In this document: positions 1 through 64,000 of the stretch, piece by piece
Layout: the number at the start of each line of letters is the position of its first letter
Numbering within the stretch: position 1 is the first letter of the stretch
Assembly: GCF_048593235.1 (NCBI RefSeq)
Contig: NC_133620.1
Coordinates: forward strand, 442,523,261 to 442,587,260
Length of the DNA: 64,000 bases
Reading direction: 5' to 3'
Source: Sminthopsis crassicaudata
Lineage: Eukaryota
Program-made: the position numbers and the translations under genes
The notes under the pieces: generated by a model
What the model saw: the letters and a program-made list of their open reading frames with translations, nothing else
What the model was told of the DNA's origin: nothing
Database searches by the model: none

Positions 1-368
1 AACTCAAGTCCTCCAGACTTAAAGGCTGATGCTCCACTGCACCCACCTAGCTGCCCCTAGGCACAAACTTTTAACTGGTAAGTAGATTTTGGAGGGAGGC
101 ATCCCAGAAAGTGTTCTAAAGGGCAGAGGAAAGACAGTTTGAAAATGAATACTTGCCGCAGATGGTATATAAGATATTTATACTACTTGTGTATAAGAGA
201 GAGTTGACAATAGTTACCAAAAGAATTATACAAGTGAACTGAGGGAGAGGGTGAATTGATAATTTGGAGAAGGGCTAAGAATCCTCGAAGATTAGCTTTA
301 AAATTCTTTAAGGGGAGTGTTGGAATTTTTTCCCATATCCCTGTCTTTTCTCTCCCCCACCCTCACAG

Positions 369-553
369 CAGTGACTCAACTCTAGAGAATGCTGTAACAG
401 AGGTGATGGACCACCGACCTCTGGAGCAGCATTACCCCCCTCCCTGCAATGTAACAGCAGAGCTGGTGGGGTCCTGTGCCACTCTGGTAGCCGAGAGAAT
501 CCTTCAGGGGAAGCCAGAAATCTTGGACTGGCAAACTGCAGCACTTCTGCATG
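369..553 (+). CDS. PRUNE1: PRUNE1 exon (185 nt, human exon 4 equivalent)
   Basis: ctcacag|CAGTGAC ... CTGCATG|gtaagg; encodes DHRP and VGSCATLV motifs. Confidence 0.96.
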
Positions 554-3500
554 GTAAGGGCATTTTGGAAAGTATGGGGAAGTGTGGGGGAAGCTTTAGG
601 TCACCTTAGTACAGAATAAAGGACTTTTCCTTCTTTGCTCATTGGGGCTTTCTATATTAGAGTTCAAAACTTGTCTTCAGGCTTATAGAGCAATTTGCTT
701 TTCAGACATTTTCAGGGAAGGGAACAGCAATAGCTACCTGCATCTTTGCAAGCTGTTAAGTATTAAACTCGACTTGGTGTTGTCTATTTTGCTTTGGGGA
801 AATCTCATCTATCTTTGCTTATGATAAAAGCTTTCCAAGCCTGCAACAATCCTGCTTCTCTTTATTTTTATATTTATATTGCAAGATCTTTTTTTCCTAA
901 GTTTCTGGGATTTCAGAAAATCTTAAGTTTATAAGTGAAAGAGAAAATAAAAATCAACATAGTACTTTTTTCCTAGTGGTTTTACTCCACTCTTTCCAAT
1001 GCTGTATGTTCAGTTTGTTGAAGGAAATGTTTAGGGTAGTATATGAAGGCAGAATTTCAGGTATCAATTTTCCTTTTTCTCACAGGGACCATAATCTTGG
1101 ATTGTGTCAACATGGCCCCTGAAGCTGGCAAGGTAACTCCAAAAGATTCCAAATATGTGGCACAGCTAGAAGCCCAATTTCCAGACCTACCTAATAGAAG
1201 CAACATCTTTGAGTCCCTTCAGAAAGCAAAATTTGATATATCAGGTATGAAACATTAAACTGGCTTCCCTTCTTAGGGATAGTAAGTGGGTAACCAGTGG
1301 CAAACTCTTGTCCTTCCTTTGTTCTGTTGCCATGCTTGGGGGCAGTTGGGAAGTATGAGAGATAATGTAGGCTATAAATAGAAGGTAAGTACAAGCCAGA
1401 AAGAAACTAGGTTTTAAATAAGACTGATATTTAATTAGTCTATAAGGAATATTTGTCTAGCAGCTAGGTGTCTTCTTGGTACCTGTGGTGTGCTGACTTA
1501 TGTGTGTTGGGTGAGTTTGTATTAAGAGATATATTCCCTTCACTCAAGAGTTGTCTGTCTAATCAGGGAAACAGTACATTTTAAAGTAAGTAAATCATGT
1601 ATTAACTGAGTTTATAGGTGAGATAAAATACTAAAGGATGGATTGGTAGGGACTAGAAGTGGGTTTGGGTACTTGCTTTTAATCTAAGGGAAGAATAGGG
1701 TTAATGTTTCTAGAAAATTTACTGATATATATCCATTTTTTACACTTTTTTTTTTAAACTTTGAGATTATTTGTTAGATTCTGCTCAAGATTGTTCAAAA
1801 ACAATCTCTGTTTTTCTTTTTACAGTGTTAACATTAGGGGTAGCCAAATTTATTATGTGTCATTTTGGGGATGGTTTTTTCTTTATCTTGCTCACTCACT
1901 CCCATTGTACTGTTCTTTTATACCCTCTCAATAGTCCTAGTCTTTTATCTTGGTCTTTGAGCCCTCTGCTCTTCCTTTAGCTTTTTCATTCCATACCTTC
2001 ACCTTTTGCCTATCCACTTTCCAGGGCTGACTACAGAGCAGATGCTGAGAAAGGATTTGAAGACAATCTCTGGGGATGGTACCATGCTGGCCATTAGTGC
2101 AATATACATGGATTTGGAGGTAAAAGCCAGGGATAAGGGAGTTTACTCAGAATAGGTATAGAGGAGACAAACCAGTGCTTCATGTATCCTTCCTCTAAAA
2201 CCTCAAATTACACTTAATGTATATGATGATAAGTGTTAGAGAATCATATAGTATTAAATCTAAAGGGAACCTTAGAAATCATTTAGTCTACCCATCTCAT
2301 TTTACACATGACAGAACTCTTAGTTTTTCATTATTCTGTGGCTCTAGGTCAGTCAGCAATCCTGTTTATTGGAGAACTGCTTATGCCATTTCATGAACAT
2401 ACAACCATGGAAATATGTCACAGTATTTACAATCACCATTTATCCCTCCTTTTGTCCTTTGGATGATCTGAAATTTTGATTCTTCAGAGAGTATGGTGTT
2501 CTAAGATTAGCAACTACAATGACAATGGAAGAAATTTCATTTAAAAAATGGTGGCGTCTTGTGCCAAGGAGCAGTTTCTCCAGTGCAATCCAGCTGCTTT
2601 GAAGGGTAGAGGAGAGGAAGTAAAAGGAGAGGTAGGCAGCTTCCCCTTCCTATTGTCTTCTGCTTGATCTCCAGCCTCAGTGGAGTGGAAAGAGGAATAG
2701 CATTCTACCTCATGCATTTCCAGCTTGTATGGGAGAATTAGAAACTCCATTCCAACATATGTATCTCTCGATGCTGAAATATGAGGAGCAAGTGTCATTC
2801 CATCAAGTCTGCAACTTAGTTCCCTGCCTTAGGGTAGTAGAATATCATGACCCCTTCTCTAGGTTCTTGCTTCTTCACTTAAATTGCCTAAGGTTCTAAA
2901 ATAGAAGCGGGGGAGGGAAAGGGAACACACATTTATTAAAATCTTACTAAGCATCAGATACTGTACCAAGCATTTTACCACTATTATCTCTTTTGATCCC
3001 CCGAAGAGCACTGGGAGTAAGAGCTATTATCCTCTTCCTATAGATGAGGAACAGGCAAACAGAATTTAAGTGGCTTATGTGTGTAAATGTGTGCAGGGCA
3101 GTATTTGAACAGAGATCTTTCTGACTCCAAGCCTAGCACTCTAATCGCTGTTGCACCTATCTGGCTTCACTCTTAATTTATAATAGTAACTTTAAAATTC
3201 TTTCTGAGATAAAGTCTTCCACCTGGTCATATTTTACATGTCCTGGTGAATCTGTACCTTTGTAGGTTGCCATCCAAACCTCATTCCCTATTCCACACTA
3301 CCCAATCCCTTGTTCCCATTCTCTTTAACCTAACCCCAACCCCACCCCCACCCCCACCCCCACCATGTTGCACTGTAAAGCTACTCACCCTTTCCATTGT
3401 GCCCTCTAGAATACCTACCCATAATCATTTAGCTTGTGCTCATCTTAAATATTCCTTTTCCAGTTCTTCCCCCTCATGGCACAAATTCTCTGGCCATCCT

Positions 3501-6500
3501 TTCCAGCACTGGCTGTAATTTTATTCATTCTGTTTCAACATACTAGTCAAGGCAGGGGAATTGGAATACTCCTTCCCCTTTGCCACTTTCAGGTTTCCTG
3601 ATGGTGGCATCATCACTCATTAATCTCATCCTCCTTGGAGATTAGACAATCAAAATCTCGATAATTGTTGTCTACCTACCTCCAGGTCCCTCCCTCTTTC
3701 TCTTATGCTAGGGAACTTCAACATACATAAGTACTCAGTTCTCTCAAACATCACCCTCTTCTCCCAGTTCCTTAACCAACTGATTTCTCACAATGGTTAC
3801 TCCACTTTACTTTATCCACACACAAAGATAGTCATATCTTTGATTCTATTGTCACTCACAAAGGCATCAACTCTGAAATTTCCTTACTTAGTTACATTCT
3901 CTGCTTCCCATCACCAAATTCTTTTCTTATCCACAATGAGACCTTCCTTGATTTCTCTAATTTTCTCCTAGACCATTTCCCTGCTGTAGCCATACACTCT
4001 TCCTTTCATCTCCTTGATCCTTTAGTGAACCAATTCAACTCTACACTGTCTTCTTCTTTTTAATCTTTTGTCCTCTTACCAAAGTACCAATCAAGCTTTG
4101 GCAAACCTTTGCTCACTCCTTCCATCTCCTGCTTTGAACTCACATATGTGCTGCTGAATGAAGATGAGAAAATCATTTAATTGTTCTGTTTGGGTCCACT
4201 TTAAATTTGTTACAGAAACTCATTTCTGCTCTCACTGCTGCTTGGTAATTCTTCCACATTTTCGTGATGTGAAAACTCACTCTCCCATCTCCACAATGGC
4301 TCTTCCACTTTTCATTCCACCTCAAACCTTCTATTATTCTCCCTCCACCATCTTTTCAGCTGAGAACCTTTCCTTATTTTTTACTGAAAAAATGCAGGCC
4401 AGTCACTGAGAGCTGCCGCTTCTCATCTCATCTCATTCAGAGATTTCTGCCAAGGACAAGTAGTGCTAGGGATAAAGCACTCAGAAATACCTCAAACACT
4501 TCCTGGATAACTCTGGGCAAATCACTTAACCCATATTTGCTTCAGTTTTCTCATCTGTGCAGTGGAGATGATAATAGCACCTGCCTCTTAGGGTTTTGGG
4601 GAGGATCAAATGAGATAATATTTGAAAAGTACTTAACACAGTTGTTGTTCAGTGTCGATCCCACTTGGAGTTTTCTTTTTTTTCTCTCTTTTTCTTTTTT
4701 TCTTCTTCATTCTTTTTCTTTCTTCCCCCCCCCCCCCCATGAGGCAATCAGGGTTAAGTGACTTGCCCAGGGTCACATAGCCAGTAAATGTCAAGTATCT
4801 GAGGCTGGATTTGAACTTGGGTTCTCTTGATTCTAGGGCCGAAGCTCTGTCCACTATGTAACTTTGCTTAGATTTTCTTAGTAAAGTATTAGTGTGGTTT
4901 GCCATTTCCTCCAGTTCATTGGTTTAAAAAAAAAAAAAAGATTAAGTAACTTGCCTAGGGTCAGATAGCTAGTACAAGTTTGAGGCTACATTTGAAATCA
5001 GGAAGTCTTCCTGACTCTGGGCCCAACACTATCCACCATAATACTGTCATATTGCTTTCTTAACACAATACCTGGCATGTGATAAGTTCTATATATGTAC
5101 ATTAGCTATTGCTGCTGCTACTACTGTTACTACAACATCAATCCTAGTCAAGAAAACCTCCTCTGTATGTCTAAGTGATCCTTTTCTATCCCTTCTTCTC
5201 TAGTAGATCCCCTCTTCTGTCATTCTCTACTCCTTCACCTATCTTTAGCCTCTCCTTGTCTACTCCCTGGCTTCCCTAATGCCTACAAACATACCCACAT
5301 CTCTTTACCCTTAACTAATGCTCATTTGATCCTCCCATTCCCTCTGATACCACAAAGCTCTTTTGCCTTTGAGCCAAATTCCTTAAGAAAGCTATCTGCA
5401 ATAGGTGCTTCCATTTATCAAATGTGCATACCCTTTGACCCAGCAGAGTTACTACTGAGCTTATATCCCAAAGAGATCTTAAAGAAGGGAAAGGGACCTA
5501 TATGTGCAAGAATGTTTGTGGCAGCCCTCTTTGTAGTGGCCAGAAACTGGAAATTGAATGGATGCCCATCAATTGGAGAATGGCTGAATAAATTATGGTA
5601 TATGGATGTTATGGAATATTATTTTTCTGTAAGAAATGATTAACAGGATGATTGCAGAAAGGCCTGGAGAGACTTACATGAACTGATGCTGAGTGAAATG
5701 AGCAGGACCAGGAAATCGTTGTATACTTCAACAACAATACTATATGATGATCAATTCTGATGGACGTGGCCATCTTCAACAATGAGATGAACCAAATCAG
5801 TTCCAATAGAGCAGTAATGAACTGAATCAGCTATACCCAGTGAAAGAACTCTGGGAAATTAGTGTGAACCACTACATAGCATTTCCAGTCCCTCTATTTT
5901 TGTCCACTTGCATTTTTTATTTCCTTCACAGGTTAAATGTACATTATTTCAAAATCTGATCCTTCTTGTGCAGCAAAATAATTATGGATATGTATACATA
6001 TATTGTATTTAACATATACTTTAACATATTTAACATGTATTGGTCTACCTGCCATCTGGGGGAGGGAATGGAGGGAAGGAGGGGGGAAATTGGAATAAAA
6101 GGTTTTGCACTTGTCAAAAAAAAAAAAAAAAAAGTGCTTCCATTTCCTAGGCTCTCACATTGGTTCAACAATCCTGGTATTCAGTAACATCTATTTTGGC
6201 TAGAAACCTTGAGAGGCTTCCCCAACCAGATTTATTTATTTGTTTGTTTATTTTGACCAGGTAAAAGAGTCCATTCCATACCTCATTTCTTTCTTAGCCT
6301 TAATCACTGAATGGGCATTGCCCAGTCAAACAGACCTATTAAAGAGCTTAGCTTAAAAAAATCAAGGTCTCCAACTACATCTGGGGCCTGATCTATATTT
6401 TGCCAGTGGACCCAGATGGCTTTGGAAGACAAAGTAAAGCAGGTGACCTTGCCAATCTCCCTCACTTAAATGTCATGGCATACCCTTCTTGATGCCATGG

Positions 6501-9500
6501 TCCTCTTTGAGAACAAAGGACAAAGGGCTTCCTACCTCATCAGTCAACTGAAACTATTCTTTTCAAAGTTACCAGTGATTTCAGCTGCCAAATCCAATAA
6601 CCTTTTCTCAGTCCTCATTTTCTGCAGTCTTTGATGCTATTGATCATCCTCTCCTCCTTGATACTCTCTTTTCTGTAGGTTTTAAGGATGTCCTAATTTC
6701 CCTATTTATCTGACTGTTCCTTTGCCAAATCTTCATCTGTGACATTTGCTAGCTATGGTTGTTCCATAGGGCTGTCCTGAGCCCTCTTTTCTTCTCCTCC
6801 TATACTAATTCACTTGGTGATCTCATCAACTCCCATGGATTCATTTTAAATTTTTCTATCATTTTAATCTCCAAGCGGATGAGTCTCACAATTTTTTTGC
6901 CTCTTAATTTCTCCTCTGCAACTTTTCTTTAATATATTCCTCAACACCTGATGCCTGGATTATTACAATAACCCATTGGTGGTTCTTCCTGCCTCAGGTT
7001 TCTTCCCCCTCCAATCTATCCTTCTTTCAGTCAGTAAAGTGATTTTCCTGAAGCATGGGGTCTGATTATGGTAAATGTTCCCCCCATTATACTCAACAAC
7101 CTCCAGTGATTCCCTGTTGCTTCCAGGATCAAAAGAAAAATGTTCCAAATCCTTCATAACCAAGCATTTTCCTACTTTTCCAATCTTCTTATACCTTATT
7201 CCCTGTCAAGTAGTACACTTCAGTCCAGTGACACTAGTCTGGTTATTCCATAAACAAGACACTCTATTCCTTAACTCCAGACATTTTCCCTGACTATCCT
7301 CCATGCCCAGAATGCTCTCTGTCTTCAGTCTTCTTGGCTTCCTTTAAATGTCATCTAAATCCCATCTTCTTCAGAAGTCTTTCCTAACCCCTTAATTCTA
7401 CTGTTTTCTTTCTCTTAATTATTTTCCCTTCATTCTACATATTTGTTTGCTTGTTGAGGGCAGGGACTATGTTTGGTCTTTTTTTGTATCCTTATCACTT
7501 AGCATTGTATCTGGGATATAGTAGGTATTTAATAAATAGTTATTCTTTGATTGCCTGCACAGGCAGGATGAGGAGGATCCCATGGACTAAAATTTTATAG
7601 AAAAAGCCCAGAAGAAATGGAAGACTCTCAAGAATGAAATTTTGAAGACACAAAAAGGGAACCGATTCCAAAGAACAGGAAAATAGGAATTCCACTTAGA
7701 TTTTTTATTTTCAAAAGATATATGTAGAAAAAGGAAGGGAGGGAGGAAGGAAGAGCAAATAATGGTGTGAATATAAAAGTATGATGTAGTGCTGGAGCAA
7801 ACCATCAGGAGTGAAGAGAATCAGAATGAGATTGGTGAGAAAAGCTAAGGATAACAAAAGTTAAGGAAAGTTGCAGGTAGAGGCTTATGTTTTTGATATA
7901 TTGAGGATTAGGACTGCTACTTGGAGTGATGGAGGACAATAGTAACTTATTGCCAGGAAGGCAGAACAGCTCACTTCCTCTGTTTTCTCTTCCAAAGAGA
8001 GGAACACTTAGCTAGAAAAGTACTAAATAAAAATATACCTTACCAGGAATTAAGTTATCCCAAATAAATAATTAGGTAGTAAAAGATCACTTACCTGGTC
8101 TAAATGAATTTAAGATAGTTGGCTTAGATGAACTGCTTTTTTGGGTACTGAAAGAAATGGCAAGTGTAATTGCCAATCCAGTGTCAATGTAATTAAAAGA
8201 TCCTGGAGAAGAGGAAAGATATTACAAAAATGGGGAAGGGCAAATGTCCTAATTTTCAGAAAAGGAAAGATAATAATATTTGCAAACTATGGGCCACTAA
8301 TTAATTCCTAAGAAAATGCTAGAAGGTAATAGAATGTAAAAGTTATAGTTAGTGAATATCTAAAAAAGGGAAAGTTTCATCAAGAGCAAGTTATAGAAAT
8401 ATTTGTTATAACTCTTTTTGTAGTAGCCAAAACCTGAAAACAAGGTAGCCATCCATTGGGAAAATAGCTAAACAAATTATGGTATGTGAATGTATTAGAA
8501 TATTCTTGCTCTATAAGATGAAACAGAGTAGGTTGCTACAGAGAAAACTAGAAAGATTTCTGTGAACTAATGAAGAGTGAAGTGAGCAAAACCAAGAGAA
8601 CAGTTTATACAGCAATAATATTATTAAGAAAACTTTGAAAGACTTCATTACTCTGTTGAATCGACAAACCTGATTCCATTGGACCAGAAGGATGCCTCTG
8701 GTGGAGTGCCCTTGGTTCTGTGGTTGGTGCAATGCTGTTTTGTCATTTTTTAATCAGTGATTTAAACAGAAACATAGACAACATATTCATGGTTACAGGT
8801 GACACAAAAACTAAGAAGTATAGCTAAAATGCTTAACAAAATTAGGGTCCCAAAAGATCATAATTGATAACTGAGCTAATCTAATAAGATTTAATTTGAT
8901 AAGGATAAATTTGAGGTCATATACTTGGATTTTTAAAATTATGAGTATAAGATGGAGGAGGTAGGGTTAGCATTTTGAAAAAAAAGATCTGGGAGTTTCA
9001 TTATGTTACCATTGTGATATGAACCAACAATGCAGTATGGCAGCCAGAACACTAAAGCTAAACATGGCTTTGGGCTATCTTAAAGAGATTAGGGAAGAGA
9101 TTTTTTTTTAATTGTCATTTTTATCTCCTAACTTCTAACTGTGTATCTCCATCTGGAAATACACTGAAGAAAAAAACATTGAAAAACGTCTAGAAGACGA
9201 TAACCAGAGTAAAGGGCCTTGAATTCATGCCATCCTGCCATAAAGATAGACTGGAGCACAGAAAAGTCAAGTCTTAGGAGCATCATAATTGTTATCTTCA
9301 AGTTTTTGAAAATGATGTCAAGTGGAAGAAGCATCAAACTATTTTTGCCCCAAAGGGCCTAGGGGCTGAATGGAAGTTGCAAGGATTTAAATGAAATGTT
9401 AGGGGAAACATTCCAGGAATTGAAGCAAAAAAAAATCTCTTCCCTAATCTCTTTAAGATAATTTGGGAGCTGGTGAGCTTCTTCCTAATGAAAGGCTTCA

Positions 9501-12500
9501 AGAAGAGGCTTTAGCAGGATTTTTTTTTTTTTTTTATAGAGTATAGATCAGGATTTGAAGGCTTTTCCATTTCTGAAATACTGTTATTCTCTAATTTGCT
9601 CCTAGTATTGATGACAGTGTTTCCCTTTACAAGGTAAAATTCCCTTAAAGTCAAAATGTCAATAATGTGTGAATTCAGTGTCTCTCATGATTGTTCTCAT
9701 TGATTTTTTTATCTTCCCTGTGGCCACAGCACACTTTGGGCATTAACCCAGAGTCTTTGTTCCATGAGAAGGAAGAGTAAGGAATTAAGCTTCAACTTCA
9801 TTGTAGCACTGTTTGCAGGATAGTATAGGTGGAACTCACTGGTGGACAGAACAATTTCAGTCTCAGGGTAAGATTCTGTAGGACTAGTAAGGTTCCTAGA
9901 AAAGGTGTGACCTACTAGAGAGAATGTAAAGTAGCCTTTTGTATGTGTGTATATGATTAAATAAAGTCTGTTCAATATTTTATTACCCTAAGTTTTCACA
10001 TGAGCGTTAAGAACTATCATATATAAGCCAAATTCTAATGTTTCTGGGAAAAACCCTGGTAAAGCACAAAGATCCACAGATATACATTGGGAAGTCCCCA
10101 AGACTGAAGCTGCTACACATCAGATTACATTCATGATGAGCCTGATAAGAGGATACTACTGAGGTAGAAAAGGCCCTTATGCTGTAGGCAGGCACTGTCG
10201 TTGGTGAGAAATAAGGAGCCTCTGAAGATTTTTGAACAGAAGAATGACAAGACTAGCTCTATACACTTTAAGAGATTATTCTGTATATTTGTTATAAGGA
10301 TTCTGTTTTTATTTTATTCTTTTAAATTGGAAGGGAAGGGAATGCTTATTATTAGAAAAATAAAAATTTTATTTTAAAAGATTATTCAGTCCAGGGTATA
10401 AAAGAACAGATTGGAGGAGAAATAAGAGTGGTAACAAGAACTATAATAAGTATGTTATACATTTTTGTCCAATGACCAACAAGTTAAATTTTTTTTTAAA
10501 CATTCTTATTTAAAATTTTCAGTTCCATATTCTCTGTCATCTTTCAGCCCCTCTTTAACCCATTGAGAAAGCAAGAAATAGGATAGTATTATGCATGCAA
10601 AGTCATGCAAAATGTATTTCCATATTAGCCATGTTGCAAAAAGAAAAAAGAAAAATGTGGAAAATTAAAGAAAATATGCTTTAATCTATTAAGAAAAAGA
10701 AAAAGAAATATAGTAATCCAGCTAAATTATAGCAGTGAAAATAGAGTTCAACAGATGTTGTAGAGATGGAATTAAGAAGTCTGGGTAACTAAATGAAGGA
10801 GTGGGAAAGGGGAAAAAATCAAAAAGATAATCCTGAGAATATGAACATGGAAAACTAAGTGAATTGTGGTGGCAATGACACACATTATATAATGATGAAA
10901 TGTAGAACTTGTTTTGGACATGTTAAGTTTGAGGTATGAGTGCATTCCAGGCAGAAGTGTCTGATCAGCAGATTACTCAGACGAGAGGTCAAGGTCAATA
11001 ATTTTGTGCACTACCATCTATATGATAGTGGTACTTGAAGCTGTAAGAATTACTGAAATTAGAAGATGACGCATAAGAAAAGCACATATATATATTTTTT
11101 TTTTATTTTAAGAGATTTATCAATGAAGGAGAGAAGGAAAATGTGAAAAGAGCTAAATGGTTCAGAAGTATACATTTTTTTGGATTGGAGAGATCTGAAA
11201 GTGTTTGTGGGGTAGATGGGAAGATACCAATTATGAGAATAAAGTTGAAAATTCATGAGAGTGAGCAGATCCCAGAGAAAACAGAAATCGGATCAAGATG
11301 AAATTCCCTGTTTCCAGGGAATTTCTTCATGTGAGTCTGACTTCTCTATTCAGAAATCTTCAGTGATTGTCTTTGGCTTCTGGGGTAAAATATAAATTTC
11401 TTAACCTGGCTTTTAAAACCTCCTAAACCTGGGTTCCTGCCAGCCTTTCCATAATTCTTTTACATTATTACTGTCCTTCACTCAGTCTGAGTTCCTTCTT
11501 AATTGAACTTCTGGTGGTTCCTCGAGGCAGAAAGATAGGAGGTTCACATCAACCTTTTTTTTTTTTTTAAGAAACAATTTTATCCAAGAGAATGACAAGG
11601 AAACAACCTACCAAAATCTATAGGATACAAACCAGTTATTAGGGGATGTAAATGTCTCTCTCTTCATCACAAGATCATTGGTGAAAACATTTTTACAGTT
11701 AAAGGTTCTGATAAAGGCCTCATCTCCAAAATATACAGAGAATTGACTTTAATTTATAAGAAATCAAGCCATTCTCCAATTGATAAATGGTCAAAGGATA
11801 TGAACAGACAATTTTCAGATGATGAAATTGAAACCATATCCACTCATATGAAAGAGTGTTCCAAATCACTATTGATCAGAGAAATGCAAATTAAGACAAC
11901 TCTGAGATATCATTACACACCTGTCAGATTGGCTAAGATGACAGGAACAAATAACGATGAATGTTGGAGGGGCTGTGGGAAAACTGGGACACTGATGCAT
12001 TGTTGGTGGAGTTGTGAAAGAATCCAACCATTCTGGAGAGCAATCTGGAATTATGCCCAAAAAGTTATCAAAATGTGCATACCCTTTGACCCAGCATTGC
12101 TGTTATTGGGCTTATATCCCAAGGAAATACTAAAGAAGGGAAAGGGACCTGTATGTGCCAAAATGTTTTTGGCAGCTCTTTTCGTAGTGGCTAGAAGCTG
12201 GAAGATGAATGGATGTCCATCAATTGGAGAATGGTTGGGTAAATTATGGTATATGAAGGTTATGGAATACTATTGCTCTGTAAGAAATGACCAGCAGGAG
12301 GAATACAGAGAGGCTTGGAGAGACTTACATCAACTGATGCTGAGTGAAACGAGCAGAACCAGAAGATCGCTGTACACTTCAACAATGATACTGTACGAGG
12401 ATGTATGCTGATGGAAGTGAATATCTTCAACATAGAGAAGAGCTAATCCAATTCCAATTGATTAATGATGGACAGAACCAGCTACATCCAGAAAAGGAAC

Positions 12501-15500
12501 ACTGGGAAATGAGTGTAAACTGTTATTTTTACCTTCTGAATCCAATTCTTCCTGTGCAACAAAAAATTCGGTTCTACACACATATATTGTTTCTAGAATA
12601 TACTGTAATATATTTAACATGTATAAGACTGCCTGCCATCTGGGGGAGGGGGTTGGGGGACGAAGGGAAAAAATCTGAATAGAAGTAAGTGCAAGGGATT
12701 ATGTTGTAAAAAATTACCCATGCATATGTACTGTCAAAAGAAAAGTTATAATTATAAAATAAAATAAAAATTAAATTATTAAAAAAAAAAAAAAAAAACG
12801 AGATCATTGGTGCTGGCATCAATCATCTCATTGTTGGAAAGAGTCATATTCATCAGAGTTGATCATTATATAATGTAGATGTTGCCATGTATAATAATGG
12901 CCTGGTTCTGCTCCTTTCATTTAGCATCAGTTTATATAAGTCTTTCCAGGTCTCTCTAAAATCATCCTCCTGATCATTTCTTTTTTTTTTTTTTAATTTT
13001 ATAATTATAAAATTTTTTGACAGTATATATGCATGAGTAATTTTTTTTTATAGCATTATCCCTTGTATTCATTTTTCCAAATTTTCCCCTCCCTCCCTCT
13101 ACTCCCTCCCCTAGATGACAGGCAATCCCATACATTTTACGTGTGTTACAGTATAACCTAGATACAATATATGTGTGTAAATCCAATTTTCTTGTTGCAC
13201 GTTAAGTATTAGATTCCGAAGGTATAAGTAACCTGGGTAGATAGACAGTAGTGCTAACAATTTACATTCACTTCCCAGTGTTCCTTCTCTGGGTGTAGTT
13301 GTTTCTGTCCATCATTGATCAGCTGGAAGTGAGTTGGATCTTCTTTATGTTGAAGATATCCACTTCCATCAGAATACATCTTCATACAGCATTGTTGTTA
13401 AAGGTTCACATCAATCTTAAAGACATTTATGAGCCTACTATGTGCTAAATATGGTGGATAGAAAGAAAAAACGAAATCATTATGACCCTTAAGGAGCTGA
13501 TTATTTGCTGGAGCATATACACAAATAAGGATAGAAAAACAAAATTTGAGGAGTAAGACCATACTAACAAATGAGATTTTGCTTGAAGGAAAGAATTTCA
13601 AGATTGTAATAATATTTTTAAAAGATAATAATGTCTAAGATATGACCATGTTTTTGTGTAGAGAAGTAACATAGAGAAGATTATTGGTATCAAGCAATTA
13701 TATCATAAAACTATAAGAGGACTTGTCATGAGGAATATTGGATCATAGTCGGGAAGAAGAAGAACAAAATACAAAAGTCATTGGAAAGATCTGGAAGAAT
13801 GGCCAGGTGGTCTTAAAAGATGGATGGAGGGAGAGAGATGGCTAGATTAGATAGAGACCATTTATTTATTATATGCTTGTTACATACTAGGCAATCTGCT
13901 AAGTCCTAGGGATATAAAAACAAGCAAATATGACAGTCTCTTTCCTAAAGAAGTTGATATTCTAATTGGAGAAAGAACATGAGAAGGGGAGCAAAAAAGT
14001 ACTGATGCATGCCTGAGGCTAAGGTAGCATGTGTGAAGAAATCCAGAGAGTGAGCCCAGGCAGCTACTTTCACTGACCCCCAAAGAAGAAAGACATTGAA
14101 GGATATGTAAGAATAATGATCTAGAGCTGGTTATGTGAAACACAAAGCTGCTTCCTAGCCTTGTAGTTTGGATGAGTAAGAGAAAGAATGATCACTAGGG
14201 AAAAGGAGAAGGCTTGTAATAGCTTCAGGAGAGACCCAGATTTGAGTGATGATGAGTTTATTGATAATGGAGTTAATTGTTAGGCCAAAATTAGCACAAG
14301 CAACAGAGAATCTATCCATACTTTGTTGTATTTCAGCTTTGGAGGGTACACTGAATGTACAATCATTGCCCCCCCCCAAAAAAAAATCACCAACACTCTC
14401 TCCACTTTAATTTTGGCTTCGACTTTTCCAAGCTGAAGAATTTACTGTTAGTGCAGTAGCTATGTTTGTTCTCATTGCAGGCATTTAAAAACATGGCAGA
14501 AAAAATGCTCTAAAAAGCATGAGAACAAGCACACAGCCTTGTTTCACTTCCTTGGTGACTGGGAAAGCTCTGGAGCATTGTCCAGAACCAGGGCAAAAAT
14601 ACCATCATTAAATTGATATACTATATTAAAAAACTTCTCTGGGCAACCAAATTTTGACATACTCATCCATATACGGAACTATCAGTTACAACAAATGGAG
14701 AAGTTTTGAATGCTGTAGATAAGTTCACTTACCTTGGCAGTTTACTTTCCAGAGATGAACATAATGATAATGAAATTGATACGTGCATTACCAGAGCTAA
14801 GTCAGTATTTGGGAGACTCCAAAGGAAAATGTGGGAGAAAAGAGGTATTAAGACTGACTACCAAACTGAAGATCAAGAAGCTGCTATACTGACCTTACTG
14901 TTTTATGAAAGCACCATATCATGAAACTGAATTGCTTCCATTTGAATTGTCTTAGGAAGATTCTGAAGATACTAGACACCGAGGTCCTTGTTGAACTAAT
15001 TTTCAAAGCATTCACACTATTGCAGAGAGTGCAACTCTGTTGAGTTGGCCACGCTATTTGAATTGAATGCTAAATATATGTACCAAAAAAAACCTATTTT
15101 GAGATCTCACACAGGGCAAATCCTAACAAGATGGTCAAAAAAAAAAAAAAAAAAAAGAAAGAAAGAAAGATACAAGAATATCTTCAAAGTCTCTCTTAAG
15201 AACTTTAGAATCGATTTCAGACATGGGAGACACTGGCTCAGGACTGCCAGCATGTTATGACCTCATCAGAGAAGGTGGGGTGTTCTGTGAGCAAAGCAGA
15301 ATTAAATGAGCCCAAAGGAAATGCAAAATTGACTGTTAGAGAGTCCATCCAAATGGTCACAGGGATTATTTGTGTCCAATCTCTGGCAGAGCATTCCATA
15401 TTCATATTGGTCTGATCAGCCACAGTCTACACACTAACTACACACACAGAATGTCATTTTGGTCCTCTCCAAGAATGAAGGACAGCCAGTGATGGAGTAG

Positions 15501-18238
15501 GGGCCAAAGGATTCCAAGTGGTTTGTAGGTGAACCAAGTTCAAGTAGAACTGTGGAAAGGGGTTACTAATTAGGATATGGGCTAAGGTTTGGGAGAAACC
15601 TGTATGCAACTTGTTCCAAGGCTTTTTAACCAGGATTGGAGAGATAGTGTAATAGGAATTAAGTTGTAGTAATGTACCCTTCTTTGGCAAAACCTCATCA
15701 GTAGAGAATTTACAGTTAACCAGACTAAGAATTTGAAAATTTATGACTCCATCAGGTTTCCTCTCCTGGTGTTCTTCTGTTGATAGAATTGTTGGGTCTT
15801 CCTAGTGTTAGGTAAGGTCTATCAAGTATATGAGCAGCTTCTTTGGGGATAATTCCTCCAAGTTTGTTTTATGTTATTGAGAGATAAACCACAGGGAAAT
15901 AATTGAACAATAAAATTGTGATATTTCAATGTATTGTATTGTTAAAAATATTGTTAAGAATGGATATGAGGAATACCAAGAAGCATGAAGACATGAATTG
16001 ACATAATTATAAGAACAAAGTACATATTGATTACAACTATGTAAAAAAAAAAAAAAGTAACAGTAACAAAATTTTAAGTATACATGTACACAAAAGATCA
16101 GATAGAGAAATATGTTACATTGTCACAGCTATTATATTTTAAATATCCAGAGGTTGTGGCTTTATTTGTATTTTTATTTGTTCATTTGTAGTAAGATTTA
16201 AATTTTCATTTAAAAACTCGAAAAAGTGAACATGAATTTTCAAAGAATATTTCTCATCTTATGTATGTTTTGTGTGTATTATTAGTATTTCTCTATTTGC
16301 ACATAAACATCTAGAGGATAAGAAACTGACTGTAAGATTTTAAAAGCTTCTTGCAGACAGAAATTTCTTTTTATCCCCAATTGTAGTATTTGTAGTTTAA
16401 TATGCATAATAGGATACATAGTGCCTATTCAAATATTTGTACACATTAAGTAATTTTCTTTGTAGATTAGCATACTACATGAAAACAGGAGCTTTTTATT
16501 GGTGAGTGCCTTTGTGTAGTTCTTATATCTCCCTCTCTTTTTTTCTTTCCCAGGTCTTCCTTCAGAGATCCAACCTTACAGCAGAGCTGGATGCCTTCTG
16601 CCAAGCTCGTGGCTATGATGCCCTTGTTGCAATGACGATCACTTTCAACCCTCATAATGAGCCAGTGAGGCATCTGGTTGTTTTCTGTCCTAGCATGGAC
16701 CTGCAGAATACTGTGAGTCTGCAGCCTTTCAACTTAACTTTTGTCTAACATAGGGTTTTGGAACTCTTTTGGCAGCTCTTCTCCAGTCTGAGTTGGTCCT
16801 GTGTACAGAAATCCCCCTTGAACTAGATCCTGATTTTTTTGTTTGGAATGTTACAGAATTTATAGCCTTCTCTTAGCTATTGATGGCAAGAAAGGTTACA
16901 ATAGAAATGTGAATTAGAGTCTCTTCCTTTGGGGAACTTTAAATCTATTTGAATAGAGCTATTCTAAATTTATAATCAGGCCTGGGTTCTACTCTTTACT
17001 TACTCTTAACTTTACTCTTAATTGTATCCCTCAAAGTATCTCCCCTTCAGATCTCACTTGCCTCCTTCTATATCTGATTCTGTACTATCCCCTGTAAAAT
17101 TCAGGTGAATTTTCCTCACCATGAAAGAATGATTTAGGTTATGAAACATAGGATAAGATTCTTATAGAAAGAATTTTGAGAGGATTGACTTGGCTCCTTT
17201 CCCAATCATTTTATTAATCACCTGGCTTCACCTGGCCCTTTTCTGACCTTTTAATGGTTATTGATCAAGTCAGAAAATTTTTAAGCTATATAGAAGGCAA
17301 AGGGAGTCTTGTGGCCATATGAGATGCTAAGGATTGATCTAATCATTTAATTAAGTATATCCATACTTTTTTTGGTTGGTCTTGCTCTCTTGGTTCTCCC
17401 TCTCCCGTATTCCCAGCTGCCCGGTCTGGATGATTTGATTCAGACTCTGAAGGCAGAGTATTAGGGGAAGCATTCCCTAATTCCCTTTGTTCCCCTTACT
17501 ATTATTGAGTCCAAGGCTGTTCTTTCTCCCTTCTCAGATTGTGCTAAACCATGTATCTCATCCAGATTGCTCGCTTGGGAGTCTGGTTTTCATTATTCTC
17601 AGTCTGCTCTACCATATCCTCTTTTCCCTTGCATTTTATTATTCATTCCAGCTCTATGATGTCTTTTCTTTATTCTCCAGATAAGTGCTTCTCTCTCCAT
17701 AGCTAGAAAGAGGCATAAAATCTCAAGCATGAGATTTTTGTCTATAGGATGAAGCTATTTTAGAAAGTATCAGCTTTATTTACCTTCATTATCTCCTTTT
17801 CTCTAGATCTGTGGAGCCTTGGAATGTTCACACTGTCCACCTCTGAATCTGACTCCAGCCCCAACTCCCAACCCTAACCTCAGGGCCTATTTCCAGGGAA
17901 ATGCTCTTGCTTCTAGGAAAAAAGTTCTCCCCATTCTCAGAGATGCCCTATGGGCATATCCTAGTGCCATGAAGACACCTTCCGGGACGCCTGGGCCAGA
18001 AGGCTGCTCCCAGGAACAGATGGATGATGAATTGGACAAAGCCATCAATACCCTGATTCCTGAAATGACTCGAGATGAAGAGGAACCTGTGCTTCCCCCA
18101 ACACCCATGAACAGCTTAGTAGATGAGTGCCCTCTGGATCGGGGATTACCTAAACTCTCTGCTGAGGCTATCTTTGAGAAATGTAGCCAGATCACAATGG
18201 CACGTTCTTCTGAGAGTCCTCCCCAGAAGAAGAAGTGA
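369..18238 (+). CDS. PRUNE1: PRUNE1 exopolyphosphatase (DHH/DHHA2), 3' part; join(369..553,1086..1244,2025..2119,16554..16712,17807..18238); 5' exons lie before the window
   Basis: Joined exons give one open frame ([17 protein letters not shown]...LLHG|TIILDCVNM...KFDISG|[10 protein letters not shown]...YMDLE|VFLQRSNL...LQNT|ICGALE...[15 protein letters not shown]...KKK*) matching remembered human PRUNE1. All junctions are GT-AG with consistent phases. Confidence 0.97.
1086..1244 (+). CDS. PRUNE1: PRUNE1 exon (159 nt)
   Basis: ctcacag|GGACC ... TCAG|gtatga; TIILDCVNM...LQKAKFDIS. Confidence 0.96.
2025..2119 (+). CDS. PRUNE1: PRUNE1 exon (95 nt)
   Basis: ttccag|GGCTG ... TTGGAG|gtaaaa; [13 protein letters not shown]...[10 protein letters not shown]. 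Confidence 0.95.
4480..4641 (+). mobile_element. MIR/CORE SINE
   Basis: ctgggcaaatcacttaacc...ctcatctgt...gaggatcaaatgagataat core. Confidence 0.8.
4735..4920 (-). mobile_element. Marsupial CORE-SINE (WSINE/MIR-like)
   Basis: gttaagtgacttgcccagggtcaca...ggatttgaac (reverse B box). Confidence 0.75.
5417..6133 (+). mobile_element. 5'-truncated L1 (ORF2 C-terminus, 3'UTR, polyA) with 12-bp TSD
   Basis: MCIPFDP...KGKGP...[13 protein letters not shown]; A-tail 6116-6133; TSD GTGCTTCCATTT at 5405-5416 and 6134-6145. Confidence 0.95.
6240..6525 (-). mobile_element. Mar1-type marsupial SINE
   Basis: catggtcctctttgagaacaaaggacaa end and gtggacccagatggct body resemble the reverse of Mar1. Confidence 0.65.
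7560..9590 (+). mobile_element. Decayed L3/CR1 LINE, interrupted by an old L1 fragment (~8390-8740)
   Basis: Remnants of GPDELHP, PIFKKG..NYRP and aaagatctggga motifs; CR1-type 3' region. Confidence 0.65.
9076..9460. repeat. Perfect 34-bp inverted repeat (arms 9076-9109 and 9427-9460)
   Basis: tatcttaaagagattagggaagagattttttttt and its exact reverse complement. Confidence 0.95.
11557..13401 (-). mobile_element. Minus-strand L1 3' end (12981-13401) plus a 3'-transduced flank and a second tail, bounded by a 17-bp TSD
   Basis: TSD aggttcacatcaa(c/t)ctt at 11540-11556 and 13402-13418; T tracts at 11555-11568 and 12981-12994. Confidence 0.8.
11684..12798 (+). mobile_element. Young 5'-truncated L1 with open ORF2 C-terminus (CCHC knuckle), polyA and TSD
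   Basis: 222-aa open frame with [18 protein letters not shown]; A-tail 12781-12798; TSD AGATCATTGGTG at 11672-11683 and 12801-12812. Confidence 0.96.
14273..14660 (-). mobile_element. RTE-clade LINE, inverted 5' segment
   Basis: Minus-strand [20 protein letters not shown] and [17 protein letters not shown] remnants of RTE reverse transcriptase. Confidence 0.85.
14661..15487 (+). mobile_element. RTE-clade LINE, 3' segment
   Basis: [26 protein letters not shown]...FGRLQRKMW; 3' end atgtcattttggtcctctccaagaatgaaggaca. Confidence 0.88.
16554..16712 (+). CDS. PRUNE1: PRUNE1 exon (159 nt)
   Basis: ttcccag|GTCTTC ... AATACT|gtgagt; VFLQRSNL...NEPVRHL. Confidence 0.96.
17807..18238 (+). CDS. PRUNE1: PRUNE1 last coding exon
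   Basis: ctctag|ATCTGT; ends in TGA at 18236-18238; contains SRKKVLP and [15 protein letters not shown]. Confidence 0.96.
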
Positions 18239-19605
18239 CCTAGGGGGTGGGAATGGGGGAAGTTGCAGAACATAATGGGAGAGGATACCCAGCCTAGCTT
18301 GAATGCATGATTTGGAATGTGTAGGGAATTTCTGTGATTCTCTCATTGCTCCAGGACCCAGGTACACTATTCACATAGATGTGGAAGGAGATGGAAGTGA
18401 AAGGAGATCTAATGGCTGTAGGGATGGTTTTCTACCTTCCCCATCAATTTGCCACCAATCAACAATGTTCTTTATTGATTCTGGGAAATCTGCACTGACC
18501 TCACTCTTTTACAACCCAGGGATATAGCATCTCAGACAGAGACCTGTGAAAAGATAGATATTAAGAGGAAGAAAGAAAGAAATGTTAGCAGATGAACTCC
18601 AGCAATGCTCTCAACCCCTATCTGAACTAAGACAGGGTACTTCACATGTAACTGAGGGAAGAATCCATTTGTTCAGGAAGTATTTGACTGTGTTTAATTC
18701 CATGCTAGGTAGAACAGTGGGGCTTTGGAAACTTACAGAGTTTTCAGCCTAGTTATGATACCTAGGAGCATGATTTTTCTTTCTGCCAGGATTGAGATGG
18801 TAGTGTTTAACTCGGAAGTTAAATTTCTTTTTAACTGGTTGCATAAAATTGGCTGTGGACTTTCTCCAGCACTGCAGAGGATTGTGCTTGAGGTTAGATA
18901 ATTAGTCTCACTTTACTGAGCAGGTTACCAGGCTTTAGGGTTCTTCTGATCTCCTTTTCCAGAGTGCCAGGGGTTCTTAAAGATTAGCGTCTGTTCACAC
19001 CTTTGAGCAGTAATCAGTGAATCATTGTCACCTTCAAAAGACACTTTTCTCTCCAACAGTAAAACTGAAGCAGTGGTTCATCTCTTTGTGTTTCTATTTA
19101 TCTCTCATCTGTCTTTTGTTTCTCTCTTCCTTTGCCATCATTTTCTTTTATGTTTCTTACATCTTTGTCAGGTTTCCTCCCTCTTCATTTACAAGAACAG
19201 TTGATGTTGTGGAAGAATTGGACTTAAAAGTCAGGAGGTTTGATTTCTACTGACTTTGGATTTTATTTTTATGGATGCTCTTTTTATTTACATCTGAATT
19301 TGTTTTTATATTAATGAATGTATCCCACCTCACTCTTCTACCTAATGAACCATCCTTTGTAACAAAGATTTAGAAAAAAAGAAAACCCAGGTCTTGACTG
19401 TCACTCAACTTTGTTGAATGTTTCTTCCTATGTAAAATGAAATAACATTCACTGAATGATCCGTAAGATTTCTTCCAACTTTTAAGTCTTTTATCTGTCC
19501 CTTTATTTTTCTGTCTTTTCTCCATCAATTTTCACTTGAGAATGGGAAGTGGGAACATTTTCCCATTTTCCAACTCAGCCCAGCAAGGTCCTGTTTTGCT
19601 GAGGA

Positions 19606-19657
19606 GTGTGTGTGTGTGTGTGTGTCTGTGTGTGTGTGTGTGAGAGAAAGAGAGAGA
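19606..19657. repeat. (TG)n(AG)n compound microsatellite
   Basis: Seen directly. Confidence 0.95.
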
Positions 19658-19925
19658 TATTAGGCCAAAGGACAGCCTCATGTAGCATATACAAGTATAT
19701 GAATCATACCATATCTTAGTAATCTAACTAGAAGCAGCCTATCACTGACTCGCATGTGATTGATTCATCCCTGTGTTCTTCCCCTTTAGTGCCCTCTTGT
19801 TCCCCTTCAATAGGCCTGCTTCCCTTCCAATTCTCCATGTTCCCAGACAACCAGAAAAGGTGCTGCCATTAACTTAACTATTTAGGTACCTCCCACCCTT
19901 TGGCATGACATTGTTGCTCAGAGAG

Positions 19926-19928
<3 letters not shown>

Positions 19929-19956
<28 letters not shown>
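19929..19956. repeat. (GT)14 microsatellite
   Basis: Seen directly. Confidence 0.95.
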
Positions 19957-19959
<3 letters not shown>

Positions 19960-20748
19960 GGGAGGTTGTTTATTTGAAGGATGTCTGCAATCAAATAAAA
20001 GATAAAAAGCAAGGCATAATCACTGAACCAAAGGAATTTGTGTTTTGTAATTGTGGGAAGTTTTATTTTGCACTTTGTTAAAGTATTAAATGCATTTTTC
20101 CTGTCCTGTGTCATTTTGTCTTTAAAACAAAAAAACAAACTTGCATTTCTCTCCTTTGCCTTCCTCCTGTGAACCTCATCCTTCCCCCCCCCCCCATCTG
20201 CAGTGTGCATGGTCAGTGCCTTTGTCCCTACCCATTTCCAACTCTCTTTATCTATTCCTAAAATAAACAGTGCCATCTTCTAGAGCCTTTTTCTCTGTTA
20301 ATAAAGGCCTACACCCTTTTCTACTCTACCCAGTCTTACTTAACTTAGGAAGGCTGCCAAGAATCATCCTATCAATTATGGGACTGAGGAGAGGGACATA
20401 AAGAAATATTTGCTTTCTCTTAAGCATCTCCAGAGGGCCACGGGGCTGAGAAAGGAAGAAGGCCAGTTGTTCACATGCACAGATTCTCACTCTGCCCCAA
20501 ACTACCTATACCTTGGAAATCAAGTCTGGGAATCAGCACCTTCTTCCCACCCACCTGCTCCCCACACCCCTGCATAGGAGGAGGATTTTCTTTGGGCAAG
20601 CCTCTCTGGGAGGGGAGGTGGCAAAACCTGTTTGAAGATGAGTTTACTTCCCTCTACCTCCTCCTTTGGAGTCACTGAGACAGCAGCACAGAGGGAAGAG
20701 GTAATAGGGGATGGGGAACTTCTCCCATTCCTCATCTTAGGTGTGACG

Positions 20749-20780
20749 ATGGGAACGTTAGAGGAACCAAGAGATCTGGG
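20749..20780 (+). CDS. BNIPL: BNIPL coding exon 1
   Basis: gacgATGGGAACG...CTGGG|gtaagt; MGT start as in human, phase 2. Confidence 0.8.
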
Positions 20781-22793
20781 GTAAGTGCTGGGCCTCCCCC
20801 TCTCACCTGGCTGCCTCTTGAAAACCTGGTGTCATTGGTCTGGAGGGGATGTCTCTTTAAATTCCAATAATTTGACTCGTAAGCCAAAGCTCAGGATGGT
20901 TTCATATAGGAGATAGGACAAAATCATTCTTTTTGGCTGAGAACAGGGATGGTTTTAAATAGAAAAGCATAGAGACAGGTGGATAGAAAGGACCCCAGAA
21001 GAACTTCCTCAAAATGGGAGAGCATGAGGACTCTATCCATGCTTTCAATTCTGATTCACTCTCCAAAACAAAGACACTGGGACCAGCACCTTCATGGTTT
21101 TTCTGTTCCCATTCCATGTTGCCCTATGCCTCTATTTCCCCACAAAAGGTTGGGGAAAGGAAGGCCTGTCATCTTCCACAAATTTAAGGTTACATCTGTC
21201 CTGGATTCAGGCTACTTGCAATGTGGGTCACCTCTCACCATAACTTTGTAGGGAAGGTGGGGGGAGGAACTGAGTTAGAGAGGTGTAAAATACATTAAGT
21301 TATACTCCTTCCTACTTCTGTTGCTAAAAACAAAGAGTAGGGATAAACTGGTTCACCTAGAGGGTGGGGACAGGCTTCTGGCTGGATTCTCTTACAGATC
21401 TGCCATTTGTGCCTTTTGCTGCTTCCTCCTACTCCCAAGAGTAATGCTGCCCCACTAATCACCTCTCAATTCCTTTGTACTTTGGCAATGGTCTCAGGGC
21501 TGGAGAGAAAGTGGAAGAGCTGGGACCATCGCTGAGATTTGGGGAAGTGGAATTGGAGGAAGAGTGGCAAGATGAAGAGTTCCCCCGGTGAGAGAATGGG
21601 GAAAGAAAGTGGAGTTAGAATGTATGGGAGCAAAGATGGGGAGATGGAAGGGACAAAGTCAAGATGGGAAGAGCATGGCTGATAGGATCCCATTCCTCAT
21701 TTCTTCCTGGTCCCTTCATCCAATTAATTCCTCACATCCCAGACTGCTCCCTGAGGAGATCAATTCCTCTGAAGATCCAGAGGACAATGGAGAGGGCACC
21801 CAGATAGGTAAGGTCAGACAAATCGTGGTTGGTACTGTGGGAAGGGAGTGCCTCTCTTGTCCTCGTGTCCCTTCTGTCAGTTCCACCCTCTTCCCCTCCC
21901 CCTTGCTTTTTCCAGACTCTTTAATCTAGCTTCCTTTTCCCTCTCTTCAGTTTTCTTCTCCCTGTCACCCCAGGTCCCTTAAGCACATTAGCACTATGTG
22001 GTAGGCGTCATATGCGGAAGCGCCTTTCAGCCCCAGAGCTCCAGCTGAGCTTGGGCAAGGATGTAGGAGATAAAGAAGTCTCTCCCAGCCACTCCACACC
22101 TTCTTCACCACATGATAGCACTGACCTAGATGTGGATGATTTGGAAACACCCTCAGACTCCAGCGGGCACGAATTTGAGTGGGAAGGTAGGTACTTGAAG
22201 TTAAGAACTAAGCTAGAATAACAACTGGGAGAATGAATGGAGTGGGAGAGAAAAACAAGGCTAATAAATTGGGGCATAGCTGGTGGAGCTGAGAAATAAT
22301 CACTGGAAGTTAACAGAATTGACCTAAGATTAAATGAGACTAAGGATGGGGTTCATGAACTGGCCAACTGAAATGGGCAATTTCAGTGAAGTAATTGGTT
22401 CTCATTGATGGTCTTCAAGAAGAGGCTGGATGACCCCTTGTCAGGAATGTTCTAGAGGGGATTTTTTGGGTGGTAAAAAGTTGGACTAGATGGCCTCTAG
22501 GGTTCCTTGAACCCTTTTTTGAATTCTGTGAATTAAAAGACTAGTTAGTGAGGGGCTTGTCTGGCAGATTCATTGTCAGAGACAAGAAACATTGTTCAAT
22601 AAAAATTGTACCATATATGAAGTCAGAAGACCTCAATTTGAGGTTTTCTCTCTGGGTCTCAAAGGAAAATTAGGAGACCAAACTAGATGATCTTTAAGGT
22701 CTCTAATACTAAATGTTTTGATCCTTATGAAAAGGACCAAACATGGATAAAAATGGGAATGGGGCTAATAATGGGTAAAGCCAACAGAACCAG

Positions 22794-22837
<44 letters not shown>

Positions 22838-25612
22838 TGTGTGCATGCATTTTTATAATTCAAATGTATTGCACTTATCTGTACAATATGCACACACATA
22901 TACATACATAAATATATGTATATTTGTAAGACCTTTATATTCAAGGGGCCATAATAGTAGTTAGTGGACACGTTAAAATTAGGTAACTGAGCTGGAAATG
23001 ACTTCATTTGCTCCCTAAATGGAGCAAAGTCATCAATTGTCCCCACTGTGCGCTCAACTCTAGATATATTCAGAAAGAGTTGGGGAATATGGATTGAAAT
23101 GGGACAATAGGGAGATGAATGAGAATAAAACAAGTGGTCAGGTCATTGTGCTTCTGTTACACTCAAGAGTAATGAGGAATGCATTCATACAATCATTCCT
23201 GTCTCTTTTAGATGAGCTTCCCCAAACAGAGGGCCTGGGGGCAAGTGAAGCAGCTGAAAGACTGGGCCAGGGTTGTGTGTGGGATATGGCTGGGGAAGAT
23301 GGCCATCGTGTGAAGGTGTTCCGAACAGGACATCAGGAGCTTCGAGTAGATATGACAATCATTGAACCCTATAAGAAGGTCCTGTCTCATGGAGGTAACA
23401 GATGACAAAAGGATAAATATAGGAGCTGGGTTCTTTATAATTAATAATATTTAAGCTGAGAACCATCAGTTCCCTCTATCATTCTAATTTACTCAATGCT
23501 CTGTCCCTTTCCCACTTGGTCTGCTCTCAAGCTACTTCTCTCAGACTTCACTAATTCTCTTTTCCTTCCTGTCTCTAATCCTATTCTCCCCAGGTTACCA
23601 TGGTGATGGCCTCAATGCTGTTATCCTTTTTGCTTCCTGCTACTTACCTAGAAGCAGCATCCCTAACTACAGTTATGTCATGGAGCACCTCTTTAGGTGA
23701 GAAGGGAAGCCTGAAAAACTGGGAAGAGTGGACTGAGGGAGGGAAAAGGAATCAGGAAGATCTCAACCTAATCAGTAATTAGCTTCACACTACTTTCTCC
23801 TTTTCACTGCCCCTCTCTCTTCACCAGGTACATAGTGGGGACTCTAGAACTACTAGTTGCTGAGAATTACCTGCTTGTCCATCTGAGTGGAGGAACCAGC
23901 CGAGATCAGGTACCTACTCTGAGCTGGATCCGCCAATGTTACCGTACCCTGGACCGACGGTGAGGAACTTGGAAAGATCTTACCCACCCATTCCTTTCTT
24001 CTCTGATCCCATTTCTTTCTCCCCCCAAAATGTCCCTCACGATGCCTCTCTCTTCCCTTTCCTTTTCTCCTCTGCCTTTTCCCAAATATCCCTCCTCTGA
24101 TTTATATTTTCTCTGTCCCTGCTTTTCAGGCACTTGTTTCCCTTTCCTCTCAGCCTTCCATATTTTCTTTCACTAGATGAATCTGTGCCATTGGAGTTCT
24201 TGTATAAGAACTCAAGGGAATTAAAAGAATGCAAGAGGGAGCAGAGGAGACCCAAGAATGAGGAAGAAAGTAGTCAGCTTCAGAGAGAGGAGTCCAGAGA
24301 ATAGCAAACTGAAAAGTTGTGGGACACAAGTTGGAGTGGATTGGGGACAGGAGGCATTTCAGGAATTTCTTTAGTATGAGAAGGGCATGAAAGACAAAAA
24401 CAGAAGTGAGGGCCTCAGGGTGCAGCTGAGAGGATGAAGATTAGGCCCTCAAAGAAATATTCCTAATGGAGGACTAGAAATGAATGTTGATTAAAGAGGG
24501 GATGATTTGGAAGGTCCAGAAGAGACATCCTTCTGGGTTTGGGGCTCAGATCAAGAATGGGATTATTACACACTTTTTGCTTCAGACTCCGAAAAAACCT
24601 TCGAGCTCTGGTGGTTGTGCACGCCACCTGGTATATGAAGGCACTTCTGGTGATGCTCCGGCCTTTTATCAGGTATTTATCTCTAGGGATATGGACTTCT
24701 TGCTTCTTAGATCCATTGCCCCTTCCTCTTTCTCACATTCAGGGTCCGTACTTTCCCTTCACCCTTCTGGCTCTAACCATACTTTCCTGTCAACCACTAG
24801 CAGACCTCCCTTGTCTATAAAGATGTGTGAGAGGTCCTTCTCTAATCTTAAATATATGTGACCTTTCTTCTTTCCTGAGTTCCAAGTTTAGCAGAAAGGT
24901 TCGTTTTCTGGACAGTCTAGGAGAGCTGGCCCAGCTCATCTCCTTGGAACATATCCACATCCCTGATGCCGTTAGACAGTGAGTTCTAGGAGGGACTTCG
25001 AGGGTGGGAAAAAAGAAGGGAATAAACAGGCAGAATCTTGTGGAGAGATAAGAAGTGGAAGTCCTAGTTCTTAACCTTCTGAACTTCACACTTAAAACTT
25101 AATCAGGAGTCCCAGCACTCATGAGAAAGTGACTTGGGAATTCTCTGTATCTGGTGTGTTGGGTACAGGCTGGGTAAAATCCCAGGGAGACAATACAGAA
25201 TGGCCAGAGGAGGATAGGGTTAGAAGAGAAGGCTCTCCTGAAGTGAGCTTGGGAGGATGGGAGGAACAATGTTTATGGGATCTCAGACTGACAACTAGAA
25301 GGGACCTCAAGGTCACGTACTCTCTTCTCTCTCTGTTCAGGAGGGCGCTGAAGTCTAGAGATTTGGGAGAGTGAGCGCAAAGCCCCATTTGAAACCAAAA
25401 TCCAGTACGTGGGGGAGACTGATCATAGTTTTGAGAGGATATGGAGAGCAGCCAAGGAGTAGAGAAAACTAGAAAGGATTCAGACGTTTATTTACCAGAT
25501 TCACTCCTTCATTCAAGTTCTAGTAGGTTAGGATATGATGCTCCGCTCTGTCCTTTCTCTCTCCCTGCAACCTAGGCTGGACAAGGATCTGCATGGCTCC
25601 AGAGGAACCTAA
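20749..25612 (+). CDS. BNIPL: BNIPL (BNIP2-like, BCH/CRAL-TRIO domain), 346 aa; join(20749..20780,21498..21587,21743..21807,21974..22186,23212..23394,23594..23696,23828..23959,24586..24672,24880..24978,25576..25612)
   Basis: Ten exons sum to 1041 nt in one open frame: MGTLEE...[10 protein letters not shown]|LLPEE...|[10 protein letters not shown]...DDLETPSD|...[17 protein letters not shown]|YHGDGLNAV...|[14 protein letters not shown]...|[12 protein letters not shown]|SKF...HIPDAVRQ|[11 protein letters not shown]. Confidence 0.96.
21498..21587 (+). CDS. BNIPL: BNIPL exon 2
   Basis: tctcag|G ... CCCCG|gtgaga; [13 protein letters not shown]. Confidence 0.9.
21743..21807 (+). CDS. BNIPL: BNIPL exon 3
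   Basis: cccag|ACTG ... ATAG|gtaagg; [14 protein letters not shown]. Confidence 0.92.
21974..22186 (+). CDS. BNIPL: BNIPL exon 4
   Basis: ccccag|GTCCC ... GAAG|gtaggt; [10 protein letters not shown]...GHEFEWE. Confidence 0.94.
22797..22844. repeat. (GT)n/(GC) alternating purine-pyrimidine microsatellite
   Basis: Seen directly. Confidence 0.95.
23212..23394 (+). CDS. BNIPL: BNIPL exon 5
   Basis: ttttag|ATGAG ... GGAG|gtaaca; [17 protein letters not shown]. Confidence 0.95.
23594..23696 (+). CDS. BNIPL: BNIPL exon 6
   Basis: ccccag|GTTAC ... TTTAG|gtgaga; [18 protein letters not shown]. Confidence 0.95.
23828..23959 (+). CDS. BNIPL: BNIPL exon 7
   Basis: caccag|GTAC ... CGACG|gtgagg; [19 protein letters not shown]. 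Confidence 0.95.
24586..24672 (+). CDS. BNIPL: BNIPL exon 8
   Basis: cttcag|ACTC ... ATCAG|gtattt; [16 protein letters not shown]. Confidence 0.95.
24880..24978 (+). CDS. BNIPL: BNIPL exon 9 (rare GAG acceptor)
   Basis: tttcctgag|TTCCAAG ... AGACA|gtgagt; [20 protein letters not shown]. Confidence 0.88.
25576..25612 (+). CDS. BNIPL: BNIPL last coding exon
   Basis: cctag|GCTGGACAAG...ACCTAA; [11 protein letters not shown]. Confidence 0.93.
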
Positions 25613-26007
25613 CACATACCTGGATTGGATAACGGGCCCACAAACCAAAGGAAGAGTCTGCCCTCAAGCTCCTGAATTGATTTACTCTCGCTTTTATATA
25701 CTCCCCAATTTATATACTCTCCTTCTCTGTCTCTGTCTCTTTCTCTCTCTTCCCTAACCCATTCATCCATTTTGGATTTTGCTTTCCAACTCTTCCAAGT
25801 GTTCTTACCTAACAAACCCCAAGCAAGCTGGCCACTTTCCCCTTTACGTTTAAGCCTAAGGAATGGGCTGGACAATGGGCAGCTTCGGACTTACTGCCTG
25901 CAGCCGTACTGGGTCCGGGACTCTCCCGGCATAAGGAGCTGCCTCTCAGCCTGGGCCAGTGTCTCTGTTCTTTATCTTCGTCAAATTCAGATATACAGCT
26001 GCAGCTT

Positions 26008-26013
26008 AATAAA
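26008..26013 (+). terminator. BNIPL polyadenylation signal AATAAA
   Basis: First AATAAA after the BNIPL stop, about 400 nt downstream and just before the C1orf56 CpG island. Confidence 0.7.
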
Positions 26014-26019
26014 GTGAGT

Positions 26020-27100
26020 TACGAGAGAGGACTCGGTTTTGTGAAGGAAACCTCCCCGATCCCCAGTGACAGCCAGTCTCTTTGCCCACTGAGCCCACCC
26101 GCACGGCTTGGGGAAAGGGGCGCTCCGGGGCAGGACCAAGCGGAGACAAAGATGCCATAGGTCGGGGCAGGGGTGGGAGTTCTGAGGCTAGGGCCTGCGG
26201 TTTCCACGCAACGCCCCAGGGGAAGCGTCTCGAGCTGCCGGAGGGGCCCATTTCCCCCTCCCCTGGGGCGCTCGCGTCTTTCCCTCAGTTCAAACGAACC
26301 CGGGAGTCCGGAACGAAAAGGGAGGGAGGGAGAAAGAAGCCGAGCCCCTGTCCCTTCCCGACCCTCCCCTCTCTTCGCCTCCAAACCGCCGAGAAACCCG
26401 TCCTCCCATGATCCCCAGCGACCGCGCGCTACTCTGGGCCCTGTGGCTGTTCCTGGGGGCCCGGGCGGTAAAAGCCAGGGTCCTGGTCCAGAGCCAGCCC
26501 GGAGCGGACTGGGCTGGGGGCGGCGAAGGGGACACCGTCACAGCGGGGATCCTGACCAAGGGCTGGCCCAGCATCGTGAAAAGGGATGAAGCTGCTTCGG
26601 TGGGGAGGACGCGAAATCGCGAGGAAGAAGGCAAGCCGGCAGCTCCCGCCGCCGCCAAGCTCCCGGCAGCCTCGACGTCCTCGGTACCCGGGAACTGGGA
26701 AGGGAGGGGCCTGAAGACAGCTCGGGAGTTAGACGGGGAAGAACAGCAGAAGGAAGACCCAGAAAATGACGAGGACTCAGCGCAGGAGACTGAGGACCCG
26801 GACCAAGAAGCTGACCAGATGGAGACGCAGGGGGAACATTACGAAGACCCAGGGCAGTATCAGGGCCAAGCGCAGGAAACGGAGCAAGAGCAGGACCAGG
26901 AACAGAGCGAGATCCAGGACTTAGAGGAGCAAGAGCAACAAAATGAGAGAGAGGGAGAGGAAGGAGGGCGGGGAGAGGCGCGAGAGCAGTTGCAGGGGCC
27001 CGAGGAGCAAAAGCGGGGGGAAGAGGGCCAAAGGCAAAAGGAGAGAGCCGGAGGGGTGGAGCACAGCCAGGACCAAGAGCTGAAGCAGATTCAGGTTCAC
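26020..27100. promoter_or_regulatory. CpG island over the C1orf56 promoter and 5' coding region
   Basis: Abundant CpG, GC boxes (ggggcaggggt, ggggcgc). Confidence 0.8.
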
Positions 27101-28226
27101 GCGGAGGAGCAGCAGCAGCTGAAAGAGCTGGAACAGCAGCAGGAGCAGGAGCTGGAGCAGCAGCAGCAGCAGGAACTGGAGCAGCAGCAACAGCAGCAGC
27201 AGAATCTAGAGCTGCTGCAGCAGCAGCAAGAACTGGAGCACCAGCAAGAGCTGGAACAGCAGCAGCAGCAGCAGAAGCCGGAGCAGCAGCAGGAGTTGGA
27301 GAACCAGCAGGAGCCCGAGCAGCAGCAGCCGGAGCTGCAGCAGCAGCAGCAGGAGTTGGAGCATTGGGAGCCGAAGCAGCTGCGGCAGCAGCAGCAGAAG
27401 CTGAAACACAAGTTGGAAGAGCAGCAGCTGGAACAGCAGCAGCAGCAGCAGAAGCTAAAACAGGAAATGGAACAGCAACAGCTGGAACAGCAGCAGCAGC
27501 AGCAGGAACTGCAGCAGCAGCAGGAACTGCAGCAGCAGCAGGAACTGGAGCAGCAGCAGCAACTGGAACAGCAGCAACTGGAGCAGCAGCAACTGGAACA
27601 GCAGCAGCAGCAGCAGGAGCTGGAGCTGGAGCAGCAGCAGCAGCAGCAGGAGCTGGAACAGCAGCAGCAGCAGGAGCTGGAGCAGCGGCAGCAGCAGGAG
27701 CTGAAACAGGAGCTGGAACAGCAACAGCTGGAACAGCAGCTGCTGGTACAGCAGCAGCAGCAGCAACAGCAAGAGTTGGAGCAGCAGCAGCAACAGCAGG
27801 AGTTGGAGCAGCAGCAGCAGCAGGAGCTGGAGCAGCAGCAACAGGCGCTGCAACAGCAGCAGCAGCAGCAGGAGCTAGAGCAGCAGCAGCAGCAACAGGA
27901 GCTAGAGCAGCAGAAGCAGCAACAAGAGCTGGAGCAGCAGCAGCAGCAACAGCAGCTGGAGCAGCAGCAGCAGCAACAACAGCATCTGGAGCAGCAGCAG
28001 CAGCAACAACAGGAGCTGCAGCTGGAGCTGGAGCAGCAGCAGGAACAGAAGCCTGAGAAGCCGGAGCAGCCACATATTCAAGAGCAGCTGTGGGAGGATC
28101 AGTGGCAGCAACAGATTCAGAAACTGGCACGGGCACAAGCAAAGGAGCAGCAACAGATTCAAGGGCACATGCAGGAGAAGCAGGCTCCTAAGCAGGCAAA
28201 GATGGGTCTGGGCCCTGGGTCCAGGA
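26408..28226 (+). CDS. C1orf56: C1orf56 5' coding segment (signal peptide plus E/Q repeat); the unspliced frame stops at 28334-28336
   Basis: 642-aa ORF from ATG 26408 in ccatga context. Confidence 0.9.
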
Positions 28227-29652
28227 GTAAGAGCTCAGGATTCTTCCCAGCCTGGGTCTCAGTGTGCCTGAACCATCACCAAGGGAACAGGAATTTTCCA
28301 ACACAATTCCAGCTTCTCTGCGAGGGAAGCACCTAGTGATGCTGGCTTGGGGACCATGGCAATGTCATTGCCCCACAGGTATCATGAGCCGAGTTCGGGG
28401 AGGAAAGATTTTAGATTTCACTGGGCGTCTTAGATCTGGGGCCATGAGCCGCCTGGAGACTCAGCGCCAGCCCTGCACTTATGCCCTCTGCCACTGTAAC
28501 CAAGAGAAGAAAGAGTGTCCTTTAGATCACGCCCTTTGCCGTTCCAGTGCCCCTGGTGCCTGCCAGCACCGTGCTGCTTTGGCCCCACTGGGGAGTCCAG
28601 AAGACAATGTCAATGAAACAACATTTTGGAAACAAGTCCGGGAAGGGCTGGAAGAAGTCTGGGTAGGACTCCAGTCCCTGATGACTAAGGAAAAAAGGGT
28701 GAGCCATCAGGAATCAATGCATGAATGAAAGAATGAGGCATTTACTATTAAGCACTTGCTATGTGTAGAGCACTGGGGATTAAGAAGACAGCCCCTGCTC
28801 TAAAGCTCTCTCATCCAATGAATTACCTGATCCATGGTTGTTACTAGTTTTATATCAATACATGATTTATCATCGTGTGCCAATTATTCATTGAAGTCAG
28901 CATTTTTAGATACTAGTTAAAAGATCAAATAGCTCTTGATTGGTCATTGACTAATCTTTGTGTTGGTCATCATAAATCACTGAAATTGTACAAAGCAATC
29001 ATTGTACAGATTCTTAATAAATGGAAACTGATCCATTGATAATTCCTAGATGTGGATGGATCAATGATTTACCAATAAATATTCACCAGTCAGTGGCTGG
29101 CAACTACCTAGAGTAGCTCAAACAGCATTAACTGACTGGGTAATGATTTATTTTGCACTGACCTAGTATTGTTCCTTAATTTGAGGAGGTATGGGGATGA
29201 AGCCAGATAAAAGGAATATACATTTGTCTTGGTCACTGCCTGTTCTTATTTCTCTCCTTTAATGGATCTCTTTACATAATGTCCAGTGAGAGTATAGATT
29301 TATGCATAAAATGAGTAGACTCCCTTGTATTCTAGTAAGGGTGGAAAGTTTCAAAGCTCTGAATTTTCCCATTTAACACATCTTATAAAATAGTTGTGCA
29401 AGGGGGCAGCTAGGTGGCTCAGTGGATAGAGCACCAGTCCTGAAGTCAGGAGGACTTGAATCCAAATCTGGTCTCAGACACTTAACACTTCCTAGCTGTG
29501 TGACCCTGGGCAAGTCACCCATAGTACCATTAGGGAGAACAGTATCAGTAAGATAGTAGGTGAAGGAAAATCGGGGGAAGGGATAATATATAAATGTAAT
29601 TGTAATTTCCCCCTTTCTCTTCTCTACCTAGACAAAGAGAAACCAGAGGTGA
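26408..29652 (+). CDS. C1orf56: C1orf56/MENT orthologue, secreted, with a large Gln/Glu repeat; the frame is interrupted near 28189-28336. Model if spliced: join(26408..28226,28313..28698,29632..29652), 741 aa
   Basis: The signal-peptide N-terminus MIPSDRALLWALWLFLGARAVKA and AAPAAAKLPAA resemble human MVPAAGALLWVLLL and AGPAAAELLAA. The Cys-rich block WGPWQCHC...GRLR.GA.S.L...PCTY..C.C...ECPLD and FWK.VR.GLE..W lies in a different frame. Terminal exon cctag|ACAAAGAGAAACCAGAGGTGA = TKRNQR* (human ...RNQR*). Syntenic position. Confidence 0.92.
27085..28060 (+). repeat. Interrupted coding CAG/CAA repeat array: (GAG CTG GAG (CAR)n) units
   Basis: Seen directly: more than 20 LEQQ units; longest pure Gln run is 8. 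Confidence 0.97.
28313..28698 (+). CDS. C1orf56: C1orf56 conserved Cys-rich C-terminal segment (frame open from 28231)
   Basis: HLVMLAWGPWQCHCPTG...FWKQVREGLEEVW; donor AGG|gtgagc at 28698/28699. The 5' boundary is uncertain. Confidence 0.85.
29401..29520 (+). mobile_element. WSINE1-like SINE in the C1orf56 intron
   Basis: ggggcagctaggtggctcagtggatagagc...ctgggcaagtcac head and core. Confidence 0.85.
29632..29652 (+). CDS. C1orf56: C1orf56 terminal coding exon TKRNQR*
   Basis: Strong polypyrimidine tract and cctag acceptor, phase 0, conserved RNQR-stop. Confidence 0.88.
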   Translation, partial: TKRNQR

Positions 29653-30269
29653 TGGCCACTCCGTGTCCAGCCCCAGAGGAGGAAGGGGTGTCAGCACCCT
29701 AGTCTCTTTCCCCTTCCACTCCCACTGCTAATTTCCCAGATCCTATAGATATCTTTTGTAAAGTAGTAATGGCTGTTTATAATATAAAAACAAAACAAAA
29801 CTGAACAGAACCTTTTGGTCTTTTATCTTATTGAAGGGGTGGTTGGGCCTACAAGAGGCTGGAGAAATCCCTCTTCCCAAGAAAAGAATCAGGAATTTCT
29901 GCTTAGGTTTCTTCCTTGACTTCCCACTCCCAAGTTATATCCTGAAAAATTATTTATTTTCATATGTCAAGGCTAGTCTGAATCTAAGTCAATCTAAAGT
30001 AAAAGAAAGGAAAAGTAGAGAACAGGAAAGTCAAGGAATTGAGGCCTTTCAGAAGTCATCCCTTCCTTTCCCTGCCTTCATTCTGTCTAGCCCTTCCTTC
30101 AGGCAGGGGAAGTGCCTCATTTGGCTAGATCCACCTTTGTTCCTTACCTGTACCCACAAGGTAAGCCAAGAACCTCCTAAATTCCACCCACCCAAATACA
30201 GCATTCCCTCTCCTTCCCCGCCTCCCCATTCTCACAAACCCCTACACAGAAAGATCATTCTGAAACTTT

Positions 30270-32411
30270 TTGCTGGAGAATTTTTTTTATTTGAAAAAAA
30301 AAAATGTATTTAACAAAGTCTGGCAGTTTGTTTTTTTTTTTTGTTGTTGTTGTTGTTTCTTTGTTTTGATAAATTAAGACTCTCAAACCCACCCCAATCA
30401 CTTCTGGAAGTTGATAGAAGTGATGGGGGAAGGCATAAGTAATATCAAGTGAGTTCCATAAAAGGGAAGGCCAATGGTATAAGAGCTTTCAAAAAGGGAA
30501 GACAAAAAGGAGTGTGGCCAAGACTAGAAATGAAAGCCACCAGTGTTCACAGATCCAGCTGAGCAGACAGTACCTCATCCTTCCAGAACCAAGTCAATTC
30601 CCAGGCAGATTTCTAGTTTCCACTTAGCTTTTGGGGTTAGAATCGAGGCTACCTCTCAAAGCAACCAGAAAGACGAGCCAAGTGTGAATCAGAAAATTAT
30701 TGTGCCACAACAACCGTTGATCTAAAGAGATATTTAAAAAGTAGGAAGAACAGAGTTTTGCAAATGCAAGGGCCTCCCTAGTCAGTGCATATGGAGGCAA
30801 AGTACTTAGAAAGATGGAAGAGCTGAGTCTCGGGCCCTGTGCTGCTAATGGCTCCTCACTTAGTGCCTCCTTCCTACCACAGAGACAGACAACTCCTCGC
30901 CCGAGTGGAGGGTCAGGTTTCAGTTTGGCTTTGTGTCTTCCTCAGTCTTGTTCCCTACCCTTTCAAAAAGGGAAAAAAGCAGAGAACACCGGAAAAAGTT
31001 TGGAGGTATGGAGACATCCACAACACTGGCCTTTTTTTAATCAGGTGGGGAACTACTCATAATTCATCCTAACCCTCACCTGAGTCTGGTATTGCACAGA
31101 AGGAGAACAATATGCACTGGCCCTACCCATCCCAGGGTGCCCTACCAATGCCTTCTGGGACCTCTCTTCCAATAAGCAAGAATGACCACGTCACACAAAC
31201 ATACACCGATCACAGAAACATTAGATACACACATATAGATATTAAAATAAAGTTGTATGGCTTGGAAAGGTGTAGAATCTTGCTAACCTTGACTAGAAGG
31301 GATGCTCTGTCCACAGCCCAGCTGCAGAGACTCTTAAGATGGGCCAGGACTGAAGATCATTGGGGGAAAAAACACTTCTTCAAACCTCAAATCTACTAGG
31401 ATTTATACTCTGAGCAGAACTCTGTCTGCAAGCAGGGCATGTTTCACCGTGAGGTTTCTAGCTACAAATTCAAAGGTAGCCCTCTCTCTCTCTCTCCCAG
31501 GATGCTCAGAAGGTCCTCCCTGAGGTATAACTTCCTTCTGCAGTCCCAGATCTCAACTCCTTTTTCCATTCTCTCCCTCACCTGTGCCAGCAGGGGAGGT
31601 CAATGGAGGTCAAGCCTGATCCTGAAGATTTGACAGAAGGACAAATGTTTAGCACACAGGTGGTTTCTCCCAATTCCCAACCCTGAGAATAGATGCAGTG
31701 GGGATTGTGATAAGTCCTGACATGGCTTGGGGGGTAATTAAGAGAACTGGTCTTAAATTAACTTTTTAATTAAAACAAAGGTGGGAGAGGAGATAATTGG
31801 CAGATAGATACTAATGCTATAGAAACCAGGGTTAAAAGGCCCTAGGTATTCTGAGAGAGGCTGAAATGCTGTGAGCTAAGGAGCTAGAGTCCAAAGGGAG
31901 AAATAAGAGAAGTAGGTGGTCGTCTTCCCCGGACCCTTGCCTGAAATGTGCTTTCAGTCCAGGAAGAGAGCTGCAGAGGATGTGGATGTAGGTAGCGATC
32001 AACAAAGCTGGCCTTAGCTTTGACAATGCAACCCACCTACCCCAAGAGGAGGATTCCTAAGTTAGAGGTCCAAGTTAGAGAACAGCCCAGGGCCCAGACC
32101 ATCATTAAGGAACCTAGACTTCACCCTTGGTTCCTCCCAAGGGTGGGCGTAAGGGCTCCTATCTCAGGTCACTTGGATATCCAAGGCTAGAGCTGGTTAG
32201 CCAGTGGTCATTTGGTCAGTCCTGCTGCCTTGACCCCATCTCCAGGAGGGGCTTGACCAGGGTGGTAGAGAAAGGAGTCCAGGCTCCCAAGCCCTTCTAG
32301 ACACTGATAGGTAGGGAAAACAGAGGGGAAGGTCCCGGGGTCATTGGTTCAGGAAGGGGCAGCATTTCTTCTTAGCTGAGCACAGGACTGGGGATTCCAA
32401 GATGGCAAAAC
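30270..32411 (-). other. CDC42SE1: CDC42SE1 non-coding terminal exon (3'UTR)
   Basis: Minus-strand acceptor cttttcctactcag|GTTTTGCC at 32411; AATAAA on minus at 30286-30291. The cleavage site is approximate. Confidence 0.7.
30286..30291 (-). terminator. CDC42SE1 polyadenylation signal
   Basis: tttatt on + = AATAAA on -, within an AT-rich segment resembling the remembered human 3' end. Confidence 0.65.
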
Positions 32412-32729
32412 CTGAGTAGGAAAAGAGTGGAATGGTCAGGCTTAAAGGCCAAAGGGACAGACCTATGACTGTCTTTGTGACTAATTCACACGTAATGGGA
32501 TATTTGAATTCAATAGACTATATATCTGAATATTTTGGTGTCTGGATTTCTGCCTCTTTCTGTCTCTTACTCATAGGTCTTTTACTCACTGTTCTATCTG
32601 CTGGATCTCGTGAAATTTCACTCATTTTTTCCCTCTCCCATTAATTTCTAACCCACGTCACAGGATCTGAGGATGGGGAGGGGAGGTGGGTAGGGCTCCT
32701 TTCTCCTTTACTCACCATCTCTCTTAAAA

Positions 32730-32804
32730 CTATAAGCCCCTGGAGCTGCTCCACGGCCTGTCCCGGTTTCCCTTGGACCTCATTTGCTCTTGTACGGCAC
32801 CTGT
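32730..32804 (-). CDS. CDC42SE1: CDC42SE1 last coding exon (exon continues to 32716, then a 3'UTR intron)
   Basis: cacag|ACAGGT...TTATAG; donor ATG|gtgagt at 32716/32715. Confidence 0.96.
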   Translation of the reverse strand, partial: TGAVQEQMRSKGNRDRPWSSSRGL

Positions 32805-33875
32805 CTGTGAGGAAAAGGCATCTTAGAGAATGACATTAATTCTTTTTTACCTCAACTCCCCACAGAGATAGTTGTTTTTCCTGGAAAGGAGATGCCCTTC
32901 AGACCCCAAGTCTCCTTAACTATGAAGTCATTTCTTAGACCTCACCTTTCTAGCTATATAGTCTCAGCCCTGTTCTCTTATTCTGTCCTTCTTAAGAATG
33001 AAATGTGAGCAGTTTTCCTAATAATTCTCAGCATTTTAATAACATTTATATTTTTATCTTTTTTTTTTTTTAAACACCAATTTGATTTTCAAAACCATGT
33101 TTTTGAGATAGGCTTTGGAGGCTTCTTTTTCACAACTCTCAGGCAATAGCTTCAGTCTCCAGTAGAAGGGAACAGTTCCTATCTTAGACCCCCATTCTAA
33201 GCCATTTACCATGGAGAGTCCATCTCCAGCCCCCATCTCTCCAGAGCCAATGTGTGTTAGATGAACAAAATTCATTGGTTCTCCAATCATGGTCCTGTCA
33301 ATCCGCCTTCTCTTCTTTTTCTGTTGGGAAAGGGTGTAAAGATTAAGAATAAAGGCTGTCAGCCAGAGCTGAGAAAGAGGGACAAGGAGCTCAGATCCTC
33401 TAGAGAGGAAAGACCCTTTCCTCAATAAGACCATGGGAGAGAGGGGCAGATCAATGTACGAGGGAGAGACCAGAACTAAAAAGGCATTGTATCAGGAAGA
33501 TGGAAGAAAGAGACCTGGGGGGTGGTCTAGAGGGCAGACGCTGAATCAGCTGAAGTCACTCCGTTTGATGAGAGAACAATGTGGGTAGTTGCCTAGCACT
33601 GCCCCCTTTCCTGCCCACCAGGGAATAGGGAGCAGGATGGGAGAAAACTGAGACCATTTTTTAAGCTTTGCCTCATGTACTGTGAGACACTAGCCTGGCA
33701 GACAAGACACAGTGTGCCTGAAAGGACCAGATCCTGCCAGGTGTGAACACCACAAGGTATGCTCCCTCTTGTGTCATGGGGTGGGGGAAGGGGAGGGAGG
33801 AGAGAGGGGAGAGAGACTCACCGGCTGGGGTTTCTCTACCACACAGCATCCCAGTTTGTGCCAAAACTCACTCAT
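32730..33875 (-). CDS. CDC42SE1: CDC42SE1 (SPEC1), 79-aa CRIB protein; complement join(33822..33875,33210..33320,32730..32804)
   Basis: [18 protein letters not shown]|[37 protein letters not shown]|[24 protein letters not shown]; GT-AG junctions, all phase 0. Confidence 0.98.
33210..33320 (-). CDS. CDC42SE1: CDC42SE1 CRIB exon
   Basis: caacag|AAAAAG ... ATG|gtaaat; [14 protein letters not shown]. Confidence 0.97.
33822..33875 (-). CDS. CDC42SE1: CDC42SE1 first coding segment (exon extends as 5'UTR to ~34144)
   Basis: ATG at 33875-33873; donor CCG|gtgagt; acceptor ctcttccag|GAACC at 34144. Confidence 0.95.
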
Positions 33876-36779
33876 GTTCCCTGATGGTTCCAGTTTTGTC
33901 CCCCTGCCCGAGGCCCCAGAGGGCTCCTTTTCTGGTCCCTTGGTCCTCCTTTTTTGAAGACCCCCCTTTTCCCCTTTTTCTCCTCGGGGGAACTGACAAT
34001 TAAAATTTGAATCAGAAGGACTTGAGATGGCAGAACCCTAAGGATTTTCAACTAGTCAGTGCCTCAGTCCATGGCAGACTAGGAAGGAAGAGGAGAGTAG
34101 AACAAATGTGGCCGAAAGTTGTATCTTCCTCGAAACTTGGGTTCCTGGAAGAGAGAAGGGGGTGAAGTCATGGCGAGGTACAGCTCTCTTCTGAGAACCC
34201 CTTACCCCAATGCCAGCAGCATCTTCCCAGGCTCCTTTTCCTGTCCCCGTCCCCCATCCTAACACCGCTTCCCCCTTGTCTACTTGAGGGACCTACTAGT
34301 CTCCAGACAAAGAGGTGACAGTGATAGACACAAAAAGGAGGACAGACGCCTGTGGCAGCTAGAGAGATAAGAGATTTGGGATGCTGGAGGAAGAGAGAAC
34401 TGATGGGGAGGAGAGCAGGGCTAATTTGGGTTGGGGAATGTTGCAAGCTTCAGCTTTCTCTCCCTGAGGTGGGGGCGGAAGAGGAGGGGCAGATAAATAA
34501 CTTAGAACTGAAGAGGAAATAGTGGTTTCTTCTTCTCATCAACAGGGCCCCTACCTTCCTTCCCTACCGACACCATTTCTGCCCTGTCTCTTACCTCCTC
34601 CTAACTTTGCCCCTCATTTTCTCCAACAAAAGCGTTACCCATAGGGGAAAAAAAAATCATTCTGACAAATTCTACAATCTGATTTTAACCTATCTTTCCT
34701 GCCTTAATCATATGATTGTTTTTGTTTTTTGTTGTGTTTTTTTTTTTGGGGGGGGGGGATTTGCATTTTAATGTTCAACACAGGCCTTCTAATTAGCTGT
34801 TGTTGTCCAGTGTCATTATGTTCCCTTTCATCTTCCTGCATCAGGGCAGGACAATCCCCATACTTAGAACTTACTCCCTTCTCATCTCTGCCTGATGAAA
34901 TCTTTCTCTTCAGGGTTTGAGTCAGGTGTCATGAAATCTCTTGATTCCTTCAGATAAAAACAATCACTGCATATTTAGACTTCTTAAAGAGCGTTTTGGC
35001 CAGAATATTCCCCATCACAACCTACTTTGTGTCACACTAATTTATCACATTTGTGCTCTATCCTCCATCCCAAATAAGATTTTAAACTCTAAAGGAAGAG
35101 AAAAACATGGTTTAACTTTGTATTCCAGAGCTTAACATAATGCCTTGAACATAGTTGGAACAGTAAATGTTCACTAAACGGAATGATTTCCTCCCTTTTT
35201 TCCTCAGGGACAGTTTGTCATAATTCCTCCATTACCTGACCTTGAAATATAGTCAGGAATGTTTGTTGTGTATGTTTTTATATTTCTTGTTTGTATTTTG
35301 GTGTGACATGTTTCACTGTATAAATGGTATGTATATTATGTTTCTATATATTGCATATTATAGATGTTGTCTATATGGGGGTCCTCTATTCCAGAAAGGT
35401 TTTAGATTCATTCTCTCCATCCACTTTGGTGTAGTGTGGTGTTCTACTCCACATTATTCCCCACAAGACCCCTGTTCTCACCAGCCTTAAGTCAATATCC
35501 TTCCCTCCACAAGCACTATCAGGTGCTTCATCACCTAATTGGCCACTTTCAACAACCAGCTGCTTAACACCAAACTAAAAGACATATCCACTGCTATTTT
35601 AAGTGCTTAAGGATCCTGGGTGTCTATAAGATCAGAACCTTTCACTTCAAAACTTGTTACAATTCATTTATTCAATAAGCACTTACTAGTGCCTACTATA
35701 ATAGGTACTGGAGATACAAAGATGGAAAAATAACAATACTGACCCTCAAGTAATTACAATTAGGTGTGACATACATTATAATTGTCTCTACTGATGTCCA
35801 GCAGCTTCTCCCCATTACCTCTAGAACCAAAGATAATTGACTTCCACATAGCTTCCAAAACCCATTTCATATCACTCCCTTTCATTGATTCTATAACCCT
35901 GCCACAAGGGACATGTATTCTGTATAGTATATTTCATCTCCTATCTTAATCCCCATATTTCCCTTCTCCTCTTGAAATTCTATCTACTAGATGAGGATTT
36001 TCTTGGTTTTCTTAGTTGTTGTACAATTATCTTGTGTTTCCTTTGCATATATTTTGCACTTATTTATTTGGGACATATTGTTTTCCCTCAGAATGTAAGC
36101 TCCTCAAAGACATGGACAATTCCTTTTCTTCTTTATATCTCTCCTGCACTTAGCAGTGTTTGACACATAAATGATTACTATATTCTTACTGAATTAAATT
36201 AAGAGCAAAGGACAGATAATAATAGTTTGCATTTATATACTGAATGTTTGAAATACTTTCCTCATAGTAACCCTGTGAGGTACAGAAACAAGTATAGATT
36301 ATCTCCCTTTTCCCAGAACAAGTGAAGCAGGAAGGGCCTTCCAGGGAGAGGATTTCAAATGGATGAGATGAGAAGGATGGAAGTGCACTCTTAGCAAGAG
36401 GGGTGGCTTAAGTGGTGAGGCCGGAGGTATCCTGTCTCATTTTTCTCATGAGCCATCATCTCTGGATACAAAAAAGGAGAGCCTCTATTTTCTAAATTAA
36501 GTCCTTTGTATGAATGTATTCATCAAAACAGACTGCCAATTACTTTTATTGAGTAAACATTTATTATCTCCTAGGCCCAGGTTGTCATGCTGTACAGTTA
36601 ACATTAGAATTTCAGATACCCAAGGTATGTAGCACTGGATTTGGGGTATGGTAAAGCTGGGGGACAATCTTGGTTTTGATGCTTGCTTGCTGTGTAAACA
36701 TGGGCGGATCTCTTAATCCCACCTTCTCATCCATAAAACGGGGTAAAGAATACGTATACTAACCATTTCAAGTCTCATA

Positions 36780-39100
36780 CCAAGGGCTCCCCTCCCCCCA
36801 AGCCTGGCTTGCGGACTCCCCCCCGCCGAGAACTCCAGAGATTAGAACAGCCATGACATGGGAACGTAAATTTGTAGGAGACCGAGTGAGAAAAGTAACG
36901 GAGTTTTGTCTCCGGGCGCTGAAGAAGGACCAGACAAAGGACGTAAGCTAGGGCAGACAAACGCGGGTTTGGGGACGGAGAGGGAGGGGGAACCTGGGCT
37001 TTAGGGGCGATCAGTCAGGGTTTGTCTCAGTGGTAACAGTGGGTGGAAGAGGTCAAGGGGGAAATGGAGAAAACAATGAAGAATCGGAGGAAACTTCCCC
37101 CCACCCCAGCCAGGCAGGCCCTGTTAAGCCGGGACTGTCCCGGGGAAGCTGAGTGGACAGAGGTAGACGGGAGGGGGGAAGGAGCGGACGGAGGGAACAA
37201 GGATCCTTCTGTTCCCTCTAGCCGGGACCTGGCCAGAGCTGGGGGAGGGAAAGTGTGAACAGCACTTGGCCCCAGTGGACGAATGATGCTAAGAAGTGAC
37301 CGGGAAATTCCGTTCTTCCACACTGGAGAATCTTTAGGCTGTTGAAGTTCAAAGGAGAAAGCTCCCGAGCCAGCCTGTCCCCGCCCCCGCCCCCAGCCCA
37401 GGTGGCCATCTTGTGTGGAAGTGGGCATGTGGGGAGGTCAGGCCTGGGTGACTGTGGTGGGGGGAAGGGGAACCTCGGCCAGAAAAGGAAGCAGGCAGCC
37501 AGCGCAGGGTGGGCCTCGGGAGAGAAGGGAGCCCCGGGCCGGAGCGCTCCGAGACGGAGCTTTCCCCCCCCAGAGAGAGGGGGGAGTGGCTGAGAAGGCA
37601 GAACGACGGGGACTTGATTCTAGGAGGGGACTTCCAGCGAGTCGGGGGGGAGCTCCTCGTTCCCAAAGAGAAAAAGCAAACCGTAGAAGCAGGGCGGCCC
37701 GGCCCCTTCAGGGGAAGGGACGAGGCTGTGGCAGTCAGGAGAGCCAAGGGGATGGTGCCCTCTGGTCCCCCAAACCTTGGAGCCACAGCCCGGGCTTGTG
37801 GGGAAAGAACCCCAGGGGGAGGCAGGCAGGAGGTGCGCCGTTCCCTGGTCGTGCCGGGCCCCAAACCGGTTTTCCCGGTCCCACGGCCTCCCAGCACCCA
37901 GGCCCCGGCCCCGGCTCGCTCCCGCTGCCTGACAAGCCTTCACAAGAAGCAGCTGGAGAGAAAGAGAAAGGAAGAAGGGGGGCGGGGGGCTGAGAGAAAG
38001 GGGAAGCTACCGCACCTCGACTCCTTCCCGGAAAGGCCCTGGGACAAGGAGAAGGTGGGAAGGGCCGAGGAAGGGGGCCAGGACCCCAGGTTTTCGGGCA
38101 AGTGACAGGCGCGGGCAGGACCCGGCCCTCCCCGCTCTGCACCTACTCTGGGGGCTGGAGGCAGCGCCGTACCCGCCGCAGGTCTCCGGAGGGATTCCCC
38201 AAATATACACGTCATCCCGCGGCTCCCCCGAGCTCCATTCCGACCTCCAGCCCCAGCGTTCCCAGAAGCCCTTGTCAGGGACCTTCGCTTTTCCGTCCGC
38301 CTCACTGGCCTACGGCTCGAAAGTAGTAGGCGGAAGTCCACCATCCTGCTCAGCGGCTGCTCCTCTTACCTTACTTGGCCATTATCCGAGCTGCCCCCAC
38401 CCGGTGGCTGATCCAGATCTCCCCCACCAGTCTCAAGGTTAACTGGGCTCAGAGGGAGTCCCTCCCCGCCATTTCTTTAGCCCTTGACTCAGGCCCTTCA
38501 GTGGCTCTCGCCGTAAAAATCTGACTAGACCTAGGTTTGTAGAGTCGTTTTTGGGGGGAGCCAGGTAAACGGGGGCTTCCTTCCCTCCCCCCACAGCCCC
38601 AGCCACCTCAACTCCATCTAGCTCAGACGCTTCCCTCAGCATCCGGTGGCCCTCTTTCCCACCCTCCCCCACCCGCAGAGTGGACAAAAGGCCGGAGCTG
38701 GCCGAGCCCCCGTTCTCTGACCTGCCTTTCCCAGGCTGTGAAATGTCTGCCGGCGATAACGAGGGGCTTCTTGGCTCCAGCCCGGGGCCCTCCCGTCAGG
38801 AACTTCAAGGTTTTCTCTTCTAGGCGGTGTGGGGAACTGAGGGCGGGCCTGGGGAGAGGTGGGGCTGGCTGATGGCGGAAACGGTAGCAGCTCGATTACG
38901 AAATCCGCCTTTCTGCAGCCGGGCCCGCAGCTCCCACTCTGGACAGAGCGGGGAATGCACGGCTGAGGGGCAGCGCTGGGAGCCGGCCCACCCGGCTGGG
39001 GGAAGCGAGGAGGGCTGAGGGGCTCGGGGGCCTGGGCGGAGGGGAGAGGGCGGGAAAGAGCAGGAGCCCGAGTCTCACCCAGGTGTTTGTCGGCTCTTCC
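36780..39100. promoter_or_regulatory. CpG island / divergent promoter region of CDC42SE1 and MLLT11
   Basis: High GC and CpG density by eye; GC boxes, ETS, YY1-like and kB motifs. Confidence 0.85.
38147..38330 (-). other. CDC42SE1: CDC42SE1 non-coding exon 1 (5' end approximate)
   Basis: Donor CCCCCAGA|gtaggt at 38147/38146 inside the CpG island; ETS motif GGCGGAAGT at 38329-38337. Confidence 0.6.
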
Positions 39101-39669
39101 CTGAAGGTCAAAAGGAACGTTTCTGCCCTTTCTGCAAGCAGATTAAACATTACTGACTTTAGACTTCATGGATCACAGACCTCCCTCCCTCCCCCCCGGC
39201 GTCTCCTCCCCAAGCCTCTCCTATGCCCTTCTCTAAGGGCAGGTAGAGAGCTGGGGGGGAGGGAGGTGCACCTCCCAGCTGGGGTTTGGGGGGTATTCTG
39301 AAAGATGACAATGTGGAAAAAGAATCGAGAGCTTCTCTGATTCTAAAAGCCATTTCCTTGAAATTGGGGTGGGGGGTCATCCCTTTTAAACCCTCCACTC
39401 TTGCTACAATGTAGACATTTTAATTCATAAACCCAAAAATAAATCAAAGAAGAAATTGGTTCCCGGGGCTCTGTTAGCAGTTGTCTGGGCGAAATGGAAG
39501 TTAATTAACATATTGTGACTGGACCTCCATCAGGCCTATCTGATTTCTTCCCCTAGACAAGCCAGGCCCTAGAATCTCTGAGAATTAGCAGAGTCAGAGG
39601 CCCTAGCTGGGAGGGGGAGGGGAGCGGGGGAGTCCTTCCGCCCCTTTAGGAGGGGCTGCATTGCAGGGG

Positions 39670-39824
39670 GAGACGGAATAGACAGTGAGACACACTCACA
39701 GCCAGAGAGAGAAGGCGTGAGAGCGAGACAGACAAAGCTTCAACCGCAACCTTTTCTTTACCCACCAGCCCCAAGACCCCTGAAGGCTGACCCATCCTTG
39801 GAACCCCCCGACTGTTGGTGACTG
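39670..39824 (+). other. MLLT11: MLLT11 non-coding exon 1 (5' end approximate)
   Basis: Downstream of GC box tccgcccc (39637-39644); donor GACTG|gtaagc at 39824/39825. Confidence 0.6.
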
Positions 39825-42800
39825 GTAAGCTGAGTTGAGGGGAAAGGTAGAAGGAGTAGAGAGTCAGCTTGTTTTATACAGGGATGGACCATGGGTGGGA
39901 AGCCAGAAAAGGCAGTAACAGGGGAGTTCTAAATAATAGGGGGGGTCACTTAATAGATGTGATCTGTCATATTTATTCATGTATTTTCCTGTTTACTTGT
40001 CTCCAGCACCAGATATCTCTGTCTATACAATTACCTTTCCAAATCTTATCTCTAGCTATTTGTATGTATGTATGCTATACATATATAGTCTTTTCCTTAA
40101 TATGTAATATCTCTAATTATATATTGATCTATTCATTTGTCATTTTATGGATAAATCTTTATTATTACTGTTTTTATTATTCTTACATCTATCTTCATTT
40201 AAAAAAAAATCTTAGTATTTCTCTGATATGTCTGTGAAATCGGCGTTCACCGTGGGAATGATTTATCGAAGCAGGTTATGTAGGAATAGCTTCCAATCCT
40301 CTGGACATCAAGTCTTCTCTTGTCTTAACCTTTCTCTCTGGAGAAGAGGCAGAAGTAGGGAAGGGAAGGCCTTCTGTGGTGGGGAGCTGTCCTGCCATCT
40401 CATTAGAATTCAATGCAGCGTACAAGCCCAGGGAATGGGAGCCAGTTTCTGAGGGACTGCGTGTTTGCAGCTTAGAGGTCTGGAAGGAAAGGTAATATTA
40501 TTAAAAAGGGAGGCAGGATGGGCTATTTATAATGGAAGGGTTTCCATTACTTTTCCTTCATGAGTAACATCATGACATAGATTTTCTGAGAAGAAGGTAG
40601 TATACACATCAGATCCTAAGAAGGATTGATGTGAAAAGTCTTTGTGCGGCTGTGAATGGGTGTGTCTGTCTGTATTTCTGTATTCCTCTATCTCTTCTCT
40701 CCCTTATGTCTGATAATCTTTGCCTGCATCAGCATGTGAATTTATCCAGATAACTGAAGGCAAAATATGCTTTTGCTTAAAATTCTAGATAATTGAAAAT
40801 GAAGACTATAGCTTCTGTCCAAGCAGTAAAAGGGCTGTTTTGGGAGAGTAAGGAAAGCCTTTTATTAGATTTTGTTTAGAATAAAATTTTTCATGAGATT
40901 AAAGTGAATACCATTGTTATGAAGGGCATTTTAAGCACCAGTCATTCAGAGAAATTGTATGTGCATACCTAGTTTGTTTCTCTGTTGTAAAAAGTACTGC
41001 CTGTTTAGAGCTTTGTGTTTCTGTTCCTATCTCTGTATGAGCTTCTGGTTAATGATACATCTAGATTTAGATCCTAAGCAGATATTTTTTAAAAGATGTT
41101 TTGCCTGGCTTAATTGCCTCCCCCCCAAAAGAAAAATCAGATTTTCTGCTCTGCCTACTATGTAAGGACTACTCAGTCAGCCTTTACATCAGAGCAATGG
41201 AAAATGGAGGCAGAATCTGTTTCTTGCTTTTGATAGTCATTTACATTTTCTCCATGTAGATATCGGAATATTTTTAACACTCAGAAAAATAAGTCCAGTT
41301 AAATAGATAGTTCTTGAAAATGTAGAGGATAACTAAGGGTTTGTAAGTAGAGAGTTTATTATATTATATTTCAAGTCTGATCAATAAGTATTAAGAAGGC
41401 TATGGTTTAGTATTGTAATAAGTTTTATAGGAGATTTAAGAAAACTATAAACTATTAATTCTGTCTTCAAGGAAACATTATATACAACATTTGGAAAATG
41501 CGTACTGCTGGTAAGGTTATTTGCCAAACCTGGTACCACTGTTTGGCCTTCTGGGTTTATTTCTTAGAAGCTCTTAACCCCTAAGCCTTTGCAGGGTTAA
41601 TCATATGGAAAGTATCTCTTTAGGTGCATGTTCCTATATTTTTTGCCAATATTTTTGAGGTGGAGCAGAGCTGAATATCTGAGAATGATGACCTCACCTT
41701 TCCCACATACTTCCCCCACGCTTTGCCAGCCATCCCTGCCTCACCCTCTCTTTCTTCTAAGCAACTTCCATGCTGACTAATGCTCAGCTTGTAGGGTTTA
41801 TTTTAGAGTTCATGCCTAGTTAAAAAGAGAAAGAGCAACAAGGATCAGTTAATGTTTAAAAATTCCTTCCAGCCTTTTCTTATTCCGATGATTTCAATCC
41901 TATTTTAGTGAATGAATTTCTCTTTAAGTACAGAAATTTATTTCTAGTACAGAAATTTCACATTATTCAGGGAAATTTTTGCACTATTCAGGACAGAGGC
42001 AGAGTGTTATTAAGTCCAGAATAATGGTGGGGATTATTTTCTACATCCTAAAGAGTTTTCAGGGAGAGAGAGGTGAGTCTTGTCCCTTCTGTACATGCCA
42101 GTCAATACCTTATATCTCCACCCTAATCCTCTCTAGTTGCCAGGATTGTTCAAAGATACTGTGGTATTTTTACTGCTTAGCAGCAATGTGTGGGTGGGGT
42201 GAGATTGGTTAGGGAGGAGAGTGAAAGTGATGATGAGGATTCAATCAGCTTGGAGAAAGTTCCATTTAATAAATGACTCTTTCCCCGTGAAATGCTTGGC
42301 ACATAAGTGTTCAGTGGATGAGAATTATTTGCATTTACCCCTACAGGCAAATAAACTTTTGCTTTATTTTCTGCCTTTGAGTTTTTGTATAAGATGTCTA
42401 GTCATTTGCCTTTACTTCCTTTAGCTTTTACTGGAAATAAGGGCAAAAGGAACCATAAGCAGTCATGGAAAAGGAAAACTTTAACTGGGGTTTAGCTTTT
42501 TTGTAGGGGAGAACAAAGCTGGAAAACTGGATTAGGTTTTTTAAAGACATCAACTATGGCTGACAGATTTAATTTCTATGTGTACCTTTAAAATAAAAAA
42601 AATCAATTAACATCATTGATCAACCTTTGTATACCGAATTCTATACAACTGTTAGAAGAAAATAGAGAGGTTTGTATCTTGCTTTTAGCAAGTCATTGAG
42701 CTAAATGGAGATTAAAAAAAAATGCTTTAAAAGCAACTAATTTTATGATGATCTTCTACATGCATAAGAAAGAACTAATTCTATATATCTTACACTACAT

Positions 42801-43941
42801 TTATGACATAGAACTAATTTTTTATACCATGTAGTCTATAATAGTGCTATATTCTCAGAGGACAGTATACCTGTGATATGGGGGAATGCTGAAAGGATAG
42901 GTCTGGAACTTGTCAAAGTTAAAGAAGCCTTCCTAAAGAAGATGATTCTATCCTAGGATTTAGAAGGGAAGAAGGAACAGAGAGTAGTAAGTAAAAAGGC
43001 TTTCAAGACAGGGTATAATGTTTAAAAAAAAAAAAAACAAACAAAACAGCAACAAACCTCAAAGACAGAAAATAAAGTAAAAGTTTATTTGGCTGTAGTG
43101 ATAAATCCAAAGAATCCTTATTCATTGAATACTCATGTCCTTAACAGTGCATAGAAAAAAGAGTCTAAAATCTGGTTCCTCCCTTCAAAGAGGGTATAAT
43201 TTAGTTAGAGGGGAAATTAATCTGTGAAGCAATTAGGGAACAGTAAACAATAAAATAGCATGTGTTGTATACCATAAATACAAGCATACAAGAATAATGC
43301 AGTGTGGGGTGGCATCTTAATGGATTCCAGTACTCTTAAAAGAGGAGGGATAGGTGCAGAATATCTTGTACTGTTAACAATGCAGAATGTTACAGTGGAG
43401 ATGACTGTGGTAGATAGTCTTGTTTAACTTTTTGGGTTTTATTATCAAACGAGATGATATATGTAAAATGCTATTAAGTATTTTGCAAACCTTAAAGTGC
43501 TACATACATATTAGCTATAATATAAAAGATGTTACCATGGGAAAAGTGAGAATTACTGGGAAGTACAGAAAACCTCTCAAAATGCACAAATCTTTGTCTA
43601 AAAGAAAGCAAGATATGGATAATCAGATAGTTAATTGTGAGCAAAAGGTCAAGGCAAGGAATGTGAAGAATAATGGTAACCATAATCTGTTAGCATCAGG
43701 GAGTTTGTAGATAAAGGGACCAAATTGCAGAGTTGAGTTAAAGCTATCTGGAACTCTATTTCTAAGATGGTTCACTAAGAACAGACAAGGATGAAAGGGA
43801 GGATTATTGGAGTCCTTGGAGTGGATGGGTGGAGCACAGGAGCTCTGTTACTGCTTGTTTCTGAGCTGGGAAGAGACAGGGAAACAGGCCAGAAGCTCTT
43901 GGCAGTATGTCTACTAATGGATGATTCTTTCCCAAGGAATC

Positions 43942-44217
43942 ATGTGGGACCCTGTGAGCAGCCAATATAGCTCCTTCCTTTTCTGGAGGATGCCCATTCC
44001 CGAACTGGATCTGTCCGAGTTGGAGGGCCTAGGTCTGCTGGACATGTCCACCTATAAGACCCGAAACAACAGCAACAATGGGAATCTGTCTGAGAAGCCA
44101 AGTGAAGCTGTGCAGCAGAAGTATCCTGAAAGCGATCCTCTTCTTGAATACAGCACCTTCAACTTCTGGAGAGCTCCTATTGCCAGCATCCACTCCTTTG
44201 AGTTGGACTTGATTTAA
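43942..44217 (+). CDS. MLLT11: MLLT11 / AF1q, 91 aa, single coding exon
   Basis: MWDPVSSQYSSFLFWRMPIPELDLSELEGLGL...LLEYSTFNFWRAPIASIHSFELDLI*; acceptor ttcccaag|GAATC five nt before the ATG. Confidence 0.98.
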   Translation: MWDPVSSQYSSFLFWRMPIPELDLSELEGLGLLDMSTYKTRNNSNNGNLSEKPSEAVQQKYPESDPLLEYSTFNFWRAPIASIHSFELDLI

Positions 44218-44300
44218 GGCTAAAACCTTTTTTCTCCCTATTGCCATTTCTGTATTTTCTTTTTCTTTGGCTCTGCTTTCCTTCATTCATTGTGTTAAGG

Positions 44301-44308
44301 TGGTGCTA
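44301..44308 (+). promoter_or_regulatory. miR-29 family 8mer site (TGGTGCTA) in the MLLT11 3'UTR
   Basis: Exact 8mer 84 nt after the stop; MLLT11 is a known miR-29 target. Confidence 0.75.
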
Positions 44309-45267
44309 AAAGAATCTGCCATGGAATGGCTATTTATTTATTGTTATTTATTTCCCTCTGGACTGTACCACCCTATGCACCCCTTTCCCTCTGAAGTCCC
44401 TCAGATCACTTTGGTTGGAAGAGGTATGGTTCTTCACAGGAAATGTCTTAGGTATCCAAATTCCTCTGTCTCCTGAAACTAGTTTTAGAAAATAAGTAAC
44501 TGGGAGGGTAGGCACAAACCAACCTGGCTCAGTCAGAGTAGTAAATTAATTCTTAGTCTCTTTGTCACCAACTTTATAGACAGTTTACGTCCTTTCTAAC
44601 TCTACCCCCCAAGGTCAGTTACCATGGTTGGCTTTCTCACCAATCACCGAAAATTCTGGGATTTTTATTTGGGATTGTCGGCTATAAAAAGGTAATAAAA
44701 GGTATAAAAAATAAGTATCTTCCCAGACATAAGTAAAAGATGAAGACAAGCCCTCAGGCAATAGATGTTGAAAAAAAAAAAATGGAGCCAATGATGAAAA
44801 TTCAAAGAGTTTAGAGAAGTAATTTGGTTCTCTCCAATTTTAATGTACCTCTCAAGCAAATTTTGAAATAATGAAAGCCCCCTCTCCCTTCAATGGAGCT
44901 ATTTTCTTCAGCTTTGTTCTTAATTGAAAGCAATGAGTAGAGAGAGAGCAAGTTCTCTCACTAAGAAAAAAACAACACTCAAATCCTAAGCTTTTAAACT
45001 TTTATTTTTCTGTTTCTGATAATTCTTAACCTCTTGTTCTTAGCTCCAACCCATTGGCTTGTAGTCTCCAAGACCTTACTTAGTTTCAACCCTGTGGAAA
45101 TGATCAGCCCAGCAGTTTCTAATGGTTCCTGTACCTTGAGGACATAATGTGAGACATCAGTACCTTCTCCACAGCCTGACACTCTTGACCACACTGTCTT
45201 GGCGAGTTCTCCCCTCGTCCCCCAGCAGCTACTGCCCATTTGTGCTGTCATTTCCTCACACTCATTG

Positions 45268-45273
45268 AATAAA
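45268..45273 (+). terminator. MLLT11 polyadenylation signal AATAAA
   Basis: About 1.05 kb after the stop and just before the GABPB2 CpG island. Confidence 0.65.
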
Positions 45274-45599
45274 GCAGTTTAATCCCACACCTGAACTTCA
45301 CGATTCCTTCTTTGCTCATAGGGAGGCAGTTGGAATACTTGGGGATTTTGTTTCCTAAGGGTACAGCTTTAATCATCTAGTCACATCTCGGGGGGGGGAG
45401 GGGTGCAGAAAGGTGGCGATCCAAGTGTGAGGGAAACGATGAAAACTCGAGTGCAGAGAGAGAGTAACGGGTTTTCTCCAACTTTATGGGCCTCTCTCTT
45501 CCCAGAGTTCGCTCTGAACCCAGCACTTTCCCTAACAGGTGAGAGGCTCTGGGGCAAAGGCTTCTAATTAGTTGTAGAGGTTGGAGATCATCTAGTGTG

Positions 45600-47700
45600 A
45601 TGCAGATAAGGGAAGCTTTGGAGAGGCGCCCGCCTCAGGCTCTCGCCGGACCCCTTCCGTCCCACGTGCCTGACTCGGCACCTCTTTAGTACCTCTGTTA
45701 GAGGCGGGATTGCCGGTTAGTAGAAGTTAATATCTAGAGATTTGGAGGTTTACTGGGATACTTGAAAGGAGAGGGGTTGGATTCGCGCTCTGGCCTATAA
45801 ATTTGTAATTTGCTTAGAGCAAGATGTTAACTCTTGCATTTGAATCACAATGTATTAAATTCCCTAAAGGTTCCCCTGGGACGCCGTTAGAACTCTAAGA
45901 ATCACTTTGAAATGGAAAAATGCAAAATCTTTTTTAATACCCAAAGGTCCCCGCCCCCGGGCATTCAAACCTACGCTGTGGGACTCGTAACTAGCTATAA
46001 TCGTTAAATGTTTCGTCAATATCAGCGCCTCTTTCTTGGAGGGTGGATGAAATCAACCTCTTGTAATCATTTAACCGCACTTTTAAGAAGACTGAAGTAA
46101 CTTCTCTAGAAACGGATCTTGAGAAAAGAAAAAAATTAACGGGCGGACAAATAAACTTGATGATGTCAGGATTTATCGAGTCTGTCCGGGGTCAGTCTCT
46201 CAATTTTCCTTTATTTCCCGGCCGCTTCTCCCCTCCCCCCGTTTCAGTTCCCCTTTATGTGCCGTTTTCTCCCACCCCCCCATTAGAATGGAAGTTTCCC
46301 AGCGCGGAGCACAGTGTCAGGTACACAGTAAGGGATTAATAATGCCTCTTTTTAGAAAAACGCACCATTTCCACACGGGCCACTGTCACGCTCTTGCGTG
46401 CTTTAAGTGGAAGGAGAAGGAATGACCTCCAAGGGCCACGTTCGCGACAGCGTGACCCTAGCATCAAGAGCGACCTTTCGGTCCACACCCCATTCCGTCC
46501 CGAGGCTGAGATGTCTGGAGAACCGCGGTTCTGTCAGAGGCCCGGGGCAGAAACACCCACTAGGCGACCGCAGCCCGGGAGGAATTTTTCCTCACGATTT
46601 CTTCCAGTTCTTGGCGCCAAAAAAAAAAAAAAAAGAAAAAAAAGCCTTGGCTCCTCCCTTTGCCGGGACTTTGTAGTACGTAAAACCACGTAACATTCCG
46701 CGGCGCTAAAATAGTCCCTTCCACACAGACCCCGGGGGAGGTTTAGAGCCTTCCGCGAGCCTCGGGACTCGGAGAATTAGGCCCCAAGGCTCTACCACCT
46801 ACTCTTTAGCGGGTACAGAGATGGCTTTGATTGATTTCCACAGCGGATTCCTCCGCTAGGGTTGATCTTCTGCGGCCCCAGCACTTCCGGGTCCGCCATT
46901 TTGTCACCTCCATTTCTCCACGAGGGGGGGGTTAAAGGCCCCCCCCCCCAATATGCGTTTATGAAAAAGCCGAAAAAAGTGGCTAGTGCCGACCGGGCGT
47001 CCTACTCAGGGGAAAAAAAGGGACCAAACTGGCGGGAGCGGAGGGAGCAGGGTCGGCGGCACCCCTAACGCAGCGGTGAGTCCCCGGGGAGGAGGTGGGA
47101 AGAGGGGTGGGCTGGGGTGGGGGCCGTCAATCTCCGGAGGGGGCGAGCGCGTCCCCTCCCGCCGTTCCCCTCGCGGCCCCGGGCGTCGGAGCGGCGGGGG
47201 TAACCCCTGGAGGGGCCCGGAGGAAGGGGATGGAGTCGGGAGGAAGGGGAGGGGTCTGGGAGAGGGCGGGGAGCACCGGGGCCGGTGCCCAGGCACGGCC
47301 ACGGGGGGCGCCGGCGAGGCCGCTAGGGGACCCCACGTGTGCGCCCCATTTCTCCAGCGGGCCCGTCGGGAAGTGGCGAACGTGGGGGTCGCGGGGGCTT
47401 TGGCAGCCTCCGTCCGGCGCCCCTTCCCCGCCAGGGCCTCCTTCCCCGGGCGCCCTGGAAGCGTGCATGTGGTGCAGCCGCCGCCTAGTCCTCGGTGCAA
47501 ATAAATCCTCGGGCTGTCTCCTTCGGTCTTCATGCCCCCTTCTTTTAGACCGGGGAGGGCTGGGGATGGAGCCGCATTCCTTCAGGGAAGCAGAGACGGG
47601 TCTGTGCGGAGCGCGCGAGCCCGCCCGTGGCCGCGGCTGCATCAGCACTGGCTGCAGTGCTTGGGAACTTCGGGCCCAAAGCCTTGGCATTCAGAGAAGG
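45600..47700. promoter_or_regulatory. GABPB2 CpG-island promoter
   Basis: CpG-rich; ACTTCCGG (ETS/GABP) at 46883-46890 next to CCGCCATTTT (YY1) at 46893-46902. Confidence 0.88.
46895..47075 (+). other. GABPB2: GABPB2 non-coding exon 1 (5' end approximate)
   Basis: Donor GCAGCG|gtgagt at 47075/47076, downstream of the ETS+YY1 initiator module. Confidence 0.7.
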
Positions 47701-49107
47701 AATGGGGCCTTCAGGGAAGCTCAGTAGTTGCTGCTGTAAGAATACATATTCTGAATGGGCAGGGGGTCCTGTATATTTACCTATGTGTACATGTATTATT
47801 GAAACAGTCTTAACTGCTGCCCCAACCCCAGTCATGCACTGTCTCATGCTCAAACAAAAAAATGTGGCAGAGAGATGAGACCAACTCACTGCCTGCCTAC
47901 ATTTGTGAATTTATGTTTACTTTCTGTAATTGTTCCCTAGAAAATCGAAATCTTTTTTGGTTGTTTTAAGGAAATTCAGCATCCTTACTGGTATTTCTGC
48001 ACTTTGTTGCTTAGCTCATTCATTCCTTGTTTGGGAGCATTTATTGTAGGAGTGATCAAGATGTGTAAAATTTGCATCTTATATATAGGTTTTCTTGAAA
48101 ATGCCCTTCTGCGGGGAGCCAGCATCAGCAGAGTTCTTGACTGGTAAACTAGAAAAAACTGGTTTTAGAAGCAGAAGCACTACGCAAAATCTCTTTTGTG
48201 CCGTTTGATATATAAAGTCAAAAACCTTTAGGGAGACAACGGGGCAGAGCGGGGAAAGGGCTACATTTGAAATCTGGCCAACTTGGGTTAGAGCACTGTA
48301 TCTTCCTCTTGTTAGTTGATCGATTTGCTTATGGCAGTGCGGATTAGCCGCTCTCAGCCATACGATTCTGGTCTATAAAAAGTCTACTTAAGAAGACCGT
48401 TCTAAGGAAAAAAATTTTTTAGTCCTCAAGCATGATGGAAACTTAAGCTGTTATTATTTATTCCCTCCTGAGAATTGTAGTATTCTTGGAAGATAGAGAT
48501 CACGGTCATCTTATGTAAATGGAGAAATTGAGTCATGGAATGTAAGAGCATTTGGCCTAGGATCCAGCCAGGAAAGTTACTTGACTTTCGTCTCTCCTTG
48601 TGGGGCCCTGTGCCCTGGAATTAGCTTGAGGACAGGGACCTGTGTTAACTGGTTTGATTTAGAACCCTGTGCAGACTATTTGGTTGTGCTACACATTGAT
48701 CCCAAGTCCTACCACTGTTTATAAAATACTGGTTTCTAACATGAATTCCTTAATTTCATCAAACAGTGGTTTGTAAGAGGTTTTTTACGCAGCCAAGCCT
48801 TCTCTTCTGTCCTCTGGAAATCATATACTATACAATGTCCTAAAAGAATTGGGGCAGTTTTTAAACTATGAAAACGTAAAACTGCAGTAAGACTTTTGGG
48901 ACACCCTATACAATACTTGAGTTTCTTGAAATGAAATTTGGCACAGAGTTAGTTAATTTCACAGCAGTTGCATGCTGCTTTATTGACTGACAAGCAGAAT
49001 AAGAAAAATGAACTTGGGGTCATTTCATTGTAATGCTTTATGTTTGTCAGAGCATTTTTATTTTAGGGCTGAAAGTGGATTGTTGGTTAGGATGTATGCA
49101 TTTCCTA

Positions 49108-50819
49108 GCTTCTGTAAATAGATCTGAAAAAGAGCAATGTGAGTTAAGCTCAGTTATACATCTCCCAAGGAAAAGGAAAATGTGAGACACTAAGACGTCA
49201 GATGAGAGAGAAACCAGAAGGTGAACTGCTAATAGGTCAGCCCAGAGTCTGAGGAAAGCATATTCATTAACACTATTGTTTTGGGGGTTACAGCTTCCTG
49301 AAAATACTTATTCTTATGCATAAAGATGTCTTTGGTGGACCTGGGGAAGAGGTTGCTAGAAGCTGCAAGAAAAGGACAAGATGATGAAGTGAGGACTTTG
49401 ATGGCCAATGGCGCCCCTTTTACTACAGATTGGGTAAGTTTAGGGGAGAGAGCATCTTTCTAAGCTACCTGAAGCAGAGACCATCAAGTCATGCGTTTAC
49501 CATCAAGGGAAGTAAAGAAGGGGATGAATCTAAGATTCATGAGCTCTCAGCAGTTTTTGAATCCACTCCTTAATCTACAGCATTCCTGATTTGAGCTGGA
49601 TTTCTTCCAGCCTGTGTTTTAAGACCTCTAGTGATTGAGGAACTCACTACCCACCAAGAATCTTCATTCTATTTTTGGACAACATTAGTTATTAGGAAGC
49701 TTTACCTTATTATGTTCAGCCAAAATCTGCTACCTTTTATCTCCTGCCTGTTCTATTCATTAGTCCTTCATCATGAATCAAAACAGGACACGACTGTGGA
49801 GTATTGTTCTAGAGAATTGCTGAATTCTGAGACTACCCGTAGGGGTACAGAGACAAAATATAGCCCAAAGATGTTAATGATCATCTCTGACCTGGAGAGG
49901 ATGAAGCAAGATTTCAGTGGACTGTTCTTTCTTGGAGACCTTTTTTGGTGCTTTATTTCTCACCTCTCCAGGTTTTGTGCCTTTTGTTATACCTGAAGAC
50001 ATGATTAGTGTGCCATTTTGTACTCCACTTTTTCAGATTCGATCTTATCAATGTATTGGTGATAGTTGAGATTTGTATGTTTCCGGAATGTTTTTCAGTG
50101 TGTCTTCTGGGTGTATTTGAGTATATTTGCAGGGCAGTGAGACGGCATGGTGGACAAAATATTGGGCCTTGGAGTCAGGAGGACCCGAGTTCAAATTTGA
50201 CCTCAGGCATTTACTAGCTGTGTGACCTGGGCAAATCATTTAATCCTGTTTGCCTCAGTTTCCTCAGTTAAATAAGCAGGAGAAGAAAATGGTAAATTTT
50301 TTCCAAGAAAACCCCAAATGGGTCATGAAGAGTCAGACAAAGCACCAAAATCACTGAAAACAATACTTGGATTGGAAACATCTGGAATTACCTGAAATTC
50401 AACAGAATCAGAACAATGAGGATGAATTTTTAAAGCAGTAAATGTTTTGATTTCCTTTTCACCATTGTGTTCTGATTGACAAGAATTTTCTAGTCCTTTT
50501 CAATTTCCTTTGTCAGTCTTCTAACAATTAAAGAGAAAAATGTCATTTCCAGAGACTTAAAAGCCAGCAAGAGATCCAGGTTATTATGTTAATTCTTGGA
50601 GGTTCCTAAGACTTTCCCTGGTTTTTAACTGCTTGGGTGAAGGAGCTTCCTCTTGTTCTGTGGAGATTATTTCATGCACTTAGGACCAGCTGCTCTTCCA
50701 TGAGAGAGGAAGAAGAGCCTTCAAAATGAATGCTTCTGTAAATAGATCTGGGAAAAAGCAATGTAAATTAAGCCCAGTTATGCATATCACAAGGAAAATG
50801 AAAATGTGAGACACTAAGA
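49108..50819 (+). repeat. 88-bp direct repeat pair (49108-49195 and 50732-50819) flanking GABPB2 exon 2
   Basis: Ungapped hand alignment, 78/88 identical. Confidence 0.92.
49326..49433 (+). CDS. GABPB2: GABPB2 exon 2 (starts at the ATG)
   Basis: taaag|ATGTCT ... TGG|gtaagt. Confidence 0.96.
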
Positions 50820-53800
50820 GTGAGCAAAAGGAGCTTAAAATAAAGAGCACTAGACTTTGAGGAACAGCCGTTGTTCAGATTTCAGAGCAGAGTATTGATA
50901 ATTCAAGTATTGGTAAATCAAGCCATGGATGAGAAATCGTTGTTTTTTGCCATTGACAGGTTCTCACCAACACCATTCTACTATGCACTTCAGCCCTTAC
51001 TTCCAGTTCTGCAACCTTATTTTGCAATACAAAATATTTGTATTGCATCTACAGATCCACTACTTTAAACAAAGTGATTTCTATTAAGATGTATTTGTAG
51101 AATCCCAGAGTCTTGGTCTACAATAGGACTTTGACATATGATTTGCTAATCCCTATTTCTCTCCTATGTTTCTTTTACCAATTCATATTCCTCATCAGCT
51201 TTCCAATCCTGCATGGGGTCAGTACATCTAGGAAACTTTTCCTGTTTTAATTCTACGTGATGATTCAGTTTTTAAAATTTATTTATTCATTTTAAATGAT
51301 CAATCTCTTTTGTTATAACCACCTTTATTTTTGAATATATCCCGTTTCCCAAGAAAGATATTAACAAGTAATAAAAGGGGGAAAAAAACCAACAGTTCAA
51401 ATTTAACACATCTGTCAGGTCTGAAAGTATTTGCAATGTCCATACCCATAATTCTTTACTTCTGCAGAAAAGGGCTAACTAGTTTTGCGATTTCACCCAC
51501 AAACTTAGGTAATTAGCTGTCAGTATGTCAGTTCAGGTTTGCTGAAAGTGATGAAAGGCATTTCCAGGTCTTTGGTGTTGACTTCTCCTCCAGGTTAATG
51601 GTTTCAGTGGGACCTAGATGGGATCACAATTCCTGTCTTTATATGTCCTCCCTAGTGTCAAGTCCAGGATGTGCACGGCTTCAATGGGCATTATTTTTCC
51701 ACAGCTTGGAACATCACCTCTCCACCTCGCAGCCCAGTATGGTCATTATTCCACGGCAGAAGTACTCCTGAGAGCAGGGGTTAGCAGAGATGCCAGGACT
51801 AAGGTAGACAGAACTCCCTTGCACATGGCTGCAGCAGATGGACATGCACACATCGTGGAGCTTCTTGTCCGGGTAAAGCAAGACATGGTTGGATTGATTC
51901 CTATTCAAATAAGAACTGTTAATGTAGGTTGTAGACAGGCCTGCAGAGGCTTCGAGAGCTTTGAATGGGCAAGAGGGAATTGGGTGGAAAAGCTAAGCTC
52001 CTAGGACAGAATTGATCTTTCTCAAGGTTAGGAGTGGGAAGAGTCAGGCTCCTCTCACTTAAAATATAGAAGAATGAACAGTCCCTGGTTGTTTTTCAAA
52101 CATTTACATTTCATTTTGTATATAATGAGACAAATATGTTTGTTTTTTTTTGTTTGTTTGTTTGTTTTTGTTTTTTACTGAGAAATAATGCTCCCTTTTC
52201 TGTTACAGTTCCTTAATACTTTCCTTTTGAAAAAAGTTTGTGTAGCATTTTTATTACCATTATGAGAAGGAGAATTTGGAGATGTTTTCTTTCTATGGTA
52301 TTCAAGCATGATCCAAAGTAGAATATGTATAATTCTCCAGTAATTCTTCAAATTTTGTGATGGGAATTCATACCTACCATATATCTATCATCTTAGTTGA
52401 AATTTATTTTTTTGTGGCAGAATGGTGCAGATGTGAATGCCAAGGACATGTTGAAAATGACTGCTTTGCACTGGGCCACAGAACACCATCATCGTGATGT
52501 GGTAGAGTTGCTGATTAAGTATGGAGCTGATGTCCATGCCTTTAGCAAATTTGATAAATCTGCCTTTGATATAGCTCTGGAGAAGAACAACCCAGAGATT
52601 CTTATTATTCTCCAGGTATGTGACTACTGTATTTAACTTTCATTTCCTTAGATTCTAGTCAAACAAGTTGAAATTTATTATAAAAATGGATTCAAAATGG
52701 AATTTCCCCAAACCTTTCAAAATAATACTTTAAAAAATATATATTTTAAAAACAGTGGAGGGGAGGGTCTGTGTACCATGCTCTGTAGTCAATTCAGTTT
52801 TTATTTTTCAAAGGGAATAATGGTATGGGCAATAAAAAATTAATTTGCATTTATAATCTGTTGTGTTATTTTCTTCCAAGAGTTTACCTGTCCCGTTATT
52901 TTTGGCTGAGATAAATGCCATTCCATGTTTTCTGAATATCTATTAATTGGTAAGGGAGGCTGTCTCATAATCATGCTTGTGATCATAAGGAAGGCTAAAA
53001 CTTAAAATGTAATGTAGGTAATTGAATTGATTGTACATGAGAAATAGATGCAACATTTTATTCCTTTTTTGTCTGTTTTTCCCCTAAGTAGTTCCCTACA
53101 GACTTATTGCCCTGTTCAACTCTCAGTTCCCTTTTTAAACTTCTTTATATAACAGAGACTTTTTTTTTTAGCCCTGAGCATGTTTGTGGAAAACTGCTTC
53201 TGATGATACAGAATTTGAAAGGAGGCCATCTTTGCTTCAACTGTATGGGAACTAGACTGCAAAAGGTCATGTTCCAAATGTGAGAGTCATTATTTGGGCT
53301 GCTGCATATTTGTGCATTTCTTCAGCACAATGTTCCAAACTCTGACGATATGGAGGCAGATTAACACGCCATTCGTGTATATTGTGGGTCAGAAGAGATA
53401 GGTAGGAATTAACCAGTTTGGCCCCCTTCTATTAGGGAAGGTGAGAAACAAAAAATTGAAGTGGCTTGCCTATCTCTTTGTTTTCCTAAAACATAAACAG
53501 CCCTGGAAAAGTAACTTGATGTCTTTTGTCTGAGAAAAAATCCCAGCAGCCTAATTTGAGCACTGAACTCCCGGGGACATTTTGTGCTGGAACTGGTTCT
53601 GGATGGTGGAACGTTGTCAAGGGAGCTGCTGAGTTACTGTGTAACTAAGGCTATAATAAGCATTCTGACTTTGAAGTCGTGCCTTGTGTGGCAGGAGGCA
53701 ATGCAGAACCAGGTGAACGCCAACCCCGGGAGAGCCAGCCCGGTGACCGGCGCGGTGACGATGGCTGCGCCCTTCATCTTCACGTCAGGAGAAGTAGTCA

Positions 53801-56800
53801 ACCTCGCCAGCCTCGTTTCTTCAGCCAACACCAAGACCAGCACAGGTAACGGGCCATCCCAAAGGGCCCTGATTTCCGTACCCAGAGTCCTTAGGGTGCT
53901 AGCAGGTTTTCCTTTATGCTAGAGAAGTACAAGGTGGCGCCACAATGCACTGCGAGCTGAGCCTGGATTGGCCAGGTCACCTCACCTGCCTGCCTTGGTT
54001 TCCTCCATTGTAAAATGGGCACAATAGCAGCACCTACCTCACAGGGTTGTTGTGAGGATCAGATGAGAGAATATTGTCAAGTGCTTAACACAAGGCCTAG
54101 CCCATAGTAGGGGTTTTAAGTTATTTTCAACTTCATTCTCTCTGTAAATAGGATAAATAGTAATAAGAGACTTCTTAATAAGTTGTATTTTGTGCTTCTA
54201 CCCTTATTTCTCTTTGGGAGGGGGAAATGGCATAGAGAATAAAAGGTGTCAAGATCTGTGTTCAAATCACTCTGAGTCACTCACTCCCTTCATGACTCTA
54301 GGAAATTGACTTAACCTCTCTGGGTCTCAGTTACCTTATTTATAATCAGACTATTTGATCTTTATGGTCACTTCTAATTCTAAATACATGATTCGGTGAA
54401 TATATCTGGGCACTTTTTCTGATTGAAGATGAAGCTTGCTCCTGAAGAGCTGCCTTTAATACAAAACTCCATGTTAATCTCCCAAATAAAAGTGAAGTAT
54501 TTGTCAGTTTCTAACCAGAAAAATAATTGAATATGCATGTTCTGGAAGTGTAGCAATTATAGGAAAAGAGAAGTTAATTAAAAATTTTAAATTCAGTTGT
54601 AACCCTAAGTTATTTTGCTGAAGAAATTAAGGGTATGTTCTTGCAAACTGCTTAGAAATGAAGTTAGGAGGGGCAGCCAGACAGCACAGTGCAGAGTGTT
54701 CAAATTTGACCTCAGACACTTAACACTTAATAGTTTTGTGATCCTTAACCCAATTCCCTTGGCAAAAAAAAGAAAGGAAGGAAGGAAGTCTATAGTGTTA
54801 GCAAACCTGCTTTAGCAAGTTTATTTATCAGGTTTTTTTTGTTGGTTTATTTTACAAATATTTGTATTAAAGTAGAGGAATTTGAAGCTTCTTGTTTGGG
54901 TTTCCATTAACTTCATCTGACTTGATATTTGACTTTTTAACTCAAAGTTAAAGAGAAGATTCATAATTCTGGTATGGTTTTCTGAATATTAGAGAAAGAA
55001 TACAGGATTGCTATTTAAAGAAAAACTTGTTCTCTCTTTATGGTTTAATTGCCTCTTAATGTTTTCTCTGGTTTAACCACTAGGGGACAATATTGCTCTT
55101 CCCTTTTATAAGCCGTGAGCCACCTTTTGCTTCAGATAGATAATTTAAAAAACAATTGTTTTTAATGGTGCACAGATACAAAAACACTGCTCATAGGCCA
55201 TACTCAAGGACATGACTTTAAATATTCTTTAAATAAAGTTCTATTTCAGCATTTGAGGAGTGGATATGTTTCCAATGCTGAACCGACTTGGCCTGCAGAC
55301 AGAGTTGTGGTCTCCATTCTCATGAGCCAGAATCACATTGCTTGTGGTATTTTGGACAAATACTCCACTCCTCATGGCTATTTGTTGTAGCAAATGTTAG
55401 GTTCTCAGGCCAATCCATAACTGATGTCCTTAAAGTAGTCTGTTACTTATGAAGTGGTTTACCAGCACTTCTTTATAGCTTGCTGATCTTCTGGATGTTT
55501 AATACATGTAGGAAAGGAGGAAAGAAAACAAATAGAGAAATTCAGAGAAAAAAATGTTTTCCTCTTTGACATTTTAATTTCTCAGTGTTTTATTACTTCA
55601 AGGTGTTCTTTTTTCCAAGAAACAGTTTATACTATATCATTTTGGTGTTTTGAGATTATAGGGTTCAAATCCTAACCTGAAAATCCAGAGCTTTCAGTTA
55701 TCTATATGTAATGTATTTGCAGTAGTTTAAAAATTCTAGACTTTAGTTCTTGTACTGCCTAGTATCCTCCAAGCTGTCTCCCCCAAGCACCAGTCACATC
55801 CTGGAAAAGTACAGTTTTAAAAATTGACAACAGACAAATTTGCTTCTCTTTGACTTAATACATTCTAGAACTTGATATCAATGATTTTTGGATACTCTGG
55901 TATTTTGACTTTTCCTTGCTTCTGTTGCCATCCATAAATGTAGATAACAGAAGGTGGCTTAAAACCCTGTTGCCTGTTAAGGTATAATATTTCATCAAGC
56001 TAACACTTAACTCCATCAGACTTAAGATGGAGGCAGCTTATTGCCTTTGGATTTACAGTAATTACGTTAGGATCTGCTCTAATTATCACTAACATTGAGA
56101 TTGGCTAGCTGGTGACAGTTAGTTTCCTTTATCCCAAGCCTCCAATTAATCCTGGCCTGGGGCCTTTGATCATCTGTTTCAAGTTATAAACAAAATAATC
56201 TGTTCCCTGGCACATTTTATGATATTTTTAAATGTTGGGTTATGCCCTCTAGGAGCAAGGAAAGGATACTGTTGAGGAAAAAAATCTACCACATCCCAAT
56301 GCTTCTGGGAGAGGTCTGAGATATCACTTGCTTTTTTGATGTATTTATTAGTTATAATTGGTATTAAATGTCAGAGACCATGTATGTGTATATGGGAAGA
56401 ACCCTCAATTTTAGAAAATATCTGTGTGGTGTGAAGACCATTTAGATAATTACATTGACGCTGTCTTGTTAATTCATTTCTGTATTGAAAGAAATTTGAG
56501 TGATTGATTGTGTGAGCCAAAAGCTCATACTAAGTACTCTAGCAAAGCATATTTTTAATGAACTGCTTCCATCAAACTGGTTTTTCACATGGATTCTACT
56601 CTTACAAGAAACTTAACAGATAAAAGTTCAATTGTTTCTTCAGCAGAGGTGTTACAGTGGGGTTTGCTGTGACTGGCAGCGACTAACCAAGAGAGTGCCT
56701 TAGAGGAGGGAGGTCAGGTAGTTCTGTGGACTTCAGCCCCCTGACTTCCTGAACAGGTTCTTTTATTTGGGGTACTGTGCACAGAGCGCTGGACTCAGGC

Positions 56801-58854
56801 TCAGGAAGACCCAAGTTCAGATATTGCCTCAGACACTGACTAGTCATGAGAGCCTGTCTTCCTAACCTCTGCCTTCTTCAGCTGTGAAATGGGCATAGAA
56901 ACAGCCTCTCAGGGATATTGTGAAGATCAAACAAGATGCTGTTTATAAAGGGCTTTTCAAACCTAAGTTTAGCAGTAGTTAAATGCTAGCAATTATGTAT
57001 TTTTTTAAAAATAATTTTTTTTTAAATTTTTTAAGCTTAAGGAACACAGGATAAAATGAATGTTTATATATATATATGTGATGGGCATATAATAAGTACT
57101 TAAATACTTAACTGACACATAATAGAACAGAAAAAGAGGATCATACACAAAACTGTGAATTTTTTAATGTACAACGTACTTTCTTTTTAAATATCTAATA
57201 AATTCAACATGTGACTTTCAAAACAGTCTTGCTTGTCTGTCATTCTTTCTGGCCTTCTATTCTCTCCTGTATGCTTCATGTTTGAATGACCCACTTTACT
57301 TTTTCCTTCTTTTTTGCTGCCCTATCCTTCGCCTCCCTCTCCTGCCTAACCCCATCTTATTCCATTGGGAAAAGATAAAAGATAAACCAAACCTTTGTAA
57401 CAAATAGGCACAGCCAAACAGATTCCCATGTTGGCTCAGTCCAAAAATTTCATCATTGATTCCTTTCATCATTCTTATGGCTCAGTAATATTACATTGCA
57501 TTCATATAATGATGATAGAAGTAGCCAACATTTAGATAGATCTTTAGGTTTAAAGAGCACTTTACACACATTGATTTACCTTTAGCCCTCATAACAACCT
57601 TTTAGGGTAAGTGTTATCACCAGTTTTTATAGATGAGGAAACTAAAGGTATTATATTTTATAAGCTTTGAAGTGAAATTTTAACTCTGGTCTTCTGACTC
57701 CAAAAAATCAGTCAATCATCTATCTGTTGTATCACCTAGCTTCTTTTATATTATCATTTTCCAATCATCTCCAATTTAAGGGCATTCCCTTAGTTTCCAT
57801 TCCTTTGCCAAAACAACAAAAACTGCTGTAAATATTTTTGTACATATGGAACATTTTGTATATTTCCTTTGACTTATTGACCATATCTCAAATATAGGGT
57901 GTCCCCAAAGTCTTAAGACAGTTAATAGCTTATTATTTTTGAGCTAATAAAATTCAGAACTACTCTAAAAAACTTTTGGGGCACTCTATATATGTCTGTT
58001 TTGCATCACTTCTCTGGCAGGAGGTAGTGACCTATTTCATCTTCAATCTTTAGGATTTGTGGTTTGGCATTACCTTGATCAAAGTACTAAAGACTTTCAA
58101 AGTTGTTTTTCTCTATGATATTTTACTTATTTTAGCAATTATCTAAATTGTGTCCTTAGTTTTGCTCACTTTGCTCTGTATAAAAGTCTTCCCAGTTTTC
58201 CTTGAAACAGTAAATGTCTTCATTCCTTCTGACAAGGAAGCTTTTCCATTCACACACTATAATTTGTTTAGTCATTGTCTATAGGAGGACACCTTTTTGT
58301 TTTCCAGTTTGGGGCTCCTGTGAGACCTTTTCTGCTTTCTTTGATCTCTTTAGGATAGAAACCTTGTAGTGTTATAGGTGGATCAAAGGATATGTATGCA
58401 GTTTAGTGATTTTTAAACCATAGTTTTAAACATAGTTTGCACTTATTTTCCAGACAATCTCAGATTGGTTCACAACTCTACCAGCAGTTACTCGTGTGCT
58501 AGCTGTCCTGCAGGCCTGTCATTTCTTCTTTTGTTAGCTTCACTAGACTGATAAGTGTACCTGTCTGTAATTATTAGTGATTTGGAGCATCTTTCCTTTT
58601 GGTTTTTAATTGCTTGGCTTTCTTCCTTTGAAAACTGTCTATCTATACATAGCCTTCCTAACATCTCTTTTTCTTATAAGAGTGAGATTTTCTTTAGAAA
58701 AACTTGCACAAGATTTTTTTTCTCAGTTAATTTTTATTTGCTTTGGTATAGTTTATATAAAATTTTTAATTAAAAAAAATAACAAATTGTATAATTTTCA
58801 GAAGAAGGTAAATATTTTAATTAGAAGTTGAATAGAGGGCCATGATAACCAGTG

Positions 58855-58905
<51 letters not shown>

Positions 58906-61900
58906 TAATAATCTCATACTTGGGAAAATTAAGAGTTCTTTATTATGAAAGGATACTTAAGGGTCATAAAAAAAATGCACCTCCAGAAATGTGTTAAGTT
59001 TAAGAGTGACAGATCATAAATCCCTTGACTGAGAGACTAGGGCTGCAGTTAATTATAAGAAGACATATGTGCATACATAAGCTTGCCTTCCAAGAAATTC
59101 TCAGTAATTGCATGGAAGTTATATGTCACAGTTAAAGCACTAAGCCAGTAAACCATTAGACTAGACAATCAGGTGTTAACATCAAGTATATATTTGCCTG
59201 TATTACAGTGTATAGGTTGATCTAGCTTTAAAGCTATCCAGATTTTTGTGTGTGAAGATTCTGGTTTCCCCTATAATTGAGTTGAGGTCTTCCCCAACTA
59301 GCCCTTCCTGCTCACTTGTCCTGCCGATAAGGGCAAGAGCAACAGTAGTAGTGATAATAGTTTAGTAAGGACTGCTTTCATTTCCAAAGCCTTGTCAGAG
59401 GGACCTTTTGTGATGAGCTAGTTTGAATTTTATAAATAAGGGAATAGATAAGTTCAATGACTTGTCCAGGATCACCCATCTTGTAACAAGCAGATTTAGT
59501 TAAAACTTCTATTTCTAAATTTGATGTTCTTTCATATGTTATGCTATGTGAGTGAGAGGTCTGAGTAGGACACTGGGACAGCTTGGGGTAAAGGAAGCTG
59601 CCCTGTCAGCTGCCAGAGCCTGGAAGCTGGGGAATGCCCTGGACCCGTCAGCCGCAGAAGGAACCAACGTGGGGGAGCCAAACGGCACTTCAACGTCTCC
59701 CGTGTACCCAGCTGGTGAATTTACTCTTACTTTAGGGAAGAGATTTGTTTTTGACCTTAAATTAATTTACTTAAACCTGATGTACATTAGTGTTGATTGT
59801 CAAGGAGGTTCATCTCAAGGCACCCTGGCTCTGCTCAACCTCATCTGCCTTTTCCTCCTCCGTAGGTGATTCCCACACTTCACCAGTACAGTTCTCCAAT
59901 TCCACCACCTCCGTGCTGGCCACCCTGGCCGCTCTGGCGGAGGCGTCGGCGCCCCTTTCCAACTCCCATAGAACCCCAGGTAAGTGAGGGAACACAGGAC
60001 TAGTGACTAGTTCCTTTTTATTTTTTCAGATCTAATTTGCATGAAAAGAAAAAGAATTATGTTTAATTAGAGGCAGCTCCAAAAAAAGGTAATGTGAATT
60101 ATTAATTGAACATCAGAGAGAAAAGAAAGTTGCTCAGTGATGTAATCAGTCAGCTGAATAATCCCAAGGAATGTGACTCATTTCTCTGTGCCTCTGCAAC
60201 CTTGGTGTGTCAGCTGGGACGCCAGTCGCTTCACATTGAATGAAGTGTTTTAATTTGTATTAAATGATCTTGAGAGAGATTGTATGGCATGTTTTGACTC
60301 TGATGCTCTTAGTCTGAATTGCTGGCTGAGATGTCTTGTATCAAAATAGATAGGAACATTGCCTGTCTCTGCCTTGGCGTGTGTGCTCCGGCTTGTCTGG
60401 GGATTTTCCTTCTGCTGGTTGTATGGCAGTGAGGGAGGGCACTTCCCAAAAGCCTTCCAGCCTTTGAGCCTGGGCCACAAGAAAAGAGCTACAGTTTGGA
60501 GGGTGAGAGGAGGTCATCCAGGAATATTTTAGGAATCCCCCCAACCCCCAGGGAACCTTATAATTTGCACATAGAAATAGTTCTGATTTCTCTCCAACAC
60601 TAACACTTGAATAGTGATGATGATAATGTCACCATTTGGTAAACTTCATTAAGTCTGCTCTGCTGGTGGTCTGCTTGGGGACCAAATGTCAGTCCCCACC
60701 TTCAGTAAGCTTCCCTTGTCCCCAGAGCTGTGATGTGTGTGCAGAGACATCATTGTGGGGATGTTTGGGAGGGAGAGCACTGGCAAAGGGAGAGAAGGCC
60801 GCGTGGCTGAATCCTCCGAGGGAGCTGGGGAGCTGAGGGATGAAGTGGAGCTGCATTCCGGGCACAATAGAAGTCTTGCAGGAAGCGGGCCTCGAGGCTT
60901 AGGGGCAGCTGCTCATTGGCCCAGCGTGGCCGGCTCATGGCGGGCACTGGGCAGGAAAGGTAGTGCTGATGTGATTACGAGGGGCTGCAGAGCTGGGTCA
61001 GATAGGAAAGGGCTGTGATCAGACCAGGACTTTATGAAGACTGTTTAACTGACTCTTGTCTAATCCTCGGGACTCCGGAGGAGGCCTGTGCTTGTGCCAG
61101 CTTCTAATTCTCCTATGGAAGTACTCAAGTATATTTAATCCAGATATTGTGGGCTGCTAACTAAGCTGCGCCCTGGACTTCATGGACTTATCTCCTCGCT
61201 CTGGGCACTCTTCCCCCTCCCCCAGGTCGTCTGGAGCGTGCCCCTCCTCCTCTCACCTGTCAGAGGCTGGGTCTTCAGCACTTGGGCCACAGCTAGACCT
61301 CCCTCTGATTCCCCCCCTTCCCAAGAACCTTTCCCTTTTCAGTCTGTCTTCTGCCATATACGTTCCTGTTCTCCCTGAACACTCCAAGAAGCTTCTTGAG
61401 GGTGGGAATGGCATTCTGGACTTTCCCTGTAAGTTCCTAGTCCCGGCTTAATTCCTCGTATGTAACAGGTGCCTGATTCAGCAGCCTCCATCTGGAAAGT
61501 GCGTCCTGTGTACAAAGTGACAACAGCTGAGGAAATTGAAAAGCTTTGTCATCAGACCAGCTTAAGTTAAAGGAGCAAACCTTTGGACGTGTGGTTCTTT
61601 ATTTCTTACCTTCAGCAGGAGCATTTTGTCGGGTTCATTTAGAAGTGCCTCTTTCCAGAGTTGCTTTTTTGTTGTTATTGTTGCGTGAGCCAGCGTTATT
61701 TTCTCCTCATTACTGGCACCAGAATCTTGTGACTCACTCATAAATTGTTCATTATAACAGGATTTTCAGGTTTCATCTGATTTTTGAATATTGTTGTTTC
61801 AAGAAGACATTCAACTATATTTTTTTAAGTGCTAGATTGAAAAAAAAAAAAAAACCCTTATACTCTCTTATTTCTAGCCAATTCAGAAGAAATCATGGAG

Positions 61901-63987
61901 GCAAATTCTGTTGACTCAGCAATCCAGCAAGTGGTGGGGAGTGGAGGCCAAAGGGTCATCACCATAGTGACAGATGGAGCTGCCCTGGGTAACCTCCAGA
62001 CTGCTATTCCCACCGGTGGTATTGGCCACCCATTCATTGTGACTATGCAAGATGGACAGCAAGGTGAGCTGCCCCATTCGGAAGGTTATCCATTGGAAGA
62101 CAGAACAGAAATTAAATTCTCTTGAATATAAAAAGAAAGTTAGGATGTGTATGGACTGGTCGAGATTGCATGATGCTGCAAAGATTGGCATAAAAATAAC
62201 GTCAGGCTGTCTCAGCTTCCTTCACTCTTTCTAAAAATGTCTTGGGGTGAGAAGAGAATCAGCATACTCACCTTTCTCTCTACCGGTATGATTCAGGTGT
62301 CGAGCAAAACTATGACTTCTGTTCAGAATCCCATGCTTTCTTGTTTGCATGATGCTATGTGAGACTTTTCCCTTCCTCCCATTCATTGAAAAAAAAAGGA
62401 ATTTATATCTCTTTTGGGAACAGAAATGTAAAAAAGGAATAAAAACTTTATTTACCGTCAGGTCTTCTCAGGCCTGTTTAGAAAATTATTGATGACAAGC
62501 TCATCTATACAAGTTTATGTTGTCAGATTCTTTTCAGGGTGTAGTTGGTGTGTTTGAGAGCCCTGAATTTGTTGAATGGATGAAAGCTAAATTAATTGGG
62601 ACAAGAGGCTAGATTCATCAGGACTTTTGTCTATTTTTTGAACAGGCTAGTGTTGGAATGAAGTTTATCTACTTACTTCTGATAGCAGCCTGGTGGAGTG
62701 GCTAGAGAACTAGCCTTTAATCAGGAATCCCTAGGATCATGTCCACCCTAAAGACCTGTGGCTATGGGACCCCAGGGCCACTCATGTAACCTTTCAGGGT
62801 TCTGCGCACTTCTCTCGGGCAAACTGCAGAAAGTGCCAACCTGAATTAGGAGAGAGAGTTTCCTATTAGATTGAAATCACAGGTCTAGATCCTGTCCCTA
62901 TCACTAGCTTACTCTTAACAGAAAAATGCATTGAGATAAGGTTGCCCTTGCTATACCATCCAATTTACTTTTGTGAATGGTATCTTTATAGATTGCCTAC
63001 AGCAGATTTTAAGTTCCTAGGTTGATCTCCAGTGGGAGTGGGATTGGGAGAAGGCTTAGATATGTATTGTCAATTGAAATGTATTCAAGGAATACAAATT
63101 AGTTATAGTCAACTTAATTAAAATTAATGAGACAAGTAAATTAGAAGCTGAAATCCAGAAGTCAAAAACAAAAAATCTGAAGGGCAGCTAGGGGGCGCAG
63201 TGGATAGAGCACCAGCCTTGAATTCAGGGGGACCCGAGTTCAAATTTGGTCTCAGACACTTAACACTTCCTAGCTGTGACCCTGGGCAAGTCACTTAACC
63301 CCAGCCTCAGAAAAAGGGAGGGAAAAAAAAATCTGTTTTAGATGATCTTTACCACATTTTACTTCTGTTGATCCAGATAAGCAAAAATTGGTTATAGTAT
63401 TTTTCTCATAAACTGTACCATCTCATCAAGTTTTATCCTATTGTAAATGGTTACTTTTAGGTCTTCTTTAGATTGCTCCTGCTATTTTACTCTGTCTCTG
63501 TTAATCCCATTAGTACATATACCAGTCCATTTCCCAAAATCCTACACCATACTATACAGAAAGGAAAACCAACTCTTTATTCTTGGTTGTTCACCACACA
63601 GCTTGCCCAGCTCCAGTCTTTACAGCTTTAGTAATTTTGACGATGTATCACTACTCCCTTAAGAGCTTTAAAATGTTTCCACAGTCCTATCTAGATTCCC
63701 CAAACAGTGTATATAATAAAAGGCATCAAATTAAATTTTTCAGTATTGATTTGTTTGGGTGGAGAATCCTCAAACCCACAAAAAGCAAGATCTGTAATTT
63801 TTTTCTTGTGTATTTACTTCCTTCCCTTGGTGTCCCTTGGTTTGTAGTTCTAACTGTACCTGCTGGTCAGGTTGCAGAGGAGACCATTATTGAAGAGGAC
63901 ACAGAAGAGGAAGGAGCAGCCGGGGAGCTGCCAGCGGCCAAGAAACCGAGGACAGAAGAGGTGACCGACCCTGTGGAAGAAGGCCAG
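49326..63987 (+). CDS. GABPB2: GABPB2 (GA-binding protein beta-2, ankyrin repeats), 3'-incomplete; join(49326..49433,51705..51872,52421..52615,53695..53845,59866..59979,61878..62063,63848..63987)
   Basis: [36 protein letters not shown]|[14 protein letters not shown]...|[19 protein letters not shown]...|EAMQNQVN...|...[15 protein letters not shown]|[25 protein letters not shown]|[13 protein letters not shown]; phases consistent, 1062 nt. Confidence 0.97.
51705..51872 (+). CDS. GABPB2: GABPB2 exon 3 (ankyrin)
   Basis: ccacag|CTTGGA ... CGG|gtaaag. Confidence 0.96.
52421..52615 (+). CDS. GABPB2: GABPB2 exon 4 (ankyrin)
   Basis: tggcag|AATGGT ... CAG|gtatgt. Confidence 0.96.
53695..53845 (+). 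CDS. GABPB2: GABPB2 exon 5
   Basis: tggcag|GAGGCA ... ACAG|gtaacg. Confidence 0.94.
57100..58800 (-). mobile_element. Old L1 fragments (antisense), ends approximate
   Basis: L1-like minus-strand text (tgtaaatatttttgtacatatg, tttccagtt) in GABPB2 intron 5. Confidence 0.5.
58856..58900. repeat. (CA)~22 microsatellite
   Basis: Seen directly. Confidence 0.95.
59866..59979 (+). CDS. GABPB2: GABPB2 exon 6
   Basis: ccgtag|GTGATT ... CCAG|gtaagt. Confidence 0.95.
61878..62063 (+). CDS. GABPB2: GABPB2 exon 7
   Basis: ttctag|CCAATT ... CAAG|gtgagc. Confidence 0.95.
63180..63325 (+). mobile_element. Young WSINE1-like SINE with 10-bp TSD
   Basis: A box ggcgcagtgg, B box gagttcaaatt; TSD AAAAAATCTG at 63170-63179 and 63326-63335. 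Confidence 0.9.
63848..63987 (+). CDS. GABPB2: GABPB2 exon 8
   Basis: ttgtag|TTCTAA ... CAG|gtaagg. Confidence 0.93.
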
Positions 63988-64000
63988 GTAAGGGACTTGG

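Follow-up and report, generated by a model that had tools for sequence, protein, structure and literature searches.

What has become of MENT/C1orf56 in Sminthopsis crassicaudata, where a long Gln/Glu-rich repeat runs through the middle of the gene? MENT is a little-studied secreted protein that has been implicated in human sperm-zona binding, and a preliminary description of this DNA, made from the letters alone, proposed that the repeat had converted it into a cross-linkable coiled-coil scaffold or adhesive, convergent on involucrin. We analyzed the repeat and its gene within 64,000 nt of contig NC_133620.1 (assembly GCF_048593235.1, positions 442,523,261 to 442,587,260 of the forward strand), hereafter the window, and all coordinates below refer to it. 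Four matters had to be settled: the identity and structure of the gene, the presence of the repeat in reads and transcripts, its distribution among orthologues, and the properties that its sequence predicts.

Identity of the gene and its neighbors

The open reading frame at 26408–28336 on the forward strand is exon 1 of MENT/C1orf56 as assembled. Its continuation carries a match to Pfam PF15322 (PMSI1), the MENT/C1orf56 family, at 123.9 bits (E = 1e-35; the cut-off is 29.6 bits); the match covers profile positions 176–311 of 315 and begins at nucleotide 28321, downstream of the repeat array. Pfam searches with the whole exon-1 product and with the N-terminus returned chance-level matches only. 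A Foldseek search with a structural model of the Cys-rich domain retrieved rat, human and mouse MENT (whole proteins of 344, 341 and 350 aa) with E-values of 6.5e-9 to 1.7e-7.

The gene order at the locus is BNIPL - MENT - CDC42SE1. Two exons encoding the BNIP2 domain of BNIPL (22012–22218 and 23094–23402, both +) lie upstream of MENT on the same strand, and a CDC42SE1-type exon with a CRIB match (33057–33434, −) is convergent with it, the CRIB match being slightly below the curated Pfam cut-off (20.4 versus 21.3 bits). Gene tables for the tammar wallaby, sugar glider and wombat give the same order around MENT, followed by MLLT11. The family match and the synteny agree with the name given in the preliminary description: the locus is the marsupial orthologue of MENT/C1orf56. 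In the relatives, BNIPL ends only about 470 nt ahead of MENT, and this closeness is probably why some RNA contigs reach 0.7–2.4 kb upstream of 26300. A word-index search of the protein database found marsupial MENT from wallaby, glider and wombat only, and did not find that of S. crassicaudata.

A corrected gene model

The preliminary description placed the array ahead of the Cys-rich domain in one protein. The order is right, but the frame as assembled breaks before the domain: the Gln frame terminates at 28336 and does not run on into the Cys-rich part, which lies in another frame. The region 26000–30000 contains no N. RNA contigs resolve the break. Contig X12 (depth 276) runs unspliced across 28092–28698, as does X14 from another study, and both carry one additional C behind 28245, reading CCCC where the assembly has a CCC homopolymer (28246–28248, +). 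The apparent frameshift is thus explained by CCC in the assembly versus CCCC in RNA, since the added base brings the two open reading frames into one. The corrected residues, GFFPSLGLSVPEP...EQEFSNT, align with GYFPSLGLPLYEP...ELELSNT of the sugar glider and also with wallaby MENT. Either the assembly is one base short in the homopolymer or the sequenced animal carried a frameshift allele, and the absence of this species' MENT from the protein database may stem from the same one-base deficit. With the deficit allowed for, coding exon 1 is a single open reading frame at 26408–28698 (+), on the combined evidence of the PMSI1 match, the RNA contigs and the orthologue alignment.

Two introns were considered as other ways around the break. 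An 86-nt intron at 28227–28312 was rejected, as the unspliced contig of depth 276 crosses it with the extra C and no corresponding joint was reported. A 152-nt intron at 28227–28378 was ruled out because the Pfam match already starts at 28321.

The only intron in the corrected model is a GT..AG intron at 28699–29631 (+). Loose contig ends occur at 28698 in X3, X10 and X12, and the sequences beyond that point match 29632–29661 exactly, which sets the acceptor AG at 29630–29631. Exon 2 contributes six codons (TKRNQR) and a stop at 29632–29652 (+), with the 3′ UTR following, and IKRNQR is the C-terminal end of wallaby and wombat MENT. Part of the RNA retains the intron (depth of about 36 versus 80 for the spliced form), and the retaining form ends in VSHQESMHE instead of TKRNQR. 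The corrected protein has 770 residues when spliced and 773 when unspliced. Separately, a contig of low depth in X10/X12 is joined to dissimilar sequence immediately before 28348 and could be paralogous or chimeric. In its corrected form the gene model has a single coding exon and a terminal exon of six codons, with a homopolymer deficit in the assembly and no 86-nt intron.

Protein parts on either side of the linker

The N-terminus of MENT (residues 1–23; 26408–26476, +) resembles a signal peptide, with the hydrophobic core ALLWALWLFLGA followed by VKA|R. Alignment shows this leader-like N-terminus to be conserved in marsupials, eutherians and echidna, AlphaFold2 places a helix at residues 6–16, and we regard it from its sequence as a putative secretory leader. 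Alongside the leader, the preliminary description had pointed to a dibasic KR site, and both are there: KR stands at residues 58–59 (26579–26584, +). The pair is also found in wallaby and wombat, is KT in the sugar glider, and is weakly conserved; it is not preceded by Arg at P4. The AAPAAAKL motif follows at residues 78–85 (26639–26662, +) and is aligned in all therians and echidna. An alignment with seven orthologues confirmed both the leader and the motif, in the form (A/G)PAAA(E/K)L near residue 80.

Beyond the linker lies the Cys-rich PMSI1 domain (28321–28698, +), which has a TSR-like start at WGPWQCHC (a WxxW pattern), a NET sequon kept in all four marsupials, and a C-terminal helix. 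The AlphaFold2 model of the domain has a pLDDT of 65. After MENT itself, nearly all Foldseek hits are TSR proteins, at E-values of 0.03 or higher and TM-scores below 0.4. The WxxW pattern and these distant structural neighbors give a weak but consistent suggestion that the domain may be TSR-like. For human C1orf56, a TSP1 profile has been reported (PMC8329450).

Anatomy of the array

The linker of S. crassicaudata MENT opens with an acidic block rich in Glu, Gln and Asp (residues 111–231; 26738–27100, +). It contains 26% E, 22% Q and 8% D, has a net charge of −32, and is common to the four marsupials. It is followed by the ELEQQQQQ array (residues 232–550; 27101–28057, +), which is delimited by Tandem Repeats Finder, by unit parsing and by its words in sequencing runs. 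These 319 residues consist of 56% Q, 21% E and 14% L and have a net charge of −53. To the right, a Q/K-rich flank and the start of the MGLGPGSRSKSSGFFP block (28058–28245, +) are homologous to wallaby and wombat MENT. The array makes up 319 of the 770 residues, and together with the acidic block and flank about 63% of the protein.

At the DNA level, the array is an imperfect CAG/GAG/CTG repeat in which CAG supplies 88% of the Gln codons. Tandem Repeats Finder reports it at 27103–28070 with periods of 24, 27, 51 and 150, 66–69% matches and scores of up to 600, far beyond chance. At the protein level it parses into about 42 units, mostly of 5–10 residues with a mode of 9 (LEQQQQQQE), and holds 179 Gln. 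The stretch at 26740–28190, which spans acidic block, array and right flank, had been given as a Gln/Glu repeat of about 480 codons with more than 20 LEQQ units and no Gln run above 8; we count about 484 codons, 23 LEQQ (15 ELEQQ) and a longest run of exactly 8. Along the open frame, 245 codons are each one mutation away from a stop, and no stop has arisen, which fits either a recent origin or selection.

The array in DNA and RNA reads

Sampled 31-mers of the array (27100–28060 alone) are present at a fraction of 1.00 in each of four genome-sized runs from a first sample, and at 0.91–0.96 in two such runs from a second. Transcriptome-sized runs from at least five studies contain 0.82–1.00 of them. 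The kind of run (DNA or RNA) was guessed for most runs, with the splice joint at 28698 supporting RNA; X10 and X12 look like the same data set filed twice and were counted once. RNA contig X3 is colinear with 26300–27419 and continues for about 100 nt more, X14 covers approximately 27700–28887, and among the RNA contigs over the array no joint that excises it was reported. No single molecule shows the array from end to end, as short-read contigs cannot cross it. The array is real and is transcribed within MENT exon 1, so its proposed presence in raw reads and in mRNA holds, for the first in DNA runs of two samples as well as RNA runs, and for the second by words and non-spanning short-read contigs.

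RNA contigs of other animals have an additional 15 nt after 27255 and GCA after 27336, both in frame in the array. Skips of 57 and 65 nt inside the array (27271–27337) also occur in RNA contigs; they were rejected as introns on account of their non-canonical ends and their source in short-read graph contigs. Such differences in array length may reflect alleles of different length or the collapse of repeats in the graph contigs.

Comparison with MENT orthologues

The Cys domain, used as query in an exhaustive HMMER search, yielded 12 proteins. The marsupials among them are wallaby (735 aa in the model, or 635 aa when counted from the conserved Met), sugar glider (600 and 588 aa) and wombat (596 aa); the others are echidna (232 aa), eutherians (322–360 aa), a caecilian and a catshark. 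For the marsupial comparison we used S. crassicaudata with wallaby XP_072500840, wombat XP_027717576 and sugar glider XP_068946169, and linker length was counted between the AAPAAA and WGPW motifs. By this measure the linker has 562 aa in S. crassicaudata, 431 aa in the tammar wallaby and 390 aa in the wombat, all Q/E-rich, and 256 aa in the sugar glider, where it is rich in E, P, Q and L. The linkers of squirrel, shrew and pangolin have 99–135 aa, are Ser/Thr/Pro-rich and carry little net charge, and that of echidna has 43 aa and is Pro/Ala-rich. The middle of MENT is thus far longer than in these eutherians, as had been supposed.

Both flanks of the array have homologous counterparts in wallaby and wombat MENT; the left one contains ELKQIQV and the right one EQPHIQEQ...QQQIQKLA...MGLGPGSRSKSSGF. 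Between them, each species has its own content. The wallaby has a 12-aa tandem unit, GQPHIQAQKQVK, of which S. crassicaudata MENT holds a single related copy; the wombat has a 14-aa tandem unit, PFQPHQRPPQLEQI; and the sugar glider has polyPro at the corresponding place. The ELEQQQQQ array is absent from the MENT of all three. The long Q/E-rich linkers and the acidic block found throughout these marsupials suggest that the linker is old in the group, and from the sequences compared only the ELEQ array is lineage-specific among the four marsupials sampled. The proposal that this lineage had converted MENT accordingly survives in part: the ELEQ array is unique among the species sampled, but a long Q/E-rich linker is found in four of four marsupials. 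A comparable expansion is already general in the marsupials compared, though not in vertebrates as a whole, given the eutherian and echidna lengths above. Identity in the conserved blocks is 58–79% among marsupials, and S. crassicaudata MENT is the most divergent of the four in most of these comparisons, which probably reflects a place outside the diprotodonts.

Public annotation of these genes is uneven. The wombat protein is labelled ‘transcription factor SPT20 homolog’, a name that its Gln-rich linker presumably prompted. The models of wallaby and glider begin about 100 residues ahead of the conserved leader Met, and an older wallaby-like MetaClust model of 213 aa splices out the entire linker. 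The long marsupial forms appear to be in public annotation and yet undescribed; in the literature searched, C1orf56 and marsupials were mentioned together only in fertilisation reviews.

Coiled-coil and helix predictions

A coiled coil was part of the original proposal and finds no support. About 15% of the array residues are hydrophobic, with a periodicity of 0.19 at 7 and 0.03 at 3.5, and therefore no heptad pattern. Their modal spacing is 9, which would put successive Leu 180 degrees apart, on opposite faces of a helix, and the net charge of the array also speaks against a coiled coil.

In single-sequence mode, AlphaFold2 gives helices at residues 218–288, 323–432, 439–545 and 556–590, broken at Pro, at low confidence over the array (pLDDT 50–74). 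Gln occurs at i+4 of 39 of the 47 hydrophobic residues, compared with a mean of 26.2 (SD 3.2, maximum 36) in 2000 shuffles. Pairs of a hydrophobic residue at i and Gln at i+4 stabilise polyGln helices and designed Gln-based single alpha-helices (PMC6497633, PMC9674830).

The ESM Atlas, searched with the array, returned only low-scoring bacterial low-complexity clusters, and no Pfam family, those of involucrin included, matched the array or 26738–28189 at E ≤ 10.

Explanations for the array

We consider the array most probably a slippage-generated, polyanionic, helix-prone spacer in the fast-turnover linker of marsupial MENT, with a probability of roughly 0.65. MENT has four parts, namely the putative secretory leader, the AAPAAA(K/E)L motif, a low-complexity linker and the TSR-like Cys domain. 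The marsupial linker is long, Gln/Glu-rich, acidic and subject to rapid turnover, and under this reading a different short unit would have been amplified in each lineage through replication slippage or unequal exchange. In S. crassicaudata, a CAG-rich unit of 24–27 nt encoding (E)LEQQQQQ(Q) would have grown to about 320 residues between the homologous flanks; the array is transcribed, with predicted translation in the Gln frame, inside one coding exon. The product may act as an extended polyanionic spacer that keeps the N-terminal part and the Cys domain apart, its helicity favored by the Leu(i)-Gln(i+4) pairs, and constraint on exact length and sequence would be weak. Against a neutral spacer, the lack of any stop at the 245 stop-prone codons could point to selection instead of neutrality.

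That same open frame is among the arguments for an adaptive linker. On this view the linker would be a module under sexual selection in a protein that serves sperm-egg recognition, and its turnover would alter zona-binding reach, charge or avidity and so account for the different array of each lineage. Human C1orf56 has been reported on the sperm surface, with binding to sialyl-Lewis-x and the zona pellucida (PMC8329450), so that sexual selection acting on the linker competes reasonably with relaxed constraint, and the linker is hypervariable in a protein that evolves fast, as the 58–79% identity of its conserved blocks indicates. Relaxed constraint, however, predicts hypervariability equally well. 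Moreover, the human study assigned binding to the whole protein, giving the linker no role and naming the TSP1-like motif only as a possible binding site (PMC8329450). We judge this explanation unlikely.

The scaffold of the preliminary description, in which the array makes MENT a secreted coiled coil or adhesive that transglutaminase can cross-link, at work in seminal plug, sperm coat, skin or pouch and convergent on involucrin, seems to us quite improbable. It draws on the 179 Gln in a protein with a putative secretory leader, on the Gln-rich repeats of involucrin, which are amine acceptors (PMC2192633), and on the sperm association of human MENT (PMC8329450). Opposed to these are the missing involucrin match in Pfam and the cytosolic location of involucrin, the missing heptads with Leu on opposite helix faces, and a net charge of −53 that opposes self-association. 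In addition, the Pro/His/Lys-rich units that other marsupials have at this place argue against a conserved cross-linking role. A combined version, in which the marsupial linker is a helix-forming, Gln-rich polyanion cross-linked or assembled on sperm or in semen and its arrays are sexually selected, would give a zona-binding protein a new structural role, convergent in composition on involucrin; we rate it as highly improbable.

It is more improbable still that the locus is a decaying gene or an assembly artefact, with a real frameshift and an unconstrained repeat in a pseudogene. The assembled frame, which ends at 28336 and differs from that of the Cys domain, and the failure to find this species' MENT in the protein database would fit such a locus, but RNA contigs of two studies restore the frame with the extra C and the restored residues align with orthologues. 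The array is moreover found in DNA from two samples and in many RNA runs, and the gene has an abundant transcript with correct splicing.

Expansions of low-complexity sequence like this one are common, and the marsupial MENT array opens no long-standing question. The value of the finding lies in the comparison across species: in those compared, marsupials have a much longer, Gln/Glu-rich linker in place of the Ser/Thr-rich one of eutherians. With different units amplified independently in each lineage, the gene offers a compact natural series for the origin and tolerance of coding minisatellites in an extracellular protein. For reproductive biologists it is a candidate fast-evolving marsupial gamete protein; human C1orf56 has also been measured in plasma proteomics (PMC12074732).

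Comparison with known systems

S. crassicaudata MENT shares with the other marsupial MENTs the leader, the AAPAAA motif, the acidic block, the Cys domain and two coding exons ending in KRNQR. With eutherian MENT (human Q9BUN1, 341 aa) it has in common the leader, the motif and the Cys domain, at about 40% identity in the domain, whereas the linker of squirrel, shrew and pangolin is short and Ser/Thr/Pro-rich instead of Gln/Glu-rich.

Involucrin is encoded in the epidermal differentiation complex, while MENT sits between BNIPL and CDC42SE1 and has a leader-like N-terminus. The involucrin families have no match to the array, and involucrin itself is cytosolic, its short Gln-rich tandem repeats serving as amine acceptors (PMC2192633). 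The likeness proposed in the preliminary description stands for composition and mode of origin, with Gln-rich short tandem repeats from CAG-rich DNA, a large share in a single exon and variability among lineages (PMC2192633), and fails for family, neighbors and predicted cellular location.

A structural parallel is with Leu-primed polyGln helices, such as the androgen receptor tract and designed helices, which likewise have repeated acceptor(i)-Gln(i+4) pairs; for the array, too, AlphaFold2 predicts helices. The known cases are short and uncharged; in contrast, the array extends over about 320 residues with 21% Glu, irregular units and Pro breaks, and its helicity is a predicted one.
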